64,000 bases of DNA. Source: Dictyostelium discoideum. Its lineage: Eukaryota. The stretch spans positions 2,816,001-2,880,000 of the forward strand of contig CM000155.2 of assembly GCA_000004695.1 (NCBI GenBank), read 5' to 3'. Below are positions 1-64,000 of the stretch, piece by piece. Below the pieces are notes generated by a model. The model was not told the DNA's origin and searched no databases. It worked only from the letters and a program-made list of their open reading frames with translations. The position numbers and the translations under genes are program-made. Within the stretch, counting starts at the first letter, position 1, and each line of letters begins with the position of its first letter.

Positions 1-1834
1 ATATAACATTATTTGAAAAGGTATTACTTGTTGATGCAGATTTACTATTGATATTTAAACTTTCGAAATTTATACCATCATAACCAAATGCACCTGTTAA
101 ATTGATTGAAGCAGTTTGAAATTTCAATTCAATCTCCTCCATTTGTTCACCTGATGTTGATTTTGGACCATTTTCAAAAAACACTGTATAAGAGGTAGAA
201 GATGGCCAATTTGAATTATCACTTAATTTATAGACTAGTGAATTTGCTGATAGTACCCAATCACCATCTGGGAATGATGGTGTAACTTTTGGACGCCATG
301 TAATCTCTGATGGATTTGCCAATGAATTTAAATTACCAAATGAAATCACTAAATCAATATGTGGTGAATATGGTGCTGTGGTAATATTTGGTTTAAATGA
401 TTGAAGAGTTCTAAAATCTTTTTGTTCAGTTAATAATTTTTTAACTGTACCCTCTAAAGATGGTGCACCTTGTAACACTGAAATGATAACGGTTGAACTA
501 CTATTGAAACCAAATGTTGGTTTAATACCAATATTTCTACCTTCATAACCGGTAACTAAATCCTTTAAGATTGGATCTTGTTTCATGATTTCCTCATGAA
601 TGAATTGAAGTACATTTGGTGTACCCTTTGCAACATGAGCAGGTGCACTTCTTAAATTGGTAGCTTGAATGAATGGTAACAATTCTTGTGGTGAAACTTT
701 TTGATTGAAACCAATGAAAATCGTTTGATTATGAGAATACTCTCTTATTGAAGCTGGCATGAATAATTCAATCTTTAATGTCTCTGTAGTGAATTCAAAT
801 TGTTGACCTTGAGTTGTGATAATATTGGTGGGTGATACCTTTATCTCTGCTGGTATCGTAATGGTATAGAGTGTACTCTTCTTCCATGACTCAATTGGTG
901 TATAGGTAAGTGTACGTTGGAATTGATCAAATGTCCAACCATTGGTTGGTTTATCTCTTGCAAAACCTGGATTACGTGGTGAAACCTCTGGACACCATAA
1001 TAATTTATTGGTTTCTTTATCAACTATATCACTTGGAAATATATTAAATGTTAATTCAATAACATAATCAATTGGTTTTTGATCACCTGGTTGAAAATAT
1101 GCTCTAATTTGTTCAACTTCTTCTTTTTTATTTTTTAATCTTTCTAATTCTAATTCTAATTTCTAAAATTAAATTAAAATATTAAAAAAAAAAAAAAAAT
1201 CAATAATAAAATAATTAAATAATTAAATAATAATAATAATAATTTTTATATATATACTTACTCTATCAGTTTCTTTTCTATTTTCATCATATTGTTTTTG
1301 TTTTTGTTCTTGTTCTAATCTTTCAGCTTCAGTTTTTGGTGGAACTAATGGTGGTGGGAATTTAAGTTGACGAGTTGTTTCAATATTACTTGTATTTTCA
1401 AATGGTTTATCTGTTGGTTCCCTAATATCTGTTGAAAAACCTTGAATTGTTTTATTAATAGTTGATAATTGATAAGTTGATGGAATTTTTGATAATAATT
1501 CTTCAAGTTCAATACCTGTAATATCACCTTCTTTCTTTTCAATTGTAACATCTATTTTATTATTATTATTATTTGATGATGATGATGCTTCATCAGTTGG
1601 TTTAGTTGTTGTTGTTGTTGTTGGTGTTGATTCAACTGATTCTACTGGTTCAATTGGTTTATCATTATTAGTCGAATGTTCAGTATCTTCAATTGGTTTA
1701 TCATCAGTATCTTTAATAGATTCTTTCTCTTCTTTTGCTTGTTTCTCTTGTTCTTGTTGAAGAAGAATTGATTCTAATTCTTGTTTTTTAACTTCATGAA
1801 CTGAGAAATCGAAATTATCAAAACTATTTGACAT
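1..1834 (-). CDS. Hypothetical large protein, N-terminal part. Start ATG at 1834. Exon 1 is 1262..1834 and exon 2 is <1..1162, and the CDS runs off the window start. The product is Thr/Ser-rich and may have Ig-like/MG-like beta domains.
   Basis: There is a 191-codon minus-strand ORF starting with Met at 1834. A GTAAGT donor lies right after codon R191 (reverse complement of 1256-1261). An AT-rich intron follows, with a TTTTAG acceptor (reverse complement of 1163-1168). The same phase then continues as an open frame without stops to position 1. I recognise no named motif. Confidence 0.5.
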
Positions 1835-2075
1835 TTTGTTTATTTTTTTGTTTATTTTTTTTTAATGAATTTAAATAAACTGTTGTTTTTATATATTTAC
1901 AAATAAAATAAAATAAAAAAATATATTCTGGATTTATATTTTTTTAATTTTTTATATTATTATTATTATTTATTATTTATTATTATTACAAAGAAAAAAG
2001 TATTAATTAAAAAAAAAAAAAAAAAAATGTAATTAATAAATTGTATGATTTTTGGTTTTTTGATTTTGGTTTTGA

Positions 2076-2118
<43 letters not shown>

Positions 2119-2262
2119 AAATTATATAAATATTATATATAATTTGAAATGAGTATAAAAGTTAATAGTTTTTTATTTAAAAAAAATAAAAAAATTTGGT
2201 TTTTGATTTTTTGAAAATAAAAAAAAAAAAAAGTGGATGAGTGTAGGTATCGATAAATATCC

Positions 2263-2296
<34 letters not shown>

Positions 2297-2965
2297 TATT
2301 TATAAACATCAATAAAAAAAAAAAAAACCAATCAACAAAAATATCTCCAACGGTTTTTGAAAATTTTTTCAAACAATTCAATTCAGTTAATTTTTTTTTA
2401 TTATTTCAAATTTAAAGCACCTCTTTTTTTAGATTTTTTTTTTTTTTTTTATTTTTAAAAATAAAAAAATTAATTGCATTTAATTCAAAAAAAAAACAAT
2501 AGTGAAAAAAATAAAAGGAAATTTTTTGGAATAATTAATTGATATAATTATATCTTGTCCATTTCCATAGTTTTGAACATACAATTTTTTTTTTTTTTTT
2601 ATACACTTTTTTTTTTAACATTTTTTTATTTTTATTTTTTTATTTTTATTTTTATTTTTTTATTTTTATTTTTATTTTTTTATTTATTATTATTTTTATT
2701 TATTAATTTATTCATTTATTTATTTAATAATTTGTAATTTTGAATATTATTGAAAATATATTGTAAATACAAATTTTGAATTGTTTCTTTGTTTGAAATG
2801 GAGATGCATACACCCTTACTTTCATTCTGACTCAAAAATTTTTAATTTTTTTAATTTTTTTTTTTTTTTTAATTTTTTTTTTGATTTTTTTTTTTTAATT
2901 AAATACCATTTTTTTTTTTTTTTTTAATTAATTTCATTTTTTTTTTTTTTTTTCAACTCTCAACA

Positions 2966-4942
<1,977 letters not shown>

Positions 4943-4953
4943 TATAATACTAA

Positions 4954-4989
<36 letters not shown>

Positions 4990-5524
4990 TTAATATATAT
5001 TTTTATATATAAATATATATATATATTTATATAGAGAATTGAAGAATTTATGGTAGAATATTTATATTATATTGTTGGTTTAATCATTGTTATACCAATT
5101 TTACTATTTTTCGTTTGTAGTGGGGAATCTAAAGAAAAAGATCAATAGATAGCACTACTTTATTTTTTTAAATATTTTTTTATTTATTTTGGTTTATTTA
5201 TTTATTTATTTTTTTTTCTAAAAAAAAAAATAATAATAAAAAAATAAAACATAAAAAATCTATAATAAAATTTTTTTATTTCTTAAAGATTACCAAAATT
5301 AGAAAAAAAGAGAATTTATATGTATATGTGTATGAAATTTCCCTTTTTTATTTTTTATTTATTTTTTTATTTTTAGTAATTTTAAAAACATTGCATAAAT
5401 CTTATTTCTAATCCTTAAAAGTTTTTTTGGGGGTAATACTAAAAATTTTTATTTTCCAAAAATAAAAATAAAAATATCGAATTTAACACAACACCACACT
5501 GGAAAAGAAAAATGGTATGAATCG

Positions 5525-5564
<40 letters not shown>

Positions 5565-6045
5565 AAAAATAAAATAAAAATATAACACATATAACGGTTA
5601 AAAAAATAAAAACATTATATTAATAAACCTCATTAATACCTAATTAAATTCGTACAATTTTCGATTAGGGTAAGTTATGATTCTTTGGTTTTTTAGAAAT
5701 AAAAAAAAAAAAAAAAAATAAATAAAATAAAAAAAAAAAAATAATTTAAAAAAAAAAAAAAAAAGTAGTTAGTTCAGAAAGTATTTTTTACAATAAAATA
5801 AGAAAAAGAAAAAAAACCTCAACTAACTTCCAAAATAATTTATTCATTTAAATATATTTAAATTTAAATTTCTTTTTTTTTTTTTTTTTTTTTTTTAAAA
5901 AATTAATTTTTATTTTTATTATTATTATTTTTTATTTTACTTTATTTTCATATGGAATTAAAAGATATTCAAAAACAAATAAACTCTTTATTTATAGAAA
6001 AAAATTTTATAAAATTTAATAATATATTTAATAATCCATTTTTTT

Positions 6046-6081
<36 letters not shown>

Positions 6082-6105
6082 ATAATAAAAAATAATAATT
6101 AAAAA

Positions 6106-8254
6106 ATGCAAAAAATAATTTATCTATCAATAGTATTATTGGTAGTTTCATTATTTTTAATATCGATTGGTTTTTCATCACCAACACTTTTTAATAATAA
6201 TAATAATAATAATAATAACGAAAATGAAAATAATAAATTATTAAATAATAATGTCAATAAAGAAATTAATAATATTATAAATAAAGGTTATCAAAAAATG
6301 GTAGATGGATTGAAATTAAAAAGTCAATTTCACTACAATGAAGATAAATATATGAAAAGAGCAATGGAAAAACAACAACATAATCCACTTGGTTATAAAT
6401 GCCAACATGATTCAATTGTTCAAAAGAGAATAAATAAATTAAAATTAAAATCCGCCGACGATAATAATAATGGTGAAAATTTAAAAACTAAAACCGTTAC
6501 TGAAAAATTAGTTAAAGATGCCAAAGCATTGGAAGCAAGTGCAACTACTGTATCTGCAACAACAGCAAGTCAACCAATTCGTTTCCAATTTGATACAAGT
6601 TATATCACTGGTACAAAAGATAAATATGCATGTCATAATGTTGGTGATGTAATTTCAGTTGGTTTTTCATCTGGTGCAACTAAACCATGTGAGCCAGATG
6701 GTTCAGTTGAAGTTTGTTTATATACATGTACTGAAGCAGATATACAAACCACTCAACTTCAAAATTTTTATAAAAACAATATCATTGAAACTATTAAAGA
6801 AGTTTTCCAATCAAGATTATTAGTCAGAAATCCACAAAACTCTTTTACTTTTAATCCAGCTGCAACCGATGGTACTTGTGATTATGGTGTTCCAATTCCT
6901 GATAGTTATTATACCGATGGTATTGAAAATACTGATATTTATGTTTGGGTAACTTCAAGACCAACTTCTTCAAATAGTAAGTTTATTATTATTATTATTA
7001 TTTAAAAATAATATATATGGGATATTAATTTTTTTATTTTTATTTTTTTTATTTATTTTTTATTTTTTTTTAATAGATACAATTGCATATGCATTTGCAT
7101 GTGATTATGATACAACAAATAATATTTTAGGTAGACCAAGAGCAGCATCAATTAATTTTAATCCAATATATTTTTCACCATTTATTGGAGCAGAGAATTC
7201 AATTTCATTTAATGAATATGTTAGAGTTGGTATACATGAGATGACACATGCATTAGGATTTTCATCATCATTTTTCGATTCATTTGTTAAACCAAATACA
7301 GCAGATGTAATTAGAGATGGTACTGGAGCTGCTGAAAATTTTAAATTCTCTGGAAAAACACCAAGTGGTGAAAGTTATTCAGTGACTAAATCTGCGATTT
7401 ATTCGGATCATGTTGTAAACTTTGCCAAACAACATTATGGTTGTAATGATTTGAAACATCAAGAACTTGAAGATTTCGGTGGTTCAGGTACAGCTGGTAG
7501 TCATTGGGAAGCCAGAACCGCCGGTGAAGAGTATATGTTGGGTTTTGTCAGTCCAGTGATGCCAATTACCGATTTATCATTCAATTTGTTATTGGACTCT
7601 GGTTGGTACGAAATTGTGACCAACTCTAGTGAACCATTAATTTGGGGCAAAGGATTAGGTTGTGATTTTGTCCAAAAGCCATGTTCTACAAGTACATGGA
7701 ATTACCAAGGTTACTTTTGCACTGAAAATGGTGCCTCCTCTTGTACCGGTACAAGAATGGGTAAAGGTGTTTGTAGAATAGTTACAGGTCAAAACGAATG
7801 GTTGCCACAATACCAACATCTTGATAATCCAAAATTGGTTGGTTATAATTTGGCAGCTGACGGTTGTCCATTCTATTCGGTTCAAGATAATAATGTATAC
7901 TGTTTTGATACATCCAAACAATCCACTGCAAACTCTCAAGTATTTGAAGAATATTGTGAAAACTGTCGTTGTTTTGAATTTAAAGATGGTAACGATGGTT
8001 CAATTCAACAATCTTGTTGGGAACAAAGATGTGGCTCAAATGGTTTACAAATTAAAATTAATAATAATTGGGTTGATTGCCCTGATTCTCAAACTATAGT
8101 CTCAAGTGGTGTAACTGTAGTTTGTCCAACTGGTTATACAATTTGTGGTGGTGATCCAAAACCAGTAATTGTAACTGGTAGTTCTGGAATTAAAATCTTA
8201 CCATATTTTATTTTAATTTCATCATTAATAATTTTAATTTATTTATTAATTTAA
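6106..8254 (+). CDS. Leishmanolysin-like zinc metallopeptidase (peptidase family M8, GP63-like). It has a signal peptide and a C-terminal hydrophobic anchor. Two exons: 6106..6976 and 7077..8254.
   Basis: HEMTHALGF, the HExxH zinc-binding motif in the characteristic GP63 context, is present. There are many conserved Cys. The N-terminus is a signal peptide and the C-terminus (ILPYFILISSLIILIYLLI) is a GPI/TM-like anchor. Intron 6977..7076 has a GTAAGT donor and a TAATAG acceptor, with phase 1 conserved across the junction (a|at gives N). Confidence 0.8.
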
Positions 8255-8550
8255 AAAAAAAAAAAAAAAAAAACAAATAAAAAAAAAAAAAAAATCTATT
8301 TAAAAAAAAAAAAAAAAAAAAAAAAACAAAATTTTTTATTTTTAGCTTTATTTTTTTTTTTATCTATAAAAATAAAACTTTTTTACAACCCATAAAAAAA
8401 AAAATAAAATTTAATTTTTTTTTTTTACATTTTTTATTTTTCGTCTTTTTTTTTTTAAGTTTCATATTTTTTTATTTTTTTTTTTTTTATTTTTTTTTTT
8501 TTTTATATTATTATTTTTTTTTCTTTTAAAAATTTAAATTTATTTTTAAT

Positions 8551-10236
8551 ATGAAATTATTTATAACAATAACACCAAATTTAGAAAAATTATTACATAA
8601 TGAAATTAAAGATATTTTAAGAACAAATAAATTAACGTTACCAAAATTTCAAGTTTTTGAAGGTGGTATTGAAATTGATTTAACAAAGGATCCAAATATA
8701 AGTGAACAAGAAAAAGAATATTATTTATGGTCAATTTCAAATTGTAGTAGATTAGCAGAATCGATTAGAATTAGAGTAGGTTTATCATTTCCATGTAAAA
8801 ATTTCAGTCAATTTAATATTAATTTAGAGAAATTAGATTATAAAACCTATTTTCCAACATCATCAATCGAACCACAAGTGGCGGTTAGTTGTAATGCTTC
8901 AACATTGTATCATACAAATGCAATTAAAGAAAGATTTATTAAACATTTTAATAATTCAATAAAAGATAAAATATCAATCGATATAAATTATTCAAAATTT
9001 AAACCAATTAAAAAATTATTAAAAAATTTAAGATATAAATTAAGAAAAATTCAAAATCCTAATGATGATGAAATAATTGGTGGTGGTGATGATCATGAAA
9101 TAATTGGTGATGATGAAGAATTAAGTGAAGAAGAAATTTTAAATAGAATTGATAAATTACAAATTGAATTAGAGCAAGTTATTGGTAAGCAAAAGAATAT
9201 ACCACAAAGTAAAGTTTTTATAAGGATTGATCAAAATGTAGGACAATTATCAGTTGATGCATGTACAAGTGGTGAAGGTCAATTACTTCATAAGAGAACA
9301 TTAAATAAACATATATCAGATGCACCAATTAGGGAAACATTAGCATCTGCAATTATAATGGCAATTATTTCAAGTACTCGTAGGGTTGGTAGTGGTACCA
9401 CTGAAGGTAGTTACCTGGATTTGAATAAAACCAATATTTGGGACCCTTTCGTTGGTAGTGGAACCTTAATTCAAGAGGCTATTAGCATGCTTTTAAAAGC
9501 AAAACCATCAAGTTGCACAAACTATAAAAGGTCATTCCAATTTGAAAGATTTAAAAATCATTCAACTGAAAGATATTTAAAATATTTAGAATCAATCAAT
9601 AAACCCATTTCACCATTAATTAAAAATACAATTTTAATTGGTTCCGATATTGATCAAAAAGCAATTGATTCTTCAATTTTTAATTTATCAAAACAAGGTT
9701 ATCAACATGAAAATATTAAATTTTTTAAGGGTGATTTTAAATCAATTTATTTAGATCAAATTAATATTGATAATAGTTTAGATGATGATGGTGATAATAA
9801 TAATAACAAACCATTTACAATTATTACAAATTTACCATACGGTACTAGAGTTTTAAATAGAAATCAACCACAACAACAACAAAATCAACCAATTCAACCA
9901 AAAGCAACAAAAATTAAAGAAGGAGAAAATTATTATGAAGATGACGATGATGATGATTTCTTTTCAATTAGAAGTCCAAAAAAAGATAATGTTAATATTT
10001 ATTTAAATAATAGTATCTCAAAAGATTTAAGAGATTTATTTAAAAGATTTGGTGATATGATTCATGAATCTAATGAATCAGTTTTAAGAGATGTTTTCGT
10101 ATTAAATGGTAATAGTCATTTTCAATCAATTTCAACAAATAATGGTAAAAATAATTTTGAATGGGAAAGAATTTTAAATTTTAGAAATGGTGGTTTAACT
10201 GTTGAATTATTAAAAATGGTTAAAAAACCAAATTAA
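8551..10236 (+). CDS. THUMP-domain class I SAM-dependent RNA methyltransferase (Trm11/THUMPD-like N2-guanine or N6-adenine MTase family)
   Basis: Motif I is DPFVGSGTLIQEA. Motif IV is ITNLPYG (D/N-PPY-like). The N-terminal region is THUMP-like. It is a single 561-codon ORF with Asp-rich low-complexity inserts. Confidence 0.65.
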   Translation: MKLFITITPNLEKLLHNEIKDILRTNKLTLPKFQVFEGGIEIDLTKDPNISEQEKEYYLWSISNCSRLAESIRIRVGLSFPCKNFSQFNINLEKLDYKTYFPTSSIEPQVAVSCNASTLYHTNAIKERFIKHFNNSIKDKISIDINYSKFKPIKKLLKNLRYKLRKIQNPNDDEIIGGGDDHEIIGDDEELSEEEILNRIDKLQIELEQVIGKQKNIPQSKVFIRIDQNVGQLSVDACTSGEGQLLHKRTLNKHISDAPIRETLASAIIMAIISSTRRVGSGTTEGSYLDLNKTNIWDPFVGSGTLIQEAISMLLKAKPSSCTNYKRSFQFERFKNHSTERYLKYLESINKPISPLIKNTILIGSDIDQKAIDSSIFNLSKQGYQHENIKFFKGDFKSIYLDQINIDNSLDDDGDNNNNKPFTIITNLPYGTRVLNRNQPQQQQNQPIQPKATKIKEGENYYEDDDDDDFFSIRSPKKDNVNIYLNNSISKDLRDLFKRFGDMIHESNESVLRDVFVLNGNSHFQSISTNNGKNNFEWERILNFRNGGLTVELLKMVKKPN

Positions 10237-10520
10237 ATAAAATAAAATTAAATTAAATAAAATTAAATAAAATAAAATAATTAAATACATAAAAATTAAT
10301 TTTTTTTTTTTTTTCTTTTATTATTTTTATTTAATTTATAACTTAACCCATGGGATTTAGTTTTTTTTTTTTATTTTTTTTTTTTTTTTTTAAAAAAATA
10401 AAATTCTTTGATTAAAATAAATATAAAATTAAACAACAAATGCTCTAAAAATAATAATTACTTTTATTTAGATTTTTCTATTAACATTTTTCCAAATTTT
10501 AAATTCTTTGAATGTGTTAA

Positions 10521-10551
<31 letters not shown>

Positions 10552-10650
10552 ATTTAAATTGTTTTTTTTTTTTTTTTTTTCATTAATACAAACCCCACAC
10601 ACACATTAATTATTTTATAATATAGTTTTTTAATATAAAAAAAAAAAAAA

Positions 10651-11580
10651 ATGTCAAATAGAAATAGTTTAAGTTTAAATATTAGTTGTGATAAATTATT
10701 AAATTTAAATCAAAAGAAAATACCAAATCTTGAAACTTATTGTTTGGATTATGTATTATCAAAACTTGATTTATTTAATATTGAACAACAATATACAAAT
10801 GATATTAAAGAGAAATTATTACAAAGAATGTTAAGTTTATATCAAAATAAATTTACAATTAAAAATATACCACAACCACAACCAACAATACAAAGAGTTG
10901 AACAATTAATAAATTTTGAAACAACATCACATTTAGATTTATCATCAATTAATATGAATAAATATATACTTGGTAATAATAATAATAATAATAATAATAT
11001 AAATAATAATAATAATAATTTAATAAATTCTTTTTCATTTTTAAGTAAATGTAAAAAATTAACAAATTTAACAATGTCTGGTCAATCGACAATAACATCA
11101 GATAAATTATTACCAATATTAGAAATGGTTGGACATTCATTACAAAGATTAGATTTAAGTAAATGTCCAAGATTAAATGATACAATAATTCATTATATTT
11201 CATTTTATTGTCCTAATTTAGAATATTTAAACCTTGAAGATTGTATCGGTATATCTGGTGCAGTTTTTCAACGAGCTTCGACTTATGATATTAAAAATAA
11301 AAATAATATAATAATTAAATTAACCACAAATAGTAATAATAATAATAATAATAATTATAATAATAATAATAATGATAATAATAATAACAATAATAATAAT
11401 ATTTCACCAAATAATAGTCAAAATAATTTAAATAATTTAACATCAACATCAACATCAACAATAATAACACCAGTATTTATGAATAAAATGTTAAATTTAA
11501 TTGAATTAAATTTATCAGGATGTAAAAGTATAAATCCAAAGAATTTATATTGTTTAAAGACAGCATTTCCATCATTAAAA
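10651..11580 (+). CDS. Leucine-rich repeat protein (cysteine-containing LRR subtype, possibly F-box/LRR). The CDS is cut by an assembly gap at 11581.
   Basis: LDLSKCPRLNDTIIHYISFYCPNLEYLNLEDCIGISGAVF and LIELNLSGCKSINPKNL are LRR_cc repeats. Poly-Asn tracts are present. The ORF runs into the N gap, and the sequence after the gap is low quality. Confidence 0.55.
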
Positions 11581-11680
11581 NNNNNNNNNNNNNNNNNNNN
11601 NNNNNNNNNNNNNNNNNNNNNNNNNNNNNNNNNNNNNNNNNNNNNNNNNNNNNNNNNNNNNNNNNNNNNNNNNNNNNNNN
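11581..11680. other. Assembly gap (100 N)
   Basis: Run of n. Confidence 1.
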
Positions 11681-12430
11681 TATTAATATTGGCGAAAAAA
11701 AATTCTGATTTGCTTCTTTTTTTTTTTCAAGTGTGTCCCATTTATTTTTTTTTTCTTTTTGGAAGGGAAGTTTTTTTTTCCCAGGCCAAAAAAAAAGTTT
11801 TGGAAAAAAAAAAAGGCTGGAAATTCCCCTTGGAAATTTTTCCAATTGGGGGAAATGTGGAATTAGTTTTTTTTTTTTTTTTTTTTGGGTCCTTTTACCC
11901 CCCAAAAAAAAAAAAAATATTAAAAATTTTTTAAATGGTTTCCCGGTTAATTTTAATAAAAAATAATTGAATTTTTTTTTTTTATTAAATTTTATGGGGA
12001 AAAAAAAAAAAAAATTTTTTTCTGTTCAAAAAAATTAATTAATTAATTAAATTTTAATTAAAAAACCCCCCCCTTTAAATGGTTTTTTAAAAAAAAAAAA
12101 AAAAAGAAGGGAAATCCAATCAAAACAAAACCCCCCCTCAACCCACATTTTTACTCTTTTTTTATGTAATTATAATTTTTTTTAAAAATAAATTTTAAGC
12201 ATATATATATATAACATACCACACATTAATTTTAATTCCATTGATCAATAATATTTTTTATTGATGACGAATAATATGAAAAAAGATGGCATAATTAAAA
12301 CAATATAACAACAAAAAATTATTATTTTTTTTTTATATTTTAATTTAATTTTATTTTATTTTTTTTTATTATATTTTTTATTATTCATTTAATTTTTTTT
12401 TTTTTATTTTATTTTTTTTTTGGGTATTTA

Positions 12431-12462
<32 letters not shown>

Positions 12463-12733
12463 TCAAATTTTTATTTGTCAAATGTCGGAATGAATTATTA
12501 AGGTATTAAATAGTAATAATTTTAATATTGTAATTCTCAATATCTAAACAATTTTATTATTATTTATTTTTTTTTTATAAAAAAAGTTTTATAATTTCTT
12601 TTTTTTTTTTTTTTTTCAAAATAAATTCCTTTGCTATAAAATTTTCCTATTTTTTTATAAAAAAAAATTATTTATTATATCTAAATTAATTTATAGTAAA
12701 CTTTTTTTTTTTATTTTTTTAAAAAAAAAAAAA

Positions 12734-13773
12734 ATGGATCATCAAAAATTAAATTATTTAATTATAATTATTTTATTATTTTTAACTACTTTTATATATT
12801 TTGGAAACTCAAGTCTTTTAAAAATTGAAGATATAAGGGAAAATAATAATTATAATTATATTTTTTATATAAATCCAAATATAGTAAATAATGATAATAA
12901 AATCAATAATAATAATATAAATAAAAATAAATTTTGTGGAATTAATATAAATAATAGTTGTTCAACAATTAGTAGTGCAATAAATTCATTTAAACAACAA
13001 ATTTTAGATGTTAACCATAAATATCAATCATTAACATTATTATTAATGGATGGTATATATAATTTAAATCAAGAAAATGGTTCCGAAATTACCATTATTG
13101 GAATGAATTTAACAATCAAACCTTTTAATTTTAAAAACCCAAATATAATAATAAAGGGTTCAATTAATAATAAAAATAAAAATAATAATCTTTTTACAAT
13201 AATAAATAATAAAGATAATATAAATAGTAATATAAAATTAATAAATTTAAAATTTCAACAAATAAAATCTACAACTTTAATAAATTATCAAATTGATTCA
13301 AATAAAAATAATAATAACGAAAATATAATTATTTTAAATAATATTGAAATTATTGATTCAAATAATATTATAATTGTTTCAAATTTAGTTGGATCAAAAC
13401 TTTTTATATCAGATCTTTATTTAAAAAATAATAGTGATAATAATAATAATAATAATAATTATAATAATTATAATAATTCTTTAATTAATTTACAATCTTC
13501 AAAATTATTTTTAAATAATACCATTTTAGAAAATAACGAGTTTTCAAATTGTATTTATGATAATTCAAATTCAACAATTGAAATTAATAATAATTTTATT
13601 TTAAGTAAAAATAATAATAATAATAATAATAATAATTTCTTATTTTGTAAAACAAGTTGCTTAATTAAAATAAATAAAAATGAAAATGAAAATAATAATT
13701 TAAAACAATTAGTTATCGAATCAACTAAATCAAAAAATTTATCAAAAATTATTATTTGTGATATATCTAAATT

Positions 13774-13812
<39 letters not shown>

Positions 13813-14125
13813 AACAAAAAAACAAGAAGAAGATTATAAATGTGAAATTGAAATTATTTCACCAATTTTAAAAGAAGAAATTATTACTACTGATAAAAAA
13901 AAAAATTATGGTAAGAGTGATGATACTAGTGATGAGTCTAGTGATGGTGGTAATAGTCAAGAAAAACAATTTATGAAATCATTGGAAATATTTGTAGTGT
14001 GTATTGGTTTAATTATTGGTTTTGCAATGATTGTATCAGCAATTTATTATTTAAATAAATGTTATTTAAAATATCATCCTGATTATTATTCAGAATATAA
14101 TTACGATATTATTCCAGATTTATAA
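12734..14125 (+). CDS. Hypothetical Asn-rich type I membrane protein. It has a signal peptide, a poly-Thr stalk and a C-terminal TM helix.
   Basis: 463-codon ORF. N-terminal hydrophobic segment LIIIILLFLTTFIYFG. T12 stretch. C-terminal TM VVCIGLIIGFAMIVSAIYYL. No recognisable catalytic motif. Confidence 0.5.
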
Positions 14126-14402
14126 TAATTATAAAAAAGAAAAAAAAAAAAAAAAAACTTAGAAAAATTAAAATTTAATAAATAAAAAAAAAAAAATTTT
14201 TTTAAAAAAAAAAATATCAGTTTTTTTAATTTAATTTCTTTATCAAAAAAAAAATAATAAAAATTCTTTTTTTTAAAAAAAAAGTAATTAACACGTCACT
14301 TTAAATGACATTATCATTTTTTTTTTTTAAAAAATTTTATTTTTCATTTTTTTTTTTTTTTTTTTTTTTTTTTGGGTTGAAAAAAAAAAAAGGGGTCTTT
14401 AG

Positions 14403-14465
<63 letters not shown>

Positions 14466-14537
14466 TATTTTTTATTAAAAAATAAAAAGAAATAATAATT
14501 AATTTATTTATTTAATTAATAATAATTATAATAATAA

Positions 14538-15647
14538 ATGGAAGAAATAAATGAAGAATATGAAAGAATTAAATCATCAAAAAATAAAGAAGGTAGATTT
14601 AATAATCCATTCGGAGTTAGTGGTGTATTTCCAGGATTTTCAAAAGTAGTTAATAGAATTAAAGAGATACGTAAATTTCCAATCATACCATTAACAGAAG
14701 AAGAGAGAAGAGATATTCATCCATGTTTAAAACCAAATTTTGAATTGATTAAACAAGAATATGATTTTAAAACAACAATAAAATCAACATGGATTGGTCA
14801 TTCGACAGTGATTGTACAACTTGAAGGATTCACATTCTTGACAGACCCAGTTTGGAGTGATAGATGCTCACCATTCACATCGATTGGTCCCAAACGTCAT
14901 ACTGACCCAGCTTGTGCAATCTCTGAATTACCAAAAATTGACTTTGTTTTAATTTCACATACCCACTATGACCATTTAGATTATCAATCAGTTGTTGAAA
15001 TTTATAAATTACAAAAACCAACTTTCTACGTCCCATTAGGTATGAAACAATGGTTTTTAGATGCTGGTATATTTGATGTTTTCGAATTAGATTGGTGGGA
15101 AGAAATTAAATTTATTAAAAATGAAAATGAAAATGAAAATAAAAATGAAAATGAAAATGAAAATAAAAATGAAATAAAATTAATATATACACCAGTTAAT
15201 CATAGTTCACGTAGAGGTTTATTTGATAAAGATAAGGCACTTTGGGGTGGTTGGATAGTTCAAGGTGAATTTAGAAGATTTTGGTTCTCTGGTGATACTG
15301 CATATAATGATAAATTATTTAAAGTTATTGGTCATCATTATGGTCCATTTGATTATAGTTTAATTGCAATTGGTGCCTATGATAGAAATAGAGAAATAAT
15401 GAGAGCAAATCATATCGATCCACAAGAAGCAGTAATGATTCATCGTGAAATTAAAAGTAAACGTTCATTCGGTATACATTGGGGTACTTTTACATTAACA
15501 AATGAACCAATTTTAGAACCTCCACAATTACTATTATCAGAATCAAAAAAACAATCATTAAAAGAAAATGAATTTTTCGTTAGTAAAATTGGTGAAACTT
15601 CAATAATCAGTAATGATTTTAATCAAAATAATAATGATGTAAATTAA
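14538..15647 (+). CDS. NAPE-PLD-like metallo-beta-lactamase fold hydrolase (N-acyl-phosphatidylethanolamine phospholipase D family)
   Basis: HxHxDH metal-binding motif ISHTHYDHLD. N-terminal GRFNNPF. Downstream are conserved His/Asp positions (GDTAY, HWGTF). An (ENENKN)n insert is encoded by a (GAAAAT)n microsatellite. Confidence 0.7.
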   Translation: MEEINEEYERIKSSKNKEGRFNNPFGVSGVFPGFSKVVNRIKEIRKFPIIPLTEEERRDIHPCLKPNFELIKQEYDFKTTIKSTWIGHSTVIVQLEGFTFLTDPVWSDRCSPFTSIGPKRHTDPACAISELPKIDFVLISHTHYDHLDYQSVVEIYKLQKPTFYVPLGMKQWFLDAGIFDVFELDWWEEIKFIKNENENENKNENENENKNEIKLIYTPVNHSSRRGLFDKDKALWGGWIVQGEFRRFWFSGDTAYNDKLFKVIGHHYGPFDYSLIAIGAYDRNREIMRANHIDPQEAVMIHREIKSKRSFGIHWGTFTLTNEPILEPPQLLLSESKKQSLKENEFFVSKIGETSIISNDFNQNNNDVN

Positions 15648-15682
15648 ACATTTTTGTATAATATATATATATTAATAAAATT

Positions 15683-15995
15683 TTATTTAATAATTGTTAA
15701 TAATCTTTTTGGATTATTTATTAAAATATTATTAATATCAGTATCAGAATAACCAAACTTTTTCATTCTTGGTATAATATTGAATAGAATATGAGAATAA
15801 CCATGACCACCATAACTAACCAAACGATGTTTTGTATAAATATCATGAGAGATAACAATATTTTCACCATAACCATGTTTAATTAATTGATAAATCCATT
15901 CAATTCTTTGATTATCTGATGGCATTCCAACTTCACCACCAAATGGATAATGTGAAATTTCCATACCCTATACATATATATAAATTATAATATTA

Positions 15996-16035
<40 letters not shown>

Positions 16036-16887
16036 TGTATAATTATTTTATTAATTATTTACAAATAAATCAAATTCTAAGATACAACCAGTTTTGGCAG
16101 TTTCTAGTAGAATATTAATATCATGAATTGTACGATCAATGTGACCAATGATTACTCTTGATAAGTCTGCACCGGAATCTTTTAGGATTTGGATTATTTC
16201 AAGTGGTGCAGTTTGAGATCTACCTGGGTGGATTGAAATAGAGAGTCCGGTTCTTTGTTGGGCTTTTGCTGATGCAATTAATGACTTTTTTTCATTGTTT
16301 GTTAAGGGAAATGAGCAACCTACTTCCCCGATGATACCTGCTTTAATGGATGTATCATCTATACCTATTAAACATTGTTTAACAATTTCATCTTCCATTT
16401 GTTTTTCAGTCATTGATTGAACAAATTGTGAAATTGATTTATCTAAATAGTATCCTGCACCCATTACAATATTTATATTTAATTCTTGTGATACTTTTAA
16501 ACATTGGAGTGGATCTCTACCTATACCTTTAGTTGTCACTTCAACTATTGTCGAGCCACCATTTCTTTTAAACATTTCTAATTCCCTTATTGCAATTTCC
16601 ATTTCATTTAATTGTAAATTATGTAAATTCTTATTATAATTATATTGTACCCAATGATTATTTATAAGTGATATCTTTTCATTTGATAAATCTTCAATTG
16701 TTTTATTACTATTACTATTACCACTACCACTACCACCACCTAAACAACACATTTTTAATTCTTGTTCATTTGGTTTTTCAAAATAATCCAAATAATTTAT
16801 AAATATATGTTCATGCATATGTGTTATACCTAATTCATCTTTTTCTATTAAACCTTTAATTGTTTGAATTTTACCAATTCTTTCTGT

Positions 16888-16890
<3 letters not shown>
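15683..16890 (-). CDS. Phosphotriesterase-related protein (PTER, amidohydrolase superfamily). Two exons: 16063..16890 and 15683..15967.
   Basis: N-terminal GITHMHEHIF is the PTER metal-binding HxH motif. The downstream exon carries ISHDI and further family motifs. The GTAAAT donor and TATAG acceptor are in phase 0 and join ...EFDLF to GMEISHY.... Confidence 0.75.
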
Positions 16891-16926
<36 letters not shown>

Positions 16927-17282
16927 TATGAGGTATGAAAATTATTAATGCAGGAAAAAAATATAAAAAAATAAAAAATTAATTAATAATTTAAATTTTA
17001 GATGCCCTAAAAAAAAAAAAATAAAAAAATAAAAAAATAAAAAATTAAAAAAAATATCTTACAAATACTTTGTATAAAATTAAATTAGTAAAAATTTGTT
17101 TAAAAAAAAAAAAAAATAAAATAAAATAAAATAAAGAAGAAAATCTTTGGAATCTAATTTTATTATTTTTAATAATTAAAAAAAGGGATTTTTTTTTTTT
17201 TTTTTTATTTTTTAAAGTAAAAAGTTTTTACATTAAAAATTGATTAGATTTTTTAAAGTTGAAATCTTAATTCTATTAAAAT

Positions 17283-17316
<34 letters not shown>

Positions 17317-17625
17317 TTTTGGCTAATTAAATTTTAAATTTTTTTTTATCCGTTAGTTTAAAAAAAAAAAAAAAAAATCTATTTTTTATTTTGCGCGTGT
17401 TTGGATAAAAATATAATTTTAAAAAAACACTTTTTCCACCAAAACAAAAAAAAAAATTTTTTTTTTTTTTATTTTCCACTTTTTTTTTTTTTCATATTCA
17501 TTTTTTTATATATATATATTTTTTTTTTTTTTACTTTATAAGGAGAAACATTTAATTATTATTCTCAATATTAAAAAATAAAATTTTTTAAAAAAAAATA
17601 TAAAAATATAAAAGAATATAAAAAA

Positions 17626-19611
17626 ATGATAAATAATAATAATAATAATTTTAATTATGAAAATAAAGAAAATCAATATAATCATACCCCTGTTAACAGA
17701 AGTAACAGTGGTGGATTTGAAAAATCAACACCATTATCACCATTATCACCTCAACCAATGATGATGTCACCAAAAACCAATGGTTCAACAAAAACACCAT
17801 TATCACCATTATCACCAAATGATAAAATGGTTTTATCACCACCAAAATCAATAAATAATAATAATAAATTAAATTTAATGGGACCACCAAGTGGAATTCC
17901 ATTAAAAAGACCAACTAGTAATTTATTTGAATATGTTTCAAAACAAATTACATCAAATTCTTTAAATTCAACTACTATTGTATTACCAACTTCAACTTCA
18001 AATGAAAATTTAAATTTATATAATAATAATAATAATAATAATGAATTTTCATTTCCAACACCACAAAGTGTACCTTCAACATCAACAACAACAACAACAC
18101 CAACAACATCAAATAATAATACACCAATACCAACACCAACATTATCAAGAAATAATACATTAAATAGAAGATCAGCACAACAACAACAAGCTAACAAAAC
18201 ATTTTCAAAAACTGGTGAAGAAGATTATTTTTCAACTAAAAAAAGAGAAGATAGAAAAAGTACTCAATTACTAAGACAAAGTAGTAAAAGAGATATGTTA
18301 ATTCAAGCTTCAAGACAATTAAATCAAAGATCATCACCACCAAAACAACAACAACAACAACAACAACAATTACAAAAACAACAAGAAGAAGAAGAATTAC
18401 AAAAACAATTAAAACAAATTAATGAAGAACAACAAAAATTATTACAAGAAAAGAAACAACAACAATTACAAGAATTTTTAATTAAAGAAAAGAAAAGAAC
18501 AGAATCTATTAAGGAGGTTTATACATCAGAGTTTGCATATATTGGTCATTTGAATACAGTGATTGATCAATATCTGCTACCATTGCGTAGAGAGTATTCT
18601 GCACCTGAAGAGGTTAGATTAATTGTATCGATCTTTTCAAATATTGAAAGTATTAGATCAATTAATAAATCCATGCTATTGGATAGGGTTGGTGAACGTA
18701 TTAGTAATATTGGTAGTTCGACAAATACAAGTTTAAATGTAATCATCTCTGATCTATTCTTGGCATTGATTCCATCGATTTCAAATATTTACATTGAATA
18801 TTATGTAAACTATTATCGTTCTTTACATAGTTTAGATTATTGGTTCAATAAATGTAAAAAGTTTAAAAAATTCTTGGATCATGATTCAATGATTTTAAAA
18901 TCATTATTAATTATGCCAATTCAACGTATTCCAAGATATTCTCTACTATTGGATGCTATCATTCGTTTTACAAATCCAACTCATCCTGATTTTCAAAATT
19001 TAAATTTGGCTTTAGAAAAAATGAAACAATTAACTGAAATTATTAATGAAAAAATTCGTCATTCTGAATTAATTCAAAGAGTTACAAATATTAGATTTAA
19101 ATTTAATGATACAATTGGTGTAAGTATTTTTTTTTTTTTTTTTAAATTTATATTTTTATTTATATTTAAAATTATTAATAAATAATTTTTTTTTTTTTAA
19201 AGTTTTTGGATCAAACACATAGAATTTTAATTAAAGATAGTGGTGATAATACACTTCAATTACAACCATTTAAATGTGTTAGTATGTATAATAGCAACAA
19301 TAATAATAATAATAATGAAAATTTAATAGAAGAAGAAGATATAAATAGTAAAGAAAGTGATGATTTAACAGATGAAGAAGAATACAATAGTGGTTTAATT
19401 TTAAATACATCTTTTAAAAGATCATTGTCTTCAATTCCTCAACAATCACAAATTAAAAAAAGTTCTAATAATAGTATTTTAAAGAAATCATCATCAATGA
19501 TTACATTAGTACCAAGTGATTGTGTACTTTATTTATTTAATGATACATTATTATTAGGTACAACTTCTCAAAATAATATAAATAATAATAATAATTTAAA
19601 TGAAGATTCAA

Positions 19612-19653
<42 letters not shown>

Positions 19654-20198
19654 GTAATAATAATGGTAATAATAATGGTAATAATAGTAATGGTAATAGT
19701 AATAATAGTAATGGTAATAATAGTAATAATAAATATAATGTTGTTTTAAAATCAAAATTAGTTGAAATTTTTATAAAGGATTATACAAAATTAGCACCAA
19801 CTATATTTTCAATTCACCATAATAGTGGCACTTATTTAATATCTTGTCAAAATATTGAACAACGTGAAACTTGGGTTAAAGCTATTTTAGAGACAATAGA
19901 GAAATTAATTTCACAAGATAATGAATTGGCAATTAGAAGAAGTAAAATCTCTTTAAAAGGTAGTGATGAATATGGTTGGTATGCTTTCGATTCAGAATGT
20001 CAATCTCAAGATGCAAACCTAATTTCACGTTCTCTTCAAGAGTTGGAGAAGAATCAAGTTTTCACTCCAAAGAAACGTAAATCAATGATTGGTAAAGTAA
20101 AACAAAGAATGTCAAGTGCTTTATCTTCTCCTCATAAAAATCAAAATGTAAAAAGAAATTCTTCATTTGTTTTAAATTCATTATGTAATTATGACTAA
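17626..20198 (+). CDS. Rho guanine nucleotide exchange factor with DH and PH domains. Two exons: 17626..19119 and 19203..20198.
   Basis: The DH domain is EVYTSEFAYIGHLNTVIDQYLLPL ... LLIMPIQRIPRYSLLLDAIIRF. A PH-like domain is in exon 2. The GTAAGT donor is at 19120 and the TTTAAAG acceptor at 19202, phase 0. Poly-Q/poly-N tracts are present. Confidence 0.75.
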
Positions 20199-20204
20199 AA
20201 TCTA

Positions 20205-20242
20205 AAAAAAAAAAGAAAAAGAAAAAGAAAAAGAAAAAGAAA

Positions 20243-20274
<32 letters not shown>

Positions 20275-20340
20275 AAAAGAAAAAAGGAAAGAAAAGGAAA
20301 GGAAAAGAAAGGAAATCAAAAAAAAAAAAAAAAAAATCAC
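20205..20340. repeat. (AAAAAG)n / purine-rich microsatellite in the RhoGEF 3' UTR
   Basis: Direct observation. Confidence 0.9.
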
Positions 20341-20471
20341 CTTTGAAATCATTTTAAAAAAAAAAAAATAAGAAACAAATTTACAAAAAAAAAAAATTAA
20401 CCAAATTTAATATTTTTGGTTAAATATATATAATTAATTTAAGAATAAAAAAAGTTAATTCTTTTTTTCAA

Positions 20472-20790
20472 AATAATGCAACTTCACTAAGGTTTTTTTT
20501 TTTTTTTTTTTTGAATTGGATAACGCAATTATTAGTTGCTTCTCCTTGAGTTTAAAATTTTTAACTCTATTAAAATGAGAAAAAGTAGGAGAAGCAGGTA
20601 TCGATTGCATTTTCCTTTTAAATAAAGGGAGAAAAAAAGTGACGCCATTCTTATTAAAATAGTTTATTGACAAGTAAACATTAAATCATAATCATTTAAA
20701 ATAATAGTTAATGCAACTTCACTAAGGTTCTTTTTTTTTTTTTTTGAATTAATTATTAGTTGCTTCTCCTTGAGATATAATTTTTTAACT
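20472..20790 (-). mobile_element. Two tandem 3'-terminal fragments (about 235 bp each) of a TRE-type tRNA-targeted non-LTR retrotransposon. Each is a C-module-like tail ending in oligo(A) on the minus strand. They lie about 80 bp upstream of tRNA-Leu.
   Basis: The motif TGCAACTTCACTAAGGTT-T(15-19)-GAATTGG(ATAACGCA)ATTATTAGTTGCTTCTCCTTGAG is seen twice here. It recurs at 21841, 22862 and 24131. On the minus strand it reads ...CTCAAGGAGAAGCAA...CCAATTC-A(n), i.e. the element's 3' end. Confidence 0.6.
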
Positions 20791-20862
20791 TTTTTTTTGA
20801 ATGAAGTAACGCAAATATAATTTTTTAACTTATTGTTCTATTAAAATTATAATTTCAAAAAA

Positions 20863-20944
20863 GTAAGCTTGCCCGAGCTGGTCTAAGGGGTTGCATTAAG
20901 GCTGCAATATCATTGATACAAGGGTTCGAATCCCTTAGCTTACA
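20863..20944 (+). tRNA. tRNA-Leu (anticodon AAG), type II with a long variable arm
   Basis: It folds by hand. Acceptor GTAAGCT/AGCTTAC. A 3-bp D stem with a GAGCTGGTCTAA loop. Anticodon stem TTGCA/TGCAA with loop TTAAGGC (AAG, G37). Variable stem-loop TATCATTGATA. T arm AAGGG-TTCGAAT-CCCTT. Discriminator A. Confidence 0.85.
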
Positions 20945-20974
20945 ATATGTTTAACAAATGAAACTTAAAGTCGT

Positions 20975-20985
20975 GTGTTCGATTC
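20975..20985 (+). promoter_or_regulatory. External B-box (ex-B, GTGTTCGATTC) about 30 bp downstream of tRNA-Leu
   Basis: It matches the TFIIIC B-box consensus GGTTCGANTCC outside the tRNA body. Extra downstream B boxes are a known feature of Dictyostelium tRNA genes. Confidence 0.55.
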
Positions 20986-21585
20986 TATCTAAAGATTAGA
21001 AAGGTCTTTGAGCAAAGAGAAAAAAGTTTTTAAGTTTACATTCAGGAAGGCCACAAATTATCAAGAATCCAATAGATTGATTCAACCCATTGTAGTCTCC
21101 TTACCAGTCATATAATCAACAACAGTTTCATAATTTATTTTATCAATTTAATTCAATTAAAATACTGGTTAGAATTTAATTTCAGTCAAAATCCAAATTG
21201 GTTACTTTATTTTCAAATTACTAAATTCAAATTAATATATAGTTAATTTAAATAAACTCATTTTTATAAAATAGAATTAAAACCATTATATACTTCAGTT
21301 AATTTATAATTCAATTAATTTATTAAATAAATATATAAACAAACAAATAAATAAAAAACAAATAAATAAAAAACAAATAAATAAAAAACAAATATAATAA
21401 ATAAATAAAAAAATAAATAAATAAATAAATAAATAAAAAAATAAAAAAATAAACAAATAAATAAATAAATAAGTAAAGTTTAATTAAATATATTAATAAA
21501 AAAAAAAAAGAAAAAAATATTAAAAAAGATTCAACCAACCACTTCTGCTGCATAATCATGTAGTAAACAAAAAAACCATCAGCAT

Positions 21586-21640
21586 GTCAGGTTGGCTGAG
21601 TTGGTAGAGTGTAGGCCTCATAATCCTAAGGTAGAGCCCA
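21586..21640 (+). pseudogene. Truncated tRNA-Met(CAT) pseudogene. It covers only the 5' two-thirds and has D-stem mismatches. It was duplicated together with about 10 bp of 5' flank from the copy at 24201.
   Basis: GTCAGGTTGGCTGAGTTGGTAGAGTGTAGGCCTCATAATCCTAAGGT aligns to the intact gene but diverges after position 47. The upstream CCATCAGCATG matches CCATCAACATG upstream of the intact copy. Confidence 0.6.
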
Positions 21641-21825
21641 TTTTTCCAATTTTAACCTATAAATAATAATTAGGCCACTCAATTAAATAAAAATAGAAAA
21701 AATAATTGACACACATTTAAGATATGTTAGTGAAAGTCTGTTTCATTATAAAAGAAATATCACTTTATTTTTTTTGAATTGGAAAAGGCAATTATAATTA
21801 GTTACAAAGTTAAAAAAAAATCCCT

Positions 21826-21956
21826 TTTTTTTTTTTTTTTTTTTTTTTTTTGAATTGGATAACGCAATTATTATTTGCTTCTCCTTGAGATGCTAGATCT
21901 CATTTTATTTTATTTTTTTTTTTTTTTACAGGGTCTCTAAAAGAGGGGTTGGTTTA

Positions 21957-21987
<31 letters not shown>

Positions 21988-22286
21988 GGTTCCGAATTTT
22001 GAATTGTATTATTACTTTTGATTAAAACATCTTTTTTTGTCCAAACTTTTTTCTAAATCTTTTTTTATTTTATGGGCTGGTTCGGGATTGATGTTTATGA
22101 CGTATTTGAATTGTTTTTTTTTTAATTGAGTTTTATCCACAATTTCCCTTTTTTTTTGAGGCCATTTGGGTTGCTTAATATTTGGGGGGGTGGTTGGGAT
22201 TTTCCATTTTATTTTCTTTCTATCTTTTTTATTTTTCTTTAAAAAGTTAAAAATCTGGAAATTTTTTGATTAACTTGGGTTCCCAG

Positions 22287-22353
<67 letters not shown>

Positions 22354-22860
22354 TTATAGAAAGTACTGAGTGAATTATTGTATTTTTTGAGATGTTTAGG
22401 AAGTTCTATTGCGTGAAGAGGTGAGTTCCATTGTCTGCTAAATTGTAATAGCTTTAGCGAGATTAGTGAGTCTAATTTATTTTGTTCTTCTGGCCGTTGC
22501 TTTGATTTGATTCTTAATGTTTTGTTTATAACCGCTTGTGTCCTGTCCCATGCAGCTCTTTGTGTTTTAATTAGTTCACGTATGACTTGTTGTCTGTGAA
22601 TTATTATTTCTTTTTCATCGTGAATGAGTTTATTTCTTTTGTGCCAGATTTTATCGAATATAATAGCTATTAAATTGGCTACTAGTGCAATTTGTAGATG
22701 GTTTAAAATCTTCACATTCCAGGTGTGAGTGGTGTGTCCACACTTAGTTAGGGTGTAGTTGAAGATTTCTTGTGTGTTTTTGATGTGGGCTTTGCAGTTG
22801 AAGAATATATGTTCTGAGGTCTCATCTTCCCCACAAATTTTAATTACAAAACTTTTTTTT
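21826..22860 (-). mobile_element. 5'-truncated TRE-type non-LTR retrotransposon copy A. It has an ORF2 C-terminal fragment with the CX2CX7HX4C zinc knuckle, an A-rich tract, a C-module and an oligo(A) tail.
   Basis: Minus-strand ORF 22350..22715 is near-identical to the C-terminal 121 aa of copy B. Upstream it reads ...CGEDETSEHIFFNCKAHIKNTQ, then a poly(A) run (plus 22270-22349 poly-T), then C-module sequence shared with 22900-23100. The oligo(A) end is at 21826-21847. Confidence 0.65.
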
Positions 22861-22861
22861 T

Positions 22862-23256
22862 TGAATTGGATAACGCAATTATTATTTGCTTCTCCTTGAG
22901 ATGCTAGATCTCATTTTATTTTTTTTTTTTTTTTACAGGGTCTTTTTGATTAAAACATCTTTTTTGTCCAAACTTTTTTCTAAATCTTTTTTTATTTTAT
23001 CGTCTGGTTCGTGATTGATGTTTATGACGTATTTGAATTGTTTTTTTTTTTTTTTAATTGAGTTTTATCCACAATTTCGCTTATTTTTTGTAGGCACCTG
23101 TGCTGCTTAATATTTGTGGTGTTCCAATTGCATCAACAAACCATTATCTGTNNNNNNNNNNNNNNNNNNNNNNNNNNNNNNNNNNNNNNNNNNNNNNNNN
23201 NNNNNNNNNNNNNNNNNNNNNNNNNNNNNNNNNNNNNNNNNNNNNNNNNNNTTTTT

Positions 23257-23316
<60 letters not shown>

Positions 23317-24068
23317 TTATAGAAAGTACTGAGTGAATTATTGTATTTTTTGAGATGTTTAGGAAGTTCTATTGCGTGAAGAGGTGAGTTCCATTGTCTG
23401 CTAAATTGTAATAGCTTTAGCGAGATTAGTGAGTCTAATTTATTTTGTTCTTCTGGCCGTTGCTTTGATTTGATTCTTAATGTTTTGTTTATAACCGCTT
23501 GTGTCCTGTCCCAAGCAGCTCTTTGTGTTTTAATTAGTTCACGTATGACTTGTTGTCTGTGAATTATTATTTCTTTTTCATCGTGAATGAGTTTATTTCT
23601 TTTGTACCAGATTTTTTCGAATATAATAGCTATTAAATTGGCTACTAGTGCAATTTGTAGATGGTTTAAAATCTTCACATTCCAGGTGTGAGTGGTGTGT
23701 CCACACTTAGTTAGGGTGTAGTTGAAGATTTCTTGTGTGTTTTTGATGTGGGCTTTGCAGTTGAAGAATATATGTTCTGAAGTCTCATCTTCCCCACACT
23801 GTTGGCATGGCATGTTGTATATTTTTGGTAGTGCTTTCAGTGTGTATCTCCATAATAGATCTCTACCTTTCATGTTTATTATTTTTTTGATTTCTTTAAA
23901 TGGAAGGTGTTTGCTATTAATTTTGGTCATTATTTCTTTTTGGCCAGGAGTTGGTATGAATTTGTTGTGTTCAGGAGATTGAGTTGTCATCATATCCTCG
24001 TATATTTTTTTTAATTTTGGGAGGTGTTCGTAGTGTGTTTGTTTATTTTGTGGAGTTTTTAATTGGGT
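22862..24068 (-). mobile_element. TRE-type non-LTR retrotransposon copy B (ORF2 3' portion of 226 codons, then internal poly(A), then a C-module). It contains assembly gap 23152..23251 and abuts copy A head-to-tail.
   Basis: ORF 23313..23993 ends with the retrotransposon ORF2 C-terminal zinc knuckle CQQCGEDETSEHIFFNC. It is followed on the minus strand by A(50), the gap, a C-module of about 190 bp and the oligo(A) motif shared with copy A. Confidence 0.65.
23152..23251. other. Assembly gap (100 N) inside the retroelement repeat
   Basis: Run of n. Confidence 1.
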
Positions 24069-24082
24069 CTAAAAAAAATCCC

Positions 24083-24095
<13 letters not shown>

Positions 24096-24117
<22 letters not shown>

Positions 24118-24121
24118 AATT

Positions 24122-24167
<46 letters not shown>

Positions 24168-24173
24168 GATCAA
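24096..24173. mobile_element. Minimal (extremely 5'-truncated) retroelement tail insertion, T30-GAATTGGT-A43, flanked by the direct target-site duplication AAAATCCCGAT. It lies about 40 bp upstream of tRNA-Met.
   Basis: AAAAAAAATCCCGAT occurs immediately left of the T-run (24092-24106) and again right of the A-run (24155-24169). The internal GAATTGG is the terminal heptamer of the TRE tail motif. Confidence 0.55.
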
Positions 24174-24200
24174 GCAGTAAAAAACAAAATTCCATCAACA

Positions 24201-24274
24201 TGTCAGGTTGGCTCAGTTGGTAGAGCGTAGGTCTCATAATCCTAAGGTCCAGAGTTCGATCCTCTGACTTGACA
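24201..24274 (+). tRNA. tRNA-Met (anticodon CAT, elongator-like) with an apparent extra C in the anticodon arm
   Basis: Acceptor GTCAGGT/ACTTGAC. D arm GCTC-AGTTGGTA-GAGC. Anticodon region TAGGT-CTCATAA(T)-CCCTA. T arm CAGAG-TTCGATC-CTCTG. Discriminator A. A T-run follows. It is 74 nt because of one extra nucleotide relative to the canonical 7-nt loop. Confidence 0.7.
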
Positions 24275-24391
24275 CTTTTTAAAATCCACAAATGACGATT
24301 AGTAATTAAAAAAAAAACACATTACACCGCTTTTAGGTAAAAAAAAAAAAAAACAAAACAAACACATAAATCAAAAATTTTTGTAAAATTC

Positions 24392-24462
24392 GCCGTGATA
24401 GTATAGTGGTAGTACATCAGATTGTGGCTCTGTTGACCCTGGTTCGATTCCAGGTCGCGGCA
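24392..24462 (+). tRNA. tRNA-His (anticodon GTG)
   Basis: GCCGTGATAGTATAGTGGTAGTAC... closely resembles metazoan tRNA-His. Acceptor GCCGTGA/TCGCGGC. Anticodon loop TTGTGGC. 4-nt variable loop. T arm CCTGG-TTCGATT-CCAGG. Discriminator A. No encoded G-1, as in eukaryotes. Confidence 0.85.
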
Positions 24463-24463
24463 C

Positions 24464-24469
24464 TTTTTT
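24464..24469 (+). terminator. Pol III terminator T-run downstream of tRNA-His
   Basis: TTTTTT immediately after the discriminator base. Confidence 0.6.
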
Positions 24470-24629
24470 AGATACTTTACGAAGTTCGGTTTGTTAAAAC
24501 CGAAAATAAAAATAAAATAAAATAAAATATAAAAACAATTTTTCGTTTTTCGAAAAATCAGTTTTACGTTTTTATACTTTCGCAAACAAATAATACTTTC
24601 ATTGTTTTAAATTATCTCTTTCATTAAAT

Positions 24630-24686
24630 AATGTGGTATTGTTAAATTTAACAATACCACATTATTTGGACCAATGGTTCGATTCC
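24630..24686. other. Perfect 34-nt palindrome (AATGTGGTATTGTTAAAT/ATTTAACAATACCACATT) followed by an orphan consensus B-box/T-arm (AATGG-TTCGATT-CCATT)
   Basis: Reverse-complement identity was checked by eye. GGTTCGATTCC at 24676-24686 matches the B-box consensus, but no intact tRNA cloverleaf can be folded around it. Confidence 0.5.
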
Positions 24687-25032
24687 CATTTTTGAAAGTA
24701 CAAACATCCAATTAAAAATGTGGGCTATTGTGATTGGGTGAATATTTTTTTTCTGAGATACGTGGTTGAATGATGAATTCCTCTGAAGTTTATAGCTTTT
24801 GTGGAACAAAATAGGTGAAAAACTCTCATTCTCAAATGGCACAAAACATAATATTGAAAATAAAAAAAACACAATTAACCAAAAAAAAGTTTAAAAAAAA
24901 AAAAAAAAAAAAAAAGGTATCTTTATAGAGTTTTATAATTTAAAAAAAACCCATAATATCTTTTTTATTTAAAAGAATTTTTTTTTTTTTAAATTAATAA
25001 AAGTACAAATTATAAATACAATATAAATTTTA

Positions 25033-26064
25033 TTAATCGGAAAGAAAAGAAACATCACAATAATAACGTTTACATCCATAAGGTCTTTCCGAAAATGAAA
25101 ATAATTTATAACCTTTAGGGCATAAAGGAGTTGGAATATCATTACATTTTTCATAATTTAATTTGCCATCATTTTTAATATTATTATTTATACAACCACT
25201 AAAATATAAACATCTTGAATAATCTCGATGGAATGTTGGTAATAATATTGAATGATTTTGATTTTCAAAAGAAGAATTAGTTTTATCCTGACTATTATCT
25301 TCTTGATCACTACTACATATATTACTAATATTAAAATCTAAACAATTATTTGAATCAATTAATGGAATATTAATATAAATTTTAGTGATTTGAAAGTTTT
25401 TATTATTTTGATCCATAAATCCAAAGCTAATTGTTTTTGAATTTGTAATAACATTATTTAACCAACCGATATCTAAATTGTAAATTGATTTACTATACAT
25501 TTCTGTAAAATTCATTAATTGAAATTGATAATTTAAATTTAATGATTTAGCAATAAATGGATAAAATTGATTATTTTTATTTTTATTATTTTTATTACTA
25601 TTAGATGAATATAAATTATCAATAAAATTAAAAATTCCAGAATTTTGATTATTATTTTCATTTATAGTTAGATATTGATATTTTCTATTAAATAATTGTG
25701 GACCATATAATTTTTCACCACCATTGGTATAAATTAAACGTGTTGCATTGTAAACTTGAAAATAATTAAATTTTGGATAAGATCTTATTAATCCACCCAA
25801 AATTAAATCATCTGTAAAGGCCAATGTAATTAATGACATATTAAAATTTACAATTGATGGGTCCAATGATATTGAAGAAACATAAACTGCACTCATCCCA
25901 ACATTTACTCTTTGTAACCAATAACCACCACATTTTGGAAATTCACAATCTCTATCATCCAATTTTACTTTATAAAATATAAAATCTTTTTCTGATAATC
26001 CATTTATTAATTTTAAATTTAAAAAAAATAAAATTAATTTTAAAATTATTATTTTTTTTAACAT
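25033..26064 (-). CDS. Hypothetical secreted Cys-containing protein (343 aa) with a signal peptide
   Basis: Single ORF. N-terminal signal MLKKIIILKLILFFLNLKLING. Asn-rich. C-terminal Cys cluster (CPKGYKLFSFSERPYGCKRYYC). Confidence 0.5.
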   Translation of the reverse strand: MLKKIIILKLILFFLNLKLINGLSEKDFIFYKVKLDDRDCEFPKCGGYWLQRVNVGMSAVYVSSISLDPSIVNFNMSLITLAFTDDLILGGLIRSYPKFNYFQVYNATRLIYTNGGEKLYGPQLFNRKYQYLTINENNNQNSGIFNFIDNLYSSNSNKNNKNKNNQFYPFIAKSLNLNYQFQLMNFTEMYSKSIYNLDIGWLNNVITNSKTISFGFMDQNNKNFQITKIYINIPLIDSNNCLDFNISNICSSDQEDNSQDKTNSSFENQNHSILLPTFHRDYSRCLYFSGCINNNIKNDGKLNYEKCNDIPTPLCPKGYKLFSFSERPYGCKRYYCDVSFLSD

Positions 26065-26292
26065 TTTATTTTTATATTTATTTAAACTTTTTTTTTTTTT
26101 TTTTAAAAGTTATATTACAATTTATAAAAAATGTTTTTAAATTTGTTTTTTTTATTATTTTGTATTTTTAAAAAATTAAATAAATAAAATAAATAAATAA
26201 AAAAAATAAATAAAAAAAATAAATAAATAAATTATTTTGATTTAAAATATTTTATCATTATTTAATTCAAATTAAATATGGCTTAAGGATTA

Positions 26293-26392
26293 NNNNNNNN
26301 NNNNNNNNNNNNNNNNNNNNNNNNNNNNNNNNNNNNNNNNNNNNNNNNNNNNNNNNNNNNNNNNNNNNNNNNNNNNNNNNNNNNNNNNNNNN
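26293..26392. other. Assembly gap (100 N)
   Basis: Run of n. Confidence 1.
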
Positions 26393-26897
26393 CCAAATAA
26401 TAATAATACAAATAATAATAATAATAATAATAATAATAGTAAATTAACTATAAATGATTATTCAAATAGGATTGGCTCAATTTCAACAGCATATAATAAT
26501 AATAATAATACTTTATCTTTAGCAATTAGTTCTTCATGTCATTTATTCCTTTATAGGTAAAATCATTTATTTTATTTGATAGGTTAAAAAAAAAAAAAAA
26601 AAATGTATATATTTAGAAAGAAAAAAAGAAATGCAATTGTAAGAGTTAATTCTCTTATAATTAAATAAATAAAAAACTAATATTTAGTTTTTTTTATTGT
26701 TTTTTTTTTTAAAAAAAAAAGGATTCTATTGTTTTTAGTTTTTTTTTTTTTTTTTAATTGTTTTTTATTTTTTGTTTTTTTTTTTTGTTATTTTTTTTTT
26801 TAATTTTTTTTTTTTTTTTTTTTTTTGTTTTTTGTCATTAAATGACGATTGTATTATTATATTATATATTTATTATTATTGATTTTTTTTATTCGAT

Positions 26898-27374
26898 TTA
26901 ATAGAAGGTTGGACCAGAAATCTTTTTACATTCTAAGAAAGATTCGTAAACCCATTGGCATGAATTGATATCGCTTTGGTTCTTTTCTAAACAAGTCATA
27001 AAAGATTTGTATAATGGGTTGCAAGCATTTTCGGTTTGTTGTTGGTTATTGCTCATCATTGATTGTTGTTGTTGTTGTTGTTGAGTGTCGACATTATTGT
27101 TATCTGAACCACCAAAGAGTGATGAAACACCACCAACAAGGGCGTGACCAACTACGCTACCAGCCATAGCACCAGCCATTGAGCTACCCATTGTTGCTAA
27201 CATACCTGGACCTTGGACAACAACTGGTTGAGCTGGTGTAGTGGCAGCTGGGGTTGTAGCAGCTGGAGTTGTTTTAGCTGGTGCTGATGTGGTTGTTGGT
27301 TTTGATGCTGTAGTTGGTTTTGATGCTGGTTTTGAAACTGATCTTGATGATGCTCCACGTCTTGAACCTGCCAT
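26898..27374 (-). CDS. CHCH-domain protein, CHCHD2/CHCHD10/MIX17 family (mitochondrial intermembrane space)
   Basis: Twin CX9C motifs CNPLYKSFMTC and CQWVYESFLEC are at the C-terminus. A Gly/Ala/Met-rich central helix (GMLATMGSSMAGAMAGSVVGHALVGG) is typical of CHCHD2. The N-terminus is Pro/Thr/Ala-rich. Confidence 0.75.
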   Translation of the reverse strand: MAGSRRGASSRSVSKPASKPTTASKPTTTSAPAKTTPAATTPAATTPAQPVVVQGPGMLATMGSSMAGAMAGSVVGHALVGGVSSLFGGSDNNNVDTQQQQQQQSMMSNNQQQTENACNPLYKSFMTCLEKNQSDINSCQWVYESFLECKKISGPTFY

Positions 27375-27757
27375 TTTTTTATATTTATTATTTATATTAA
27401 TTTATTTGAGAAAGGAGTATAAAAATTCTTTAATAAAAAATTTTATATGTAATGTTATATGAAAGTGTATGAAATTTAAAAATAAAAAAAAAAAAAAAAA
27501 AATTTAAAAGTTTTTTAAAAAAAAAAATGAAAAAAAAAAAAAAAAAATAAAAAAAAATAAAAAAAATAAAAAAATTAAAAAAAAATAAAAAAAAAAAGTT
27601 TTTGGGATAGTAGATTACATGTAATTATTATTTCAACAAAATTCCAATTAAAATTCATATATTTTAGGTGTCATTTGAATTCAACAAATAATTTTAAAAT
27701 TATTTATTTTATTTTTAAATTTTAAAAAAATAAAATAAAATAAAACAAAACAAAATA

Positions 27758-27795
<38 letters not shown>

Positions 27796-28114
27796 ATAAA
27801 AAATTAAGAAATAAAATAAAACTTAAATTTTTATTAATAAATTTATTATTTTAAAATTTTTAATAAAAATGATAAATAAGATTTTTAATAAAAATAGAAA
27901 AAAATAAATAAAAATGGAATTTAATTAAAATTAATTTAATTGGGGTGTTTAGAAAAAAAAAAAAAAAAAAAAAAAAAACGAACGAAAATTTTTTTTTTTT
28001 TTTTTTTTTCATTTTTTAAAATTTTCGTCGGTTTTTTGTTTTTATTTATTTATTTTTTTTTTTTTTTCTTTGTTGTTGTGTAATAATAAATAAATTATAA
28101 ATAGAAATATAAAT

Positions 28115-29138
28115 ATGGATAGTTTTTTTATAAAACCAGGAACAGCTCATACACTTTCATCAAACAGAGCAGGTGCTAAAAATGTAGTTGATACAAGAAT
28201 AAATTCTAGACCATCATCAAATCGTGGTGGTAGAGGTGGAGGTATGTCATCATCTCGTGGTGGTGGTGGTAGAGGTGGTAGAGGTGGATTCATGTCATCA
28301 TCTCGTGGTGGTGGTAGAGGTGGATCTATGTCATCATCTCGTGGTGGTGGTAGAGGCGGAGCTATGTCATCATCCCGTGGTGGTGGTAAATTCAGAGAAA
28401 GAGAATCAGCAACAAATGACACAACAAATAAATATAGAGATAGTAAAAATAATTATAAAAGAAAATTATCAACAGAAAAAGATGATTATTATGATTCAGA
28501 TGATAATCAAGATGATGAAGATAATGAAAAACCATCTGATGAAGAATCAGATGATAATAATAATAATATTAAAAATAATTTCAAAAATAATATAGCAGTT
28601 AAAAAGAATATAAATAAATATAAAAATATAGATTCTGATGATCAATCAGACGATGATGATGATGATGATAATAATAATGGAGAAATTGAAGAATTTCATT
28701 CAGGTGATGAGGATAGATTTAATAGTGAAAATGATTCAGAAGAAGATAAATCATCAATTAAAAAGAGATTAAAATTATCAGTTGTTCAAGAAGATGAAAC
28801 TACTGATGAAAGACGTCTTAGATTAGCAAATGAATATTTAGAGAAAATTAGAAAAACTAAACAAGATTTAGATTTAAATGATGCAGTTAAAGATGATTTA
28901 GATAAATCTTCTGGAAGATATCAATATTCATATCGTCAACAAGTTTCAAATATTAAATTCATTGAAAACTCTTCAAATATAACAATACTCAAAGGTCATT
29001 CTTCACCAATTACTTGTATAGTTTTATCTGATGATCAATCAATTGCATATTCAGCATCACGTGATATAATTATAAAATGTAAAATATATTTAAATATATA
29101 TTTTCAATAATAATCATTTTTTATAATAGTAATATTAA

Positions 29139-29183
<45 letters not shown>

Positions 29184-30244
29184 ATTAATTATTATTAGGG
29201 GATTTAATAAATAAAATTAAATTAAATAAAATTAAAGGATTTATACCATCAAAAAAGAATAGAATTGAATTAGAAAGTTTAGGTAAAGATGGTAAAGAAG
29301 AATTAAAGAAAAAGAGTTATCAAGGTAAAATTTTATCAATGGCATTAAGTTTTGATGGTAAATATTTGGTTACTGGTGGTGAAGAGAAATTAATTAAAGT
29401 TTGGGATACAGAGAGTATGCAAGTGGTTGAAACATTTAAAGGACATAAAGATGTTATATCGGCATTAACATTTAGAAAAGGTACTTATACACTTTATAGT
29501 GGTTCAAATGATCGTACCATAAAGATTTGGGATTTATCACAAATGGCATTCGTCGACACTCGTTATGGCCATCAATCACCAATCACAGCAATGGATTCAT
29601 TATCACGTGAACGTTGTATCTCTGTTTCAACTGATAAAACCGTTAGAGTTTGGAAAATCCCTGAAGAGTCACAATTGATCTTTAGAGGTCATACTCATTC
29701 TGTAGATTGTTGTGTTTTAGTGGCTGAAGATAAATTTTTAACTGGTTCACAAGAAGGTTCTATTGCTTTGTGGAATGTAAATAAAAAGAATGCAACTTTC
29801 ATAAAGAATAATGCTCATCCTGTTAATAGTGGTGGTAATAGTGGGACTGATTCTTTTTCATGGATTTCAAGTGTTTCAGCCATTCCAAACTCTGATATGG
29901 CAGCTTCTGGAAGTTGTGATGGTTCCATTCGTCTTTGGTCAATTATGGGTGGTGATAAACTCAAAGAAATTAATCAAATCCCTGCTATTGGTTTCGTTAA
30001 TGATTTAAAATTCGCTCATGATTGTTCTTTCTTATTAGCTGCCGTCTCTAAAGAACATAAATTTGGAAGATGGAAGAAAATTGGTTCCGCTAAAAATTCA
30101 CTTTTATTAATTAATTTAAAAGAACAAGTTAATCCAAATGATTTATTACAACAAGAAGAACAAGTTGAAATTGAACTTAATAATAATATAGAAAATCAAG
30201 ATGAAGATGAAGAAGATGAAGAAGAAGAAGAAGAAGAAAATTAA
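28115..30244 (+). CDS. U3 snoRNP WD40 protein, RRP9/U3-55K-like. It has N-terminal RGG repeats and an acidic Ser/Asp tract. Two exons: 28115..29078 and 29199..30244.
   Basis: Four tandem GGRGG(x)MSSSRGGG repeats. KGHSSPITCIVLSDDQSIAYSASRDIIIK|WD is the first WD repeat, resembling the RRP9 repeat-1 region. The W codon is split across the intron (t|gg), with a GTAAAAT donor and a TTATTAG acceptor. At least 5 further WD repeats follow. The tail is acidic. Confidence 0.6.
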
Positions 30245-30361
30245 ACTTTTAAAAGAAGAAATAATAAAAAAATAAAATAAAAAAAAAAATTAAAAATAAT
30301 ATTGATTTCCTTTGTTTTAACTTTTTTAATTTTATTTTATTTTTTATTTTTATTTTTTTTA

Positions 30362-30545
30362 TTATATATCAACAATAACATGAATATCTGATTTATCAGG
30401 ATTTTCTTCAATTTTCATACATGAATATGTTATTGCTTTAATTTCAGTACCAGTTGTATGTTTGCTTTTATCTAATTCAACACCTTTACTATAATTACAA
30501 ATAAAATAAAAATAATAAAATTAGTAGAAAAATAAAAAAATAAAC

Positions 30546-30641
<96 letters not shown>

Positions 30642-31143
30642 GAAAGGGTTACCCTATTGCTTTAATTGAAAAGTTTTCACGATCAAATGAAATGATTTGA
30701 ACTTGTTTAAATATAATGAATTCAGTACTGAAAACAAATAAAAATTCATCCAATAATGCAAATAATAATGAATCCATATCATGACCATTAACACTTATAG
30801 TTTGTTCAGTTGCGCTATCATCCAATTCAACTGAATCTAATTCAACCATATAGTTATTCATAATTAATACCATTTGTTCAAGTGCTTCTTTTAAATCTTT
30901 ACCCCATGTATGCTATTTTTTAGGAAATAAAAAACTAATCTATTAATATATGTTCATTATTATTATCATGATTATTATTATTATGGTAATCTTACAAACA
31001 TAATATCAGCGGTATGGTCTAAATCTATATTGATGATTGTTTTGGTTAGTATTTTTTTAATATATAGAGTATTTTTTGTGGTTATATTTAGTATTTATTT
31101 ACATTCAAAGTTTTTTAATTGACCTAAACCATAGCTTTCCATT
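30362..31143 (-). CDS. Archease (ZBTB8OS homologue, cofactor of the RtcB tRNA ligase). Four exons: 31104..31143, 30996..31024 (a 29-nt micro-exon), 30653..30912 and 30362..30488.
   Basis: The spliced product [36 protein letters not shown]...GHDMDSLLFALLDEFLFVFS...FSIKAIGKGVELDKSKHTTGTEIKAITYSCMKIEENPDKSDIHVIVDI matches the archease signature (YLDHTAD...HAWG...SLLF.FLDE...KH.GTEVKAITYS...VIIDI). The donors are GTAAAT, GTAAGA and GTAACC with AG acceptors. The phases 1/0/2 are all consistent. Confidence 0.8.
30547..30640. repeat. (ATT)n microsatellite (about 31 units) within the archease intron
   Basis: Direct observation. Confidence 0.95.
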
Positions 31144-31822
31144 TTACATATATAAATATACTATTTTTAATTAAATGATTTATTTTGAGAGAAAATGAAA
31201 AAAAAATTTTAAAAAAAAGAAAATAAAAATAAAAATAAAAATAAAAAAAAAAAAAAAAAAAAAATTAAAATAGAAAAAAAAAAAAAAAAATATAAATAGT
31301 TTTTATTTTTTAGATTGATTTTTATTATTGGATTAATCTAAAATTGATATTAATAAATCTTATTTCCCAAAATTAAAAAAATAAAAGTTTTTGAAACACA
31401 TTTTTCATGTTTTTCTTGGAATTTCTCAATTTAATATTTTTTTTTTATTGCTTTTTTTTTAATTTTTTATTTTTTTTTTTATTTTTTTTTTTCATTTTTA
31501 TTTTTTTTTAAAAGATTAGTCTTTGTAGTAATAAAAAAAAAAAAAAATTATAATAAAAATAAAAAAAAAAAAACCAAATAAAAAAATAAAATAAATAACT
31601 TGTGTTATTTTAAAAATAAAAAAAATTCAAAAATAAAAAATAAAAAAAATAATAAAATAATAGCTAACCTATCATATTTCATATTTCATAGTTGTTTTTT
31701 TTTTTTTTTTTTTAAATCCACTATCTTTTTTATTTTTTAAATATATTTCTTTTTTTCTTTCTCTTATTAAAATAATCTTTTTTTTATAAATGATAAAAGA
31801 TTAAAAAAAAAAAAAAAAAAAA

Positions 31823-36673
<4,851 letters not shown>

Positions 36674-36832
36674 AATTTTAAATTGTTTTAAAAATAAATA
36701 GAATCATACAAATATTTTATATTTCTTAGAATTTTATTTTTTATTATTTTTTAGAAATCAAAATACAAATATTTTATATTTCTTTAGAATTTATATTATT
36801 ATTTTTTTATTTTTTATTTTGTTTTGTACTTT

Positions 36833-40482
<3,650 letters not shown>

Positions 40483-40787
40483 TATTACAAATATACATAT
40501 TATTTATTTGTAAAATATAGTTTTATTATTTTTTATTTGTTTCAAGAGGAAAGGGAAAAAAAAAGTGTATGAAAAAAAAAAAAAAAAAAAAAATAAAATT
40601 ACAATTATAATTGTAATTTCATTTTTTTTTTTTTTATTATCATATTTTTTAATTTTACAAATTTTATTTATTTTTTTTATTTTTTTGAATTTTTTGAATT
40701 TTTTTTTTTTGAATTTAGGCAATTGAATAAACATTTTTTTTATTTTTTTTTTTAAATATACACTATTTAAATATATATTAATAACAA

Positions 40788-41231
40788 ATGTCACACTATA
40801 GTGGAAGTAGTGGTGGAAGTGGCGGTGGTGGTGGTGGATATCATAAACCTCACGCAGGAGGTGGTGGCGGTGGTGGTGGAGGAGGATATTATAGCCATCA
40901 ATATAGTAATTATCATGCAGCTAAAATCGTTTATGATGGTAAACGTATGAGAAAAGCTGTAGTTAGAAAAACAGTAGATTTCAATTCTACTTTAATCAAA
41001 TATAATTTAGCAAGAGTTTATCAAAGAGATTATAGAGATTTTGCTGTTGTACAGCCTGATCAATTATATATTAGAGAAGTATGTTTTTCAAAAAAATAAA
41101 AAAAAATAAAAAAAAAAATAAAAAAAAATAATAATAACATTTTATACTTAATAAAAATAAGTAAGTATAAAATGTTATATGATATCATTTTCAAATACAA
41201 ATAGTTAGTAATAAAATCAAATACTAATAGA

Positions 41232-41263
<32 letters not shown>

Positions 41264-42708
41264 AATTAGATTTTACCTCCAATTGCATTAGAATCTAATC
41301 CAATTACAAGTGTTTGTTCAAGATTTATTCATACATCATCAAATAAAGTTAAATATCCAATTAATTGTGTATCATGGACACCAGAAGGTAGAAGATTAGT
41401 AACAGGATCAAGTAGTGGTGAATTTACATTATGGAATGGTTTAACATTTAATTTTGAGACTATTTTACAAGCACATGATTCAGCAGTTAGATCGATTATA
41501 TGGTCACATAATGAAGATTGGATGGTATCAGGTGATGATAGTGGTAACATTAAATATTGGCAACCAAATATGAACAATGTGAAAATCTTTAAAGCACATG
41601 AACAATCAAAGATTAGAGGTTTAAGTTTTTCACCAACAGATTTGAAACTTGCATCATGTGCCGATGATAAGATTATAAAGATTTGGGATTTCGCTAGATG
41701 TACAGAGGATAATCAATTGGTTGGTCATGGTTGGGATGTGAAATGCGTCTCTTGGCATCCACAGAAATCATTGATCGTTTCTGGTGGTAAAGATAATAAT
41801 ATTAAGATATGGGATGCGAAATCATCACAAAATATAACAACATTACATGGTCATAAAAGTACAGTTTCAAAAGTGGAATGGAATCAAAATGGTAATTGGA
41901 TAGTTAGTGCAAGCTCTGATCAACTATTAAAGGTATTCGATATTAGAACCATGAAAGAGATGCAAACTTTTAAAGGTCATGGTAAAGAAGTCACCGCTCT
42001 TGCTCTACATCCATACCATGAGGATCTATTTGTTTCAGGTGATAAAGATGGTAAAATCTTATATTGGATCGTTGGTAATCCTGAACCACAAGCAGAGATT
42101 CATTCCGCTCATGATGCTGATGTTTGGTCTTTATCTTGGCATCCAATTGGTCATATCCTTGCAAGTGGTTCAAATGATCATACTACTAAATTTTGGAGTA
42201 GAAATAGACCTGCCGATACTATGAAAGATAAATATAATAATCCAAATGCTTCAAAAGATATTGAAAATGAAGAGGATGCTGATGATCAAGAATCTGATCT
42301 ATCTTTACCTGGTTTATCTTTACCTGGTTTAGGTAGTTATAAACCTTCTCCACAATTATCATCACAAAATATTTTACAAAATTTAAATTATTCAATGCAA
42401 CAACAACAACCACAACAACAACCACAACAACAGCAACAACAACAACAACAACAACAATTACAACCACAACAACAGTCATCACCCCCACCAATTGATCTCA
42501 TGCAATCTATGTTACCAAATCAACAACAACAACAACCAAACCAACCACAACCAATACAACAACCACAACCAATACAACAACCACAACAAATACCTCAAAA
42601 TATCCCACCACAAATTCCACAACAACAGCAACAACCAATTCAACAACCAATGCAGCAACCACAACAACAACAAATACCTCAAAATATTCCACAACAAATG
42701 CAACAACC

Positions 42709-42754
<46 letters not shown>

Positions 42755-43253
42755 CCATTACAACCTCAACAATTTCAACCAAAACCACCTTACCAACAAA
42801 GACCACAGCAATTTAGCCAACAACAACAACAACAACAATTTAATCCAAATCAACAACAACAATTTAATCCAAATCAACAACAATTTAATCCAAATCAACA
42901 ACAGCAACAATTTAATCCTAATCAACAGCAACAATTTAATCCAAATCAATTTAATNNNNNNNNNNNNNNNNNNNNNNNNNNNNNNNNNNNNNNNNNNNNN
43001 NNNNNNNNNNNNNNNNNNNNNNNNNNNNNNNNNNNNNNNNNNNNNNNNNNNNNNNCCTATGAATAATCCTAATATTGTTCCACCACATTTTAATCAACAT
43101 CAACAACAAAATCATAACCAAAATCAACCACCTCATCATATGAATAATCCAAATATCATACCACCACCCCAAAGATTTAATAACTCAAATGTGGTGCCAC
43201 ATTTCAACCAACTATCAAATCAAAATCAACCACCCCAACGACCTCAATATTAA
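40788..43253 (+). CDS. WDR33/PFS2-like WD40 protein (pre-mRNA 3'-end processing factor) with a Gly-rich N-terminus and a very long Gln/Pro-rich tail. Exons 40788..41078 and 41270..>42955. The tail resumes after a gap at 43056..43253.
   Basis: [42 protein letters not shown] is the conserved N-terminal block of WDR33/Pfs2/FY. Seven WD repeats follow ([23 protein letters not shown] ... [14 protein letters not shown]). The GTATGT donor at 41079 and the TAATTAG acceptor at 41269 are in phase 0. The (CAA)n/(CCA)n tail is interrupted by the N gap. The stop is at 43251. Confidence 0.7.
42956..43055. other. Assembly gap (100 N) inside the WDR33 poly-Q tail
   Basis: Run of n. Confidence 1.
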
Positions 43254-43388
43254 TATTGTAAATAAAAATTTTTATATTACCAAAAGTTTGTGGTAAACCT
43301 AGTTTTTTTTTTTTTTTCCTGTGCAATAAATATTAGTTATACTTTTTTATAATTATAAAAACAATGTTGTTTAAATAATTCAATAATT

Positions 43389-43419
<31 letters not shown>

Positions 43420-43524
43420 CAACAAAACTTCCCATTTTCATTTTTTTTTTTTTTTTTTTTTAAATTTTTTTTTTTTTTTAAGTCAACTTTTCTTTAATTT
43501 TCATTTCATTTTCAAAATCATAAA

Positions 43525-44379
43525 ATGTTTCAACTTTTGACAAAAACAATAGTATCAAATGTTGGTAAAAATAGTTTAAATAACATTTTTACAAATAATT
43601 CATTTAAAAAAAAAAGATTTTTTTGTAATGTTGGGAAACCAATCGAAATTAATCAACTTAAACAATCGTTCTCAGAGTTATTGAAATTAGATTACAAGAA
43701 AACTCAAGAGGAAGGTTTACCAAAAAATTTATTAGATGTTCAAAATGATATTTTAAAATCAAATGAAAAAGAACTTGATACTCAAACTAGAATGATATCA
43801 TCCATTTTCCTTTGGAGATCATTATGTTTTTTAAATCAAACTCCAAATGTAATTAATAATAATTTTTTTTTAAAATTTATTAATAATCAACCTACTCGCA
43901 AACTAATTAATTTATTATATTAATTATATTTATATTTATTTTATTTTATTTATATTATTTTATAAATAAAATAGAGTATGAAAAAAGAAGAATTAGATAA
44001 ATTATGGAATTTATTAAATATTGATAATAAAGATATAATTAATAAACATGAATATATTTCAATATTAAATCATAGAATTGGTATAAGTTTTACAAGTAGA
44101 TATCTTTTACCAAAATTATTTGAAGATATAAAAAGGGTTGTAAAAGAAGTTAAAGATGCAAATGAAAATAATTCAACACCAATATCATCATTATTACCAT
44201 TAATTAATATAGCATTCACATCATCAGCTCATTTAAGTATGTGGAAAGAAATGAAATATTTAGGTAATGAAATAAGTTTAAATAAAAATGAAATATTTGA
44301 AAACATCAGAAATGCTTCATATGAAATTGATTATTTATTTGATTATACTTCAATTTATCATATTTTAAATTTAAATAAT

Positions 44380-44410
<31 letters not shown>

Positions 44411-45062
44411 CAACATCTCTATTACCATTAATCATTGATACAAATAAAGATAGTGAACCAATAAATTTTGAAAAGTTTAAAACTTTTAGAGTTTATGATG
44501 TTGAATCTTTTTCTTTTAAAAATTTAACAATGAAAACTGAAAATATGTCAACTGAAACAAATGAAAAAGCAATGAATGAATTTAATGAAAATAAAAATCA
44601 AATGAAAAATCAAAAAATTGATAGAAATGGTTATTTTATGACTGGTTTGTATTTTTTTTTTTTTTTTTTTTTTATATCTAATATTTACTAACTATTATTA
44701 TAAATTATTATTTAGAATTATCAAATCAACCATTTATTTTAATTTTAGGTAGCTCATTTAAATTTGATATTTGTTTTGATACAAATTTACAAATGACACA
44801 TAGTGGTGTTATTGATAAAGATTTTAAAAAAGTTCAATTATATGGTACATATGATGAATTTGATAAAACAAAAGTAGAATCAGAATATAATTTAGAAATT
44901 GATCAAAATATTGTACCAGATGATAATGAACCATTTATTCAATTAAAAGGAACTCATAGAAAAATTGAAACCAGAACAAATACTGAAAAAACAATTTATG
45001 ATATGGATGTAATAATTAATTTACAAAGAAGAAAATTATTACATGAAGTTGAAGTAAAATAA
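43525..45062 (+). CDS. Hypothetical protein (about 446 aa), possibly mitochondrial with an N-terminal presequence-like segment. Three exons: 43525..43848, 43975..44644 and 44716..45062.
   Basis: The GTAATT donor and AAATAG acceptor are in phase 0. The GTTTGT donor and TATTTAG acceptor are in phase 1, reconstituting a Glu codon (g|aa). All three ORF-track pieces fall in one consistent reading frame after splicing. There are no recognisable domains. A poly-Q tract is present. Confidence 0.5.
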
Positions 45063-45144
45063 TTTAAAAATAAATTTCTAATTTATATATATATTTAATT
45101 TAAAATTTTAAATAATTTATTTATTAATTTTATTTATTTATTTA

Positions 45145-45177
<33 letters not shown>

Positions 45178-45186
45178 TTTTTTTTT

Positions 45187-47916
45187 TTAATCATCAGAAG
45201 ATAATTGTCTTTTTACTAAATTATGATAAATTCCATCAGTATTATTTAATAATTCTTTATGAGTACCCATTTCTTCAATTTTACCTTGATTAATTACAAC
45301 TACAGTATTTGCATTTATTACAGTTGATAAACGATGAGCAATTACAATGACAGTACGATCTTTCATAATTTCATCGATTGCTTGTTTAACTAAATATTCA
45401 CTTTCAGCATCAAGAGCAGAGGTAGCTTCATCTAATAAGAGGATCATTGGATTTTGAATCATAGCACGAGCTATTGCAACACGTTGTTTTTGACCACCAG
45501 ATAAACGAACACCTCTTTCACCAACTATAGTATCATAACCATTTTCAAACTCTTCAATGAATGAATGAGCATTTGCTTTCTCTGCAGCCGAAATAATTTG
45601 ATCCATTGTTGCACTATCATTACCAAAAGTGATATTATCTTTGATTGAACCAGCGAATAATACAGGTTCTTGTGATACATAACCAATGATACCACGATAC
45701 CAAACTGGATCCAACTCTTTGATATCAATACCATCGAATGTGATTGAACCTGAATTTGGATCATAAAATCTTTCAATCATTGCAATTACAGTTGACTTAC
45801 CACCACCAGATGGACCTACCAAAGCTGTGATTGTACCTTTTGATAATTTCAAATTTAAACCCTTTAAAACACTATTATTTGGTCTAGTTGGATAAGAGAA
45901 TTCCACATCTTTCAATTCAATTTCACCCAATGGATTTTGAATTTGTTTACCACCTGAAACATTGATAGCTGGTACTCTATCGAAAATTTCAAATATACGA
46001 TCCGATGAACCGATTGCCTTTAAGAAATCAGTCATTAAACTACTAATGAAAGCCAAACTCATTGCCAATGAAAGTGTATACAAAAGGAATGAAGTTAAAT
46101 CACCAGTTGATAATGTACCATCTAAAACCTGTCTAGCACCAACATAAACGATTAATACAATTGCCAATTGTGCTACTAAAAATACAATACCACTGAATAC
46201 ACCGGTTGCAACAGCCAATGATTTACCAATTAAATAACTACCATTAATATCTTTTGAATAGAGGTCAATGAATTTTTGTTCCTTTGAAAATGAACGTACT
46301 GTTCTTATATTTGAAATTACCTCTTCACCAGTGGTTGATGATTTTGCTAATTCATCTTGAAATTGTTTACCCAATTGTTTAATTTTCTTACCATATACAA
46401 CGGTTGATATTGCAAGTACAGGTACAATACCTAACATTAATAATGTTAATCTCCAATTGGTAATGAATAATAAAATAACGGAACCAATAATTTGAATTGT
46501 ATATCTAAATAACATTGAGATATTAACAGTGACTGAATTTTGAATCACTTGTGAATCACTTGATAATCTACTTAATAGCTCACCAGTTCTACATTGATCG
46601 AAATAACCAATCTCTTGATTAACAATTGATGAGAATAAATTTCTACGAATACGTGCAACAAATTTTTGACCAGCTAAATAGAATAACCAACTTCTAACCA
46701 ATGTTGAAATTGAACCAATTACGAAAATAACGACCAATGCCAATGTACTTGAATTTAAATTATTAAAACTATGAGTGGTTGCAACGACTTGAACAATTGA
46801 ACCGAAAAAGTAAGGCATAGCCAATGATGTCAATGAACTAAATACCAAAGCAACCATTGCTGCTAAAATAATTGGTAACTCTGGTCTTGATAATTGAATT
46901 AGTCTCTTTAGATTTGAATGTTTAACCTCAACTTTTTTATTTAATCTTTTCTCTTCATTTGATTGATTATAAAATTGTTTCTCTTTATCTGATAATCTTT
47001 TATACTTTTTAAAACTTAATTGTAATGTTATTATATGTAATACTAAAAATAATACCATCAATGGTATACCAACTAAAACAATTACAATTATAATTTCTCT
47101 AACTTTTAATGAATCAAATAATGGACTTTCATTTGGTAAATAACTATCACTACCATTATAAATTTCATTAGATGATGATGATGTTGTTATAATATTATTA
47201 TTAATTGATAAAATTTGTGTAATTGTAAAATATGATTTAATAACATTATAAATTAATGCAATAATTGTTATAATATAACTAATAGTATGATAAATAAAAC
47301 TATCAGAGAATATTAATAACAACCAAAATAATGATATAAAATATGATATTAATAATATATCAAATGTTGAAAAATAAAAAAAGTATTTCATATTAAATGT
47401 ACCACCATTTAATGCTTCAATTTCTGATGAATCATATGATGTTGTTGTTGATGTTAATGTTTGTAGTAGTAGTGATGTTGGTGATGGTGTTGGTGTTGGT
47501 GTTGGGGATGGTGTTGAGGTTGGACTCACACTACCACTATCAGTAGTATTACTATTAATTGATGGATAAAAAATAATGCTTCTTGCATTTGTACTGAAAT
47601 ATAATGCATTTATTGATATTAAATAACCAGCTAATATTACTAATGATACAATTTGGATAAATAATTTAATTGAATTCCTTTGTTTACTATCCAATTTAAA
47701 TTTAAAGAAAATTGTATCTTCAATTAATTCCTCTTCATCAATCTCTTCACCATTTATTGATTTCTTATTATTTAAAGAGAATTGTTTATTTGCATTATTA
47801 ATTCCAAATTTTTGGTCACTACGATTTGTAGTTGATATTGATTGTTTTTGTTGTTGTTTATTATATGTTTCTAATAATGATTCATTTTCTTCATCATTAA
47901 AATTCTTCTTTGTCAT
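45187..47916 (-). CDS. ABC transporter, B subfamily half-transporter (N-terminal extension, then 6-TM domain, then NBD)
   Basis: Walker A GPSGGGKST. ABC signature LSGGQKQRVAIARA. Walker B ILLLDEATSALD. H-loop IAHRLST. An ABCB-type TMD is upstream. Single 909-codon ORF. Confidence 0.85.
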   Translation of the reverse strand: MTKKNFNDEENESLLETYNKQQQKQSISTTNRSDQKFGINNANKQFSLNNKKSINGEEIDEEELIEDTIFFKFKLDSKQRNSIKLFIQIVSLVILAGYLISINALYFSTNARSIIFYPSINSNTTDSGSVSPTSTPSPTPTPTPSPTSLLLQTLTSTTTSYDSSEIEALNGGTFNMKYFFYFSTFDILLISYFISLFWLLLIFSDSFIYHTISYIITIIALIYNVIKSYFTITQILSINNNIITTSSSSNEIYNGSDSYLPNESPLFDSLKVREIIIVIVLVGIPLMVLFLVLHIITLQLSFKKYKRLSDKEKQFYNQSNEEKRLNKKVEVKHSNLKRLIQLSRPELPIILAAMVALVFSSLTSLAMPYFFGSIVQVVATTHSFNNLNSSTLALVVIFVIGSISTLVRSWLFYLAGQKFVARIRRNLFSSIVNQEIGYFDQCRTGELLSRLSSDSQVIQNSVTVNISMLFRYTIQIIGSVILLFITNWRLTLLMLGIVPVLAISTVVYGKKIKQLGKQFQDELAKSSTTGEEVISNIRTVRSFSKEQKFIDLYSKDINGSYLIGKSLAVATGVFSGIVFLVAQLAIVLIVYVGARQVLDGTLSTGDLTSFLLYTLSLAMSLAFISSLMTDFLKAIGSSDRIFEIFDRVPAINVSGGKQIQNPLGEIELKDVEFSYPTRPNNSVLKGLNLKLSKGTITALVGPSGGGKSTVIAMIERFYDPNSGSITFDGIDIKELDPVWYRGIIGYVSQEPVLFAGSIKDNITFGNDSATMDQIISAAEKANAHSFIEEFENGYDTIVGERGVRLSGGQKQRVAIARAMIQNPMILLLDEATSALDAESEYLVKQAIDEIMKDRTVIVIAHRLSTVINANTVVVINQGKIEEMGTHKELLNNTDGIYHNLVKRQLSSDD

Positions 47917-48639
47917 GATTTGTGAACCTTTTTTTATGATTGAATTTATTTATTTAAAAAAAAAAAAAAAAAATTAAAAAAAAAAATAATTATAAAATGT
48001 ATTAAAAAAAAAAAAAGGGATACAAAACAAAGAAATAAAATAAATTACAATAAAAAAGATACAAAAGATAACGTTTTTTTTTTTTTTTAAATAGTTTTTT
48101 TTTTTATTTTCATTTTTATTTTTATTTTTTTTATTTAATTTTTTTTATTTTTTTTGGGGTAAGAATTTGGTGTACATCTTTGCATAAAAAAAAAAAATCC
48201 AAAAAAAAATTAAAAAAATTAAAAAAAATAAAATTAAGCTTATAGGGTTAGAATCGCAACAAATTAAATAGATTATTATTTTGTGAGTGTAAGTGGTCAA
48301 AAAATACGTGTTTTTTTTTTTTAAAATAAATAAAAAAATATTTATTAATTTAAAATGGAAAATATAATTGTGATGAATTTGGTGCATCATGATTTTAATT
48401 TATTTATTTTTTTTATTTTTTATTTTTTTTTTAAAAAATTTTTCTCAAAAATAAATAATTTATTTTCACAAATAAATAAAAAAAATAGTGTTAATTTATT
48501 TTATTTAATAGTAATAAAAGAGAAAAAAAAAAAAAATAATAAAATAAAATTAAATTTGAGATAAACACACTGTTACCATCTAGATTAAATTGTAAAATTT
48601 TTTTTTTTTTTTTTTATTTAAAATTTTTTTATTTTTTTT

Positions 48640-49464
48640 TTAAGATGATACAAATTGTTTTAAAAATGGTAACCAATTTAAAGGTATTGGTGAAGACCAA
48701 ATACCTAAACTTTTAATATTATTATTAATAATTAATTGAAATCTTTGAGTTAATTCTTCAGTTGAGAAAGGTTGATTATTTTCATCAACAGTCATAACAC
48801 CAACAGCCAATTTATTCAATGGAATTGATTGAATTGCAAATTGTAAAGCACTTTGAAAACCTTGAAAAGTTCCAGCATAGGTTGACATTGTATAAATTTT
48901 ATCAACTGAAGTTTGAGCCAACAATGATAAATTCCAAAATGGTGTCCAAGTTGCTGCACAAACCGTTAGAGTTTTATTATATTGATGTAATTGTTTAGCG
49001 AATGAATCAATGAAATTTGCATATCCAATTGAGTCTCGTTCATCACCACCAACTGGTTCAATATCAATATTCCATCCATCGAATCCTTCATCGATTGCAT
49101 GTTGAATAGCAGAGTCAATGAACGGTTGTGGATTATTAATTAATTGACGTGCATATTCTATCACTTCAGGTCTACCAAATGGACAACATGTTGATACCAT
49201 TGGTAAGGTTTTTAAACCCGCTGTTTGTAATGGATATTGAACATCTGTAAAATTATTTACAATCAATGTTGAATTTGCTCCCAAATTAAATCTTTCAAAT
49301 GCTACTGAATCTAAAATTTGAGTTAATGATAAAATTTGTTCTAAATCACTATTTATAGTTTCATTAGTTCTTTCAAGTCCCATCCACGTTAAAACACTTT
49401 GTTCTCTACATTTAACAATAACAACAATTAAATTTATTAAAAATAAAATAATTATTGATTTCAT
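48640..49464 (-). CDS. Secreted glycoside hydrolase family 18-like protein (chitinase or chitobiase-like)
   Basis: It has a signal peptide. FDGWNIDIEP resembles the GH18 DGxDxDxE catalytic motif. The surrounding TIM-barrel-like pattern is aromatic/Gly-rich. The family assignment is tentative. Confidence 0.45.
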   Translation of the reverse strand: MKSIIILFLINLIVVIVKCREQSVLTWMGLERTNETINSDLEQILSLTQILDSVAFERFNLGANSTLIVNNFTDVQYPLQTAGLKTLPMVSTCCPFGRPEVIEYARQLINNPQPFIDSAIQHAIDEGFDGWNIDIEPVGGDERDSIGYANFIDSFAKQLHQYNKTLTVCAATWTPFWNLSLLAQTSVDKIYTMSTYAGTFQGFQSALQFAIQSIPLNKLAVGVMTVDENNQPFSTEELTQRFQLIINNNIKSLGIWSSPIPLNWLPFLKQFVSS

Positions 49465-49867
49465 TTTTTTTCTTTTTTTAAAATAAAAATAAAATAAAAA
49501 AATGAAAAAATAAAAAAATAAAAAAATAAAAATTAAAAAAAAAGATTTTTTTTTTTTTTTTTAATGCCCAAAACTCTGCAAAAAGATATTTTTTAAAAAA
49601 TTTAATGTGGTAAATCTTATTTATTTTTAGTATTTAGTTAATTTAATTGATTATTTTTTTTTTTTTCTTATTAAACAGTTTGAAATTTCATCAATACTCA
49701 AAACAAACAATTCTCAGATTATTGGCGTTCTTTCAATTAATGATTTTTTAGAAAAAATAAATAATTAACTAAACACAAAAAATAAATTAGATTTACTTTT
49801 TTTTTTTTTTTTTTTTTTTGTGTTTTTTAATTTTATAGGAAAGGAAGGATATTTTATTTTTTTAATT

Positions 49868-50077
49868 TTAACAATAATTAAAAAAAAGTGAAACAAACAA
49901 TGAATTAAAACTTTCTGGCATTTCTTTCCAATTCTTTTTTGCATCCATGAACGCATTGAAAACTTCAGAACAATCTTGGCTTTTAATTTTGCAAACTAGA
50001 CCATCAGCTTCATTAGTTTCACCCAACACAAAAGAAAGAGTAATAATGATTAAAATAAAAATAATAACTTTGTTCAT
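49868..50077 (-). CDS. Small secreted Cys-containing peptide (first exon; possible second exon downstream)
   Basis: Signal peptide MNKVIIFILIIITLSFVLG followed by a CKIKSQDC...; 3' end uncertain. Confidence 0.3.
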   Translation of the reverse strand: MNKVIIFILIIITLSFVLGETNEADGLVCKIKSQDCSEVFNAFMDAKKNWKEMPESFNSLFVSLFFNYC

Positions 50078-50887
50078 TTTTTAAAATTTTTATTTATAGT
50101 TTTTTTTGTTATTTTTTTAAAATATTTTAAAATAAATGATTTTTAAAAATAAAATTATCTTATTTTCCTTTTTAAATTACTATTTTTTTTTTTAATTACT
50201 TAAATTTTTTAAAAAAATATATTAAAAAATAAAATAAAATAAAATTAAAAATAATTACCATTCGTCATAACGAATAATTACTATTTCTAATTTCTAATTA
50301 AAGTATTAAATATAAACATAAATTTTTATTCTCATTTTTAAATTCAATGGGTTTAAAAAATTAAAATAGTTTTTTTTATTTTTTTTTTTTTCAAAACAAA
50401 ACCCATTTGCATAAAATTTAATATCTAAATGTTCCAATTAAAGATGAATATATTATTCTGGTAAAAATAAAAAGAGGTATATAACCTAAAACAGCACAGT
50501 TTATTTTTATTTAAAAGATTTTTTATTTTTTTTATTTTTATTTTTATTTTTATTTCTAACAAACAAAACATATTTTAAATTTTCACACCCCCTTACTTTT
50601 TTAATTTTAATTTTTTTTATATTCAGTTCTATTTTTAGTTTTATGATAATATTATTTTATTATATAGAATTAAATAAAAACAAATAGATCAATTAATAAA
50701 TTTTTTTTTTTTTTTTTATTTTTCTTAATCTTATCATGATCATCAAAAACATATATAAATTTTTAAAAAAAAAATAAAATAAACAATTTCCCAAATAAAA
50801 AAATCTTATTTTTTAAAGTTTGATTTATTTTTTTCTTCAGAAATAGAAGAGAGTGAATTATGTTTGAAGGTAATTTTGATTTTAATT

Positions 50888-50934
<47 letters not shown>

Positions 50935-51390
50935 CAAAACAACTTTTATTCTTTTTTTTTTTTTTAAAAAATCAAAGCAACTTTTAATTTTTTTTTTTTT
51001 CTATTATTTATTTAATACAAATACAATTTGTTTAATATTTTTTTTTATATTTTGAAAAAATTTTGGGAAAATGAAGGATTGGGATGTAAATTTTATTCCC
51101 TTCCATTCCTTATGATATTAAGAATATATGGTATGTAACATCCTCTCAATATTTATACTAAATATAAAATTAAAAAATATACTAATTAATTTTATATTTA
51201 GAATATCAGAATTAAATTTAATTTCTTTTTAAATAATATCACAATTAATGATTTTAAAGAAATTAAAAAGAAATTTGAAAATAATTAATTAGTTTATAAA
51301 CGAATTTTAGTTGATATTAAAACTGGCTATTATGATGGGAATCAAGATGAAATTTTATTTAAAAACATGAATATATTTTAAAAGAAAATT

Positions 51391-51545
51391 CACAACTGTT
51401 CTATCAACCACCCATCTGCACCACCAATCACTAATGGCTCACCATCTGCACCACCAACCACAACTGTTCCATCAACTACTCATCTGCACCACCAACCACT
51501 AATGGCTCACCAACTACTCATCTGCACCACCAACCACAATAATAA
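51391..51545. repeat. Tandem direct repeat of about 39 bp, roughly 4 units (...CATCTGCACCACCAACCAC(T/A)A(A/C)TG...). The codon composition is unlike the host (CTG, GGC).
   Basis: Direct observation. One frame is open and Pro/Ser/Thr-rich. Confidence 0.8.
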
Positions 51546-51580
51546 ATTAACTTTGTTTTTAATTTTAAAAAAAAATTTAG

Positions 51581-52330
<750 letters not shown>

Positions 52331-52584
52331 AGTTAAATAAATAAAAAAAGTAATATTAAATTTAATAAAAAAAGTAATATTAAATTTTTTTTTTTTTTTT
52401 TTTGAATTTTTAATTTTTTTTAATTTTTTTTTGAATTTTTTTGAATTTTTTTGAATTTTTTTTGAATATTGTTTTTTTTTTTTTTGTAATTTTTTGTTTT
52501 TTTAATAATTTTTTTTTGTAATTTTTTGTTTTATTAATAATATTTTTTTGTTAATTAAATTTTACTTCATATCATAACAATAAA

Positions 52585-52851
52585 ATGTCCCTTATGAACC
52601 AACAAGAATTAGAAGATTGGGACTTTAGAAGAATCATAATATCCACAAGAAATAGACTACTAGATATCCACAATACACACAATACACCAGAAGTCCAAAA
52701 CGCTATAGCCATGATAAATAATTTTTTGGAAGGCAATGAAAACCCAACCAGTTTATCAGATAGTCTTACTGGTATTCAAACAAATATTCCACTTGCCCAA
52801 CGACTTATCGCTAATTTAATCACAATGTTGAATAATCAACCAGCTCAATAA
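52585..52851 (+). CDS. ORF-D (88 aa) at the left edge of the compositionally foreign island. Function unknown.
   Basis: Open frame with non-host codon usage (CCA, CAC, CTT, GGC). No motif recognised. Confidence 0.3.
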   Translation: MSLMNQQELEDWDFRRIIISTRNRLLDIHNTHNTPEVQNAIAMINNFLEGNENPTSLSDSLTGIQTNIPLAQRLIANLITMLNNQPAQ

Positions 52852-53290
52852 ACCACAGTTCAAGAAACTACAGTTCAACAGTAAAATCTAAACTTAAATA
52901 ATGATTTTTACATTAAAACTATTAAATAAAATACAGATATATTTAAACATCATGAATTTCAAAGAGCGGACAAAGTTAAATTACCACTAATACCTGGTAT
53001 GTCTGATAAGATTGATAATAATAAAAATGGTGGCGGATTATCTCTATTTGAAATAAAACTCCCTATTGAGTACCCTTTTAATTCAATCCTATTTGGAATA
53101 AAGCCAATATCAGTGATTGGCACAGTGAATCGATTTTTAGTTTCTGTAAAGTGTCCATAAATATTGATTGTTTTTTCTTGATTTGGTTTGCACATTCTAT
53201 AATATTATACATAATATTATTTACTAAATTAATTATTGTCGGTCTTGCCCGACTTGATGCCAATGATACGAGGTCGTAGGAACGTAGTTC

Positions 53291-54651
53291 TTACAATTCA
53301 ATCAATGGTCTACCACTCATTCCATTATTAATAACACGATGTTCTTTTGTAACAACAAAACAATAATGAGAATTGTTATTTGCTGCAGTGAGATATACAG
53401 TTGCAGCATATGTTGGACTACGGTTATGAATTGGAATTCCTTTATATGTATTATCATTTGGAACATCTGATTGAGTACCATTGCAAAAATCTTGAATCCA
53501 GCACCAGTTATAGTTATTAATGTCACCAGACATGATTGAACTACCTTCTAATAATTTTTTATTTGTATCATAATCCATATATGATGGTGGAATTAATGGA
53601 TATGGGGTTAATGGTTGATTATCTAGACTAGTTTGGAAATTACTTACTAGAGTTGAAGCAATATCATTTTGAACTGGTGGTAAATTTGCAGTTGCTTGAT
53701 TTGTTGTAAATATTGAATAATAGATACGATCCAATGTTAATACTCTTCCACTTGGAACTGTAAAACTAATACTTTGAATATTTGAATTTTGAGAAGCTGA
53801 AAATGTTTGAACATTGCTGTATAAAATTGGAAGCCCTTCATTTAATTTATTACGTAATTGATCAATAATAATTTGATTTGTCTCAGTTGCAAGATATAAT
53901 GTAATATTTTGGATATTCATTGGAGCTTGAGTTAAATTTGGTGCAGCTGCTAATACTGGTGGACTTGCTGCAGTACCATAAAAACCAAGTGATGTTAATG
54001 GGTTTAATGTAAATTGCAATTGCATAATATCACCAAATATTAAATCTTTATCCAATGATAATATGGTATCATAGATATCACTAAGATAAATTTTTACTGA
54101 GAATTTAGTTGGTACATTTGCTGTTACAGCACCAATTAAATACTGACATTCACTATATGGTTTATCTGCTTGATTTGCTGTATTAATTTGATATCTGTAA
54201 TTTGTTGCATTATTTGATGCAAAACCTGGTGTAAATATAATAGTATCACCACCTGCATTTGGAAATACTTTTGCATAACGATTCATAGTTTGTTGTTGTT
54301 TACGATTTATTTCATTGTAGCTTTTGAATGTTGATGTGCTGATGTTAAATCGAGTAAATATTCACCACTACGCGATTGAAATGAAATTTGACTAAAGAAT
54401 GAAATGTAATCAGCGAATAAATATGGTACATTATTTGCACCACCAGCTGGAATGGTTAAATCAAATTGTAACCAACTTCTTGATAAATTATATACTGAAC
54501 TTGCACCAAGATTGAATTTTATAATTTGACCTTGTGAAGAAAGAGTTGTTGAAGTACCACTTTCTGGTTGAACGACATATGGTACATAACTTGGACCTGT
54601 TTCGTTAAAAGCGGTGTAATCTACTTGACTTGAATGAATTTCTCTTGACAT
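53291..54651 (-). pseudogene. Capsid-like ORF (about 445 aa in total), split by a +1/-1 frameshift near 54290-54306 into 114-aa and 331-aa pieces. It is beta-strand-rich with a jelly-roll-like composition and no basic arm.
   Basis: Two adjacent minus-strand ORFs (54307..54651 and 53291..54286) are separated by a single-nucleotide frame offset. GC is about 38-40%, versus about 25% in the flanks. The sequence is Asn/Thr/Ser/Gln/Tyr/Gly-rich with alternating hydrophobic patterns, typical of viral single-jelly-roll coat proteins. I cannot assign a family without homology searches. Confidence 0.4.
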
Positions 54652-54754
54652 TTTGTATTATATATAATAGAGTATAAATAAATAATATATAAATAATATA
54701 TAAATAAACCAAGCTTGAGCAAGGGGTGGTGGCCAGGTTTAAGGTCGGCACGTT

Positions 54755-55159
54755 TTATATCGTGGTAAGCGGCATGACGCTTTCGTTGTCTTTATGCGCA
54801 ATGTACTTCATAAAATCTTTATGCATATCATAATAAACTTCTTTTTTGAAAAAACACAAAGTAATATTTAAATCAATACCATTCAAATTAATAATTTCAC
54901 CATCACCATCAGTTAAACTAAATGTAAACCCATTTTGATTTGTTGATGTTAATCTTTTACTATATGCTTCAATTGCATTATTTGACCAATTAATATATGA
55001 ATAATCTAGGTTACCAGTTAAATAAATCTCTTGTAATATATCATCATTTCCATTACTACATATATTTGAGTGAATATAAACTACATTATCAATGTTGTAG
55101 GGAATTTTTTTTGAAATTTCGCTTTCTAAACGGCAGTGAATTTTTACACTAAAATACAC
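54755..55159 (-). CDS. ORF-A (up to 134 aa) in the foreign island, immediately downstream (minus sense) of a 14-bp perfect terminal hairpin
   Basis: Open frame. The inverted repeat GTGAATTTTTACAC (55136-55149) and GTGTAAAAATTCAC (55172-55185) overlaps the annotated N-terminus, so the real start is uncertain. Confidence 0.3.
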   Translation of the reverse strand: MYFSVKIHCRLESEISKKIPYNIDNVVYIHSNICSNGNDDILQEIYLTGNLDYSYINWSNNAIEAYSKRLTSTNQNGFTFSLTDGDGEIINLNGIDLNITLCFFKKEVYYDMHKDFMKYIAHKDNESVMPLTTI

Positions 55160-55309
55160 TGTTTATGCATGGTGTAAAAATTCACTAAAATTTTTTTTTT
55201 TTTATAATTAAATTAAAAAACAATTTATTTAATCAGAACAATAAAAAACCAATTTTATTCAGTTATTTGCTTGTTATTTATTTTTTTATAACAAAAAAAT
55301 TTAGTTTGC

Positions 55310-55349
<40 letters not shown>

Positions 55350-55437
55350 ATTTTTTTCAATTTTTTTTTTGTTTCATTTTTGGGGAATAAAATAAAATTG
55401 TTTGGATAAAAAAAAATTGAAAAAAATAATTGAAAAA

Positions 55438-55537
55438 NNNNNNNNNNNNNNNNNNNNNNNNNNNNNNNNNNNNNNNNNNNNNNNNNNNNNNNNNNNNNNN
55501 NNNNNNNNNNNNNNNNNNNNNNNNNNNNNNNNNNNNN
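55438..55537. other. Assembly gap (100 N)
   Basis: Run of n. Confidence 1.
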
Positions 55538-55792
55538 TTTCTTTTTTTTCAATTTTTTTTTTTTTTTTTTTCAAACATATTTACAAAGTTTTAAATTTAT
55601 TAAAACTAGTTTTATTTTATTTATTTATTTTATTTATTGGGTGATTTATTTTTTTCAATTAAGATTGTAGTTTTATTATCTTTTTTTTTATTTATGGGTT
55701 TTATTTATTTATTCTTTTTGTTTATTTATTTAAAATTATTATTTATTATTATTATTATTATTATTATATTATTATTATTATTATTATTATTA

Positions 55793-55848
<56 letters not shown>

Positions 55849-55853
<5 letters not shown>

Positions 55854-56900
55854 TTATTATTATTAATATTAAGATTTGATTGAGAAGGTAATCTTTTTGG
55901 TAAAATTTTAGATGGAGTTGATGGTGCAGTATTTTGATCAACTTTAGTCCAAATTTCTTTAGCAGAACCACCAGAAACTTAATTAGTTTGAGTAGTGGTG
56001 GTTGAAGAAGAAGAAAATGATGATGTAACAATGGTTTAGCAGTTACAACACTTTCAAGAGTTGGTAATTTTGGAGATGGTGATGGTGTAGTTGATAATGT
56101 TGAATTATCAATAGTTGTGATAATGATGAAGATGAAGGTGAAGATGAAGATGATTTTCTCTTTCTTTACCAAGGAAATCAGTTGATCAATTCAAAGAAGA
56201 ATTTAATTTTGGCATCATATTGCACCGACTGATGGTTTGCGTTGAATAAAACTTGTTGATCTGGTGATGATGGTATACCCCTAATTGTTGGGGATTATCC
56301 AACTGATACATTTGTAGTAGTATTACCACCAATATTATTACTACTAGTATTTAATGGAGTTGGAATTGGTGTTGATGAACTACTTAATGATGGTGAAGAT
56401 TGAGCTGATGATATCACATTATTATTATTATTTATTTTTTATTATTGATAACAACTGGAGTAACACTTAGAATTGTTTTGAAAGAAACCTTCACTATCTA
56501 ATTTTGCTGCTTTTGTTCTTTCATCTTTTGAAATTAATACCCAATTAAGTATTTTAATTTTGGTAATTCATTAATAACAATATAAACTCTTCACATTTCT
56601 TTAAATTAAATATAACTCTTTATGTGAATTTATAGATGATGTATTCAACAATAAAGTTACAGAATGGAAGTTACCAGAAACTTATTGGGATACCGAAAAC
56701 AGTTATTTTGATTTTGATGAAAAAGAAGAAGAATGATAAAGATACAATTAGAAAGCTCCAATCAATCAGTATTAAAATTAGAAGAAAGAAGACTAAATTT
56801 AACCGCTGAAATTGAGCGTATTTATGGTCAAATGGATCTAAAAAGAAAGGAATTGGAAAATGCAAACCTTCGTCTACATGTTTTTAATTAATACATTGAT
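55849..56900 (-). pseudogene. Degenerate coding region: gene fragments with in-frame stops, including a Ser/Thr/Pro-rich low-complexity piece and coiled-coil-like pieces
   Basis: Long codon-like stretches on both strands are interrupted by stops (e.g. ...NTSSNNIGGNTTTNVSVG*SPTIRGIP...). A plus-strand fragment reads LKLEERRLNLTAEIERIYGQMDLKRKELENANLRLHVFN*. Confidence 0.35.
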
Positions 56901-56950
56901 AAAAAAGAAGATGGCCAAAAGGAAAAAATAGAAGCAAAAAAGAAAAAATA

Positions 56951-57110
56951 TGTGTCCCATGCCAAAATTACCATATTAATTTCAGCAGCCATATTAATTT
57001 TGGCATGGGACTTATGTCTGCCAAAATTACCGTATTAATTTCAGCAGCCATATTAATTTCAGCATGCACATAGCTGCCAAAATTAATATGGTAATTTTGG
57101 CATGGAAAAA
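56951..57110. repeat. Complex palindromic structure. Two 40-bp direct repeats (GCCAAAATTACC(A/G)TATTAATTTCAGCAGCCATATTAATTT) are each closed by 16-20-bp inverted repeats (TCCCATGCCAAAATTA/TAATTTTGGCATGGGA; GCCAAAATTACCGTATTAAT/ATTAATATGGTAATTTTGGC).
   Basis: Reverse complements were verified by eye. The structure resembles nested TIRs or a hairpin element. Confidence 0.75.
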
Positions 57111-57446
57111 AAAAAAAAGTCAAAGTCATTTAATTAATAATCATCTCAAATATAAACAAAATTTTAGTACTAAAATTATTATTATTATTATTTTTATTAT
57201 AATAATTATAATAATAAAAAAAAAAAAAAAAAAAAATTTCATATTATTTTATTTATATCTTTTATTTATTTTTATCTTTTTATTTTTATTATTAATTTTA
57301 TAATTTATTTTCATTTCTTTTTTTTTTAGTTGATATATATTTTTTTATTATTCATTTATGTCTACGGCTCACAAAAAAATTATAAATAAAAAATTAAAAA
57401 TAAAAAAAAAAAAATAAAATAATTTTTTTTTTTTTAATTTTTTATT

Positions 57447-64000: not shown

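What the first reader, a model, noticed from the sequence alone, without database searches (positions are those of the whole stretch)
20450..24480. tRNA gene cluster serving as a landing pad for nested, 5'-truncated TRE-type retrotransposons. A target-site duplication brackets a minimal tail-only insert 40 bp upstream of tRNA-Met.
Three tRNA genes (Leu-AAG, Met-CAT, His-GTG) and a truncated Met duplicate are interspersed with at least five copies of the same retroelement 3'-terminal motif, all in minus orientation. Two larger copies, A and B, are arranged head-to-tail, with copy A's truncated ORF2 directly abutting copy B's oligo(A). About 40 bp upstream of tRNA-Met, a T30-GAATTGGT-A43 insert is flanked by the direct repeat AAAATCCCGAT. 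That is a clean signature of position-specific integration with extreme 5' truncation. The tRNA-Met pseudogene shares about 10 bp of 5' flank with the intact gene, suggesting duplication mediated by the elements.
Basis: partly seen in the sequence, partly recalled or inferred. Interest (0 to 1): 0.5.

Follow-up and report, generated by a model that had tools for sequence, protein, structure and literature searches.

The report
TRE5-A retrotransposon pile-up at tRNA genes
This is an ordinary Dictyostelium tRNA gene cluster hit repeatedly by the known retrotransposon TRE5-A at its usual spot about 47 bp upstream of tRNA genes; the striking head-to-tail pair of larger copies is most likely an assembly error in a gap-ridden reference scaffold.

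Summary
The window is Dictyostelium discoideum AX4 chromosome 6. The three tRNA genes, the truncated tRNA-Met copy and the repeated minus-strand 3'-terminal motif are all present as described. The element is TRE5-A (not TRE3). It has the layout ORF2 3' end, internal A-run, B-module, C-module, oligo(A). Element 5' ends lie 46-48 nt upstream of tRNA-Met or tRNA-Leu and face the tRNA, with 13-17 bp target-site duplications.

An independent, gap-free assembly of a near-identical strain (GCA_054883475.1) has only one 1,247-bp 5'-truncated TRE5-A at this locus. That copy is flanked by the duplication TAAAAAAAA(A)TCCC, which in the window brackets copies A and B together. The extra middle piece has three warning signs. 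It borders a 100-N gap. It is joined through about 300 bp of low-quality sequence. Its ORF2 part is identical to a TRE5-A copy on another chromosome. The tandem is therefore probably a chimeric assembly.

The minimal insert is really T31-GAATTGGT-A31 with a 15-bp duplication, 46 nt upstream of tRNA-Met. The other assembly shows a clean empty site, so the insert is probably a recent abortive TRE5-A event in the AX4 lineage. Three older tail-only inserts (16, 29/38 and 30 nt) occur in both assemblies. This is known biology with a modest curiosity.

The parts
20863..20944 (+). tRNA-Leu(AAG), a target gene. B box at 20923. An extra B-box-like TGTTCGATTCT lies at 20976.
24202..24275 (+). tRNA-Met(CAT), a target gene. 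A box at 24209, B box at 24253.
24392..24463 (+). tRNA-His(GTG). No element lies upstream of it.
21565..21632 (+). Truncated tRNA-Met copy (tRNA part from 21586) plus about 21 bp of related 5' flank. A box kept, B box lost. Present in both assemblies.
   Evidence: (D17)
20493..20550 (-). Distal TRE5-A tail: 38 nt of C-module end plus A20. It shares flanks on both sides with the next copy, so the two are a segmental duplicate of one insertion.
20731..20774 (-). Proximal TRE5-A tail (29 nt, with an internal 9-nt deletion, plus A15). Its 5' end lay 48 nt from tRNA-Leu before the next insertion.
20775..20831 (-). Tail-only insert T7-GAATGAAGTAACGCAA (20792-20814) flanked by the 17-bp target-site duplication ATATAATTTTTTAACTT (20775-20791 and 20815-20831). 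Its 5' end is 48 nt from tRNA-Leu. Present in both assemblies.
21768..21805 (-). Old, diverged 30-nt C-module tail plus A8. It lay about 52-53 nt upstream of tRNA-Met before the large element arrived. Present in both assemblies.
21811..21824 (.). Left copy of the target-site duplication TAAAAAAAAATCCC of the single true element (E1). The right copy is at 24070-24082.
   Evidence: (D19)
21825..22351 (-). 3' part of E1 ('copy A' left part): oligo(A)27, C-module, full B-module (TRE5-A.1 type) and internal A-run. Positions 21988-22322 carry 20 differences from L002, half of them window G against L002 T, which looks like low-quality base calls.
22352..22835 (-). ORF2 3' end of 'copy A', 5'-truncated at TGTGGGG. 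It is 100% identical to a TRE5-A copy on another chromosome (L001) and has 4 mismatches to this locus's element in L002. Probably foreign to this locus.
22836..22852 (.). 17-nt spacer AATTTTAATTACAAAAC. Probably a target-site remnant from another tRNA locus.
22853..23151 (-). 'Copy B' left part: A10, C-module and B-module with the ~72-bp BC deletion typical of TRE5-A.2. It ends at the gap with 30 nt of non-canonical sequence.
   Evidence: PMC3159450
23152..23251 (.). 100-N scaffold gap.
23252..24069 (-). 'Copy B' right part, which is the 5' portion of E1: internal A-run and ORF2 3' end (251 codons, Cys-rich C-terminus). Positions 23282-24085 are 100% identical to L002. The 5' end lies 47 nt from tRNA-Met once the 85-bp insert plus duplication is removed.
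24070..24082 (.). Right copy of the E1 target-site duplication TAAAAAAAATCCC.
24071..24170 (-). Minimal insert T31-GAATTGGT-A31 (24086-24155) between 15-bp direct repeats AAAAAAAATCCCGAT (24071-24085 and 24156-24170). Its 5' end is 46 nt from tRNA-Met. Absent (clean empty site) in L002.

Best explanation
The region is a Dictyostelium discoideum (AX4, chromosome 6) tRNA gene cluster that the non-LTR retrotransposon TRE5-A has targeted repeatedly. TRE5-A recognises the RNA polymerase III transcription complex on a tRNA gene and integrates by target-primed reverse transcription about 47 bp upstream. Its 5' end faces the tRNA, it makes a 10-16 bp target-site duplication, and it is often 5'-truncated. 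Each new insertion lands between the tRNA and the previous copy, so older copies are pushed outward.

At tRNA-Met the real history is an old 30-nt tail, then one 1.25-kb 5'-truncated TRE5-A.1-type copy (E1). In the AX4 lineage only, there is also an abortive event that left 7-8 nt of the C-module end plus homopolymer arms (T31-GAATTGGT-A31) with a 15-bp duplication. At tRNA-Leu the history is a 29/38-nt tail (later duplicated segmentally), then a 16-nt tail with a 17-bp duplication.

The apparent head-to-tail pair 'copy A / copy B' is E1 split in two by foreign TRE5-A sequence. That sequence is an ORF2 end truncated at TGTGGGG, a 17-nt spacer and a TRE5-A.2-type 3' end. It was pulled in from another locus by repeat-induced mis-assembly and joined across a scaffold gap.

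Shown: family identity, positions, orientations, duplications, and absence of the tandem and of the minimal insert in an independent assembly. Inferred: mis-assembly as the cause, and the abortive or snap-back origin of the minimal insert.
For: Organism:
- The ORF2 fragment is 99-100% identical to D. discoideum proteins.
- The neighbouring gene is DDB_G0293402 of AX4, on a 3.60-Mb contig.

Family:
- The canonical layout ORF2 stop, A-run, B-module, C-module, oligo(A) is seen in an independent copy (L001). It matches copy A column by column.
- The published TRE5-A primer Rep-108 (PMC4559204) hits the B-module at 22075-22101 and 23001-23028 with 2 edits.
- The four C-module nucleotides mutated in PMC3159450 (T15, C26, A35, C38, counted from the 3' end) all match the tail read.
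- The last 54 nt fold with z = -3.1.
- Copy-B-left has the ~72-bp BC deletion described for TRE5-A.2.

Position and orientation:
- There are 47, 46, 48 and 48 nt between element 5' ends and tRNA nucleotide 1. The published primary site is 47 +/- 3 with strict orientation, and published duplications are 10-16 bp.
- Other loci give 46 nt (L001) and 48 nt (L005).

Mis-assembly:
- L002 has a single 1,247-bp element with TAAAAAAAA(A)TCCC on both sides.
- The flanks are identical.
- Copy-B-right is 100% identical to L002, while copy A's ORF2 part has 4 mismatches to L002 and is 100% identical to L001.
- Twenty differences, mostly G for T, cluster at 21988-22322. The same error type sits next to the gap at 26280-26287.
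- There are six 100-N gaps in the window.
- The segment 11681-26292 is flipped relative to L002 exactly at gaps and relative to the gene order in two other species.

A genuine stacked pair with proper duplications exists at another locus (L006), which shows what a real tandem looks like.
Against: - The strain behind GCA_054883475.1 could not be identified. The tandem could therefore be a true AX4-specific structure, for example from ectopic recombination.
- The source locus of the 17-nt spacer was not found in any fetched locus.
- That assembly differs from the window at many homopolymer lengths, usually shorter, so one of the two assemblies has errors there.
- No read-level data were available.
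- The origin of the A31 arm of the minimal insert is unexplained.
- Pfam found no domain in the ORF2 fragment, so family assignment rests on DNA structure, primers and position rather than on a consensus alignment.
Confidence: 0.75

Rival explanations
1. The tandem is real in AX4. After E1 inserted, a second TRE5-A-containing segment entered E1, by ectopic recombination or gene conversion with another stacked TRE5-A locus or by a non-canonical insertion. This would give two head-to-tail copies in the AX4 lineage only.
For: - Stacked head-to-tail TRE5-A pairs do exist in this genome. L006 has one, even with an older copy truncated within 2 nt of the same point as copy A.
- TRE5-A is active in laboratory strains.
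- The comparison strain is unidentified.
Against: - The junction lies about 1.3 kb from tRNA-Met, far outside the 47 +/- 3 bp window.
- The spacer does not match the tRNA-Met target site, and the only matching duplication brackets A and B together.
- The join coincides with low-quality sequence and an N gap.
- The neighbouring scaffold piece is demonstrably mis-oriented.
Confidence: 0.15
2. The T31-GAATTGGT-A31 insert is a cloning or assembly artefact of the reference rather than a retrotransposition event.
For: - It is absent from the independent assembly.
- It lies in a poorly assembled scaffold.
- The two homopolymer arms are exactly equal and would form a 31-bp hairpin, an odd structure for a retrotransposon copy.
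Against: - It has a perfect 15-bp direct (not inverted) duplication of the target.
- It has the right orientation and the exact TRE5-A 3'-terminal heptamer next to the T-run.
- It sits 46 nt upstream of the tRNA.
- The other assembly shows exactly one copy of the duplicated 15-mer, a textbook empty site.
- Two independent chimeric clones breaking at the same nucleotide would be needed to fake this.
Confidence: 0.35
3. The elements belong to TRE3 or another tRNA-associated family rather than TRE5-A. Alternatively, some of the short diverged tails belong to TRE5-C.
For: - TRE5-C also ends in a C-module, 78% identical to that of TRE5-A.
- The 16-nt tail (GAATGAAGTAACGCAA) differs from TRE5-A at 3 of 16 positions, and the 30-nt tail at 3 of the 24 positions searched.
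Against: - All copies lie upstream of tRNA genes with the 5' end facing the gene. That is the TRE5 arrangement, not the TRE3 one.
- The ORF2 fragment gave no hit (E < 1e-3) in L005 outside that locus's TRE5-A copy. L005 also holds an RVT_1-bearing 959-aa gene whose 3' end faces the 3' end of tRNA-Phe about 170 bp away, which I read as TRE3-type.
- The 38-nt tails differ from TRE5-A at one base, a variant also seen in a bona fide TRE5-A copy (L006).
Confidence: 0.05
4. The truncated tRNA-Met copy was created by the retroelements. Possible routes are 5' transduction or element-mediated recombination.
For: - It shares about 21 bp of 5' flank with the intact gene.
- It sits among TRE5-A fragments.
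Against: - No TRE5-A sequence adjoins it at the spacing expected for a 5'-transduced segment.
- Its divergence (88% identity) and its presence in both assemblies indicate an old duplication.
- The break point is not at an element junction.
Confidence: 0.1

Closest known systems
TRE5-A (formerly DRE), the tRNA gene-targeted non-LTR retrotransposon of Dictyostelium discoideum; variants TRE5-A.1 and TRE5-A.2
   Same: - 3' architecture ORF2, B-module, C-module, oligo(A).
- C-module terminal sequence and hairpin.
- Integration 46-48 nt upstream of tRNA genes with the 5' end facing the gene.
- 13-17 bp target-site duplications.
- 5' truncation.
- The ~72-bp BC deletion of the A.2 variant in one piece.
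   Different: Nothing in the elements themselves differs. Three things are unusual:
- How short four of the copies are (7-38 nt of element).
- The T31/A31 arms of the AX4-only insert.
- One 17-bp duplication, which is one base longer than the published 10-16 bp range.
Stacked TRE5-A insertions at one tRNA gene (new copy landing 'above' an existing one; PMC9012585, and L006 here)
   Same: Successive insertions at the same -47 site push older copies outward in head-to-tail order. This is seen here at tRNA-Leu (29-nt tail, then 16-nt tail) and at tRNA-Met (30-nt tail, then E1, then the minimal insert).
   Different: The conspicuous copy A / copy B pair does not obey the stacking rule. The spacer is not the tRNA-Met target sequence, and the duplication encloses both copies.
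Extreme 5' truncation, twin priming and snap-back products of LINE-type target-primed reverse transcription (described for human L1; recalled from general knowledge, not tested here)
   Same: A target-site duplication encloses a very short 3' end plus a poly(A)-derived tract. An inverted tract lies at the 5' junction.
   Different: In classical twin priming the inverted segment comes from upstream element sequence, not from the poly(A) tail. Here the inverted arm is a pure A-tract of exactly the same length as the T-tract.

Membership tests
TRE5-A | Integration about 47 +/- 3 bp upstream of a tRNA gene | tested here: met
   There are 47 nt (E1), 46 nt (minimal insert), 48 nt (16-nt tail) and 48 nt (29-nt tail) between the element 5' end and tRNA nucleotide 1. 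Published value.
TRE5-A | [quoted passage not shown] | tested here: met
   All tails and E1 are on the minus strand, upstream of plus-strand tRNA genes. The rule is quoted.
TRE5-A | 3' structure ORF2, B-module, C-module (about 134-137 bp), oligo(A) | tested here: met
   Four-way alignment of copy A, copy B-left, L002 E1 and L001. Structure as described in PMC3159450.
TRE5-A | C-module 3'-terminal stem-loop; nucleotides T15, C26, A35 and C38 from the 3' end | tested here: met
   All four nucleotides match the tail sequence read. The 54-nt fold gives -11.3 kcal/mol, z = -3.1.
TRE5-A | Match to published TRE5-A-specific sequence | tested here: met
   Primer Rep-108 (PMC4559204) matches the B-module with 2 edits at two sites. 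ORF2 primers Rep-75 and Rep-176 lie outside the truncated copies and gave no hit.
TRE5-A | Target-site duplication of 10-16 bp | tested here: met
   13-14 bp (E1), 15 bp (minimal insert) and 17 bp (16-nt tail, one base over the range). 12 bp in L001. Published range.
TRE5-A | ORF2 with endonuclease, reverse transcriptase and zinc-finger domains | tested here: inconclusive
   Only the C-terminal 251 codons are present. They include a Cys/His-rich motif. Pfam gave no hit. A source names homologues 'Reverse transcriptase z...' (name cut off in the output).
TRE5-A | Alignment to the curated consensus (Repbase or dictyBase) | not testable with these tools
   No Dictyostelium repeat library or reference genome was searchable by DNA.
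TRE5-A.2 (for piece 22853-23151) | 72-bp deletion in the BC region leaving about 87 bp of C-module | tested here: met
   A 79-column deletion relative to the three TRE5-A.1-type copies (the deleted stretch holds a length-variable A-run). About 81 nt remain 3' of it in this copy and about 85 nt in the TRE5-A.1-type copies. The same deletion is seen in the TRE5-A.2 of L006.
TRE3 (A-D) | Integration about 100 bp downstream of tRNA genes with the 3' end facing the gene | tested here: not met
   All copies lie upstream of functional tRNA genes at -46 to -53. The ORF2 fragment gave no hit (E < 1e-3) in L005 outside that locus's TRE5-A copy, although L005 also holds an RVT_1-bearing element positioned like a TRE3.
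TRE5-C (for the diverged 16-nt and 30-nt tails) | C-module about 78% identical to that of TRE5-A | not testable with these tools
   No TRE5-C sequence was available. The divergence of these two tails is compatible with either old TRE5-A or TRE5-C.

The most novel reading that the evidence does not exclude
The AX4-only T31-GAATTGGT-A31 insert is a genuine, very recent product of abortive TRE5-A target-primed reverse transcription. The reverse transcriptase copied the poly(A) tail and only 7-8 nt of the C-module. It then used its own T-tract as template (snap-back), giving equal arms. Together with the 16-, 29/38- and 30-nt tails at the same sites, this would indicate that 'dead-on-arrival' tail-only events are a frequent, overlooked outcome of TRE5-A integration that can be dated within laboratory strain history.
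Probability: 0.3. Interest if true: 0.35.

Novelty: already known. Interest (0 to 1): 0.15.

Why it matters
Biologically it adds little. Repeated TRE5-A targeting of tRNA genes is textbook for Dictyostelium.

Its practical value is for curation:
- This stretch of the AX4 chromosome 6 reference appears to contain a chimeric TRE5-A duplication.
- It also contains a scaffold piece (11681-26292) in the wrong orientation.
- About 1.1 kb of a gene is missing in a gap.

Anyone counting TRE copies, mapping new integrations or designing knock-ins here would be misled. The minimal insert, if confirmed in AX4 DNA, would be a neat natural example of abortive target-primed reverse transcription and a lineage marker for AX4.

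Tried and rejected
- A Pfam scan of the ORF2 fragment and of the 372-aa homologue gave no family.
- An Rfam scan of 20000-25000 found only the three tRNAs. The pseudogene was not detected.
- I tried to look up the AX4 gene model DDB_G0276495. It is not on record.
- I looked for empty sites in other species. The D. dimigraforme and D. firmibasis loci keep the gene order and tRNA-Leu. Their intergenic DNA is too diverged, and it has no C-module motif.
- I searched for the source locus of the 17-nt spacer, and of the odd 30 nt at the contig end, in all fetched loci. Neither was found.
- I tried to identify the strain or paper behind GCA_054883475.1. Nothing was found.
- I considered that the reference had collapsed a full-length new TRE5-A at the minimal-insert site. 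I rejected this because the A-module 5' end (L006) does not resemble GAATTGGT-A(n).
- I considered an inverted chimeric clone as the origin of the insert. I rejected this because the flanking repeats are direct, not inverted.
- My initial idea was that 'X' (the tail) and 'Y' (the ORF2 end with a long A-run) were two different families. I rejected it once L001 showed them to be contiguous parts of one element.

Full report
**What is in the sequence**

ARAGORN and Rfam both find three plus-strand tRNA genes:
- tRNA-Leu(AAG) at 20863-20944
- tRNA-Met(CAT) at 24202-24275
- tRNA-His(GTG) at 24392-24463

A truncated copy of tRNA-Met begins at 21586. With about 21 bp of 5' flank it is 88% identical to the intact gene (family D17). 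It keeps the A box but lacks the B box.

The 24-mer TTGAATTGGATAACGCAATTATTA occurs four times with up to 3 mismatches against 0 expected. The adjoining 20-mer also occurs four times. Shorter versions lie at 20746, 20799 and 24117. All point the same way: oligo(A) on the left as a T-run, element 5' end on the right, towards the tRNA genes.

**Which organism and which element**

- The 251-codon reading frame at 23313-24068 (minus strand) is 99-100% identical to D. discoideum proteins.
- The neighbouring gene is 100% identical to DDB_G0293402 of strain AX4, on a 3.60-Mb contig. The window is therefore AX4 chromosome 6.
- An independent copy of the element in another assembly (L001) shows that the 'ORF2 end with a long A-run' and the 'tail motif' are one element. 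Its order is ORF2 stop, A-run, about 290 bp, about 135 bp, oligo(A).
- This is the AB-ORF1/ORF2-BC architecture published for TRE5-A (PMC3159450).

Three further checks agree:
- The published TRE5-A primer Rep-108 (PMC4559204) hits the B-module twice.
- The four C-module nucleotides mutated in PMC3159450 (T15, C26, A35, C38 from the 3' end) are exactly those in the tail.
- The terminal 54 nt fold better than all 200 shuffles.

The piece at 22853-23151 carries the ~72-bp BC deletion that defines the TRE5-A.2 variant.

TRE3 is excluded for two reasons. All copies lie upstream of tRNA genes. The ORF2 fragment also gave no hit in L005 outside that locus's TRE5-A copy, although L005 holds an RVT_1-bearing element positioned like a TRE3.

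**Positions**

The number of nucleotides between an element's 5' end and the first tRNA nucleotide is as follows:

| Element | Target | Distance (nt) |
|---|---|---|
| Large copy (E1), after removing the later 85-bp insert plus duplication | tRNA-Met | 47 |
| Minimal insert | tRNA-Met | 46 |
| 16-nt tail | tRNA-Leu | 48 |
| 29-nt tail, before the 16-nt tail arrived | tRNA-Leu | 48 |
| Old 30-nt tail | tRNA-Met | about 52-53 |

The literature gives 47 +/- 3 bp as the primary site, strict orientation, duplications of 10-16 bp, frequent 5' deletions and extra nucleotides at the 5' junction. Other loci fetched here give 46 nt (L001) and 48 nt (L005). The 'landing pad' reading is correct, and the family is TRE5-A.

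**The head-to-tail pair does not survive comparison**

The downstream gene led to the same locus in an independent assembly, GCA_054883475.1 (L002). Its flanks are essentially identical to the window. There are no differences over window 17323-21987, which is full of microsatellites. There is only one 3-nt homopolymer difference over 24156-26279.

In that assembly there is one TRE5-A of 1,247 bp. It is flanked by TAAAAAAAAATCCC on the left and TAAAAAAAATCCC on the right, and its 5' end lies 47 nt from tRNA-Met. In the window these two repeat copies sit at 21811-21824 and 24070-24082. They enclose copy A and copy B together (D19).

- The right part of copy B (23282-24085) is 100% identical to the single element of L002.
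- The ORF2 part of copy A (22352-22835) has four mismatches to L002, at 22551, 22643, 22653 and 22818. It is 100% identical to the TRE5-A copy on another chromosome.
- The stretch joining the true 3' end to this foreign ORF2 part (21988-22322) contains 20 differences from L002. Half are G where L002, L001 and copy B all have T. The same error type is seen beside the gap at 26280-26287.
- The left part of copy B is of the TRE5-A.2 type, while the true element is of the A.1 type. It ends at the 100-N gap with 30 nt that match no other B-module.
- The 17-nt spacer AATTTTAATTACAAAAC between the copies is unrelated to the tRNA-Met target site.

A genuine stacked pair at another tRNA gene (L006) shows the proper pattern. 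There a TRE5-A.2 is bracketed by its own duplication, with an older copy pushed outward.

The window's middle piece has that architecture but belongs to no such pattern here. The simplest account is a repeat-induced chimeric contig plus a scaffold gap. A real AX4-specific rearrangement cannot be excluded without reads; I give it about 15%.

**The scaffold is unreliable in general**

The window has six 100-N gaps. The segment 11681-26292, which contains the whole finding, is inverted relative to L002, with both breakpoints exactly at gaps. D. dimigraforme and D. firmibasis share the L002 gene order. About 1.1 kb present in L002 (8682-9772) is missing from the window at the gap at 11581.

**The minimal insert**

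Its true anatomy is a 15-bp direct repeat AAAAAAAATCCCGAT (24071-24085 and 24156-24170) around T31-GAATTGGT-A31.

- L002 has a single copy of the 15-mer and nothing else, which is a textbook empty site.
- The direct duplication, the exact 3'-terminal heptamer next to the T-run, the correct orientation and the position 46 nt from the tRNA all argue for a real target-primed event with almost immediate termination.
- Faking this would need two chimeric clones breaking at the same base.
- TRE5-A is active in laboratory strains, so an AX4-lineage-specific event is plausible.

The A31 arm is not explained by simple truncation. The arms are exactly equal if the duplication is taken at its maximal 15 bp. 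That suggests the reverse transcriptase switched to its own T-tract as template (snap-back) before joining to the A8 of the target. This is inference only, and Sanger homopolymer lengths are uncertain. I rate the insert about 60-65% real.

- Upstream of tRNA-Leu there is a second, cleaner tail-only insert. It is T7-GAATGAAGTAACGCAA, flanked by the 17-bp repeat ATATAATTTTTTAACTT, with the right repeat starting 48 nt before the tRNA. It is present in both assemblies.
- The two 38/29-nt tails at 20493-20550 and 20731-20774 share 20 bp beyond the oligo(A) and about 25 bp beyond the truncation point. They are therefore one insertion duplicated segmentally, not two events.
- The tRNA-Met pseudogene is old (88% identity), is present in both assemblies, and is not joined to any element end. 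Nothing links its origin to the retroelements.

**Verdict**

This is a known system: TRE5-A stacking at tRNA genes. The most eye-catching feature is probably an assembly artefact. One small, possibly real curiosity remains: the T31/A31 tail-only insert, along with several other very short tails. Interest is low. The main value is for curating this part of the AX4 reference.

Noticed in passing
window 11681-26292 (gaps at 11581-11680 and 26293-26392): This whole segment is inverted relative to the independent assembly L002, with breakpoints exactly at the N gaps. D. dimigraforme (L003) and D. firmibasis (L004) share the L002 gene order (Peptidase_M8, UPF0020, 531-aa gene, DDB_G0293402). This is probably a mis-oriented scaffold piece in the reference.
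   Followed up: partly
window gap 11581-11680; L002 8682-9772: About 1.1 kb present in L002 is missing from the window at this gap. It includes the 3' end of the 531-aa gene that starts before 11580.
   Followed up: partly
window 11681-11800, 26280-26287, 21988-22322: Sequence next to gaps, and inside copy A's B-module, shows clustered G or C calls where the other assembly has T or A. This looks like low-quality read ends built into the consensus.
   Followed up: partly
L006 10263-10310 versus window 22826-22852: At an unrelated tRNA-Thr locus, an older TRE5-A copy is 5'-truncated within 2 nt of the same point (TGTGGGGAAGATGAG) as copy A and is likewise followed by a TRE5-A.2 3' end. The spacer and several bases differ. 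This could be a truncation hot spot or related duplicated loci.
   Followed up: no
L005 10620-10670; L007 12230-12271: Other TRE5-A 3' ends carry internal deletions that join B-module or C-module sequence directly to ...TTATCCAATTC at short AATTG-type microhomologies.
   Followed up: no
window 20976-20986 and 24676-24686: Isolated B-box-like motifs lie downstream of tRNA genes. TGTTCGATTCT is 32 bp after tRNA-Leu, and GGTTCGATTCC is about 210 bp after tRNA-His. They resemble the external B boxes I recall as known for Dictyostelium tRNA genes.
   Followed up: no
window 24086-24155: The T and A arms of the minimal insert are both exactly 31 nt when the 15-bp duplication is assigned maximally. 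That would give a perfect 31-bp hairpin with the loop GAATTGGT. No standard truncation model explains this.
   Followed up: partly
L006 7905-8200: The TRE5-A.2 at tRNA-Thr has a partially duplicated A-module and a long A-run at the A/B junction. It resembles the A-run between ORF2 and the 3' B-module.
   Followed up: no

Follow-up and report, generated by a model that had tools for sequence, protein, structure and literature searches.

The window analysed here, a 64,000-nucleotide stretch of chromosome 6 of Dictyostelium discoideum, contains a series of short or broken reading frames, two spacers and a hairpin between positions 51973 and 55186. The features are the following.

51973-52197: frameshifted remnant of a DDE_Tnp_4 transposase (E 9e-4, below Pfam's cut-off)
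52585-52851, plus strand: 88-aa ORF, the AX4 hypothetical protein DDB_G0293424, between the transposase remnant and the viral remnant
52959-53195, minus strand: first 78 codons, about half, of a conserved gene of about 140 aa, cut short here; in relatives this gene directly follows the capsid gene
53196-53290, minus strand: spacer that separates the capsid gene from the 78-aa ORF, with GTCGG-N6-CCGAC and two copies of ATAATATTAT
53291-54310, minus strand: 3′ part of the predicted major capsid protein gene, in the second frame (41.8% identity to residues 112-449 of the Heterostelium capsid protein, E 3e-69)
54310-54312, minus strand: frameshift site, where the loss of one A from an A4 run creates a TAA stop at 54309-54307
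54310-54651, minus strand: 5′ part of the predicted major capsid protein gene, which breaks off at the frameshift after codon 114 (aligned with residues 5-129 of the Heterostelium capsid protein, E 1e-26)
54652-54754, minus strand: spacer that separates the penton-like fragment from the capsid gene, GC-rich at first and AT-rich just ahead of the capsid ATG
54755-55120, minus strand: 3′ part of the gene that precedes the capsid gene, presumed to encode a penton (minor capsid protein), located by tblastn/tblastx
55135-55186: perfect 15-bp hairpin with a 22-nt loop (arms 55135-55149 and 55172-55186)

The first-pass annotation of this DNA had described minus-strand ORFs of 134 aa and 78 aa, a split capsid-like ORF between them and a small plus-strand ORF, adjoined by a transposase remnant and lacking a recognisable Rep, RT or integrase. 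All of these ORFs are present, the transposase remnant is the frameshifted DDE_Tnp_4 copy, and no Rep, reverse transcriptase or rve-family integrase was found within the 64-kb window. The window ORFs around the island are ordinary Dictyostelium genes. None of the island ORFs has a sequence match in Pfam, NCBIfam or the PDB.

The 114-aa ORF (54307-54651, minus strand) and the 331-aa ORF (53291-54286, minus strand) are the two halves of one gene with a single 1-nt frameshift between them. The capsid-like ORF of about 445 aa, which the annotation had taken to be split by one frameshift, is thus confirmed, with a joined product of about 453 aa. The ancestral sequence ATGAAAATAAATCGT has become ATGAAATAAATCGT, in which the minus-strand A-run occupies 54310-54312. 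Heterostelium and Synstelium read MTMKINRK across this site, whereas D. discoideum reads ATMK* in the first frame and (E)INRK in the second. The independent assembly GCA_054883475.1 carries the same frameshift in an identical sequence. An intact ORF for the full-length capsid protein is not present, as the 1-nt deletion breaks the gene, and this loss of one A in a homopolymer run makes the capsid gene a pseudogene. Programmed frameshifting was considered and rejected: no canonical slippery heptamer is present at the site, and comparison with the homologues points to the simple loss of one nucleotide. Apart from the one frameshift the frame is strikingly clean: its 453 codons include no in-frame stop, in a genome of 22% GC, reflecting either recent decay or some residual constraint. 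Gene models have been annotated on the capsid locus in two assemblies (DDB_G0293426 in one, ACTFIT_008972 and ACTFIT_008973 in the other). These models are artefacts: their “introns” delete conserved coding sequence and skip the stop codon, and the AX4 model DDB_G0293426 is stitched together from pieces of the viral pseudogene. No literature was found under the gene names PPL_12645, DDB_G0293426 or DDB_G0293424.

On the basis of its predicted fold, the split ORF of about 453 aa is a double-jelly-roll major capsid protein. The fold evidence comes from an AF2 model of the Heterostelium capsid homologue, which is 43% identical, and not from the D. discoideum sequence (pLDDT 93.4, pTM 0.92; an earlier AF2 model from five sequences, with a pLDDT of 44, was discarded). 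The modelled homologue contains two consecutive jelly-roll barrels. Its best Foldseek matches are the capsid proteins of SGIV (iridovirus, E 3.5e-13), Sputnik, PBCV-1 (Vp54), mavirus, vaccinia (D13) and faustovirus, and a structure search of BFVD gives the same picture as the search of the PDB. Of the best 50 PDB and BFVD matches, nearly all are capsid or scaffold proteins with a double jelly roll (probability 1.00, E-values down to 3.5e-13).

How are these genes arranged in relatives? Besides D. discoideum, the only dictyostelid homologues of the conceptual 453-aa product are in Heterostelium album (43%) and Synstelium polycarpum (45%), so that a search of other dictyostelid genomes, which the first-pass annotation had proposed, does yield homologous copies. 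The Heterostelium capsid gene (450 aa) lies within a 12-kb block together with an A32-like ATPase gene, a 275-aa ORF, a 141-aa ORF, a Ulp1 protease (Peptidase_C48, E 1e-6), an integrase with rve domain and chromodomain, and a DUF5906 helicase (E 4e-19). The wider capsid family comprises 1204 representatives, each about 450 aa long. Few of them turned up in word-index searches, and the size of the family is visible only by exhaustive profile search. Two contigs, L003 and L005, show the same order of penton-like gene, capsid gene, gene of about 140 aa and A32 ATPase gene, both with a protease, and L005 also encodes an rve integrase (E 4e-13). The relatives lie on contigs of 7-19 kb or in 12-kb insertions, and their capsid genes are natively AT-rich (GC3 0.12-0.20). 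No terminal inverted repeats of at least 40 bp were found in the Heterostelium locus or in L005.

This gene set resembles that of Polintons/Mavericks (Krupovic, Bamford and Koonin 2014, PMC4028283), in which a penton gene lies beside the double-jelly-roll capsid gene, as it presumably does here, and in which an A32-type ATPase, an adenovirus or Ulp1-type protease and an rve integrase accompany them. Unlike Polintons, the relatives contain no protein-primed polymerase that any profile recognises, and carry a superfamily-3 helicase (DUF5906) instead or in addition; a 691-aa Heterostelium ORF shows polymerase-like motifs by eye only and has no Pfam, NCBIfam or PDB match. “Predicted polintons” of Polysphondylium pallidum were described by Yutin et al. 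2013 and 2015 (PMC3671162, PMC4642659). The insertion in Heterostelium album PN500 (the PPL_12645 locus) shares with the window copy the capsid (43%), the penton-like protein (58%) and the order penton-like gene, capsid gene, small ORF. It differs in having kept the ATPase, protease, integrase and helicase genes and intact capsid genes, whereas the window copy is only 2.2 kb. Since the flanking host genes differ, the Heterostelium and window copies are independent insertions.

Both virophage and giant-virus capsids are among the structural matches, with similar scores, and the fragment could accordingly be thought to descend from a virophage in the strict sense or from a member of the Nucleocytoviricota (giant viruses) rather than from a Polinton-like virus. 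We consider such an origin very improbable. The virophage capsids (Sputnik 3j26; mavirus 6g43 and 6g45) share the double-jelly-roll fold (Foldseek E 1e-11 to 1e-10, TM about 0.5), but have no detectable sequence similarity to the capsid family (0 hits of the profile against the PDB), and sequence identity to all of the giant-virus and virophage capsids is at most 12%. A 72-member capsid alignment matched nothing in Pfam, NCBIfam or the PDB, and none of the 72 members hit any Pfam capsid family. The size of the relatives and their rve integrase, Ulp1 protease and A32 ATPase fit Polintons and PLVs, and the ordinary Dictyostelium genes around the island argue against a giant-virus insertion. In the published classification, the capsid belongs to cluster MMPC_100, which is also present in Paulinella, and stands apart from the virophage clusters 45-46 (PMC10120064).

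The genes on either side of the capsid gene also have counterparts in the relatives. In Heterostelium, L003 and L005 the capsid gene is directly preceded by a conserved gene of about 275 aa, of which the window retains the 3′ 40%. The fragment aligns with residues 167-270 of the Heterostelium 275-aa ORF (57.7% identity over 104 aa, E 9e-33, tblastn) and with the 273-aa ORF of L005 (40.7% over 113 aa, tblastx), the latter alignment reaching 55120. The first 60% or so of the gene is missing, and the mechanical 134-aa ORF (54755-55159, minus strand) overruns the end of homology at 55120. From its position, its size and the literature, this gene presumably encodes the penton. The penton-like profile gave chance-level matches to the PDB (trypsin, and the PBCV-1 penton P1v1 at a non-significant E of 0.59) and no confirmed locus among IMG/VR viral contigs. 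Downstream of the capsid gene, a gene of about 140 aa occupies the same position in Heterostelium, L003 and L005, and the 78-aa ORF aligns with their versions; against the Heterostelium 141-aa ORF it covers residues 15-75 (tblastn E 0.03, in a small search space).

The spacer upstream of the capsid gene, which reaches 50% GC per 100 bp, is possibly a promoter, as judged from its sequence. Its predicted folding is no better than that of shuffles (z 0.19), and no shared motif upstream of the genes, such as the TCTA late motif, is consistent across the Heterostelium locus, L003, L004 and the window. In the other spacer, downstream of the capsid gene, the palindromes reported by the annotation do exist, ATAATATTAT twice and GTCGG-N6-CCGAC, but they bring no gain in folding: a small 5-bp stem is predicted, and the z-score of -1.0 is no better than that of shuffles. 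RNA genes or tRNA-derived attachment sites were rejected as explanations of the GC-rich spacers, because Rfam and tRNA scans gave nothing above threshold and folding equals that of shuffles.

The hairpin at 55135-55186 is real and perfect, as had been claimed, and its arms measure 15 bp. Inverted repeats of at least 14 bp with at least three G/C number four in the 64 kb, as compared to about 0.15 in shuffles, and the hairpin folds with a dG of -22 kcal/mol (z -6.2). The annotation had taken it for the right boundary of the unit. The hairpin lies 15 bp beyond the point where the viral gene is cut mid-sequence, however, and is therefore not a viral terminus; it marks the break or the flank. It is local and does not pair with the left side of the island, and the pairing found across the island consists of low-complexity A/T repeats only. 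The idea that it is a fold-back copy of penton sequence was rejected, since penton homology ends at 55120, outside the hairpin.

On the left side, the 88-aa ORF lies next to the viral remnant and is not assigned to the element. It has no Pfam match and no match to the Heterostelium or L003 proteins, and its GC3 of 0.27 and CAI of 0.46 are slightly outside the host range, the ORF being short.

The island had been described as compositionally foreign, with a GC content of 38-50% and non-host codon usage. This part of the description does not hold: the GC content is 29.6% overall and 25-35% in 300-bp windows, and values of 45-50% are reached by two short intergenic patches only. The capsid ORF (GC 0.30-0.33, GC3 0.11-0.12, CAI 0.70) falls within the range of the 16 host ORFs of the window (GC 0.16-0.35, GC3 0.06-0.19, CAI 0.62-0.80). 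GC and codon figures are thus Dictyostelium-like, and the GC step is simply that between coding DNA and AT-rich Dictyostelium intergenic DNA.

The island lies in a repeat-rich region between the gaps 42956-43055 and 55438-55537, a setting in which a mis-assembly, or a contaminant joined to Dictyostelium sequence, might be suspected, and the annotation had called for the left junction to be checked. The gapless independent assembly GCA_054883475.1 is 100% identical over 51879-55339, with both junctions and the gap colinear, and contains the island with its frameshift and with matching flanks to the left and right; the assembly gap corresponds to 257 bp of AT-rich DNA. Together with the Dictyostelium-like composition and codon use, this leaves an assembly artefact with next to no probability.

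We conclude from the fold of the capsid protein (by way of the 43%-identical homologue), from sequence homology and the order of the genes in relatives, from the truncated genes and the frameshift, and from the support of a second assembly, that window 52971-55120 is very probably a decayed, non-autonomous remnant of an integrated Polinton-like dsDNA virus, where the class meant is Polinton/Maverick or PLV, of the double-jelly-roll capsid lineage. The remnant measures about 2.2 kb, and both of its ends lie inside genes. The suggestion that this is an endogenous viral element whose jelly-roll capsid gene is frameshifted is thereby borne out by homology, synteny in relatives and fold. The alternative suggestion of a novel mobile element is not: the remnant is a fragment of a known kind, a Polinton-like virus or Maverick-type element, and its capsid match at 53324-54633 had been catalogued before (Bellas et al. 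2023, PMC10120064). Table S1 of that study lists one capsid hit for D. discoideum AX4, and Table S5 places it in cluster MMPC_100 on AAFI02000208.1 (12,382 bp), positions 11578..10269, with 26.8% identity to a metagenomic capsid (E 4.9e-30). AAFI02000208.1 equals window 43056-55437 exactly, so that the match corresponds to window 54633..53324. The locus is the same, but the published record is a BLASTX table entry only, in which the frameshift, the truncated neighbours, the hairpin, the wrong AX4 models and the missing rest of the element do not appear.

The window lacks the remaining genes of such a virus. A packaging ATPase (FtsK/A32-type) and a cysteine protease are absent (tblastn with the Heterostelium and L003 proteins gave nothing at E<1), as are a protein-primed polymerase and a DUF5906 helicase, and neither terminal inverted repeats nor a target-site duplication were found at the ends of the remnant. 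Because the window has no terminal repeats, target-site duplication or integrase, we infer integration by an rve enzyme from the relatives.

Probable integration: The ancestral virus would have measured about 12-20 kb and would have encoded an rve integrase, the penton, the major capsid protein, the product of the gene of about 140 aa, an A32-type packaging ATPase and a Ulp1-type protease. It probably integrated into the germline of an ancestor of D. discoideum.

Probable order of decay: In the order of events that we infer, the virus would first have been reduced, through deletions or insertions of other repeats, to the complete capsid gene between the final 40% of the penton-like gene and the 5′ half of the small gene. 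Later, a homopolymer run in the capsid gene would have lost one A, turning that gene into a pseudogene. With no gene for replication, integration or packaging, the window fragment cannot move or make particles and, judging from its sequence, most likely does nothing today.

Could the capsid gene instead have been domesticated, with the 331-aa C-terminal ORF or a frameshift-bypassing product expressed for the host, for example as an antiviral factor? The frame that is clean but for one frameshift, the host-like codon use (CAI 0.70, GC3 0.11) and the annotation of gene models in two assemblies would be consistent with this, but we regard it as quite unlikely. The annotated models are the artefacts described above, the frameshift site does not form a canonical slippery heptamer, and both neighbouring viral genes are truncated. 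As the relatives are natively AT-rich, host-like codon use is no sign of host selection. Moreover, Table S1 of Bellas et al. (PMC10120064) records no capsid hit in D. citrinum, D. intermedium, D. firmibasis or D. purpureum, and hence no conserved orthologue in these close relatives. Slightly less probable still is the more specific proposal that a capsid product, such as that of the 331-aa ORF, may be expressed and interfere with the capsid assembly of related viruses; if true, it would represent a capsid-derived immunity gene in a model amoeba.

We regard the locus, then, as an inert remnant, and its meaning lies in the history of the host. To our knowledge, no virus has been described that naturally infects Dictyostelium discoideum, and the capsid fossil is therefore direct evidence that a Polinton-like virus infected the D. 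discoideum lineage. Since the close relatives have no hit, the infection probably took place not very long ago. The value of the locus is limited, as its capsid hit has already been published, it is inert, and other dictyostelids have fuller, intact copies. Two AX4 gene models are corrected by the analysis, DDB_G0293426 and possibly DDB_G0293424. As a minor observation, a helicase remnant lies 3.7 kb upstream in GCA_054883475.1; it is absent from the window, its order and orientation are unlike those in Heterostelium, and it may belong to the same element as the capsid fragment.

The candidate endogenous viral element flagged at 52560-55200 is genuine: it is a dead fragment, about 2.2 kb long, of an integrated Polinton-like virus (PLV), with a frameshifted capsid gene of predicted double-jelly-roll fold. 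All of the ORFs listed in the first-pass annotation were found, with unchanged coordinates, and include the following:

54755-55159, minus strand: 134-aa ORF (ORF-A)
54307-54651, minus strand: 114-aa ORF, one half of the capsid gene
53291-54286, minus strand: 331-aa ORF, the other half of the capsid gene
52959-53195, minus strand: 78-aa ORF
52585-52851, plus strand: 88-aa ORF, identified as DDB_G0293424 by exact protein look-up

On the same strand as the 88-aa ORF lies a C-terminal, frameshifted remnant of a DDE_Tnp_4 (PIF/Harbinger-type) transposase (51973-52330; ILADKGY..., with IENVFSRIKS in a second frame). The two could be parts of one transposon whose insertion truncated the viral element.

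The split capsid ORF, attributed to a single frameshift, is indeed one gene bearing a 1-nt deletion, as the comparison with its homologues reveals. In the alignment, the 114-aa ORF terminates at ...SKATMK* and the second frame resumes as (E)INRKQQQTMNRYAK, and both Heterostelium and Synstelium have an uninterrupted ...SKMTMKINRK... at this site. The run at 54310-54312 on the minus strand has one A fewer than expected (ATGAAATAAATCGT at present versus ATGAAAATAAATCGT). The public gene models at 53291-54651 and 52959-53195 are artefacts. By exact protein look-up, the capsid-like region carries the annotation DDB_G0293426, on a 3.6-Mb contig. This 493-aa AX4 model bypasses the frameshift with an “intron” that deletes 38 conserved codons, and a second “intron” links the end of the capsid gene with the following ORF over the capsid stop codon. 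The newer annotation (ACTFIT_008972 and ACTFIT_008973) fuses the 331-aa and 78-aa ORFs by splicing across the stop codon. A functional, domesticated capsid product is unlikely.

The conceptual product of 453 aa has no match in Pfam or among PDB sequences, and its homologues in a collection of 5.8 billion proteins are exclusively dictyostelid: Heterostelium album PPL_12645 (43%) and a Synstelium polycarpum protein (45%). Both of these models are fusions, and their N-terminal portions align with ORF-A. A profile run exhaustively against 1.84 billion representatives yielded 1204 members of the capsid family, with a typical length of about 450 aa.

We modelled the Heterostelium capsid protein (P0002 residues 138-549) with AlphaFold2; an input alignment of five sequences gave a pLDDT of 44, and one of 77 sequences gave a pLDDT of 93.4 and a pTM of 0.92. 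The top Foldseek matches of the latter model in the PDB were exclusively double-jelly-roll capsid or scaffold proteins: the capsids of Singapore grouper iridovirus (E 3.5e-13) and Sputnik (E 1.5e-11), PBCV-1 Vp54, and the mavirus, vaccinia D13 and faustovirus proteins, each with a probability of 1.00 and TM scores of 0.5-0.56. A search of a viral model library agreed with this result, and the sequence identity to the structural matches was at most 12% in every case. Because the fold matches are of this class, the description of the product as a jelly-roll-like coat protein is borne out, and the predicted fold is specifically the double jelly roll.

The gene content of the Heterostelium locus (L001) and of three capsid-family contigs (L003, L004 and L005) was as follows:

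L001: A32-like ATPase; 275-aa, 450-aa and 141-aa ORFs; 553-aa protein that includes a Ulp1 protease domain (E 1e-6); unassigned 691-aa ORF; rve integrase with chromodomain (E 1.5e-11); DUF5906 superfamily-3 helicase (E 4e-19)
L003: protease, 278-aa ORF, capsid gene, 131-aa ORF, A32 ATPase
L004: ATPase-like gene immediately upstream of the capsid gene
L005 (19 kb): rve integrase (E 4e-13), 273-aa ORF, capsid gene, 139-aa ORF, A32 ATPase, Ulp1 protease

In gene content and size, these relatives fit the accounts of Polintons and PLVs in Krupovic et al. 2014 (PMC4028283) and in Yutin et al. 2015 (PMC4642659). Cellular-type genes also occur in the metagenomic relatives, namely an ATG8 homologue (PF02991; L004 13952-14338) and a SET-domain protein (L005 8560-9126).

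We call the 275-aa gene the presumed penton, because of its place immediately upstream of the capsid gene, its fitting size, and the arrangement typical of virophages, PLVs and Polintons, in which the penton adjoins the capsid gene (PMC4028283). Profile searches of the PDB gave no significant match for it. Relative to the Heterostelium proteins, the window retains only residues 167-270 of this gene (55090-54782, 58% identity; the homology extends to 55120 in the comparison with L005), residues 5-449 of the capsid protein, and residues 15-75 of the 141-aa gene (53159-52971, E 0.03), the last in a conserved position in the alignment with the relatives. Of the ATPase, protease, integrase, polymerase and helicase, nothing was found across all 64 kb. 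The conserved gene of about 130-140 aa that invariably comes after the capsid gene in this virus family (L001 6629-7054, L003 4281-4676, L005 11417-11836, window 52959-53195) is without a match in Pfam, NCBIfam and the PDB, and may encode an additional virion protein.

The region also occurs in another D. discoideum assembly, which has no gaps (GCA_054883475.1; L002); the two are 100% identical over window 51879-55339, with the frameshift and both junctions reproduced. To the extent that two assemblies allow, this excludes mis-assembly, contamination and sequencing error. From their identity, the assemblies appear to come from the same strain lineage, and therefore carry no information on natural populations. 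The window gap at 55438-55537 corresponds to 257 bp of AT-rich DNA in L002. Moreover, L002 contains a split DUF5906 helicase remnant (3924-5395), 3.7 kb upstream of the penton-like fragment; the two aligned pieces of this remnant share 29.9% and 24.3% identity with the Heterostelium helicase (joint E 4e-36). This stretch is absent from the window, and the sequence to the right of the gap at 58168-58267 has no match to L002 1-5979. The window is not colinear there with L002, which has at least 6 kb; either the gap hides several kb in AX4, or the assemblies differ structurally.

The fragment is not the compositionally foreign island of 38-50% GC with non-host codon usage that had been described. 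In a window of 22.5% GC with a content of ordinary Dictyostelium genes, 52560-55200 measures 29.6% GC (25-35% in 300-bp windows), and only two short intergenic patches, at about 54700-54800 and 53240-53290, reach 45-50%. The two capsid ORFs (GC 0.30-0.33, GC3 0.11-0.12, codon adaptation index 0.70 with the window's own genes as reference) fall within the ranges of the 16 host ORFs (0.16-0.35, 0.06-0.19 and 0.62-0.80, respectively). The GC step is therefore the usual Dictyostelium contrast between coding and intergenic DNA. Since related elements elsewhere are AT-rich by nature (capsid GC3 0.12-0.20), host-like codon use is uninformative about the fragment's residence time in the genome. The patch at 54700-54800 (about 90 bp, roughly 50% GC) spans the final codons of the penton-like ORF, which are rare in Dictyostelium and part from the homologues past ...HKD, and then enters the spacer preceding the capsid gene; it has no RNA family match and no special folding.

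The hairpin thought to bound the unit (55135-55186) is present and very stable, and is not the element's terminus. It lies 15 bp past the final recognisable penton codon, where the gene was cut, and therefore marks the break or is part of the flanking DNA, rather than a viral genome end. The internal palindromes also exist, in the spacer of 95 bp that separates the capsid gene from the gene after it, and are statistically unremarkable. A small palindromic repeat, TGTCCCATGCCAAAATTACC...GGTAATTTTGGCATGGGAC (window 56950-57110; L002 5621-5941), contains a perfect 17-bp hairpin (56954-57011), occurs in at least two copies between the helicase and penton remnants, and looks MITE-like; its miRNA matches in Rfam are weak and at chance level.

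Neither the kind of element nor the locus is new, contrary to the suggestion of a novel mobile element. Yutin et al. 2013 (PMC3671162) and 2015 (PMC4642659) already include predicted polintons from Polysphondylium pallidum (now Heterostelium album), Dictyostelium fasciculatum and Acytostelium. Bellas et al. 2023 (PMC10120064) searched the genomes of protists for capsid genes of PLVs, Mavericks and virophages, and their Table S1 lists one match in D. discoideum AX4, 4 in H. album, 13 in Synstelium, 9 in Cavenderia fasciculata, and none in D. purpureum, D. citrinum, D. intermedium or D. firmibasis. In their Table S5, the D. discoideum match lies on AAFI02000208.1 (12,382 bp) at 11578..10269 and belongs to cluster MMPC_100. 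The stretch between the window gaps (43056-55437) has exactly the length of this contig, and the published match is thus window 54633..53324, this capsid gene, which is catalogued there and not described further.

Elsewhere in the window, a tandem array with a C/A-rich unit (CCACCATCTGCACCACCAACCAC...) occupies 51390-51540 within otherwise AT-rich intergenic DNA. Near-identical ORFs of 121 aa and 226 aa with a common C-terminal sequence (22350-23993) lie on either side of the gap at 23152-23251 and adjoin three tRNA genes (20863, 24202 and 24392); they have no Pfam match, and look like copies of a tRNA-gene-associated retroelement. Immediately downstream of the tRNA-His gene is an inverted repeat, AAATAATGTGGTATTGTTA (24626-24667), whose 19-bp arms pair perfectly around a 4-nt loop; it is one of only four non-trivial perfect hairpins in the window.

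Follow-up and report, generated by a model that had tools for sequence, protein, structure and literature searches.

Elements closest to the locus

The thug-S family of Dictyostelium discoideum was reportedly defined by Glockner et al. in 2001. It is already catalogued in the reference genome of this organism and is already known as a source of small RNAs. Thug elements account for 0.1% of the genome and are one of its three DNA-transposon families, with no recognisable transposase (PMC5633606). The thug-S ends have been described as a source of miRNA-like RNAs (PMC4894637; PMC6161686), and one such pair, miRNA_can_D3, consists of a 21-mer and a 23-mer, AUUAAUUUCGGCAGCCAUAUU and UAUGGCUGCUGAAAUUAAUGUGG (Meier et al., PMC4894637, Table 2). 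The small RNAs from these ends are RbdB-dependent, being decreased in the rbdB- knockout and increased in agnA- (PMC4894637), and they are DrnB-dependent too according to earlier work cited there. The other DNA transposons of this organism that have long terminal repeats are Tdd-4 and Tdd-5 of the Ginger2/TDD superfamily, with terminal inverted repeats of 260 to 297 bp, termini starting with TGT, AT-rich targets and 5-bp target-site duplications (PMC2836005).

In this study, we analysed a stretch of 64,000 nucleotides from chromosome 6 of D. discoideum AX4 (referred to as the window; approximately 21% G+C, with long A/T runs), which contains a hairpin-forming block at positions 56951-57110. 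We assign a probability of about 0.93 to the reading that this block belongs to a thug-S class II (DNA) transposon as its End A, by which we mean the terminal repeat on the 3' side of the open reading frame (ORF). The probable assignment to the thug-S family comes from gene annotation and from the miRNA sequences rather than from alignment with a type or consensus sequence. As far as this comparison goes, no difference from thug-S was found: the ORF falls into the same cluster as a gene named as a thugS element, the element is multi-copy, and the published miRNAs map to its ends. The block is thus an ordinary one, since it is the end of a catalogued family with known small RNAs.

The hairpin block and the element it terminates

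The preliminary description of this DNA had reported two near-identical direct repeats, each paired with a reverse-complement arm, and these structures are indeed present. The direct repeats span positions 56960-57007 and 57019-57066 (48 nt, 94% identity), and their first 41 nt differ at a single base. The first stem pairs TCCCATGCCAAAATTA (56955-56970) with TAATTTTGGCATGGGA (56995-57010) across 24 nt, and in its full extent it is 17 bp long, GTCCCATGCCAAAATTA / TAATTTTGGCATGGGAC, occupying 56954-57011; in the second, which contains a single G/T mismatch, 57019-57041 is paired with 57080-57102 over 23 bp. The block as a whole is spanned by an outer inverted repeat (56957-56992 and 57070-57105), whose 36-nt arms are 92% complementary. 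When folded as single-stranded DNA, the block formed exactly the two hairpins described earlier, at -41.4 kcal/mol, compared to a mean of -18.9 kcal/mol (sd 2.9) for shuffled sequences, none of which was as stable (0 of 200; z = -7.8). Shorter words are repeated in excess as well, with three occurrences of the 21-mer TGCCAAAATTACCATATTAAT (allowing up to three mismatches) versus 0.06 expected, and six of the 10-mer GCCAAAATTA versus 0.6 expected, five of these six being inside the 150 bp of the block. Searches of Rfam with gathering and E-value thresholds yielded only generic sub-threshold miRNA-hairpin matches, the best being MIR5512 with 45.6 bits against a threshold of 139. The structure of the block is real and non-random, and it is fully explained as the end of a known transposon family.

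In the window, two gaps of 100 N (55438-55537 and 58168-58267) delimit the 2.6-kb stretch on which the block is located. The same locus is present without gaps in another D. discoideum assembly (L127), which is 99.6 to 99.8% identical and in which both ends of the element are visible; window positions 52592-55437 correspond to 11050-8211 of L127, and 55543-58162 correspond to 7953-5335 with 99.6% identity. The complete element in L127 (4981-6544) is 1564 bp long and carries a hairpin complex at both ends. Its portion in the window extends from 56953 to 58167, with the ORF on the minus strand, while the remaining 354 bp or so, which comprise the second end (End B) with the exact miRNA sequences, have no window counterpart (L127 5334-4981) and are hidden by the gap at 58168-58267, together with more DNA of the virus-like island considered below. 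The hexamer AATATG immediately outside End A (56947-56952) is the left copy of the target-site duplication, and in L127 it recurs immediately after the opposite terminus (...GGGACA|AATATG). The block had been likened to a pair of terminal inverted repeats; it is instead a single, internally self-complementary terminal repeat, whose partner lies approximately 1.4 kb away, as seen in L127, within the gap.

The idea of a mobile element, which was to be checked by looking for other genomic copies and for target-site duplications around them, has held up on both counts. More copies of thug-S lie at other loci, with ordinary host genes on their flanks (L126 and L129-L133); the element is approximately 1.56 kb long at the window locus and 1.56 to 1.98 kb elsewhere. 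The termini read TGTCCC...GGGACA in all six complete copies (one left end is mutated), and every one of the six is flanked by a perfect 6-bp duplication (ATTAAC, CATATT, GTTATT, CATAGT, TATATT and CGCACA). We also considered an 8-bp duplication of the hAT or P type and rejected it, as it needs one mismatch per copy, whereas a duplication of 6 bp, with T and A as the terminal bases of the element, is perfect in all six. As in other class II elements, terminal inverted repeats are present, here an 18-bp perfect outer repeat (TGTCCCATGCCAAAATTA / TAATTTTGGCATGGGACA) followed by approximately 200 bp of subterminal inverted similarity, and the target-site duplication has a fixed length, 6 bp in six of six complete copies. 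A transposase of its own was not found, as the sole ORF has no Pfam match, and neither an empty site nor an excision footprint was seen among the copies examined.

The more specific proposals made for the block fared less well than the general one. One of them was a MITE, with the two hairpins as both ends of a self-contained, non-autonomous transposon of approximately 150 bp. A resemblance to miniature elements does exist, both in the outer inverted repeat of 36 nt and in the terminal module of 58 bp, in which inverted arms of 17 bp enclose 24 nt. However, in every copy the block is followed without a break by approximately 1.4 to 1.8 kb of conserved internal DNA and by the other end of the element, and the 6-bp duplications flank an ORF-carrying unit of 1.56 to 1.98 kb, not the 150-bp block, whereas a MITE should be shorter than approximately 800 bp, non-coding and present in high copy number. 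The copy number of thug-S is low, with approximately 13 AX4 gene models (thug being 0.1% of the genome; PMC5633606), and a solo 150-bp copy is absent from the approximately 140 kb of D. discoideum DNA examined. It is therefore very improbable that the block is a MITE; it is part of an ORF-carrying element of 1.56 to 2.0 kb. For another proposal, a hairpin of the replication-origin type, nothing was found in support.

End A is a complete thug-S terminal repeat of approximately 204 bp (56953-57156, plus strand). It is conserved and near-identical in eight copies, and its inverted-repeat alignment with End B, itself conserved across seven copies, continues down to ...CATCTCAAATATAAA. Its outermost part is the terminal hairpin module (56953-57011, plus strand), consisting of a T and GTCCCATGCCAAAATTA, which forms the 17-bp stem, a 24-nt loop, and TAATTTTGGCATGGGAC; the outer arm of this module is the 18-bp perfect terminal inverted repeat. 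The second hairpin of 23 bp (57019-57102, plus strand) follows further inward. Ends A and B are inverted repeats of each other over approximately 200 to 230 bp and contain short motifs in both orientations. In End A, TAATTTTGGCA / TGCCAAAATTA occurs five times, as does CCATATTAATTT / AAATTAATATGG, and such an arrangement results in nested direct and inverted repeats and in hairpin folding. End B has an additional segment of 28 nt.

The two ends are not inverted throughout. When the ends are read inward, the terminal hairpin has the loop CCATATTAATTTCAGCAGCCATAT in End A and the reverse complement of this sequence in End B. On one strand, the terminal hairpin module of 58 bp is thus in direct orientation at both ends (L126, L127, L129-L131 and L133), while the rest of the approximately 200-bp repeat is inverted. 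As the module has the same orientation in all copies, this arrangement was already in the master copy. With such an orientation, recognition of the thug-S ends could depend on hairpins specific to one strand and not on the inverted repeats of the plain duplex. In another strain (L128, 5060-5840), a solo thug-S end carries an insertion of approximately 780 bp, itself bounded by inverted ends of 10 bp (ACACAGCAAT / ATTGCTGTGT), within the loop of the terminal hairpin.

The ORF of the window copy (57447-57926, minus strand) is annotated in AX4 as the partial gene model DDB_G0293432, the protein of which (P0011) is exactly the window translation. An in-frame stop at 57714-57716 is inside the stretch that this model removes as an intron, and the two sequences are identical residue for residue once the intron is removed. 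Several AX4 "hypothetical proteins" encoded on different chromosomes are 97 to 98% identical to the window ORF, showing that the element is multi-copy. When compared to the representative of its 90% identity cluster (cluster 4), the window ORF showed 97% identity over 61% of its length; this cluster contains DDB_G0271154 and DDB_G0270824 as well as the ORF of the L126-type copy. The first of these genes is given as "DDB_G0271154_TE, thugS element" in a 2025 expression table (PMC12405889), and homology to tdd-4 and thugS has been noted for the second (PMC3386910). The model of the latter (P0016), the one protein in which thug-S and Tdd are joined, is chimeric: its residues 1-165, which are 98% identical to the thug-S ORF, precede the Integrase_H2C2 and rve_3 domains of a Tdd-4-like element. 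The model thus points to insertions that are nested or adjacent, and not to a real fusion. The thug-S ORF itself (127 to 178 aa, low-complexity) has no Pfam domain and no recognisable catalytic domain, and thug-S is probably non-autonomous because its ORF lacks any Pfam match. Exact-protein look-ups with the window ORFs and with the AX4 proteins P0004 and P0008 gave no match.

Small RNAs and the two ends

Both published miRNAs of the miRNA_can_D3 pair match exactly in End B of one of the other copies (L129), where they are 63 nt apart from start to start, the same geometry as in the S4 table of PMC4894637. The published 21-mer alone is also found exactly in L127, in End B of the window locus, and in L128. 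End A of the window has one mismatch to each of the two published miRNAs. The corresponding 21-mer in End A, ATTAATTTCAGCAGCCATATT (56975-56995, plus strand; second copy at 57034-57054), differs from thug-S miRNA_can_D3-3p by one mismatch, with A where the published 21-mer has G. Five of the other loci (L129-L133) lie near five of the six published thug-S miRNA loci, an agreement in position that is only suggestive because the assemblies differ.

The predicted RNA folds of both ends, on either strand, contain long stems, with energies from -63 to -86 kcal/mol. Read-through transcripts of the ends would be expected to fold into stems of 45 to 50 bp that Dicer could process. The subterminal arrays of CACTA/En-Spm elements and the microRNA hairpins derived from transposon ends or MITEs may offer an analogy, in which short motifs in both orientations would likewise give rise to hairpins and Dicer products; there is no sequence or enzyme relationship between CACTA/En-Spm and thug-S, and CACTA duplications are 3 bp long.

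One may ask whether the block is a dedicated hairpin-RNA or microRNA gene, serving small-RNA production and not transposition. The miRNA-like RNAs published from the thug-S ends, lower in the rbdB- knockout (PMC4894637; PMC6161686), and the very stable predicted RNA folds would both be in line with such a gene, although the Rfam matches are generic and sub-threshold only. However, it is End B and not End A that contains the exact published sequences. The two 21-mers of End A, each with one mismatch, face the same way and are unable to form a duplex together, and the arrangement of a miRNA precursor is found in End B only. The small RNAs are compatible with a structured transposon end and are most simply its by-product. 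A dedicated small-RNA gene thus has only a slight chance of being the right description, and the transposon end is preferred.

Several gene models of the family, from AX4 and from newer strain assemblies (P0004, P0005, P0008-P0010 and P0012, and the one at L127 5001), start within the terminal hairpin of End B (MAAEINM...; MAAEINMVILAWDL...) and splice over the remaining repeat. This start is probably an annotation artefact. It is because the gene models begin inside the End B hairpin that the thug-S miRNA is called intronic in the literature.

The insertion site and the mobilising enzyme

The capsid-like ORFs next to the block end at position 55159, approximately 1.8 kb away, close to the 1.7 kb given earlier. 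The three ORFs (54755-55159, 54307-54651 and 53291-54286, minus strand) represent a single protein of approximately 550 aa in three pieces. Two of the three pieces are collinear with PPL_12645 of Heterostelium album, with 41% identity over the 331-aa piece, while the N-terminal piece of 134 aa was placed by eye, outside the alignment, by means of the shared motif YIHS.IC.NGNDDILQEIY. A profile search with the family recovered 1154 homologues, mostly 440 to 470 aa long, with zero Pfam or PDB sequence matches. One homologue, when modelled (pLDDT 87.7), matched the double-jelly-roll major capsid proteins of iridovirus (SGIV), PBCV-1, faustovirus, mavirus and Sputnik (E about 1e-12 to 1e-13, TM 0.5 to 0.6); a model of the capsid-like protein itself, made from four sequences, reached a pLDDT of only 38 and was unusable. 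Based on the homologue model, the capsid-like ORFs of the island may be assigned to a family with the double-jelly-roll capsid fold.

Beyond End B, L127 (1-4980) contains a 615-aa helicase-like gene model with a weak DUF5906 match plus other ORFs, none of which is in the window. The sequence GGIGKG in the 310-aa ORF of this gene is presumably a Walker A P-loop. The window is collinear with L001, the DnaJ locus from a sister species, and this collinearity breaks off exactly at the gap (58268/58277). Together with the genes present only in L127, this means that the gap at 58168-58267 hides several kb of the island, or else that the scaffold join is doubtful. What the gap hides is settled, namely the second end of the element and a further part of the virus-like island. 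The island into which the thug-S copy was inserted is thus virus-like and decayed, and the reference assembly contains only part of it. The motif of the block is absent from the orthologous DnaJ loci of D. cf. discoideum and D. citrinum (L001 and L002).

When the element and one copy of the duplication are removed, a continuous reading frame results, ...KKKKY|ELKRKQTLELKELKSECGEGPVLSKEESKELDDLERKYKRVGN*. The interrupted frame encodes a coiled coil and is composed of window positions 56733-56952 and L127 positions 4980-4800 (reverse strand). The target was probably already a pseudogene at the time of insertion, because there is an in-frame stop just upstream (HVFN*YIDKK). The window copy would be a fixed insertion, probably no longer active, within a coiled-coil reading frame of the decayed island. 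That the block might be a terminal repeat or origin-type hairpin of the capsid island itself can practically be dismissed. It is true that it lies 1.8 kb from the capsid-like ORFs and that virus-like elements with an integrase typically have long terminal repeats and make 6-bp duplications. The thug-S copy is, however, a separate insertion with its own 6-bp duplication within an island reading frame, and the same element is found at six other loci amid ordinary host genes, where genes for a capsid or a helicase are lacking in the vicinity. A short ORF at the edge of the island (51973-52197, plus strand), which includes ILADKGY, has a match to Pfam DDE_Tnp_4 (Harbinger/PIF-type transposase) that does not reach the curated cutoff (E = 9e-4), and it probably represents the remains of another DNA transposon.

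For thug-S itself, the outer 18 bp and the repeated subterminal motifs may be the binding and cleavage sites of a transposase supplied in trans. The TG...CA termini and the 6-bp duplication would fit an enzyme of the retroviral-integrase type (DDE). In light of these termini, the strict 6-bp duplication and the approximately 200-bp terminal repeats, mobilisation in trans by a retroviral-type (rve) integrase, possibly from capsid-encoding endogenous virus-like elements of dictyostelids, into one of which the window copy is inserted, can be put forward as a tentative and rather unlikely proposal. Polintons, as described by Kapitonov and Jurka in 2006, are said to make 6-bp target duplications and to have terminal repeats of hundreds of bp; their termini are AG...TC. 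Thug-S shares the 6-bp duplication and the long terminal repeats with Polinton/Maverick and virophage-type elements. Unlike Polinton/Maverick elements, it is only 1.6 to 2 kb long, has no polymerase, integrase or capsid gene, and has TG...CA termini.

The likeness to Tdd-4 and Tdd-5 includes the long terminal inverted repeats (approximately 200 to 230 bp in thug-S), the termini starting with TGT and the AT-rich targets. However, Tdd elements have a 5-bp duplication and an rve-type integrase, whereas thug-S has a 6-bp duplication and no recognisable enzyme. While Ginger2/TDD elements are characterised by a 4- to 5-bp duplication, TGTNR termini and an rve integrase, the corresponding features of thug-S are 6 bp, TGTCC (with C instead of R as the fifth terminal base) and no integrase within the element. 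Tdd-4 and Tdd-5 are not an obvious source of the enzyme because their duplications are 5 bp long.

The finding is mainly one of bookkeeping, as the block is a repeat that has already been annotated in the reference genome of a model organism, with hairpins known to give rise to small RNAs. The description of the ends (TG...CA, 6-bp duplication and same-orientation hairpin) could guide a search for the enzyme that mobilises this family.

The exact 21-mer had no match in viral contigs, and the plasmid collection gave no match. A pattern search of metagenome contigs (TGCCAAAATTA-N4-34-TAATTTTGGCA) gave more than 120 matches, and these were rejected as relatives after BLAST of the full 180 bp showed similarity limited to the two 11-mers; the matches of the pattern in viral contigs were three unrelated hairpins. 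Among the metagenome matches, the 78 with a 26-nt loop belong for the most part to a single, unrelated repeat family of moss-associated metagenomes, and the others are miscellaneous hairpins. Most of these 78 contigs (among L003-L122), many of which come from one set of moss-associated metagenomes, carry an unrelated repeat of approximately 130 bp that is rich in TGCCAAAATTA / TTGGCA motifs and often located where a contig ends; it resembles a small, high-copy repeat from some other organism. In addition to the two gaps next to the block, the window contains four further runs of exactly 100 N (11581-11680, 23152-23251, 26293-26392 and 42956-43055), and three tRNA genes are located at 20863-20944, 24202-24275 and 24392-24463.
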